Shown here: piece by piece, positions 1 to 32,702 of the stretch
Numbering within the stretch: the stretch's first letter is position 1
Layout: each line of letters starts with the position of its first letter
NCBI GenBank assembly: GCA_002633005.1
Contig: NMRA01000030.1
Location: 1,136,052-1,168,753 of the forward strand
DNA length: 32,702 nucleotides
Source of the DNA: Phoronis australis
Lineage: Eukaryota > Animalia > Phoronida
Direction of reading: 5' to 3'
The notes under the pieces: model-generated
The model's input: only the letters and a program-made list of their open reading frames with translations
What the model was told of the DNA's origin: nothing
Database searches by the model: none
Made by a program: the position numbers and the translations under genes

Positions 1-612
1 ACATGCGGCGACTTAGTGAACTAACGACTGCTGTTTGAAAAGTGCCAATGCGCAGCAGTTTGACAGAATTTCTAAAAATGAAATAACTACCAGTTAAAAG
101 AGTGATAAATTCCTCATCTAAAAATTGGGGGGGCATATTGCGCAACTGGAAAAATATCAATCTCCCGACCGACCAAAATTAGGCCTTCCGGACGATCGAA
201 AACTCGCCATGAAAACTTGGCCTTGACTTCGAGAAAACAACTTGAGGAGATGCGCACGCATCTAAACTACATCCTGTCCAAATTTCATGTTTGTATTTGA
301 GAGTATAGTGCTCTTTTGGATAGGAGGAACAAGAGGTACTTTTTCGAAAGTTGATCGCACGGCGGAAAATCGTGCGCTAAAAAAAGCTTACAAAAAATGA
401 TTTATCAGCGATAATTTGAGACAAAAAGATTACAAACTTACAAATAAAGACTAAGGTAACGATTTATAACACAAAATTATCTTATAGTTAACTTTGAAGT
501 CTGAAATCGGGTAATTTACCGACGTGGGTTTTACACGGAGGCAGATATGGAGCACCGTGACCTACTTTTTGATTGTCCTCCCTACCTATAGTATAGTAGT
601 TGGTAATAGTAG

Positions 613-1013
613 GCTATAGAAGCTTCATTTGCCGGAAGCTTTTTGGTGAATTATGCCTCACACTGATTAAATCATCAAAGTTATGCTGTTCTCACTACGC
701 AATGGCTCACCTTTGGCCTATTTAAAGATTGAGGTCATGAAGTCACATCACTTCGCGAGCCCCGTAAAAATTGGAGCGTGCGCAGTATAAAAATGGTGAG
801 TTCACGACTTTGGGAACTGATCGAGTGACTGCTCGAACAAAAAGTTCGATAACGGAAGTATTTGTTCTAGTTGGAAGGAATTAAACACATCGACAACCTC
901 CTAAGGTGTTCCTCTATGCGCAAAAGCTTTTTATAACAACAACGTGACTTCGATGTTTTAGTCGGTGCGAGGCATAATTCGCTGAAAAGCTTCCGGTGTA
1001 TGGAGCGCCTATA
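613..1013. mobile_element. Decayed MITE-like element with ~80-bp inverted arms
   Basis: 613-695 (ctatagaagc...ccggaagctttttggtgaattatgcctcacac) is the approximate reverse complement of 935-1013; a further diverged arm copy lies at ~5455-5540. Confidence 0.55.
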
Positions 1014-3399
1014 GGAGCTGCATCGCCTCTGGTCGGGCTAACAGAGGCGATGGTCATTGTCTATGTCAACAATAGCGAGTTGCTGATTTTGGGCAACTGA
1101 ACCAAGGACTGTTCGAAAGAAAGTTCGATGGGAGTATTTTGTTCGAGTTGGAAGGAATTAAAGTAGAGAGAACAGCATTTTTCAAAAATTTTAGAAAATG
1201 TGCATATAATATACACCATTAGAAAGCACTCCTCAAGACTAAGAGAATGGTAGAAAAATTTTAAAATTGGACCTATGGTTCCTGAGAAAATGTCATTTTT
1301 TGTCAAAATTTTTGGTAAAAATTCTGTCAAATCGAATTTGCGAGTTTAAAATATTATGGTTTTAAAACTAAGTAATGTAGATAGACATGTGATACATCAT
1401 TTTAAATAACCGCACGGCTGTCAACGTTCTCGATAAGCTAGTGTGCAGTTTTTTATGCACCTTATTATTTTTACCCATGCATTTTTAATAGTAATGCACA
1501 GTAGTGTAAACATTTAACTGTGTTTATTCAACTTTTTATTTTTAAAAGTTGGACTTATTTACAAACATATCACATATGTCATAACCCATTTGCTTAGTCA
1601 ATGACTTTGAAATGGAAGTCTACAGACGTGTTTGATACAGTATGGGGAAATGTTTTAGGCTACTCAATAATTGTGATGTCAATGTCAACTAAGTCCAAAA
1701 AATCTAACATAAAAGTAAACTTTTCCTATGAAGTAGACACTCCAAGTGAATTGTCTTTGTAAAGTCAGTCAAATTTTTATGTCTTGCTAGCAGAGTCTGT
1801 TTTCCCTCAGTCTGTTGTAAGTGTAATGTCTTGCACAACATTCTTATTGTCTGAAGTCGATGTTCTGAAGCTGGTACAACATATTGAACTTCTGCACTAC
1901 CAGAACTCTTTCAAAAACTGCACAATATGCAGTCCTCCCTTATGAATGCAAATTAGGCAGGGAAAACAAAACAATTCATGTGCGTTTTCCATCTACTTGG
2001 ACGGGAGTGTTAGGCCTGTTGATGACAACCAATATTTCTAAAAAGATATAAACTGAATTATCAAACGCTTGCAACTATGGAATTCCCATAATTTTCAGGA
2101 TTGTCACAAACTCTTTCTTCCAGATGAAAACCATCTATTCTCAAGTTAGAGCGAATTGTATTCATTTTTCTTGTTGATGTCTGACGTCAGCAATAATTCG
2201 GTTCACCGTTCGAGACACGGATATTTGCGATTCGTTGACAGAGCCCGGCAATATCACCACCATACGGCCCTGCAGGGACTCATCTAGGATTTGAAAATTG
2301 GGGGTCCAAATTCGTGAGACTGACGAATCGTGCAAAGCGCAAATCTGAGGGATTCCCCCACCCGCCGAGGAAAAAATTGTTACATAAATAAGGTCATTTC
2401 CTTGCATCTTATTTGCTTGTCTTTTTCTTGTTCAAAAGACGGCATATAGGGAAACTAAACAAAAATTTGGAGGTTTGTTCCATTCAGGATGTGTGTATTG
2501 TCACTAGACTGCAAAAATCAAGATCTGTAAATCTTTTTAGTATGATAATCTGTGTAGAGTTGCATGTTAGACAGATAATCCACAGCATGAGTACAGGACT
2601 CAATGTATCTTGAAGCTCTCAAAAGAGAAGTGTACTACTTTAATGCAGTTGAGAAACCATTTAAAATTATGAGAAGACAATGAAGTTGCATTCGAAAGGA
2701 CATGAAGAAATATATCCTAGAGTACATGTCTACGTTTCATTACATCGCACAGTACTGCAATTCACGAGTCTACAAAAACAAGACCTTATCCTCCACAAAT
2801 TCACAACTCAGTACCACCAGTGGTCAACACGGGCGAAACTCTCCGCTGGAAAATAGGAGTGGCGGCGAATGTGCACTTGCACGTGTAATGTATACCCAGA
2901 CTTGGCTTCGTAAAGGATCGTGACCAAAAAAATCGTCGAAACTTCGTGTTTGAATTTGGCATTCATATCTTTACGTGTCTAAATGTTTTTCCGAGCGCTC
3001 TACTCGTAAATTTCACCGTGACGTTGTTTGGCTACAAGCGTCGCCAGTGGTCGCCGGGGACACCATCAGCGACTTTTGTGCTGGACTGCATCTCCTGTGA
3101 GCAGGTAGTGGATTAGGCTTATAGGTAGCTCTGGGTCTTTGTTTAAATTGACTAGTAATTGCTCAAGATGAATTGAAAAGATAATTGAGAGATTATTTAC
3201 ACCCTGCGTTACACCAGAAATAGACTAGCTGCCGGTCTGCCGCTTGCGTGAGACTGGTGATTAGGCTGTCCGCAACTGACCACTTAGCCTTTATTCAGTT
3301 TCAATGGGCAATGTCCAGTTGCTGTCAAGCGTAATATGAACCAGTGAAGACTTTATTAACGACGACAATGCCTTTTTTACAAACTAGCCTATATTTTTG

Positions 3400-3524
3400 A
3401 ACTGGTCGCGGGATTTTTAAACAGGATGCTAGATTTTTAAACAGGATGCAGAACATTTAAGGAGGACACGTGCTGGGCCAAACAGGATGCTGCGATACGT
3501 TAAAAGTGGTCGTGGAGAACACTG
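3400..3524. mobile_element. hAT-like transposon end
   Basis: Three AAACAGGATGC subterminal repeats followed by ...GGAGAACACTG (reverse complement CAGTGTTCTCC); partner end not located. Confidence 0.35.
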
Positions 3525-6500
3525 ACGTTCCCGTGCGAAGATATTAACACTTTCACTGACTATCGTAAGTCAGTGGAGTACCTGTATACAACATGGAGTT
3601 ATTCTCGCACTTCGAAGTCTCCTTGACCAAAGTCATCCATCAGCCCAAACTAGTATAGCCTCATCTTCGTAGTGGATATTAAACCAAGACATATCCGGGG
3701 ACCTGAAAGAATGCTATGATTCATAAATGGATTTGTTGCTACGGCATATAAGCATTATTAGAACAGTGTTATGCGAAAATGTTACCACTACTTGGAAATT
3801 ATGCACAATATTTTAACAAACATAGAAAGGTGACATAAGGCTATTTAACTGAAAGGTTGTGAAATAGCTATAGGTAGCTTATATCAGTATTTGCCTGACA
3901 GTGTCATGAGTAGTGGTGGTGGCATACGGTACTTCTTCGCGGACTCCCCAACGGCATCAGGAGCTGAAAAGCATCACCTGATGGGTTGAAGGTAGAGCCT
4001 CAGAACGAGGCTCAGATCGTGTGTCCATGAGATCATCCAAGTCCGTGACACAAGTATGCCTGTCTGTATCACTGACTGCCTTTGGTCTCAGATAACCCAC
4101 ACCCAAATACGATCCTGCCTTTCCAAATATATAAGATGAAGATTGAGAGAGGCTAGAACCAACTGATTTAACTGATAAAATGCAAGTAGAAACAATAGAA
4201 GCATAAATGTAGGATCTGGACTAAGAGCTAGAAGCATGATGAGACAGAAATGTGAGACATGATGATGATAGTAAACTGATAAATAGGAGTGAAATTATAA
4301 GAACAAAAATAACTAAGAAAATAACAACTGGTTTGGTCCACAGCAACTTCCAACAAAGCGTATCTGGAGGATATAAACCAGGGTGAGGTATATGAACAAT
4401 CTAGGCAAACCTCAATTGTTTTGTTAAAAACTATACTTGCCTGTGGTCAGAAAAAAGTTTATCGAAAGCATGTATGTTTCATGGTAGTGGACCACATAGT
4501 CTTGAAAATACAGGACTGGAGTAGAAGTATACAATTGTAATATTTGTTTAAACTAAAATTAAAATGTTTTCATTTCCTTTTTTGACATATTCTGACTAAA
4601 CTATATTGGCCAAAAAGGCAACAAGCCAACCCAAGTCTCAGTGGATTGACCAACAAAAGTTTGAGGCAAAATAGAAAAAAAACCCTAAATATGAGAATCA
4701 TTTTTCTCACTACGAGAAGTGACTGTTTAGTTCTCTTTTACATTGTGTTTTCATCAGGAAAAGTTGAAATGCTTCAGTATTGTAAACAAAACATTCAACG
4801 CGATTCACAGGCGCACCTCTAGCGGCAGTACCGGGAACTACGAAGTGAGTGAGAAATACACCCGGTTGTCAGAAATGGACGAAGTGTTCGTTTGCAACAA
4901 GTGTTTGAAATAGTTCAGTAATGAACCCTTTAGTGAGGAATACAATTCATTATGTTCGCAAATTAGGCTATCTACCAATAAATTCAGATCGAAGTTGAAG
5001 GTCGTGGGAACAGGCAACTTTTTCAACTTTTAAGTGCAGGAAAGTGAAAACTACGGTACATAATCATGTTCGCGTGCGTCCCTTTTATTCACTCACGAAG
5101 TTTCATGCCAAACATCGAGAATTCAGTCTTCTGGGTTGAAAACCAAATAGTCATTTTTACCGGCAGCCATTTTGCTCAGAAAATTCTGTCACGTTGCTGC
5201 AAAAAACTTGTGCAAAGTATTATTAAATGGATTTTGCAACAAAAAAGACTATCAGATAAGCAAAACAACATTATTTCATACTTTACAATAATTTTTATTC
5301 ACATTTATTGCATTTTTGAGGGAATTTTTGTCAATTGTTATGAGAAAATTTAACACGGTGACAGATATGCAAAGGGATTCGGGAAAGAAAGCTGTCCTCG
5401 CTAATTAAAGGCCTCTTAGGGTATACCAGGCAATATGCACAAAGCTACTAAGTACTATAGCAACATGACTTTGATGTTTTGATCTATGTGAGGCATAATA
5501 TGCCAAAAATCTTCTGGCAGGAAACTTGCAAATAGGAACTTCACCGTCTCTACGCCTACGGCCAGTCCAGACTTTGTTACTGTCTAGTAACGGTCATGGC
5601 GTGACAGTGGTGTCATTGACAAGACCAGTAGCAGTGTTTATCCACGATTGGCGGTGCACCTCACAGTCAATAACACGCATAGTTTTCGGATTTTTTCAGC
5701 GATGCACTGGCTCCCCCCAAAATAATCTAAAGGCCAGCTCCAAGGCCAGACATGTTGTAAGTCGGTGCTGCGAACATGACAGGGATATACCCAGGTTTCA
5801 AAATAGCGCTTACCAGCTGGGTGAGTGAGCTGGAAAGTCTTGCCTAGCCCAAAGTTAAGTCACCCGGCCGTTTCGCATCAGTTGACTCCCAGATTTTGCA
5901 TGCATCCTGATCAGTCTTTACCTCTACATGATACTAGTTTCACAGCGAGGCACAACTATCTGGGGTGTGTGCAATTTCGAGGTCTGCCAGAGCTTAACAC
6001 ACTCACACTGGTACATAGCTTTCTTTTGACAAAAGTCTTCATACAGCCAGCTGGCCGGCTACTCGAGATGATAGGTTATTCCACACACGAACTATACTTT
6101 TTAATTAAACTTGCATGTTGTCTTCTGTGTCTTGAAGCCAGGACTGCCTTTTCTGCCAATCAAATTTAAAATTGCACCTTCTCTTGTTTTCCTTATAATC
6201 TGTTTTACATATATTCTTTCTTCCATGATTACCTCAGTTTGCTTAGAAGGAGGACTAACTCCTTTTAATATGCCACATTGTTCCACTTGACAAATGAAAA
6301 TGAGAACACCCGATATCACGTGTGCCAGTATTGCACAAGTCAAGTAGTTCATCATATTTCTGCCTCGTGTTTGGACTAGAACAGTTTTCAAGGGGTGGGA
6401 ATGATACTCATTGTCTTGCCAGTTGGTCACGAGAAACACTGTGGGGTACGGCAGGACCAAAATATGGAAAACGCCTTTCCACCAAGAAACGTTATGGCCG

Positions 6501-7882
6501 CACCAAATAGACGATATGATCATTCTAGCTAAAAATTGCAATATTTTATTTTACTATTAATGATAACAAGGACAATCATTGTGATTTATACGTGTTTTCA
6601 GTGTTATTTATTAAAAAATCTTGGCTAAAGTTACACTGGATAATAAGTCAGTTCCAAGAAATATGGTATTTCACGGGCTGTGACCACATTGACCAAGTCT
6701 TCCGCCTTTCCCGCTTTTCTTTGTTTCGGACTAGTCCACAAGTTCTTTTGTGCATGACCACATGTCGTATTCACTGTGACATTTTCTCTCTTGAATGCCA
6801 TTGGTCAACATCTGCTGCCAGAGCACCCAGAGGTAGACTAAACTTAACCTTAAATTCAGGATAATAACAGCATAGGAAAGAGAACATTTATTAATGTTCG
6901 TCTGTGAAACTGCTTTTATGCTCTGAAAATTTGCTTGCCACCTGGCGACCGGCAAGTGAACTTCTACTCACCCAGCACCATTTTTACTTGTATTGGCAAC
7001 TGGGTGAGTGACTGAGCCCCTCGGCTTTTTTGGGAGGGGCTACAACACTCCCTATCGGTCTCTGTGTTTATTTCCTTCCATGTATTTTAGACAGGCAGTA
7101 GTGCTAATCTGGTCTCCAAATAAGACATTTTCACCTTGTCAAAAATACATTCTACAATAAACATTATCACTTACTGTACTTGCTTCAGTCAGTATTTCTG
7201 CTTCTATCCGTGCAGACATATCAATGATATCACTGATGAACCATGTACTTTTATAGATACATTCATATCATTGATGAGCCATGCCCACAAGAATTAAGGT
7301 GAATTTGGTGAAGAATGTCAACTCCACTTTTATTAGTTGCCCTCAACTTTTTCCCCGGGCGTGCAATCACTGTCATGTGTAATCAGTAGACTGATCCATG
7401 TGACCTGGCGGCTGACATTTACAAAGAGTAGCATATATATATGTGAAGATATCTGCAGGAATGTTGCAAGATTTGTGACTCTTGGACTTCGTGTGGACTG
7501 GCGTGGTTTTGCATATATTCAAATTATGTTGACCACATTTTGTCCAAAGTCCTGGCATGCGTTAAAATTTGCAGCTCAGCACCTGTTATGCATTTTCCGT
7601 TGGATGTTATTTGGTGGCCATTTAAAAAATTTTGAATACGTTTTTGACATCGCTTCTTTTTCTGCCCAACTGCTAAAGTGATCACTATAAAATTATGGCA
7701 GTTGTGTTTCTAACGAGAAGAATACAGCTGATGTTGATCTTCAGATGGGTTTGACTATTCTGACACCCTGCCCCCCTAGTGGCATTTTTGTTTTTTCGTT
7801 GCTTACAGTATCAAATAAACTTGGTGTAATTAGAAGGAAGACGTCGAGTCCGTCACACCAACATTTTCGTGTGCTCACATAT

Positions 7883-8697
7883 TTATATTTGGATGCATTA
7901 TGCTGTCATCCACGTCCGGCGTCTGCTGCTCTATCTCCTAAACCCTTTGAGGTATGTTCATGAAATTTTGCATGTGTTCATTTCATGGATGAGCTGGCAT
8001 AAGTGAACTTTGGGATAGATTCAACTACCGGTGTGCCCCCTAGTGACAATTTTAGTTTTTTACCACTTCTGTATCTTCAAAGATCTTCAACAGATTTCCA
8101 AAAAAATTGGCATATAGGCATCTATTAATGTGATGAAGCTATCCTCCCGTTTTCGGATGGATTCGAGATACTTTTGCGCCACCCGCTGGCTACTGTTACT
8201 GTTTTCGTTTTTGGAGTCCACCCCTCTATTAACCAGAGCATTCTAGGATGATTTTCAAAATTGGCAAATGTATATGTTCTCCGTGTGAAGAAGACAGTTG
8301 ATGATGGCGACTTCGACTATTGTGGCACTTCTTAGTGGCAGTTTTGTTTTACGTCCATAGCTCTATCTCCTAAACCCACTGCAGAATCTTTATTGAATTC
8401 AGAAGTTAACAACAGACGGCTACGACTTTCAGACAGATACCATGAATGCTGTGCCTTCTAGTGGCAATCTCATTTTTTTCCGATTTCCTTTGTTTCGCTA
8501 ATTTCCTTGGCTGCTTTTTATGAAATATGTTATATAACTTTCTATTAAAAAATGATGGCATGTACCCGATTTTGGATGGATTCCACATATTTTGCGCCAT
8601 CTAGTGGCCCCTTTTGTGATACATATAAACAAGCCTAGAAGCACACCATCTGTGGTGCATTCATAGGCAGATTTCAACGCTCCGCATTGCTCTTGTT
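7883..8697 (+). mobile_element. Helentron/HINE (DINE-1-like) non-autonomous element, copy A
   Basis: 5' gcattatgctgtcatc..cgtcc block, ~145-bp core repeats, 3' hairpin caacgctccgcattg followed by ctcttgtt; homologous to copies B and C; a decayed core unit also at ~7720-7800. Confidence 0.7.
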
Positions 8698-8911
8698 ATG
8701 TTTGTCTACAAAGGTAATGATGCCTGAAGGTAGGGAGACACAAGGATTGGCTATGGAAGGAAATGCATGAGTTGATCAAAGGATGTACTTGGTTTTACCA
8801 GTTTTTTCTTGTTCAGCATCTGCTTAGACAAGAAAGTTATGCAGTGGGTTGTGGTTATTGTGTTATGCTGTTTGACAATGAACTAAAGTTTATTTTCTTG
8901 TCTTTTTGCAG

Positions 8912-9115
8912 ACATTGTTTGACAATGTGTCCAAAAATGAAGTTGCAAAGGCTGAGAAGCCAGGTGAAGGCATCCCCGATCTGCCGTCACCAGGGGGCAA
9001 TAAGCCTGCCAATAAGCGACTGTCAGTGGAAAGAATCTACCAGAAGAAATCTCAACTGGAGCACATTTTGCTGCGTCCAGACACCTATATTGGATCTGTA
9101 GAGCCAGTTACTACT
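8912..9115 (+). CDS. TOP2: DNA topoisomerase II, first identified coding exon (an ATG exon must lie upstream)
   Basis: Pyrimidine tract + cag acceptor (8909-8911), gtaaga donor at 9116; 204 nt, TLFDNVSK...KRLSVERIYQKKSQLEHILLRPDTYIGSVEPVTT, the N-terminal type IIA topoisomerase motif. Confidence 0.96.
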
Positions 9116-9800
9116 GTAAGACTCTTGAACTTTGTTAAATTAGAATTTATATTTAACTGCATGTTTTGTTTTGAGTAGTAATTTTTAAGTAAGATTAGCT
9201 GAATTGCAATCTAAGGGAAACTTGGATAGATATATGTTTTGGTAACTATTTCTATGTACGGGTACTTCATTTTATCATTCAAACAGTAAATTGGTTGTCA
9301 GAGCAGCTCCATTACAGTGTCGTCCCCTGTACAGGCCTATGCCATCCACAGGCACATTTTAATCCAATCTATAACATTCCTTTACCCTACATGACTGCGG
9401 TGCGAACTTGAATGGTTGCTGACTCTAAAGAACCCAGATTAACCCATCGGCATTCTTAAAACTGAAATTGTTCAATTATGACACCAGCTACACAAACAAC
9501 CTTTGTCAAAATAAACAGTGGGTCGGATGGCCATGCGATACATTTAATATTGAAGGAAAGCTGTCAGGTAAGCTGGTAAGTCAACTATTTTAACTAAGGT
9601 AGAATTTACTATGCACAGTAAAAATGAAGCGTGCCCATATTTTGAAAAGTCGTATTTGGTGACTGCAAAAATCAGTAGGTGTTTAGAACATCATGGTTTT
9701 GGCTTATCGTTTATTTCTTAACCATCACTATTGATCAATTGTATATGAATATGTCAATCTTAAACTGGCGTGGAAAATATGTTGCAAACATTTTAAGTCT

Positions 9801-10074
9801 TGTAAGCACGCCATCTGTTGGCCACATCACGTGACCTAATAAATATAAGTCTGGAAAGATTTCTGCCCCCGTCTAGGACTCTAACCAAAGACCTGCTAAC
9901 CGTGCAGACGGTCTAGCCACTGAGCCATCGGGACCACTGGTTGAACTCAAAAATCCAACCTGACTTAGTAGTGGGTGTATTACCCTTGATCTCCAGTCAG
10001 TGTGTAGGATTTGTCAATCTCTTTTCAGTCTTATATTAGGTCACATGATTTGGCCAACAGACGGCGTGCTTACA
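9801..10074. mobile_element. TIR element (TGT...ACA ends, ~55-bp TIRs) enclosing a tRNA-like sequence
   Basis: tgtaagcacgccatctgttggccacatcacgtgacctaat (9801-9840) matches the reverse complement of 10035-10074 with 3 substitutions; no clean TSD. Confidence 0.8.
9864..9935 (-). pseudogene. tRNA-derived sequence with Pol III A and B boxes
   Basis: Minus strand GGTCCCGA-TGGCTCAGTGG (A box, 9917-9927)...GGTTAGAGTCC (B box with one mismatch, 9876-9886)...CGGGGGCA; acceptor stem pairs 6/7; anticodon arm degenerate. Confidence 0.65.
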
Positions 10075-10413
10075 TATTGATCAATTATTACAAAAATCAT
10101 GCCAGGTTTATTATTGAAGTTATATCAATTATTTTTATATATATTGGAAGTTATGACTATAATTTGCCATGATGCCTATCTTATTGTAATTGAACTGGTG
10201 TGTACAAAAGTTTTGAGAACAGTGAGAGCATTTTTGAGGAAAAGAAATGAGAAAAATGGGTTTTTTGGAAAATCAAAAAGGCTGATAGACACTCAAAAAA
10301 CATTTTGTGCATGTCTAACATGCTGTTTAATGGACTTTTACACATCTAAAGAGGTAGATGGAAACAGAATCAGTTGGTCTACTGTCATTAACTGAAGTTA
10401 TAATCTATTACAG

Positions 10414-10507
10414 TCGATGTGGCTTTATGATGAAGAAGTTCAGGGTATGATTCAGAGAGAGATTACATATGTTCCAGGCCTGTACAAGATATTTGATGAA
10501 ATTCTTG
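10414..10507 (+). CDS. TOP2: TOP2 exon (ATPase domain)
   Basis: ttacag acceptor, gtgagt donor; 94 nt, SMWLYDEEVQGMIQREITYVPGLYKIFDEIL(V); phases 0/1 fit the neighbours; too short for the ORF track. Confidence 0.96.
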
Positions 10508-11026
10508 GTGAGTGGACAGTCGAAAATAAGACTGCATGTTTAAATCAAAAGCTGTAATTGTGCTCCTTGTCTAGACTTGTTGCCTTGGTAGTGTAATAAA
10601 ATATGACCCACAGGTTTGGTTGTTAGGCAGGGACACTAAATTTGCTGACTTAAAATTGCATCTGATATTTGCACAGTACTACTGTATTAGCCCCAATAAG
10701 TGCTCAGGGCGCTTAGAAAAATTCGCTTCAGGAAAGAGGTGCTTATTATAGCCCACAAGTGGTTGAAACCCAGTCTCCGAAACAGGTGAAATATTCAGCT
10801 AGAATTCATCAAATTTATGCTGTGTGACGCATTTGTAACCTATGACAGTTTCTACAAAATTGCTGTGCATTGCTATCAAACTTTGTTGTTAAATACAATC
10901 ATTGTTCAGGAAATCCCAGTGTGGATTTTAAAGTTCGCCGCGTGGATTAGGTCTATAGTGACATGTATTAATCATGATTATATCATTGTACCAAAAAATC
11001 ATGTAATTTTTTATTCTTCATTGTTA

Positions 11027-11811
11027 GGGCTGTTCCAGTAAAATCTGTGTGGGAGGGGGGGACAGCAGTAGAAATAAAAATTCATGGGTGGTGGTCTTCA
11101 GAAAAAAACACAAATTATGGGTGGTCGTTCCTGTAAGAAGTGGTGCTTAAAAAATGGGTGGTATTTTTTGTCCTGTTAATGTTGACAGGTTGGTTACTTC
11201 AGCCCTCAAAACTCAAAACAAACCAATACAAAAAAGCCCATATTGCTAGTGAACAGAGTGCACTATGTTCACTAAGCCATTAATCAAGTCATGGGCAACT
11301 TGATTTGAGCCAACTGCAGTCCTATTGAATTGAAAAGTTATGCAACACTAAACTGGTGTTAACACATGTAAGAAAATTAATGATTTTTAAATAAAAATTA
11401 TGAGGAGTAAGATAAACAAGTTCCAATATTCACTTAACATAGAAGTATAAAAGATATCGTGGAGACAGTTTGAGATTCATAGATCCTTATAATTGAAAAA
11501 AATGTTCATTGAAATTATAGACACATGGTGAACAGAGACACCTGGTGGCTGCCAAAAGTATTGCTCACAGGCTACTTTAGTTTTTGACAATGTTGGACAA
11601 GACAACTAGTTCTTGTCTGTCAATCATCTAAGTTCTTAACAGGTCCTCCTGGAGCCAGTTTGTTTGCAAGTGTTGGATTTTATATTTTAACCTATTAAAA
11701 ATAATTAAAAAATGGGTCATGGGTTGGAGAAATAAATGAAAAATATGGGCGGTGGGTACGAAATAAAAGTGCCTTCCCCCCACTCCCATACAGATTTTGC
11801 TGGAACAGCCC
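11027..11811. mobile_element. PIF/Harbinger-like MITE
   Basis: TIRs GGGCTGTTCCAGTAAAATCTGTGTGGGAG / CTCCCATACAGATTTTGCTGGAACAGCCC; 3-bp TSD TTA (11024-11026, 11812-11814). Confidence 0.85.
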
Positions 11812-12255
11812 TTACACAACTCCTTGTTAAATCATAGATTATAGACAACAGATTCGCAACTCCGGCATATTCTTACGAGCTGAGTTGACCTCTCCTGACC
11901 TATCTGCTGCAGTTTCCGGTCAGTTTTAATTTGACGAGAAATACCTGCATCTACTTTACTGTCCAAAACAGCGAAAAAAACATTAATTTATATTAATTTC
12001 GGTATTGAAACGCTCTTCAAAATCTTTCAATAGTAGAAGTGTTGGTATTGTGAGTACTTTTGGCAATGCTACTGGTAATTAATTTCAAAATTCAAACTTC
12101 GGTTCCGACCCTTTATGTCGTCTGCTTGCCCAATAGCAGCATAGTTATCGGACAGTTTTTGATTTACGGTTCACATAGGCCTACTGAGAAAACTACGAAA
12201 GCGTGTTTATAAATCAACATTCTCAAGTGAGCAGTTCTTCTGGGCAGTGTTGAGT

Positions 12256-12271
12256 GGCCCTTAAAAGGGCC
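12256..12271 (-). terminator. Histone mRNA-type 3' stem-loop 2 with HDE-like element
   Basis: Minus strand CCAAC-GGCCCT-TTTA-AGGGCC-ACTCA, with flanks close to canonical CCAAA/ACCCA; purine-rich CAGAAGAAC 13 nt further on (12234-12242). Confidence 0.85.
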
Positions 12272-12296
12272 GTTGGTTGTAGGTATAGCGTGAAAT

Positions 12297-12312
12297 GGTT
12301 CTTAAAAGAACC
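12297..12312 (-). terminator. Histone mRNA-type 3' stem-loop 1
   Basis: Minus strand TCAAC-GGTTCT-TTTA-AGAACC-ATTTC: 6-bp stem, 4-nt loop, fits GGYYYU-UYUN-ARRRCC; 10 nt after the PHD stop codon. Confidence 0.8.
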
Positions 12313-12322
12313 GTTGAATAAT

Positions 12323-12640
12323 TCAACATAAATCACACAGTATGCCATGCTCACTCAAGTACTGAAGGTCCTCTTCATTAAAGTTTTCATCTGGAAAGGT
12401 TGGATGAAAACAGAGGAGATGACAATATCGATGACAGTTGTAACACCTTAGATAGATATCACCGTTCACCAACGTTGTCACGAACCCTGCATCGTTCAGT
12501 TCTTGTTCCTGTATCCACAAATAATCCTGAACTGTAGGAAAAAAATGACAAACAACACAACGAATCAAATTTCGAAAATCATCGCCTTCGTACGATTCCG
12601 TGTTGCTGTCACCAGACTGATGTTCTTCCCCAACGTCCAT
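12323..12640 (-). CDS. Intronless 105-aa PHD-finger-like protein (C4-H-C3)
   Basis: ATG at 12640; acidic N-terminus, then CVVC-x34-CYNC-x4-H-x2-C...CDLC-stop; all eight Zn ligands present, no disablements. Confidence 0.75.
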   Translation of the reverse strand: MDVGEEHQSGDSNTESYEGDDFRNLIRCVVCHFFPTVQDYLWIQEQELNDAGFVTTLVNGDIYLRCYNCHRYCHLLCFHPTFPDENFNEEDLQYLSEHGILCDLC

Positions 12641-12918
12641 CGTAAAAAATCGACGTTGCAAGTGATGGAAACTTGTCTACGCTCTCGTCCTTTGTTTCTA
12701 ACCTTTAACCCATTTTTTAATAAAGGGGTGTACTGTTTTTGGCTCATGTTGATAGTGCATAATCTATGATTTTACAATGTATTAATAGTGTTAAATGCAT
12801 ATATATGAACTGGTCTCATTGAGGTGCACAGCAAATAAATTAACTATAACAAATTAAAGTTTTGAAAATATAAAGAGCAGTAACAGACTCCCTAAAAATT
12901 AGGCTTGTTTTCGAAAGG

Positions 12919-12966
12919 TTTGCGCCATTGGTGATCCGATTGGTTCAATCGCTTGCGGCGGGAAAA
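12919..12966 (-). promoter_or_regulatory. E2F/CCAAT motif cluster upstream of the PHD ORF
   Basis: TTTTCCCGCC on minus strand (12957-12966), two CCAAT on minus strand (12927-12931, 12939-12943), TTTGCGCC on plus strand (12919-12926); TATATA near 12800. Confidence 0.5.
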
Positions 12967-14482
12967 TTGATAGACCCAGTTATTGTGCGCGTGTACACTG
13001 TATCAATGCTTTGTATCTTATTCTTATTTGTCTAATCTGTTGATACAGTAAATTTCCTTATTTATGCCCATCCTGATTTAACCCCGACTTGAGCTCCTTG
13101 GGTTTTACCATATTGGGGCTGTCCAGGGACTCACGTGCATGCGCGCACCCAGTCTTCAAAATGGGGGGCTCGAATTCCTGACGTTATGGAACTGTTGTTA
13201 ACAAGAGAGCGGGCAGACCTTTTTGCCCACTTCGCCAAATGGGGGGGGCTCGAACCCCCCCCCCTCTGAGTGGCGCACATGACGTGGTGCTTACTCGAAT
13301 GAGTTTCATTTTAGCGGCTATTTCCAATTGTGTAGGTGAAGTAAATTAACAAAGTGGATGATTATCATCACCGGTATTTCATCATTAGTATTTTTGTCGG
13401 CCTCTCAAGTTTTCCGTGGCTAGGGATTGTCACATCTGTAAGGTAGACGTGTTTCAGTGAACCTCCATGTTTGTGGCGTTATTTATACCTGACCAAACTT
13501 TGAAAAAGAAGCCCGCGTTTAAACCAGGAGCTGCATTGGGTGCAATTTGTGTAGACGTTTCATGCGCGCACCCAGCCTCTAATACGGGGGCTCGAATCTC
13601 TGGCAAAGTGGACCTTTTGCTAACAAAAAGCGTGAGAACTAAAATAAAAAACGGGGTGCTGCCGTATTGTGGACTTTCGTCTCTTTCTCTTGGACTTTTC
13701 CCCTGGGTGCGCGCATGCGTTTGTCTACGTTGCTAGTTTTTATAAAGGTGGGCCTGTCTGTAGCCAACTACGGTAAATTCATAAAAGGTCACGTGCAGTG
13801 CAACTCAAGTTCATTACAAATTAAAAATCCGAACTTTCAAACCGTTTGATCTGAGTTGACATCTCAAATCAAAATTATGAAAATGCCACATAAAAGTATG
13901 AAATTGAAAATTAGCACACGTCAGCTTCACGTCCCTACCACCCCCTTTATCTTGCTTGCTACCTCTTAGGGTTCATTTCCCTTGCTTCCGAGGTTTTTCG
14001 TTATTCTGGTATTTTCATAGACTGCAGCGTACTTGGCTAAGATGGTTCAAGTTTTGTGCGGCATACAGTCGACATAAATAATTGAGTATGTAACCTGCTG
14101 TTGAATTGCGGGATAGATTTTGACAGGTCCAGGTATTTATTTCTGAAGTATTAATGTAATCTTTATTTATGTTAAAGGTTTTACTAGCGTCCTATTTATT
14201 TGTACACGAATGTGAATTTGTTGAAATCGCTGATCCAAATCCTGGCCAAATCTGCGCATTATGCTGAGACCAACCGTCTGATCAGGGCCACCTAAGAGTA
14301 ATTTGGTTAATTCGCTCACTAGACTATGGCTGAAGGTCCTCGTAAGGACAAGAGTTCACCAGTCACTACCATTGGAAGAAATTTAGCGGACATTTTTCGT
14401 CAAAAAGTTTACCAGATAGTTTTCATCAAAACGGAGAAAAGAAAAATGGATTTGTGAAGACAGGATTAAGTAGTAGGCCTAC

Positions 14483-14688
14483 CAGAGCCTCTTAAAAAAC
14501 ACCCATCTTCGAAGTGTCGTGAACAAATGTATGAGTTTTTTTTTGGAAGAAAAACTTCCATTCACGTCGACGCAAGAACATAACTTTTTCTCCCAAAGCG
14601 GATTTTGTGGTCTTCGTACACTATGGAAGCTAACGCCTCTGCATTTCGCCTGCGTAGCCGAACAACCGGCCACACAGCAACCGACCAT
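14483..14688 (-). pseudogene. THAP-domain exon (transposase N-terminus) with one frameshift
   Basis: MVGCCVAGCS...GVSFHSV...LWEKKL, then after a one-base slip in an A9 run (14536-14544) NSYICSRHFEDGCF; followed by a G|gtaggc donor-like site; no catalytic domain found. Confidence 0.8.
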
Positions 14689-14957
14689 GATTAGCAGACG
14701 ACGTACTTGCCGGAAATTACACCAGATAATTGAGCCAGGTGTCGCCAGTGAATAATGACGTAAAGGCTTGTGCGTAAGACCACAGATTTCGTCCATTGAA
14801 AGTAAACGGAGTTGGCGGTCCATGTACTATAGTCTATGGTTAAATGGAGGGTTTTAATAAAAACTTTTCATCTGCAATGGCTTTAGGACGGCAAATGGTT
14901 TTCAGGCTCAAAATATTGGATTTTTTCCACAAGACAATGTCATGTTAATTCACTACT

Positions 14958-15387
14958 CAGTACTTGATTTGGGGACCTGCGGGTCGCCAATGTGATCTCA
15001 GATTGTGTTTGGTGACCTGGGAAATATTTTAAGTCGTCACTAAGTCACCAGTGAAAATAGCAAAGTCAGACATCAGACAATAATTCCCTCTAAATTCATT
15101 TCAAAGTGCGTATTGACTTCCAAACTTTATGTTACTAACAGTATTCCAAGATTACCTTTGATTCACTATTGTTCTGTTTATTTTGTGAAATTAGTGCATT
15201 TGTTACCATGTTTAAATTACAAGAGGAAGTAAAACGCTACGGCCATCCAACTTTTTGGTCAGCAAACTTACGACACCAAGTGCCTGTCCAAATTTTCAGT
15301 TTCGCAACCTTAGATTTTGTTTGGTGACCTGGGATTTTTGCCAGGTCGCCAAATGCGACTTGGCGTTTAGCTAAGTGTCTACTGCTG
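14958..15387 (+). mobile_element. hAT-like MITE, copy 1
   Basis: Starts cagtacttgatttggggacctgcgggtcgcc, carries ggtgacctgg/ggtcgcc subterminal repeats; both ends homologous in inverted orientation to 16167-16760. Confidence 0.6.
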
Positions 15388-15626
15388 AAACTTTACTTTG
15401 GCATAGACAGTGTTTAAGTACAGAATGATGAGATGTCATAAAATGGCTCACGTTGACAAAAGTTCATTTTGACTTAAAGTTCATAATATTGATGGTATTT
15501 ATTATTTTCCTGCTGAAGTTACATTTTCGTAGAAATTAATATATTTGTCGACTCTCCTTTGAGTCGTTAGTGTAGATTGACAGACTAGTCCTTCATGTCT
15601 ATTTTGTACTTAATTCTCTATTTTAG

Positions 15627-15690
15627 TAAATGCTGCTGACAACAAGCAGCGCGACCCAAAGATGAACTGTATCAAGATTGATATCAACGT
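15627..15690 (+). CDS. TOP2: TOP2 exon (GHKL N-box)
   Basis: ttttag acceptor, gtgagt donor; 64 nt, (V)NAADNKQRDPKMNCIKIDIN(V); phases 1/2. Confidence 0.96.
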
Positions 15691-16166
15691 GTGAGTACTT
15701 TATGATATGAATCTAATTACTAGTATCTCAGGCTTGATGGGCCAGGTTACATGCAATAAGCAAATGGGTTCCTGTTAAGAAGTTGATGGCACCTACCCAA
15801 TTTCGTACAGACTTGATGTATTATGCCAGATGCCATTTTTATTATTATTGTGTTTGGTTATTGGCATCTGCATATTTATCTGTCAAATCAATCTCTATGA
15901 AAATTAGTATTGCTCTGTTGACATGTTTGACATTGATAGGTTTGCCTGTTGTGTCATCCTTTCAGGGGTATTTTGGCTTTCACATGCATGGCTGTATGTC
16001 ACGATTTTTTTTGAAATTTGATTCCTATTAAGGAGACGACTTTGCCTTCTTGTTTTTGGGACACATTTGACATATTGTGCACAACCTAATCACTATTCTT
16101 ATTATTATGTCTTTGTTAGCCAAACTCCTCAAAGAACGGTAAAAATTGGTGAATACATTACCACTA

Positions 16167-16760
16167 CAGTGCTTGACACCTAGCTTGACACTAAGTCGCC
16201 AGCTGTGACTTGGCGAAAATCCCATGTTGCCAAAAACAAAAAAAATGGTGTGGACATCGTCGATATGATGGTGCCATACTTTTTTCTCAGAAACTTGACA
16301 TACCTCTAACGTTTCTCCTGTAAAATATGTACCATTCAATCTCTAACTCAATTCCTCCTGCCAATGAAGATGGACGGTAGGCGATCGCATGCACAGGTGG
16401 GCGTGTTTCTCCAATCTTGCCCGATTTTATCCGAGCAATTTCAGACTCCAGTCTGTTTACCTGCTGTTGTCATTTAACCCCATGTTTGATGTGTGCTGAG
16501 TGCTGTGGTGGCAAGTGCATTGATTTCATGAAATGAACAGAACAAATATTAACCAAAGGTATTGAATCTTAACTTAAGAAAACTGTTAGTAATTTAAAGC
16601 TTGGAAGTTGACACAAACTTTGAAACGGGTTTCAAGGGAATTATTGTCTGAATTTTGATACTCGCAGTGGCTACTTTGCAATGAGTTGGAATTTTTGTCA
16701 GGTCGCCAAACACAATCTGAGGTCGCATTGGTAACCTGCAGGTCACCAAATCGAGCACTG
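16167..16760 (-). mobile_element. hAT-like MITE, copy 2 (inverted relative to copy 1)
   Basis: CAGTGCTTGA...TCGAGCACTG termini; 16695-16760 is the reverse complement of 14958-15023 with scattered mismatches. Confidence 0.65.
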
Positions 16761-17521
16761 CATTAAGAACACTGCTGACAGCCCCGACTACTTAGGCACC
16801 GCCTAGTGATAATTTTCCGCTGTTGGATATCCTAAACCCTTTGCATGATTCTTGTGAACTGGCATGTGTATTTCTTTGAACGTGTCGATAAATGATGACT
16901 TTTGGATGGATCTGAATACTGCTGTTTCAATCTATTGTTAGTTTCAGGAAGAAATTCCTTCGTCAGAATATGGCAAAAAGCCTTGACAAATTGTGCCGGA
17001 CTTAATTAAATGTAGGGGTGTGTTGTGGGAATGTGCCACCACCAGTTGCTTTTCTGACAAAATTGGCTCCTGTAGCATGCCCTTTTGGCAATTTTAGTTT
17101 TCAACAAGATAATTGTCAAAACTTGACAGAATTTTTTTAACAAGGATACAGGTGCATGGCTGCCAGGGCTGGGATGTGTCAACATTAGTTAGTTTCTAAG
17201 CTTCTAAATTCAGTGTACCAGTTTGCTTTCTTGGGACCAAAGCTAGACCATTGCGTATAATTCAGCTGAGTCCTGGTACCTGTCATGCAAACCTTTACAT
17301 GTTTGTTTCATCTTTCCAGTGTAAAGAATAATCGCTGCTCTACGCTTAAGTGTACTTGTCTTGAGTGTTTTTACTTTGCTATGTAGTGTGAACCACATTT
17401 ACAGTCAATTTTTCTCGTAAGTCATGTTTTTCAAAAAATATCAAAATGTATTTCTGGAGCTCAAAAACATTTGGAAACCCCCTATAGTGTCCATTGTCTA
17501 CATTGGCTATCTTTGCTTTAG

Positions 17522-17667
17522 TGAGGCCAACAAGATAAAAATCTGGAACAACGGTAAAGGTATCCCTGTTGTGGAACACAAGACTGAGAAGATGTTTGTT
17601 CCAACCTTGATCTTTGGCCATCTGTTGACATCCAGTAACTACAATGATGAGGAAAGGAAAGTGACAG
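17522..17667 (+). CDS. TOP2: TOP2 exon (GHKL G1 box)
   Basis: ctttag acceptor, gtgagc donor; 146 nt, EANKIKIWNNGKGIPVVEHKTEKMFVPTLIFGHLLTSSNYNDEERKVT(G). Confidence 0.96.
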
Positions 17668-17681
17668 GTGAGCCAATGAGC

Positions 17682-17856
17682 AGTGCATGGATTATGTTGC
17701 TAAGGTTCATGTGCAGTCTCAACAGGAGAGTGCATGGATTATGTTGATAAGGTTCATGTGCAGTCTCAACAGGAGAGTGCATGGATTATGTTGATAAGGT
17801 TAAAGTGCGATCTCAACAGACAGGAGAATGCATGGATTATGTTTATGAGGTTATGT
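17682..17856. repeat. 47-bp minisatellite, ~3.6 copies
   Basis: agtgcatggattatgttgataaggttcatgtgcagtctcaacaggag at 17682, 17729, 17776, 17827. Confidence 0.9.
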
Positions 17857-18079
17857 ATTTTCCCACACAGGGATATGTAACAGTCATTGTAAGAGATTTG
17901 CTAAAAATCTTAATTCGTTCGAGTTCTTTTTGCAAAATAACGTGGGTACATGAATATTTTATCCTATATGGAAATGAAAGGCACATTGCCGTTTTATGGC
18001 AGAGGCAACATGACTATTAGTGGCTCGATTTGACATTAATTAGTGTCTTGTGTGGTACCTAAGTCAGTAAAGTTGTGAG

Positions 18080-18336
18080 TAGTACAGCCTGTTCATACAG
18101 TCTCAGTCACTGTGAAACGTATGTGGTCGTAATGGTTATAAATAGTACAGCCTGTTCATACAGTCTCAGTCACTGTGAAACGTATGTGGTCGTAATGGTT
18201 ATAAGTAGTACAGCCTGTTCATACAGTCTCAGTCTCAGTCACTGTTACACGTAGGTGGTCGTAATGGTTATGGGTAGTACAGCCTGTTCATACAGTCTGT
18301 GTATCTGTCACACGTAGGTGGTCGTAATGGTTATGG
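18080..18336 (+). repeat. 63-bp tandem repeat (4 units) spanning a TOP2 splice acceptor
   Basis: Units start at 18080, 18143, 18206, 18275; each ends in cgta(t/g)gtggtcgtaatggttat, the acceptor plus the first exon codons. Confidence 0.92.
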
Positions 18337-18628
18337 TGCCAAACTGTGCAACATCTTCAGTAACAAGTTCACTGTGGAGACATCATGTAAACAATACCGC
18401 AAGAAGTTCAAGCAGTCATGGAGCAAGAACATGGGCAAGACAAGTGAGCCAACCATCTCTGCCAATGATGAGGATGACTTTACCTGCATTACATTCTGTC
18501 CTGACTTGGAAAAGTTCAAAATGGAGAGATTAGAGCCTGACACTGTTGCGCTGTTTACGAGACGTGCCTACGACATTGCTGCAAGTTCCAAAGGTGTCAA
18601 GGTTTTCCTCAATGGGAAGAGACTGCCG
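18318..18628 (+). CDS. TOP2: TOP2 exon (ATP-lid GGRNGYGAK)
   Basis: cgtag acceptor, gtgagt donor; 311 nt, GGRNGYGAKLCNIFS...KVFLNGKRLP. Confidence 0.96.
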
Positions 18629-18984
18629 GTGAGTGGAACTCTGAGATTTTTTTTGTATTTTTGTGTTTGCCTACTACAAATCTGCAAAACAAAATAGCAG
18701 TCTGTCGGGACCTTGATTTTGGGGATCGACTCGGTCTCATTTTTATCTGAAAAATACTAAAAATAGCTTAATTCCCCTCATCAGACCCAAAACTTCTTCG
18801 CCAATGTTAGAACCACTCTTAACAAACACAAACCCTTGGTTTTGGAATGCTGTGTTACTTACTAGATCCTCTGAATGTTGGGTCTATACTATTATTCCTG
18901 TCTCTACTATTTTTACAAATTGTGAAAATTTTCGGTATATACTATTATTGCGGTCTCTACTACTATTTGAAAATCAAGAGTATG

Positions 18985-19190
18985 AAGGAATGTTTTGTTG
19001 AAGAATTGAAATATCACATTAACAACATTGATCGTAACATCAAGTTCACCATGGAGCACCCTACTGATGGTCACCTACCTTTCTTGTTCACTTGCATCAA
19101 CATCAAGGATGATGGTAGCGTCAAGATAACTGTCTACAGAAAACACACATTCTGATCAATAGGTGATTTTCAATTCAAATCATCATCTGC
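18985..19190 (+). mobile_element. Penelope-like retroelement RT fragment
   Basis: HINNIDRNIKFTMEHPTDGHLPFLFTCINIKDDGSVKITVYRKHT matches the PLE RT C-terminal pattern IKFTxE...LPFLD...VYRKPT; truncated, with a stop. Confidence 0.8.
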
Positions 19191-19369
19191 AGAACACCGT
19201 TACATACTGCTGAGGATAGGAGATTGTGTAGAGACTACAATCTACTTTGTGTTAAGCTGTCAAACAAAAATTACAGTCGTGTTCAACGAAGTTTGTGTAA
19301 ATGAAGTGCTGCTACCGAACTACACTGAGAGTTGAGCATGTAGTCACAGAAGAAGAAGAAGAAGAAAAC

Positions 19370-20682
19370 CATATGACTTATGTTCATGAAATTTTGCGCA
19401 TGTCTTCCTTTCATGGATGGGACGGCATGATCGAACTTTCGGACGGATTCGACTACCGGTCGGCCTAGTGGCAATTTTAGTTTTTTATGCTTACCTCTAT
19501 ATCTTCAAAGGTCTTCAGTGTATTTTCTTAAAATCTGGCATGTAGGCATCTATTAGTGAGATGACGCTGTCCACACGTTTTGGGATAGATTCGACATAAT
19601 TTGCGCCACCTAGTGGCCATTTTTACTGTTTTCGAGTATGCTTTTTGTTGTCCACCCCTCTATCAACCAAACCACTCTAAGGATGGTTGTGGAAATTGGC
19701 ATGTATGTTCTTACCATGTAGAGGACGACTGACAATGATTTTCCGATGATTTCGGCAACTGTGGCGCCTCCTAGTGGCAGTTTTTTTTTCGCCTATGGCT
19801 GTATCTCCTAAACCGTCTGCAGGATCTTTATTACTAAATGTAGTAAGTACATTTATATGATGTTGACAAAGGACGATGACGACTTTCGGACGTAGTTGAC
19901 TACTGCTGTGCCCCCTGGTGGTAATTTTATTTTTTTTCAAGTTAACCTCTGTATCTTCAAAGGTCCTCAATGTATTTTCAAAAAATTTGGCATACGGGCT
20001 TCTGTTAGTGTGGTGACGCTACATTTCCGTTTTCAGATGGATTCGACGTAGTTTACGCCACCTAGTGGCCATTTTTACTGTTTTCGAGTCTGTTTTTTGG
20101 CGTCCACCCCTCTATCAACCAAATCGCTTTCAGGATAATTGTGAAAATTGGCATGTATGTTTTTTTTTTATGAAGTGGACGGCTGACAATGATTTTCTGA
20201 TGACTTCAGCTGATGTGGCGTCTCCTAGTGGCAGTTTCGTTTTTTGCGCTCATGGCTGTATCTCTTAAACTGTTTGCAGAATCCTTACTAAATTTAATAA
20301 GTGTATTTATATGATGTTGACAAAGAACAACAACGACTTTCGGACGGATCTGACTACTGGTGTGCCCCCTGGTGCCAATTTTAGATTTTACTTTTACCTC
20401 TGTATCTTCAAGTGTCCTCAACGGATTTTCATAAAATTTTGAATACAGGCATATGTTGGTGGCAGTTTTTATTCTATTCTGTTTTTTTTTTGTTTCTCTG
20501 AAGTTCCGTGACAGATTTCTATGAAATTTGGTGAATAGCTTTCTATTAAAGAGGCTATGACATCTTCCAATTTTTAGATGAATAATACGTTTTTGTGCCA
20601 TCTAGTGACCATTTTTATGACCAAGAAACAACCCTTTCGATGCATTCGTGGGCGCATTTCAACGCTCCGCATTGCTCTTGTT
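19370..20682 (+). mobile_element. Helentron/HINE-like element, copy B
   Basis: ~450-bp higher-order core repeats; same 3' end gcgcatttcaacgctccgcattgctcttgtt as copies A and C. Confidence 0.72.
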
Positions 20683-20689
20683 GTATTTG

Positions 20690-21355
20690 ATAGTAAATAG
20701 GTCATATCTTCACATGTATTTTTGTTCAATTGAAATATGATTTATGTATAGTAGTAATAAAAAAATTGTATTCTTTTTTACACAAGGTCATTTTTTGGGT
20801 TTTCTTGTCCCTTGGGATCAAAACAGCCCTGTCGTATCTATAAACTTTAGGAAAATCCAATCTTAAGTTTTGGATATGGTGCCCAGAGTTACTAAAACTA
20901 TCTTTTAGAAAAAGAATTTTTGTTGCACTTAAAAGTCTAAAGAAATTATTAACAGGCCGTTAAGTAATAATAAAGTGTCTTAATCATTCAGTAACACAAG
21001 AATTGTTCATGTCATAAGCTGTATTGTGAATTGAAATGGAGTTTCATCCATAGCAGTAATAAAAGTTTTGTATTTCCTCTTTTACACATTCCCAAATTCA
21101 TTTTGAGGGTCTTCTTATCTCTTGTAGTCCAAACACCCCCAACTTATCTGCAAACCTGAGGGAAAATCGTGTCTTATTTTGTGGCTAAGGTGTCCAGAGT
21201 TACTAAGCTGTCTTTTGGAAAAAGAATTTTTGTTGCACTTAAAAGTTTAAATAAATCATTAATTGGTTGTTAACTAGTAGGCGTCTTAATTAATAACCCC
21301 AGGCATTTTTGATTTTTAAGTTACATCATTTTTATTTGAGTGGTGATTTGCATGA
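20690..21355. repeat. Solo subterminal-repeat remnant of the element at 22683-25972
   Basis: Units with ccagagttactaa-ctatctttt-gaaaaagaatttttgttgcacttaaaag, matching 25070-25860 directly and 22800-23200 inverted. Confidence 0.65.
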
Positions 21356-21800
21356 AATGCTCTTGTAAGGGAAGTTGGACTTATATTATCACGGTATATA
21401 TTACTATTGTGGCATGTATTTACGTAATTATGTTAGACCAATTAGGAACCTAATCTTTTCATTACTTCAAGCACAGTCTACCAACTAAACTCCTCAGAGA
21501 ATTCTTAAAATTGGTGTTCTAAATTACAAATAACTACATGTATTAAACCTTTTCACAGGTAAGTTTCAACACCCTGATATTCTAACAAAATTAATTTTCT
21601 ATGTTTGGTCTTTACGTGAATATCTAAATTTATTGAAAAATCTGGTGTCCAAACTACTCAAATGCAGTTTTTGTGTTAAGAGGTGTTAATACATGACCAC
21701 ACTTAATGTAATTCCTTTGTTAGATGGAAGAGGATTTTCTCTATTCAGTCTTTGGCATGCACTGTTCTTTCGTTTATGTACTTAATGATTTCTATTGTAG

Positions 21801-21974
21801 GTGAAATGTTTCCGTGACTATGTGGATCTGTACCTGAAGGACAAGACTGATGACACAGGTAGCCCTCTGAAGGTTGTTCACGAGCAGGTGAATGAAAGGT
21901 GGGAGGTCGCCGTGACTCTCAGCGAGAAGGGATTTCAACAGGCCAGCTTTGTTAACAGTATAGCTACAACTAAG
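21801..21974 (+). CDS. TOP2: TOP2 exon (transducer domain)
   Basis: ttgtag acceptor, gtagga donor; 174 nt, VKCFRDYVDLYLKD...RWEVAVTLSEKGFQQASFVNSIATTK. Confidence 0.96.
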
Positions 21975-23479
21975 GTAGGAACATTTTTCCCATTTTTATG
22001 CGAACACATTGAGTGTGAAGAGACATTTATTTTTAGTCAAATTCCTGTCTTTCCCTATAGAAAAGCTTAATCCATGGTGAAAATCAAGCTTATGTATGAA
22101 TTTGAATAGAAAATATCTCCAAATCAGTGCAGCAGTGCACTTTTAATTTGATTATCAGCTGTCTTCCATTTTCATTCACTCTGAAATTGGTCCGTTTTTG
22201 TTGATATGCACTGCCATTGACTTGTATAATTGGTGAAGTGATCAATTCTCTCGACTAAGGTAGTTTCCATCAAACTTCGTAACTGCAACGTATACCATTG
22301 TGATTGCTTTTTTTAAAGAAAACTGGAGGTGGAAGTTACCTTTGCAGATGTGTTATTTTTAGAAGTGACTTAGTTTCGCAGAGGTGTGATTGTTGCAGGC
22401 TTTCATACATTCCTACTTTTCCTTCTTTTTCCTACTTTTTTGGCCTGTTCCTACTTTTTCTACTTTTTCTCTGAAATCCCTAACATATCCTACTTTTTTC
22501 TCACTGCTCTAAAATTTCTGTCTAAGTTATGTTTTTGGAGTAGTGAGTAGTTGTTTTAGGATATCAGGAAAAGCTCATGAAGGACTTCCCCCATCACAAG
22601 CGATGCTAACCTAAAGACTGTGTGGTGGGAGAGCCAGCAGGACTTCACACTTTTGAGTGTAAAAGGTTTGACTTCATAATTCTACTGCACATCACCTACC
22701 ATTGAAGGGAAGGGGCATCTTAAGTTGCACAATCCTGGGGTTTGGTTCATGGGCCGTGCAAAAGAGAGTCCAAAAATCCATTTAATTTTAAGAATTTGAG
22801 TGCAACATCCATTCCAAGTTTATTTCATTCAAATCACTACTCAAATAAAATTGTTGCAACTTAAGACACGAAAATGCCTGGAGTTATTAATTAAGGTGCC
22901 TACTGATTAACGACCTATAAACAATTTATTTCAACTTTTAAGTGTAACAAAAATTCTTTTTCCAAAAGATAGTTTAGTAACCCTGGACGCCATTTTTCCT
23001 GGAGTTAGCAGATAAGATGGGGATGTTTGGACCCTAAGAGATAATAAGACCCCAAAAATGAATTTGTATAAAAGAGGAAACACTACAATTTTTATTTCTG
23101 CACTGGATAAAACATTATTTGAAATGAACAAAAATTCAACTTAAGGCACAAAAATCCATGTGTTACTAATTGAGACACTTATAAATTAGTTACCTATAAA
23201 TGATTTACTTAAAGATGTATTTGCATGCTCTGAACTATGCTAATGTATAGCAGGAACTAAACGACAATGCTATATTTGAACATCATCTACGCTAAACAGA
23301 GTGTAGTCGTATTCATTGACGATTTGTGAAGTTGTGAAAATGACCTTTGCAAGAATGCGTATCTTGGGGGCTCACATGGCCCACATCATGCAGTGTTATT
23401 CTCCAACACTACATCACGATACTTAATTACTGGGCACGGTTGACTGATTGACGGTGGATCACTTTTGACACAAACTCAT

Positions 23480-24794
23480 TCTTAAAAACAATTTTTGACG
23501 TACTTCATATTCATATGGTCACGATATGTTGTGTTTCTAATTACCAAGCAATCGCAGAAATAAGGAATTTGCGTGGCATTTCCACTTTTATGTACAACAA
23601 AAAATTTCTTTTCATAATAATGATAGTTCAGCAACCTGGGATACCATATCCACAACTTAAGACATTTAAGGCTAGGATTTTTGGACCCGGAAGGACAAAC
23701 ATACCCTGTTGTAGTAGGGAAACTTGTTATAGAACGATCTGAACAGAAAAGAAACTCAAGATTCAAAAAACGACTCAAGAGGTAGTCATAAAAAGGAGAG
23801 CTATTTGCCTTTCTCAATAAGGATTGGTCGAGCAACTTCTACAGTCCACTTCTATATGGAAGGGAAGTGTATTTGGGGGTGAGGGGAGAGTGCACTTGGT
23901 ACTTCGTTGAAGATGGAGAAGTATGCACGGAATCAGTTCCATCTCTACATTGTACGATAATCACTCAGAAGCCGGCACCAGAGTCATTCATATGATTGAG
24001 GCAGACAAGTCCACACCTGGCAACATCATCATAAGAGCTTCTAACCCCTAAATTCTGGTGTTGCTCCTGTCATGTCCACTGAGTTGCACCCATGGTGTGT
24101 CTGGAGGCTGGAACTAGAGGACAAGGCGTTCTGTGTTATTTAAACGTAACGAAGATTGCTACTATGTTAGACCAAACTATCTGCACTTCTAGGCCTACAC
24201 GTGTTCACGGGATGTTACTATACCTGTGCTTTTGTAAGGAAGGAAAAAAACGGACCATATGCTAATGTGGCAAAAAGTGAAAAAAAAAGTCCTGAGAGCA
24301 TTTACTTCATTTAGCCACGATATCTGAACACAAGAAGTCATTAAAGTCTTGCAGGACTCAACACGCACTGATTTATTGTGGTCGACAAAACCTACAATCG
24401 AAAGTCTACGTTAAACACCCATTTAAGAAGCTTAAAAGCATGGAGGGCAGCAGTATTCCACCGTGTGAAGCTGAACTAGCACTTCACGTGGATAGAAGTG
24501 CATTTGTTCATTGACTATGGGGTTGCATTCACCTCCAAATCTTGGACAAAACACCCACCAATGGATGGGAAAATGTTGACAACGAATTTCACATCATTTG
24601 GTTCAGTGGAAAGCAGATGCCCCTCTGTGCTCATTCCAGAGGTTCAAGTTGTAACAAAGTCAGATGACAATGGTGGCGATGTATAGAGGGATGATGGTAT
24701 GGACAGTGATGTAGACAATGATCATGATCCTATACCAAGAGAAATTGAATCATCTGATGAAGAGAGTGACGATGATCATGATGTTTGCAGTTAA
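23480..24794 (+). pseudogene. Degenerate XPG/FEN1-like nuclease domain of a transposon protein
   Basis: Across frameshifts: NHSEAGTRVIH (~23959, HEEADTR-like), IIIRASNP*ILVLLL (DTDV-like), LGLHVFTGCYYTCAF (24189, H3TH GCD-like), IPPCEAELALHVDRS (24455), acidic tail ending in TAA at 24792-24794. Confidence 0.7.
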
Positions 24795-25298
24795 GTTACA
24801 GCAGACTGAATAATTATTATTGCCTTTTGTATTTCGGTTTTATCATATAAAAATAGACTGTGCCATGCATCACAATTCCATGTACTTTCATTTTTGCTAG
24901 TAGATATGCTTCGAGCAGTTTAGCTTTAATTTGAAGTCGGCGTATTTAGTTACCCTAGATGTATTGTAACTTAGTTTTTGTTTTATTGTTTTTGAATTTA
25001 AGAGTAAATTGGTGATGTCTTCAGATGTGTTTTTTTTTTAAATAACATTTAGCCGTAATAATCTTTTATGCAAGTTCGTCTTTGGGGTCTTGTTATCTCT
25101 TGTCCAGACACCCCTGTCTTATCTGCTAACCCCAAGAAAAATCCAGTCTTAAGCTGTGGATGTGGTGTCCAGAGTTACTAAACTATGTTTTATCAAAAAT
25201 TAATTGGCTTTTAATTAATAAGTGTCTTAATCAATAACACAAAAAAATTTTCATGTCACAAGTTGTATTTTTGCATCATTCGAAATAATGTTTTATCC

Positions 25299-25336
<38 letters not shown>
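25299..25336. repeat. (AAT)n microsatellite
   Basis: About 12 perfect AAT units. Confidence 0.95.
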
Positions 25337-25448
25337 TTTGTATTTTTCCTCTTTTATTAGCTCATTTTTGGGTCTATCCTTTGGGGCTCAAACACCTCCG
25401 TCTTATCTGCAAACCCCAGAAAAAATCGCATCTTAAGTTGTGGATATG

Positions 25449-25687
25449 GGGCCCATTCCAAGAAACTGACTGAAGTTCTTTTTTGACTTCAGTCTAAGAT
25501 TTCTCTGAACTTCCAATCTTGAAACTTCCACATCCGGTAAGTTCGTCAAAATTAAGACAAAACTTACATCAAACACTTAAATCAAACGTAAGATCTCTTT
25601 CTTGAAATGACAAATTTAACGTTTATTTTAAAGTTTAGTATAGTTTAAGAATTGTCTTACCTAAGTAAGTTTTGTTGGAACGGGCCC
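25449..25687. mobile_element. Harbinger-like MITE nested in the right arm of the Academ-like element
   Basis: TIRs GGGCCCATTCCAAGAAA / TTTGTTGGAACGGGCCC; 3-bp TSD ATG; removing it restores the host motif ggatatggtgtc. Confidence 0.8.
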
Positions 25688-27296
25688 ATGGTGTCTAGAT
25701 TTACTAACCTATCTTGGAAAAACAATTTGATGCACTTAAAAGACTTGATTTAAATAAATGGTTATTTGGTCGTTATGATTAGTAGACACCTTAATTAATA
25801 ACCCCAGACATTTTCACGTCTTAACTTGTACCATTTTAATTTGGGTGTTGATTTGAATGAAATAAACTTGAAACGGATGTTGCACTCGAAATTTTGGACC
25901 CCCTCAGGGACCTAAGTCCAGGATTGTGCAACTTAAGATGCCCCTTTCCTTCTATGATAGCATTGCGCAGTGTGAATGAAGTCCTTCTGGTTCTCCACCT
26001 AATGGTAAGTACTGTCTGTGACATGAGGTGAAAACTACTTCTGAACGGCTGCTCTTGTTCCTACTTTTTCCTACTTTTCACTTCACAGTTCCTACTTTTT
26101 CCTACTTTTTTGAAAATATGTCCTACTTTGCTCCTACTTTTTTGCCTAAACCTGCTTGAAAGCCTGTTGTTGGTACTGTCTATTTGCGGCAGGTCATCGT
26201 CAAGGGAAATGTATTATAAACTTGGGACCATGGGTACAGATAAAGGGCAACTGTCAATCTGAGTTTTTGGGGGACGAAAATGAGGTCGCAGGGCTTGACA
26301 TTAATTTTTTTTGTCTAACTTGTCCAATATACTTGTCATAAACTATTACTCACTGGTTGCTTTCAAACTGAAGGCACTTGTACTCGTTCAACCATGGAGG
26401 ATTTCACATTTTCTTTTCATTTCACATTTTTTGTTTATTTTCTGCAAGTCTTTTCAGCATTGTTACTTAGGGTTTGTAGTGTTTGAGCTCAGTTTAAAAC
26501 CATACACAAACAGAGATTGATTTTTTTGTCATCCTTGTGACGCACTGATATCAAGACACCCATGTGCAGATGACAGTTTGGACTCGTGTCGTAATAGAAT
26601 CGAATGTTACACAACTTATTGAAGCGTGCAAATGAGATCATGCGATTTTATCCACTAATTGAATTTGTTCAAATGCAAATGACGACGAATATGCTCATTG
26701 AATGCGATGTACGGGTTTGTGAGTGAACTAGTGCCAGGCACCTCCGGATGAAACAAAATTAATGGGAATGAACTTGTGTTATGAGGAAAGTTTGATCGTT
26801 GTTCCTACAATTTCCAGTTTTCTGTAAACAACTTGTCCCCGACTTAAAAGTGCTGGCTATTTCATTGCTAAGTAAGTGACCATAGCTGCTACTTATGGCA
26901 AGAAAAAATGTTCACAGTTACTTTATTTTTCACAAGTTCAAGTAGGTCAAGGTGTCCAGTCGGACAAGCAGCATTGCCATGAGCTTGTACAGACCCACTA
27001 GCTGGTTGTCTTGGATGTTCATACTTCCATTAATGTCGATCACTGAGTCGACATAGTGCTTAGTTTGGGTATAACGATGGTAAACATGGCTGCATGTTCA
27101 AGGTATTACTACAAATCAGTACTGTAAATATGTTAATGATTTTGGTGACTTGTTGGTGACGTTGGTGTGCGTGTCCATAGTTGAACGTTTGCCAACATGT
27201 GTCAGTTCTTATGATATGTTAAGCATTATCTAATTATTTGCTCAAGACCTTACTTTAGTGAAAACAAATCGCATCTGTATATTTGTCTATTTACAG

Positions 27297-27539
27297 GGTG
27301 GCCGTCATGTGGACTACATCACAGACCAGGTGGTCAGTAAGCTGATCAACAATGTGAAGAAGAAGGGTGGTAAGGGTAATGTGCAGGTCAAGCCTTTCCA
27401 GATCAAGACACACTTGTGGATCTTTGTTAATTGTCTCATCGAGAATCCCACATTTGACTCACAGACCAAGGAGAATATGACGAAACAATCTAAAGGCTTT
27501 GGCTCCACCTGTGTTCTCAGTGAGAAATTCATGAACAAT
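27297..27539 (+). CDS. TOP2: TOP2 exon (transducer, QTK loop)
   Basis: ttacag acceptor, gtgagt donor; 243 nt, GGRHVDYITDQ...NCLIENPTFDSQTKENMT...EKFMNN. Confidence 0.96.
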
Positions 27540-27929
27540 GTGAGTATGGGTGGTTGTTATTTCACTTGACTTATTTCATTTCAGTCACTGAGTATATTTG
27601 AAAACAATTCCCTCCTTCAGAGTCACAACCTGTGTTATTGCCATCTCCAAAAACACTCAGTCTGGGTTCTGAGTGTTCAATGCTCCACTTGGTGTAAAGA
27701 GCAAACACTGTAGGGATGATTGTTTACGGTGTCACTACTCGGCTCTGTCTTGTAGCTCTCATGCTAGTCAGCTGAGAAGGTCAAAAAATCATTGGGTTAG
27801 CAATGAGATGTAGAAAAGATGTACCCTTTTTCATTACCAGTTTACCTTATTTCACAGTATGAGGACTTGTGCAGCACAGTTGATTGAGTTGTACTATAAT
27901 CTGTAAAATTTCACAAAGCACTGTTGTTT

Positions 27930-29785
27930 TATTTTATATGTGTACGCATTATGCCGTCATCTCCGTCCGGTGTCCGGTGTCCGCCTTAACGTATGTTCCT
28001 GAAATTTTGCTCATGTGTTCCTTTTGTGAATGGAACGGCATGAGCGAACTTTCAGATGGATCCGACTACCGGTGTGCCCCCTAGTGGCAATTTTAGTTTT
28101 AGTTTACCTCTGTATCTTCAAAAGTCCTGCATAAAATTTGGTATATTGGCACCTATTAGGGAGATGACGCTATCCTCCGGTTTTCGTATGGATTTGACGT
28201 AGTTTGCGCCACCTAGTGGCCATTTTTACTGTTTTCGATTCTGTTTCTTTGCATCCACCCCTCTACCAGCCAAACCGCTCAAAGGATGATTGTGAAAATT
28301 GGCATGTATGCTTTTACTATAAAGTGGATGGCTGACGATGGTTTTCTGACGACTTCGACTACTGTGGCTCCTTCTAGTGACAGTTTTGTTTTTTGCACCT
28401 ATGGCTGTATCCCCTAAACCATTCGTAGGATCTGTACTAAATTTAGTAAGTGTATTGACATGATGTTAACAACGGAGAATGACAACTTTCAGACAGATCT
28501 GACTACTGATGTGCCACCTAGTGGCAATTTTATTTTTTTACGTTTACCTCTGTATGTTCCAAGGTCTTCAACGTATTTTCATAAAATTTGGCATACAGGC
28601 ATCTGTTAATGAGGTGACGCTATCTCTTCATTTTCAGATGAATTCGACCTAGTTTGCGCCACCTAGTGGCTATTTTTACTGATTTTGAGTCCGTTTTTTG
28701 GGGTACACTCGTCTATCAAACAAACGGCTTTCAGGATAATTGTGGAAATTTGCATGTATGTGTTTACTATGAAGTGGACAGCTAACGACGATTTTCCGAT
28801 GAGTTCAAATACTGTGGCGCCTCCTAGTGGCAGTTTTGTTGTTTTTGTGCTCATGGCTGTATCTATTAAGCCGTTTGCAGGATCTTTACTTAATTTAGCA
28901 AGTGTATTTATATGATGTTGACAATGGACGATGACGACTTTCGGACGGATCTGGTGTGCCCCCTAGTGGCAAGTTTAGTTTTTTATGTTTACCAGTCTGT
29001 ATCTTCAAAGGTCCTCAACAGATTTTCATAAAATTTTGATTATAGGCATCTATTGGTGAGATGACGCTATCATCCTGTTTTTGGATGGAATCGAGGTATT
29101 TTGCGCCACCTGATGGTCATTTTTGCTGTTTTCAAATCTTGTTTTTGACGTCCACCCCTCGATAAACCAAATCATTCTAGGGATGGTTTTGAAAATTGGC
29201 GTACATGTTTTCAGTGTGAAGAGGACGTTTGATGATGGTGAGTGACTACTGTGGCGCCTCCTAGTGGTAGTTTTGTTTTGTTTTACGTCCACAGCTGTAT
29301 CTTCAAAACCAACTACAGGATTTTTANTGTTACCAGAGCACCCATTTGATCCCAGTGGGTCATTTGTGGCCCGTAATTAAAAATGCTAGTAAAACTAATT
29401 AAAATGAAACAATCTCACCAAAACTCCAACTTATCTTCATAAAGTTGTCATATCTGTCATTTACTTAATTTTTGAAGCAAAAAAAAAAGTTGGGCATAAA
29501 TGGGTTAAATTTAGTAAGTGAATTTATATGAAGATAACAGACGACGACTCAGGCGGATGGAATGGACGCTGTGCCCGCAAGTGGCAATTTCATTTTGTTC
29601 TGTTTTCCTTTTTTTCTCTGAAGTTCCTTGACAGATTTATATGAAATATGGTATGTTCCCGTTTTTGGATGGATTGTACGTTTTTGCGCCATCTAGTGGC
29701 CATTTTTATGATACAAATAACCCTAAAAGCACACCATTTGCGATACATTCATGGGCGCATTTCAACGCTCCGCGTTGCTCTTGTT
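27930..29785 (+). mobile_element. Helentron/HINE-like element, copy C
   Basis: 5' gcattatgccgtcatc + gtcc-rich repeat, three ~450-bp higher-order units, perfect 3' hairpin CAACGC-TCC-GCGTTG then ctcttgtt. Confidence 0.75.
29341..29504. mobile_element. Possible piggyBac-like MITE remnant inside copy C
   Basis: CCCATTT...AAATGGG followed by TTAA on the right; left flank disrupted and close to an N at 29327. Confidence 0.4.
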
Positions 29786-29786
29786 C

Positions 29787-29921
29787 TACACTGTTAGTTG
29801 TAGGTACAATGTTGGTTGTTGCTACATTGTGTGTTGTAGCTACATAGTTTGTTATAGCTACATTGTTGGTTATAGCTACATTGTTGGTTATAGTTACATT
29901 GTTAGTTTTAGGTACATAGTT
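29787..29921. repeat. 18-bp minisatellite, ~7.5 copies
   Basis: Consensus tacattgttggttatagc. Confidence 0.9.
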
Positions 29922-29998
29922 ATTGCATCAGCATATCCATATTTATTAATTAAATTTGTCTCTGTAAATTTAATTAGCTGCTAGTTGCTTACAATCAG

Positions 29999-30100
29999 GT
30001 GAATAAGTGTGGTATTGTGGAGAGCATCATGTCTTGGATGAAGTTCAAGGCTCAGGCTCAACTGAACAAGAAGAGTGGGTCAAAGCATTCAAAACTGAAG
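29999..30100 (+). CDS. TOP2: TOP2 exon (transducer-TOPRIM linker)
   Basis: aatcag acceptor, gtgagt donor; 102 nt, VNKCGIVESIMSWMKFKAQAQLNKKSGSKHSKLK. Confidence 0.93.
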
Positions 30101-30241
30101 GTGAGTGTACTCCTGTCTTTATGTTGAACAGTAATTGTTGAGATTGTTAGACTGCTGCTGAATGCTGTGCTAACCTAAAATGAGATTACTGTAAATCATT
30201 GAAATGTCCATGCATCACAAACATTGCTCTCTTGACTGTAG

Positions 30242-30433
30242 GGTATTCCCAAGTTGGACGATGCCAACGAGGCGGGCACCAAGAACTCACAACAGTGCAC
30301 CCTCATTCTGACCGAGGGGGATTCAGCCAAGACGTTGGCTGTTGCCGGCCTTGGGGTTGTCGGACGTGACCACTATGGGGTGTTCCCACTCAAGGGTAAA
30401 GTGCTCAACGTGCGTGAAGCATCACACAAACAG
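30242..30433 (+). CDS. TOP2: TOP2 exon (TOPRIM, EGDSA and PLKGK motifs)
   Basis: ctgtag acceptor, gtaatt donor; 192 nt, GIPKLDDANEAG...LILTEGDSAKTLAVAGLGVVGRDHYGVFPLKGKVLNVREASHKQ. Confidence 0.97.
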
Positions 30434-30622
30434 GTAATTTAAAAATGGAATTTGTTAACTTTTTGTAGGATGTGAGTGTAAGTACAATGTGTGTTTCTTG
30501 GCCCTGTAGGGTTAAATGGTTACTGAACTATCACTAGATATAGAACATACATCATTCATTGAAGTTTTGAGCGTGTGTGTTTTATTGTTGTGGCATCTTC
30601 ATATATTGTATTGTTTGGTCAG

Positions 30623-30859
30623 ATTATGGAGAACGCTGAGGTTAACAACATCATTAAGATCCTGGGTCTGCAGTATAAGAAGAGTTACGACGACGCTGAT
30701 GCCCTCAAGACTCTTCGCTATGGCAAGATGATGATCATGACTGATCAAGATCAAGATGGATCACACATTAAAGGTCTGCTCATCAACTTCATTCACCACA
30801 ACTGGCCTAGTCTCCTGAGACACCGGTTCCTACAGGAGTTTATCACGCCCATTGTCAAG
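30623..30859 (+). CDS. TOP2: TOP2 exon (TOPRIM DxD motif)
   Basis: ggtcag acceptor, gtaaaa donor; 237 nt, IMENAEVNNIIKILGL...MIMTDQDQDGSHIKGLLINFIHHNWPSLL...EFITPIVK. Confidence 0.97.
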
Positions 30860-31091
30860 GTAAAATATGTTAACAACAGTTTTGATGTACTTTTGCCTCT
30901 TGATTGGTTAGGAAGTACATAAATAGCTCAATTTTGTTTGTAAATGCTGTTGTCTGTATGACATTACTGAGCAAAATGTATTGAATTCATGTTGTGTTTT
31001 TGGTGGTAAAACTGCTTTTAAACTACTCAGAAATATCTTTATTGTGAAACTGATGCGTAAAACCCAAGTTTAGTGAACTCTTAAATCTCCG

Positions 31092-31207
31092 TTTTTATGA
31101 AAGCCTTGACGCGTCAAGTCTAACTTTTGTTTACAAAAGCCTTGATGCATCAAGTCTGACTTTTGTGTATGAAAGCCTTGATACATCAAGTCGAACTTTT
31201 GTTTATG
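31092..31207. repeat. 36-bp tandem repeat with palindromic core, 3 copies
   Basis: cttgacgcgtcaag (31105), cttgatgcatcaag (31141), cttgatacatcaag (31177). Confidence 0.85.
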
Positions 31208-31462
31208 TTGCTGTTGAATGTTACAGCGTTTATCTAACAAATCACTTTTTTCGGTGTTAGTTGCAGAAATTTGTTTCAATTTATTACTTGATTTTAAGGA
31301 TTGGATGACTTGACATTTTGAGGCGGAATATTGGTATATAACCAACTTAAACATCAACATTGGAACACATATAAATCTGCTATCATGATTAATTGTTTCA
31401 GCAAGTTAATCATAGGTGAGAAGAACTATCCTCTTTGAAACGTGATGTCATGTATGTGAGGA

Positions 31463-31700
31463 AGGGGCTGGGGTGTACTTAAATATACAGTAAGGTGTGA
31501 TAGGGCCTGGGGAGCACTTAAATGTACAATAAGGAGTGATAGGGGCTGGAGTGTACTTAAATATACAATAAGGTGTGGTAGGGGCTAGGGTGTACTTAAA
31601 TGTACAATAATGAGTGATAGGGACTGGGGTGTACTTAAATATACAATAAGATGTGATAGGGGCTGGGATGTACTTAAATATACAATAAGGAGTGATAGGA
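31463..31700. repeat. 39-bp minisatellite, 6 copies
   Basis: Consensus aggggctggggtgtacttaaatatacaataaggagtgat. Confidence 0.92.
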
Positions 31701-31848
31701 CCAATTTTGGGTTGAGACCACATAACCAAGATTTTGTATCTTACTAAAGTTACTACAAGCTTGCCTTAAATCAATAAAATGTCTTTATCTTGACCTTTTG
31801 TTGCTACAAAAGTGGTTCCTTACTCCTACAAGAAGTGATTTATGAGTG

Positions 31849-32300
31849 GTAAGAACTGCTAGCCCTTAATTACTTGAGACCATATTCTGAATCTGTGTGT
31901 AAGAATTTGTAGTCCTTGATTACTTTAGACCATACTCTGTATCTGTGTGTAAGAATTTGTAGTCCTTGATTACTTTAGACCATACTCTGTATCTGTATGT
32001 AAGAATTTGTAGTCCTTGATTACTTTAGACCATACTCTGTATCTGTGTGTAAGAATTGGAAGTCCTTGATGACTTGAGACCATACTCTGTATCTGTGTGT
32101 AAGAATTTGTAGTCCTTGATTACTTGAGACCATACTCTGTATCTGTGTGTAAGAATTTGTAGTCCTTGATTACTTTAGACCATACTCTGTATCTGTGTGT
32201 AAGAATTGATAGCCCTTGATGACTTGACACCATACTCTGTATCTGTGTGTAAGAATTTGTAGCCCTTGATTACTTGAGACCATACTCTGTATCTGTGTGT
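31849..32300. repeat. 50-bp minisatellite, 9 copies
   Basis: Consensus gtaagaatttgtagtccttgattacttgagaccatactctgtatctgtgt. Confidence 0.95.
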
Positions 32301-32437
32301 ACCGTATAACAACATGCCATAACTTGCCTGGCATCAAGCTGTTATGAATTTGTTACGTAGATCTTCCCCAACCAAGAAATCGGTTGTAAAGAACAACTTG
32401 AGACGAGCATTGTATTGGTAAATGGTCTCCATCAAAA

Positions 32438-32702
32438 CATAGATTATAGACAACAGATTCGCAACTCCGGCATATTCTTACGAGCTGAGTTGACCTCTAA
32501 TGACCTATCTGCTGCAGTTTCCGGTCAGTTTTAATTTGACGAGAAATACCTGCATCTACTTTACTGTCTAAAACAGCGAAAAAAACATTAATTTATATTA
32601 ATTTCGGTATTGAAACGCTTTTCAAAGTCTTTCAATAGTAGAAGTGTTGGTATTGTGAGTACTTTTGGCAATGCTACTGGTAATTAATTTCAAAATTCAA
32701 AC
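32438..32702 (-). mobile_element. Second copy (left end) of the P-like element, truncated by the window edge
   Basis: Colinear with 11833-12097, 5 substitutions counted in 265 bp; similarity starts exactly at CATAG. Confidence 0.93.

Follow-up and report, generated by a model that had tools for sequence, protein, structure and literature searches.

We suggest that a PHD accessory gene carried by a P-like DNA transposon ends its message as replication-dependent histone genes do: the distal of two hairpins behind its stop codon is likely – at a probability that we place near one half – to be an SLBP- and U7-processed, non-polyadenylated mRNA end. The hairpins themselves are real: two of them stand on the sense strand right behind the stop, far beyond chance expectation. 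In favour of this reading are, in addition, stems that differ by paired changes only, the lack of any histone remnant in the element and sense RNA over the open reading frame (ORF); against it stand antisense RNA, no pile of read ends among those listed at 12251, seven of seven related loci with no hairpin, an HDE that is a near-match, and a downstream ATTAAA. Whatever goes beyond the anatomy we infer. A sequence-only reading of the window (the whole stretch of 32,702 nucleotides analysed here) had proposed the arrangement; its anatomy and its PHD-type transposon gene stand, while use of the SLBP/U7 pathway is set down here as a prediction, in view of RNA on both strands, the near-match and a spacing that is canonical for hairpin 2 only.

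The element and its surroundings

The window holds part of an animal topoisomerase II (Top2) gene on the plus strand, with a Toprim domain match further on; its exon joint 10506 to 15626 is found spliced in the RNA of runs X9 and X10. The claim that the PHD gene is carried by a transposon was confirmed by an element with the same seven bases on both flanks (Table 1). We call it P-like and non-autonomous because its ends, its 7-bp duplication and a putative, broken THAP domain recall 1360 and Galileo, and because no core was found: among all 81 stop-free pieces of at least 24 amino acids in the element (11833–14838) there is no transposase core after the THAP domain, and no P-type DDE core was found in this copy. 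The second half of the THAP domain lies below the Pfam cut-off (E 0.0076, 17.4 bits, cut-off 23.9). A conotoxin-family Pfam match (E 0.0014) to an out-of-frame piece of the element is ascribed to chance, as are the other weak Pfam rows. The CATAG with which the element starts fits CANRG, which we take to be a motif of the P superfamily. Terminal inverted repeats are shared with that superfamily (P, 1360 and Galileo), and 7-base duplications and an N-terminal THAP domain are features of its members 1360 and Galileo, according to the available part of PMC3698922; the present element differs in its missing transposase core and in its PHD gene with a histone-type end, which that part of the paper does not describe for P elements.

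Table 1. Features in and around the element (positions in the window)
Feature	Position	Strand	Basis or remark
P-like DNA transposon, non-autonomous, 3,006 bp	11833..14838	-	termini and target duplication; in Top2 intron, its genes antisense to Top2
Target-site duplication, 7 bp, GTTAAAT, left copy	11826..11832	.	flank comparison
Target-site duplication, 7 bp, GTTAAAT, right copy	14839..14845	.	flank comparison
Left terminal inverted repeat, imperfect	11833..11864	+	11 of first 12 bases equal right end; also 8-base block at 25-32
Right terminal inverted repeat, imperfect	14807..14838	-	comparison with left end
Broken THAP domain, two frames	14469..14688	-	C-x-x-x-x-C start from 14688 (by eye); CSRHF part 14561-14469
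PHD-type finger gene, stand-alone, intact, intronless, 105 aa	12323..12640	-	no internal stop; acidic N-terminal SGDSNTES stretch
Histone-type stem-loop 1	12297..12312	-	stem starts 10 nt after stop; RF00032 22.8 bits
Histone-type stem-loop 2	12256..12271	-	stem 51 nt after stop; RF00032 34.8 bits; predicted SLBP site, predicted cut after 12251
Purine-rich HDE-like stretch	12234..12242	-	after five bases following hairpin 2; GAAGA 16-20 nt past stem
ATTAAA, variant poly(A) signal, possible alternative end	11925..11930	-	about 390 nt after stop
Candidate promoter motifs	12717..12943	-	consensus matches only: CCAAT 12943, 12931; TATA-like 12805, 12787, 12722
Internal occurrence of the first 10 terminal bases	12759..12768	-	120 nt upstream of ORF, facing left end
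Second insertion of the element's left end	32438..32702	+	5 differences in 265 bases; different flank; window ends before hairpins

The 3,006-bp element is repeated and its copies are young; selection at present therefore does not follow from an intact ORF and intact hairpins. Of the 17 bins overlapping the element, 16 are covered by contigs of run X1, whereas both Top2 exon bins lack them. One piece of that run, spanning 12214–12509, differs at three positions (12245, 12283 and 12372), none of them in a stem or loop. Since three differences would all miss stems and loops by chance about seven times in ten, this piece is evidence of another sequence that carries the cassette and no sign of selection.

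Two shorter forms of the element can be considered. Reads joining 12063 to 14670 (15 in each of X9 and X10) show a deleted derivative of about 400 bp, with neither gene nor hairpins. The internal copy of the terminal bases, together with the left end, would bound a 936-bp sub-unit comprising only the PHD gene and its hairpins; RNA depth falls near 12759–12768, no target duplication surrounds that copy, and the 936-bp part might move alone.

Other repeats surround and interrupt the element. Short high-copy repeats are nested within it at 13065–13290 and 13561–13718 (13138–13204 resembles 13561–13626), and RNA depth exceeds 100 on both strands at the repeat 13065–13243. An older, abundant miniature inverted-repeat element (11022–11816), whose 40-bp arms are 90% complementary, stops 16 bases short of the P-like element. 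A dispersed repeat at 7762–8616, 16776–17128, 19399–20620 and 28012–29711 consists of units of about 450 bp with recurring GC-rich cores, several per intron, and the Top2 introns also hold tandem arrays (29768–29921, 31456–32351 and 18035–18334) that repeat every 18, 39, 50 or about 63 bases.

Hairpins and 3′ signals

The hairpins stand as the sequence-only reading described them: in tandem, the first ten nucleotides behind the stop, with 25 nt between the stems, and with stems that differ at two pairs, both sides being changed in each. A strict histone stem-loop pattern, run over both strands of the 32.7-kb window, matches these two hairpins and nothing else, against an expectation of 0.0009 per window under an order-2 Markov model; both occur in the minimum-energy and the centroid folds (z −3.4; none of 200 shuffles reached that stability). 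Inverted repeats are common in transposons, and 228 pairs in the window would suit chance hairpins, or DNA hairpins that serve transposition and have no role in RNA. Given that two strict matches were found where so few are expected, both in sense orientation behind a single stop and with flanks that fit the Rfam model too, we regard this explanation as highly improbable.

Scored against the Rfam histone model, the two hairpins part company. Hairpin 2 (12276–12230) lies just above the RF00032 cut-off of 34 bits and is the window's one Rfam match to reach its cut-off; hairpin 1 (12317–12285; E 0.002) falls below, its stem and loop matching and its 3′ flank not, so the assignment proposed for both is upheld for the distal one. 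Both have a G-C at stem pair 2 and a U at loop position 3, which the available text of bioRxiv 10.64898/2026.10.14.759114 gives as diagnostic, together with a stem-loop 25–60 nt after the stop. Hairpin 2 falls in that range, its 5′ flank lying 46 nt and its stem 51 nt behind the stop; hairpin 1, with a distance of 10 nt, does not. Cleavage in histone mRNAs falls 5 nt after the stem, in the literature as far as available. Hairpin 1 has no purine-rich element of its own and is likely not a cleavage signal.

A purine-rich stretch does follow hairpin 2, as claimed for an HDE-like element, but its core is a near-match only, GAAGA and not AAAGA. With the U7 box, UCUUU in the available part of PMC5054213, GAAGA would pair via one G-U where AAAGA pairs fully, the box being a generic one and not the species' own U7. 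As AAGA is present in 8% of the 18-nt windows of this DNA, the purine stretch taken alone is weak evidence.

No AATAAA lies downstream of the ORF within the element, as had been noted; an ATTAAA, however, does, at 11930. This signal suits an alternative in which SLBP binds and no cleavage follows: the transcript would run to ATTAAA and be polyadenylated, with the hairpins acting as translation or storage sites or as an SLBP decoy, or both kinds of end would be used, as in H2A.X. The weak HDE agrees with such a role, and so does hairpin 1, too near the stop and with no HDE; H2AFX, moreover, binds SLBP (PMC4604434, in the part available). Yet hairpin 2 has the 5-nt tail and the purine stretch of a cleavage site, and we consider binding with no cleavage to be decidedly unlikely.

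A further alternative is that the hairpins are passive cargo: one or more pieces of histone 3′ flank, captured by repair or template switching, would by chance have come to lie behind the PHD ORF, and the RNA would be host read-through. DNA hairpin repair can yield paired stem changes in the absence of selection, and young copies are what passive cargo would lead one to expect. Leftovers of a captured histone gene had been named as a finding that would count against the sequence-only reading; no histone family, and hence no coding remnant, occurs in any of the element's 81 stop-free pieces of at least 24 amino acids. Strand, spacing and the order of stop, hairpin and purine stretch are, moreover, all correct, and the diagnostic positions are kept in both hairpins. 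We judge passive cargo to be somewhat unlikely.

The cassette that we favour as a likely histone-type end shares these features with a metazoan replication-dependent histone gene: a short intronless gene, a 6-pair stem and 4-nt loop, the G-C at pair 2 and U at loop 3, a 5-nt tail, a purine stretch and the spacing of hairpin 2. It differs in its product, which is not a histone, in its place inside a transposon, in the number of hairpins, of which there are two, in an HDE core of GAAGA instead of AAAGA, and in that its processing is predicted.

The PHD-type protein and its transposase-linked relatives

The ORF is as first described, an intact, intronless C4HC3 frame of 105 codons on the minus strand (12640–12323), with all eight ligands (C28, C31, C66, C69, H74, C77, C102 and C105) and no internal stop. 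The name PHD stands by family and fold and fails by Pfam on the window protein alone: PF00628 gives E 0.88 and 10.1 bits against a cut-off of 24, and a long insert separates the first two ligand pairs. The best structural match of the protein model (pLDDT 81) is MLL1 PHD3 (Z 4.8, rmsd 2.5, 59 aligned), with PHD named in 19 of the top 20 titles; the best Foldseek match is MLL3 PHD6 (E 0.032), and no Foldseek match to the model is below E 0.001. In an atlas comparison the best scores, 0.90, fall to unnamed clusters and those of PHD clusters are 0.85–0.88, which we treat as leads only. With scores that are modest but consistent, the modelled protein takes the PHD fold. Histone reading is putative and not established, given the weak Pfam score, the modest Z and the SLX1 C-terminal finger as another weak match. 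A Trp before the His ligand of PHD fingers is linked to methyl-lysine binding; the window protein has Tyr at the site where its relatives P0006 and P0023 carry Trp.

A search of 1.84 billion representative sequences gave eight matches at E≤0.001, of which P0008 (long and repetitive) was left out, and a profile search gave 23 matches among 467 candidates, one of them named from the mussel Dreissena. Across the 25 aligned sequences the zinc ligands are invariant or nearly so, and HP[TS]FPDE and an N-terminal S-D-T-E-S are kept. Pfam PHD touches 22 of the 25 members (E≤1), PHD_NSD 20 (best E 3.2e-7) and SLX1_C 15. Identity to the window protein is 30–41%, with the exception of P0002 at 59%; in this closest comparison 10 of 20 differences are conservative against 30% expected (p 0.044), which lends weak support to long-term constraint on the protein. 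P0002 is itself missing one zinc ligand. Like the window protein, P0002, P0006 and P0023 stop at the last Cys; most transposase-linked relatives carry a C-terminal tail that the window protein does not have.

The nearly invariant S-D-T-E-S stretch of the family N-terminus (S-N-T-E-S in the window, 12640–12590) resembles the SDT motifs that, when phosphorylated by CK2, recruit NBS1 and other FHA/BRCT repair proteins. By analogy, it may point to a link with the repair of transposition breaks.

Relatives with their surroundings came from a metagenome scan, which returned eight loci; seven were kept, and L010, a 28-residue match, was dropped as chance. Viral-contig loci L001, L002 and L011, PHD-alignment matches of 10 to 38 residues, were also put down to chance, and none of 85 pattern matches in prokaryote genomes proved a relative. 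Three of the kept loci have an ATG 2 nt after the PHD stop (L004:1836-4006, L005:2120-2868 and L006:1-2462). In L004 and L006 a long ORF starts there that folds like DDE transposases/integrases; a transposase-like core occurs in the downstream coding sequence of L003, L004 and L006, and the Dreissena protein continues into the same transposase sequence. The 2-nt layout is unusual for animal mRNA and suggests reinitiation or PHD-transposase splicing.

For this downstream transposase, 966 candidates include 305 homologues at E≤1e-20, from molluscs, insects and fish. D99 and D176 are invariant in 51 sequences, Pfam DUF7869 matches at E 2.4e-6, and the model (pLDDT 89) shows a DDE/RNase H fold, with matches to Metnase, IstA, Mos1 and retroviral integrases (best E 7.5e-4). 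Its motifs are presumably those of Sola1. In a tree of 27 rows a long branch (100/100) unites the window protein with P0002 and falls among transposase-linked proteins (96/92), a position made unsure by the length of the branch.

On the evidence of these alignments the PHD ORF is a transposon accessory gene, one of a stand-alone small PHD-fold family that in relatives sits next to a DDE transposase. DUF7869/Sola1-like DDE transposons of molluscs and other animals encode its closest relatives, with the same ligand spacing, HP[TS]FPDE and S-D/N-T-E-S; they differ in that the transposase begins a few bases behind the PHD ORF, and no stem-loop is found there. PHD fingers that move with a mobile element are also seen among transposon-borne chromatin readers, PHD or chromo domains fused to transposon proteins (bioRxiv 10.1101/2021.11.30.470311, in the part available), whereas the window PHD is a separate small gene with a histone-type 3′ signal.

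None of the seven related loci has a histone stem-loop (no Rfam match at E≤1), a result that suits passive cargo. These seven exclude the short-type relatives P0002, P0006 and P0023; and L004, L006 and L008 appear to be copies from a single family, the seven perhaps coming from one host, so that the number of independent cases is few. Judged from these sequences, no lineage but that of the window has so far shown the histone-type end, and the pairing of gene and hairpin is thus not shown to be conserved.

Transcripts and a predicted histone-type message

Three stranded RNA runs (X9, X10 and X11), of the same species label, were mapped at 88% likeness in 179-base bins; about one fifth of each run was read, depth sums all element copies, and library selection is not given. 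Strand was fixed from Top2 exon reads, a first mate on plus meaning minus-strand RNA. There is RNA on both strands across the whole element. In the two ORF bins sense/antisense depth is 40/21 and 37/25 in X9, 31/8 and 22/19 in X10, and 4.5/7 and 0.3/7 in X11, with sense depth just upstream of the ORF at 11, 11 and 0.04. These depths show transcription of the cassette; in two of the three runs, which belong to one study, sense RNA over the ORF is somewhat in excess. RNA on both strands over the whole element is what passive cargo within host transcripts would give; the sense excess over the ORF in two runs speaks against it.

In the hairpin bin sense/antisense depth is 21/29 (X9), 34/17 (X10) and 1/5 (X11), and in the bin past the hairpins, where short deleted copies contribute part, 40/38, 43/35 and 9/16. 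The sense RNA past the hairpins in X10 would agree with SLBP binding and no cleavage, but copies inside host transcripts, like all others, add to the read-through depth. A pile of read ends at 12251 is not among the ends listed for X9–X11, which are 12282 and 12028 with six molecules each. RNA-seq reads do not reach histone 3′ ends, according to the available part of PMC4604434.

The account that we prefer, a histone-type end at hairpin 2, would run as follows. The PHD gene would have come from another, Sola1-like transposon group, in whose two-ORF unit it takes first place. On its move into a P-like element it would have lost the downstream transposase, probably needing a 3′ end of its own for that reason, and would then have gained one of histone type. 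SLBP would bind hairpin 2, with hairpin 1 as a spare site; U7 would pair with the GAAGA stretch, and CPSF73 would cut after 12251. The message would be stable and translated only where SLBP is plentiful – in S phase, oocytes and cleavage embryos – and the protein may act on chromatin, helping the element family to transpose or to escape silencing during germ-line replication.

More tentatively, and at odds that we would put a little short of even, invertebrate DNA transposons may make genuine SLBP/U7-processed, non-polyadenylated mRNAs from accessory chromatin-reader genes; their activity would thereby be linked with S phase and with the eggs and embryos in which SLBP abounds, and poly(A)-based transcriptomes would not show them. 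The PHD gene would then offer a case in which one can follow how a histone-type end was acquired, since its relatives stand ahead of a transposase and have no such end. Messages of replication-dependent histones are described as the sole cellular mRNAs that end with no poly(A) (PMC4604434 and PMC5054213, available parts), and SLBP targets in HeLa cells are histone mRNAs only (PMC4604434, likewise). If the proposal is true, a transposon gene with a histone-type end breaks this histone-only rule, mobile DNA has a means of making a protein just when germ-line and embryonic cells replicate, and one class of transposon transcripts escapes poly(A)-selected data.

That the arrangement was not known to have been described held good among the titles and abstract openings listed, on histone 3′ ends with transposons and on Sola with PHD or transposase: none describes a PHD gene with a histone-type end on a transposon, in a scope outside which most subscription papers and Repbase reports lie. 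The available parts of PMC10954484, PMC13525598, PMC5751038, PMC5753468, PMC10294476, PMC6431247 and bioRxiv 10.64898/2026.08.17.745202 contain no such case. In the same literature scope no description was found of a stand-alone PHD family travelling with DDE transposons of two kinds, which the supplementary list of bioRxiv 10.1101/2021.11.30.470311 may hold.

Among viral contigs the histone stem-loop pattern was met with at two loci, unrelated to the element. On a 16-kb contig of the viral collection (L013), histone stem-loop-like matches at 1658–1690 and 2634–2679 score 30.3 and 19.8 bits, both below cut-off. Both lie inside one open frame of more than 1,300 codons that resembles an RNA-virus polyprotein, and are perhaps captured host histone mRNA ends.

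Follow-up and report, generated by a model that had tools for sequence, protein, structure and literature searches.

How does a transposon without a transposase come to carry an intact gene for a PHD-like zinc finger, and why is this gene followed by the 3' signals of a histone gene? Both questions are raised by a ~3-kb element in a 32,702-nucleotide stretch of the Phoronis australis contig NMRA01000030.1 (the window). At a probability of roughly 0.5 we favour the answer that it is a non-autonomous, likely P-type element that is moved in trans and whose PHD gene derives from a Sola-type transposon and has been given the 3' signals of a histone gene.

Ends, THAP remnant and superfamily of the element

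The element spans 11833..14838, with terminal CATAG at 11833 and CTATG at 14838. Its terminal inverted repeats (TIRs), CATAG...CAACTCCG on the left (11833..11864, plus strand) and its counterpart on the right (14807..14838, minus strand), are imperfect, i.e. 22 of the 32 outermost bases agree, and on either side lies an exact copy of the 7-bp target site duplication (TSD) GTTAAAT (11826..11832 and 14839..14845), read at this one locus. The element is repeated and has many insertion flanks: other flanks are joined to 11833 in 22 contigs of DNA run X1 and 23 of run X4, and to 14838 in 16 contigs of X4, counts that include short end-only derivatives.

Next to the right TIR the minus strand carries the remnant of a THAP exon (14475..14685), which starts with an ATG at 14685, is frameshifted in A/T runs near 14535-14556 and is truncated after CxxH. 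Read through the frameshift with X, it reaches 32.2 bits against Pfam THAP (cut-off 23.9) and covers profile positions 1-60 of 87; if the frameshift is not bridged, E is 0.077. When the rest of the element was read through on the minus strand, none of the 12 translations contained a Pfam family relevant to a transposase core; two matches were weak and unrelated (E 0.05 and 0.24). A peptide from the left arm that resembles a transposase C-terminus was rejected as Pfam support was absent, and a word search for a longer homologue of the THAP protein, i.e. a possible parent transposase, yielded no candidate, a negative of little weight. These data support a non-autonomous, THAP-bearing TIR element with a 7-bp TSD. 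They bear out an earlier note on this DNA, made from the letters alone, which had listed the CATAG...CTATG ends, imperfect TIRs of ~32 bp, the exact 7-bp TSD, a THAP exon and the lack of a catalytic transposase.

The same note had assigned the element to the P superfamily. CA...TG ends are typical of P elements. In the accessible text of PMC3698922, the P elements 1360 and Galileo have 7-bp TSDs and P transposases begin with THAP. The 7-bp TSD and the N-terminal THAP sequence thus make a member of the P superfamily quite likely; the label is unproven since a P-type parent transposase was not found and since both features also occur in hAT-type elements. Judged against the non-autonomous P elements treated in the available part of that paper (1360/Galileo, BuT5-like), ours is similar in its short imperfect TIRs, 7-bp TSD, N-terminal THAP and short end-only derivatives, but it lacks a transposase core and contains a second gene with promoter-like motifs and histone 3' signals.

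A PHD gene with transposon-borne relatives

This second gene is an intact, intronless open reading frame (ORF) of 105 amino acids on the minus strand (12323..12640), co-oriented with THAP as noted before. The encoded protein, P0001, has all eight positions of the C4HC3 pattern. Taken alone, it matches Pfam PHD with E 0.88, and PHD_NSD is matched by seven of 11 family members (best E 3.2e-7). A full protein scan with P0001 returned eight representatives, seven of them real, and a profile search brought 31 clusters at E<=0.001 among 594 candidates, with lengths of 94-111 aa and mostly 32-42% identity to P0001. Five zinc ligands are invariant and the other three are present in at least 90% of the members in a 28-row alignment, P0010 having been left out of the alignments as a repetitive false match. 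Several clusters comprise more than one protein from megabase contigs, and the family is represented twice in Dreissena polymorpha. With the predicted structure of P0001 (pLDDT 81.6), PHD fingers were best in both fold searches at weak scores (Foldseek E 0.021; Z 4.6, rmsd 2.5, 59 residues aligned). By ligand pattern and modelled fold P0001 is a stand-alone PHD-like finger, which names a function class for a hitherto unannotated 108-aa protein family, and by its domain type it would belong to the chromatin readers and may bind histone tails.

The two proteins closest to P0001 are broken: P0003 (96% identity) has lost the His ligand and the C-terminus, and P0004 (68%) misses three ligands, so that close relatives of P0001 show signs of decay at the sequence level. 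The nine best-supported coding differences in the PHD gene comprise four synonymous and five non-synonymous ones, one of which is a stop if read singly with its neighbours ignored.

More distant relatives point to the origin of the gene. A metagenome scan gave 10 PHD loci, eight of them real; of 12 loci numbered in all, L009, L010, L011 and L012 were dropped as chance matches. The eight come from two assemblies, probably from one host, and represent about four families (a first metagenome scan had given 90 pattern matches, none of them confirmed). Transposase-related sequence lies directly downstream of PHD in seven of the eight (weak in L008; L003 is truncated inside PHD), and in L002, L004 and L005 the next ATG follows only 3 nt past the PHD stop. 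The downstream ORF matches DUF7869 with 27.7 bits (cut-off 26; Atlas 0.97) and shows three acidic motifs, which we take to be of the Sola1 type. Moreover, a Dreissena gene model joins PHD to 40 aa that are 60% identical to the donor-locus transposase. The model of this transposase (pLDDT 38) was too poor for a fold search, a PDB search with its sequence gave no match, and neither TIRs nor a 4-bp TSD were found in the short contigs of the donor loci.

Sola elements have a DDD transposase and a 4-bp TSD according to the accessible part of PMC10741241; the supplement of PMC3985635, as far as available, yielded no Sola alignment. As PHD relatives directly precede a DUF7869 transposase ORF in seven of eight loci, the donor of the PHD gene was likely a Sola-type transposon (DUF7869, Sola-like DDD). 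An accessory PHD gene would then be common to two unrelated transposon types. The term PHD is absent from the accessible text of PMC5751038, PMC10294476 and bioRxiv 2021.09.26.461848, and in the literature available to us, which does not include Repbase and the founding Sola paper, Sola elements are not described as having a PHD ORF. Our element differs from the Sola-type loci, with which it shares the PHD family, in having no transposase, a 7-bp TSD and stem-loops after PHD. At the DNA level no similarity to the donor loci was detected, PHD alone matching by tblastn, and the donor-locus transposase was not detected anywhere in the window. In the PHD tree P0001 groups with P0004 on a long branch of uncertain placement, and for this reason the tree does not give the direction of transfer.

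PHD fingers are also encoded by Academ elements, which are DNA transposons; our element has neither a helicase nor an Academ transposase, and we know of no histone 3' signals in Academ.

Histone-type 3' signals and a promoter-like cluster

The most unusual feature of the element, which had escaped the earlier note, lies directly behind the PHD gene. Two histone 3' stem-loops follow on its sense strand (minus), one proximal (12297..12312), beginning 10 nt past the PHD stop, and one distal (12256..12271), the two being 41 nt apart. The distal one scores 34.8 bits against RF00032 (gathering score 34; match span 12230-12276), forms in the minimum free energy (MFE) fold and is the sole Rfam match in the window; a tRNA search found none. 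The proximal one stays under the gathering score (22.8 bits, E 0.0035) and is outcompeted by another pairing in the MFE fold. A strict stem-loop pattern occurs twice in the window, 0.02 occurrences being expected, and both lie on the sense strand of PHD, no more than 70 nt from its stop. A purine-rich tract 13 nt past the distal stem and inside the Rfam match (12234..12242, minus strand) may correspond to a histone downstream element (HDE). No AATAAA or ATTAAA is present on the PHD strand from the PHD stop to 11930, and no histone coding remnant was found near the stem-loops.

Upstream of the ORF a putative promoter cluster (12865..12965, minus strand) combines an E2F-type motif (12965), two CCAAT motifs (12943, 12931) and a TATA-like motif (12874). 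The arrangement of E2F and two CCAAT motifs (12965-12927) is found once in the window and 0.01 times in 300 shuffles, a pattern that was picked after sighting.

The ORF thus resembles a replication-dependent histone gene as described in the accessible text of PMC2781718, i.e. it is intronless and has a stem-loop soon after the stop, a purine tract and CCAAT-type motifs; it differs in encoding a PHD finger, in residing in a mobile element and in its tandem stem-loops, the histone-type 3' end being a prediction from sequence. The same text calls the histone 3' stem-loop unique to histone mRNAs and does not implicate the stem-loop-binding protein (SLBP) in the regulation of other genes, and the literature as far as accessible, which did not cover Repbase/Dfam, yielded no mention of histone stem-loops behind a PHD gene of a transposon. 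None of the eight donor loci has histone stem-loops. The PHD family without stem-loops before the transposase therefore serves as a built-in control that renders the gain of the signals datable and testable. E2F and two CCAAT motifs precede PHD in one of the eight loci (L002), and the promoter of our element aligns to L001 and L002 no better than shuffles.

Three raw RNA runs (~18-19% of each run sampled; library selection unspecified) cover every bin of the element in both orientations, with neither a drop in coverage past the stem-loops nor an accumulation of ends where cleavage is predicted (12292 and 12251). The sole RNA end nearby is represented by six molecules at 12282 in run X8, and a THAP splice is not among 15 of 22 RNA joints. 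These runs neither show nor exclude histone-type processing, and the null result is weak because an mRNA of this type would be under-represented after poly(A) selection and because intronic copies give background reads. Among the runs listed as holding matching sequence, none is on record as RNA.

Probable residence of the cassette and its possible origin

The earlier note had reckoned with a one-off nested insertion that has its own termini. For MITEs A and B, two miniature inverted-repeat elements of the same family, this proved to be the case: MITE A (13138..13281, 144 bp) is flanked by the 5-bp TSD ACGTG and recurs with other flanks at 13138 in 32 and 52 contigs, and MITE B (13561..13717, 157 bp) by CGTTT, with eight such contigs at 13718. 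Both are nested within 12200-13900 and explain much of the GC-rich look of this region, which had lent the cargo a foreign appearance.

The PHD cassette itself is no one-off insertion, as near-identical contigs cover it at similar depth. In X1 and X4 contigs with at most four differences and a depth of 115-229 cover 11839-12045, 12421-13063, 13256-13757, 13630-14009 and 14402-14644, i.e. jointly the left arm, PHD with its promoter, both MITEs and THAP; none of the contigs reaches from one end of the element to the other, depth cannot be equated with copy number, and X1 and X4 may be the source of the window itself. Diverged contigs (record 2 of X1, record 9 of X4; depth 4-43) extend over PHD, the stem-loops and the promoter, and the 86%-identical relative in record 2 of X1 is aligned through the proximal stem and ends at 12290. 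Moreover, a run labelled as a second species contains 12204-12330 with two differences as well as pieces of PHD, the promoter and both arms. Because relatives diverged by 10-14% already hold PHD and stem-loop, the cassette appears to be resident in the element family. The alignments of three relatives (records 9, 17 and 18) end at 12204-12208, which suggests that the left arm (11833..12208, no Pfam match) is likely joined to the cassette there, and relatives, among records 9, 13, 17 and 18, also break off at 12855.

Based on these findings we propose that a PHD gene, perhaps together with an E2F/CCAAT promoter, moved out of a bicistronic PHD-transposase element and that histone 3' signals took the place of the transposase ORF downstream of the gene. 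The resulting cassette would have joined the THAP element at ~12204-12208 and become resident. Two MITEs would have been inserted, a young subfamily would have spread, and a P-type transposase may move the element in trans. SLBP and the U7 snRNP would cut the transcript past a stem-loop, giving rise to a non-polyadenylated mRNA and restricting synthesis of the PHD protein to S phase, where it may act as chromatin reader or decoy that aids transposition or eases silencing. The wider claim, that a transposon family rewired the chromatin-reader gene of another superfamily into the histone mRNA pathway and thereby obtained an S-phase-only protein from an mRNA lacking poly(A), is put forward tentatively and at less than even odds. 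If true, a transposon gene would break the histone-only rule for the stem-loop 3' end, as this rule is given in the accessible text of PMC2781718, and selfish elements would have a route to time a protein to replication.

Being non-autonomous and having a gene as cargo, our element would count as a variant of the multicopy Pack-TIRs (Tan et al. 2021, PMC8277862, in the part available), in which a non-autonomous TIR element amplifies a captured gene. It departs from them in that the relatives of the cargo are borne by transposons rather than being a host gene and that the 3' end of the cargo is unlike that of its relatives; transposon-derived cargo with a histone-type end is unusual. The main alternative to our reading is an inert chimera: template switching or gap filling, by which Pack-TIRs arise in animals according to the same portion of that paper, would have added a PHD fragment and part of a histone 3' flank, which the element carries along without ever using the stem-loops. 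The missing RNA 3' ends at the stem-loops in the three runs, the broken P0003 and P0004 and the mixed coding differences would fit such a history. What it leaves unexplained is that two stem-loops lie on the sense strand, the first 10 nt past the stop, with no histone coding remnant, that the ORF is complete and preceded by promoter-like motifs, and that the alignment of the 86%-identical relative extends through the proximal stem, and we consider it somewhat doubtful. Quite unlikely, in our view, is an arrangement in which PHD and stem-loop form a mobile unit of their own, e.g. an inner element at 11833-12768, the 3-kb element being a composite that arose by alternative-end transposition. It draws on an exact, inward-facing 10-base copy of the left terminus (12759..12768, minus strand), possibly a relic end, as this 10-mer matches three times in the window (0.07 expected), the other two being the true termini, and on the break-off of relatives at 12204-12208 and 12855. 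However, the TIR similarity of the inner copy fades past 10-14 bases, the matches listed include no loose ends at 12768, and contigs run through 12768 in X1, X4 and X6.

The remaining alternatives concern the parent and the donor. The same anatomy could be mobilised by a parent other than P, e.g. a THAP-bearing hAT-type transposase, since the catalytic domain is absent from the element and since, in the accessible parts of the respective sources, Repbase holds hAT families with a 7-bp TSD (PMC4455052) and THAP is found N-terminal to DUF4371/hAT transposases (PMC3985635). The CA...TG ends, the leading THAP exon and the 7-bp TSD jointly fit 1360/Galileo-type P elements in the available text of PMC3698922, which makes a non-P parent unlikely. 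As to the donor, the capture of the cassette from another mobile element, proposed earlier, agrees with its transposon-linked relatives, but the Maverick/Polinton or DNA virus named as possible source is very improbable: the real PHD loci are linked to a DUF7869/Sola-like transposase, and IMG/VR, in which host-integrated Polintons are poorly covered, gave no PHD match and then a single weak one (9 bits with the family profile), i.e. no real relative, and nothing real for the TIR pattern.

Returning to the favoured P-type element, its short end-only derivatives join 11862 to 14680, 12065 to 14670 and 12073 to 14684. The left end is present a second time (32438..32702, plus strand; 98% identical, five differences in 265), and this copy continues beyond 12063-12073, where these derivatives jump to the right end, and then runs off the window. 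The element lies antisense within an intron of a plus-strand gene, a topoisomerase II gene as judged from its motifs, and the second left end is located on the same gene.

PHD and transposase reading frames

Among the metagenome loci that carry relatives of the PHD gene, mostly directly before a DUF7869, Sola-like transposase ORF, the gap between the stop codon of the PHD ORF and the ATG of the transposase ORF is as short as 2 nt (L001, L002, L004, L005, L006 and L007), and this tight packing suggests a bicistronic message. Upstream of the PHD ATG a splice-acceptor-like sequence is found in L001-L003 and L007. In L004 the PHD ORF adjoins a fragment (positions 1270-2197 of that locus) that truncates its 5' half and is named reverse-transcriptase-like from its motifs.

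Internal features of the element

The inferred HDE-like purine-rich tract (12234..12242, minus strand) can pair with the 5' arm of the proximal histone 3' stem-loop (12297..12312, minus strand) in the MFE fold (region 12234-12312, minus strand), and this pairing may constitute an alternative structure. An exact copy of the terminal 10-mer, the first ten bases of the left terminus, lies within 12759-12775 and faces inwards, possibly as a relic end; the adjoining base 12769 differs in most other copies. The two nested MITEs (A, 13138-13281; B, 13561-13717) belong to a high-copy family whose members end in CATG and are flanked by TSDs of 5 bp, and one element subfamily lacks MITE A because 13114-13333 is skipped there.

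Genomic surroundings

The element lies antisense within an intron of what is presumably a topoisomerase II gene (exons within 9038-30922, plus strand), named from its motifs; a motif search matched exons at 9038, 10480, 15629, 17559, 18317, 30248 and 30737 (+), those at 10480 and 15629 bounding the intron. A 63-69-bp tandem repeat (18254-18330) duplicates the beginning of the GGRNG exon. Directly adjoining the left side of the element is a separate element of ~795 bp with 40-bp inverted ends (11022-11816), over which RNA read depth is high. Further repeats comprise a ~450-bp family with a recurring GCGCCACCTAGTGG motif, along with 39- and 50-bp tandem arrays (7900-8600, 19400-20600, 28000-29700; 31456-32351).
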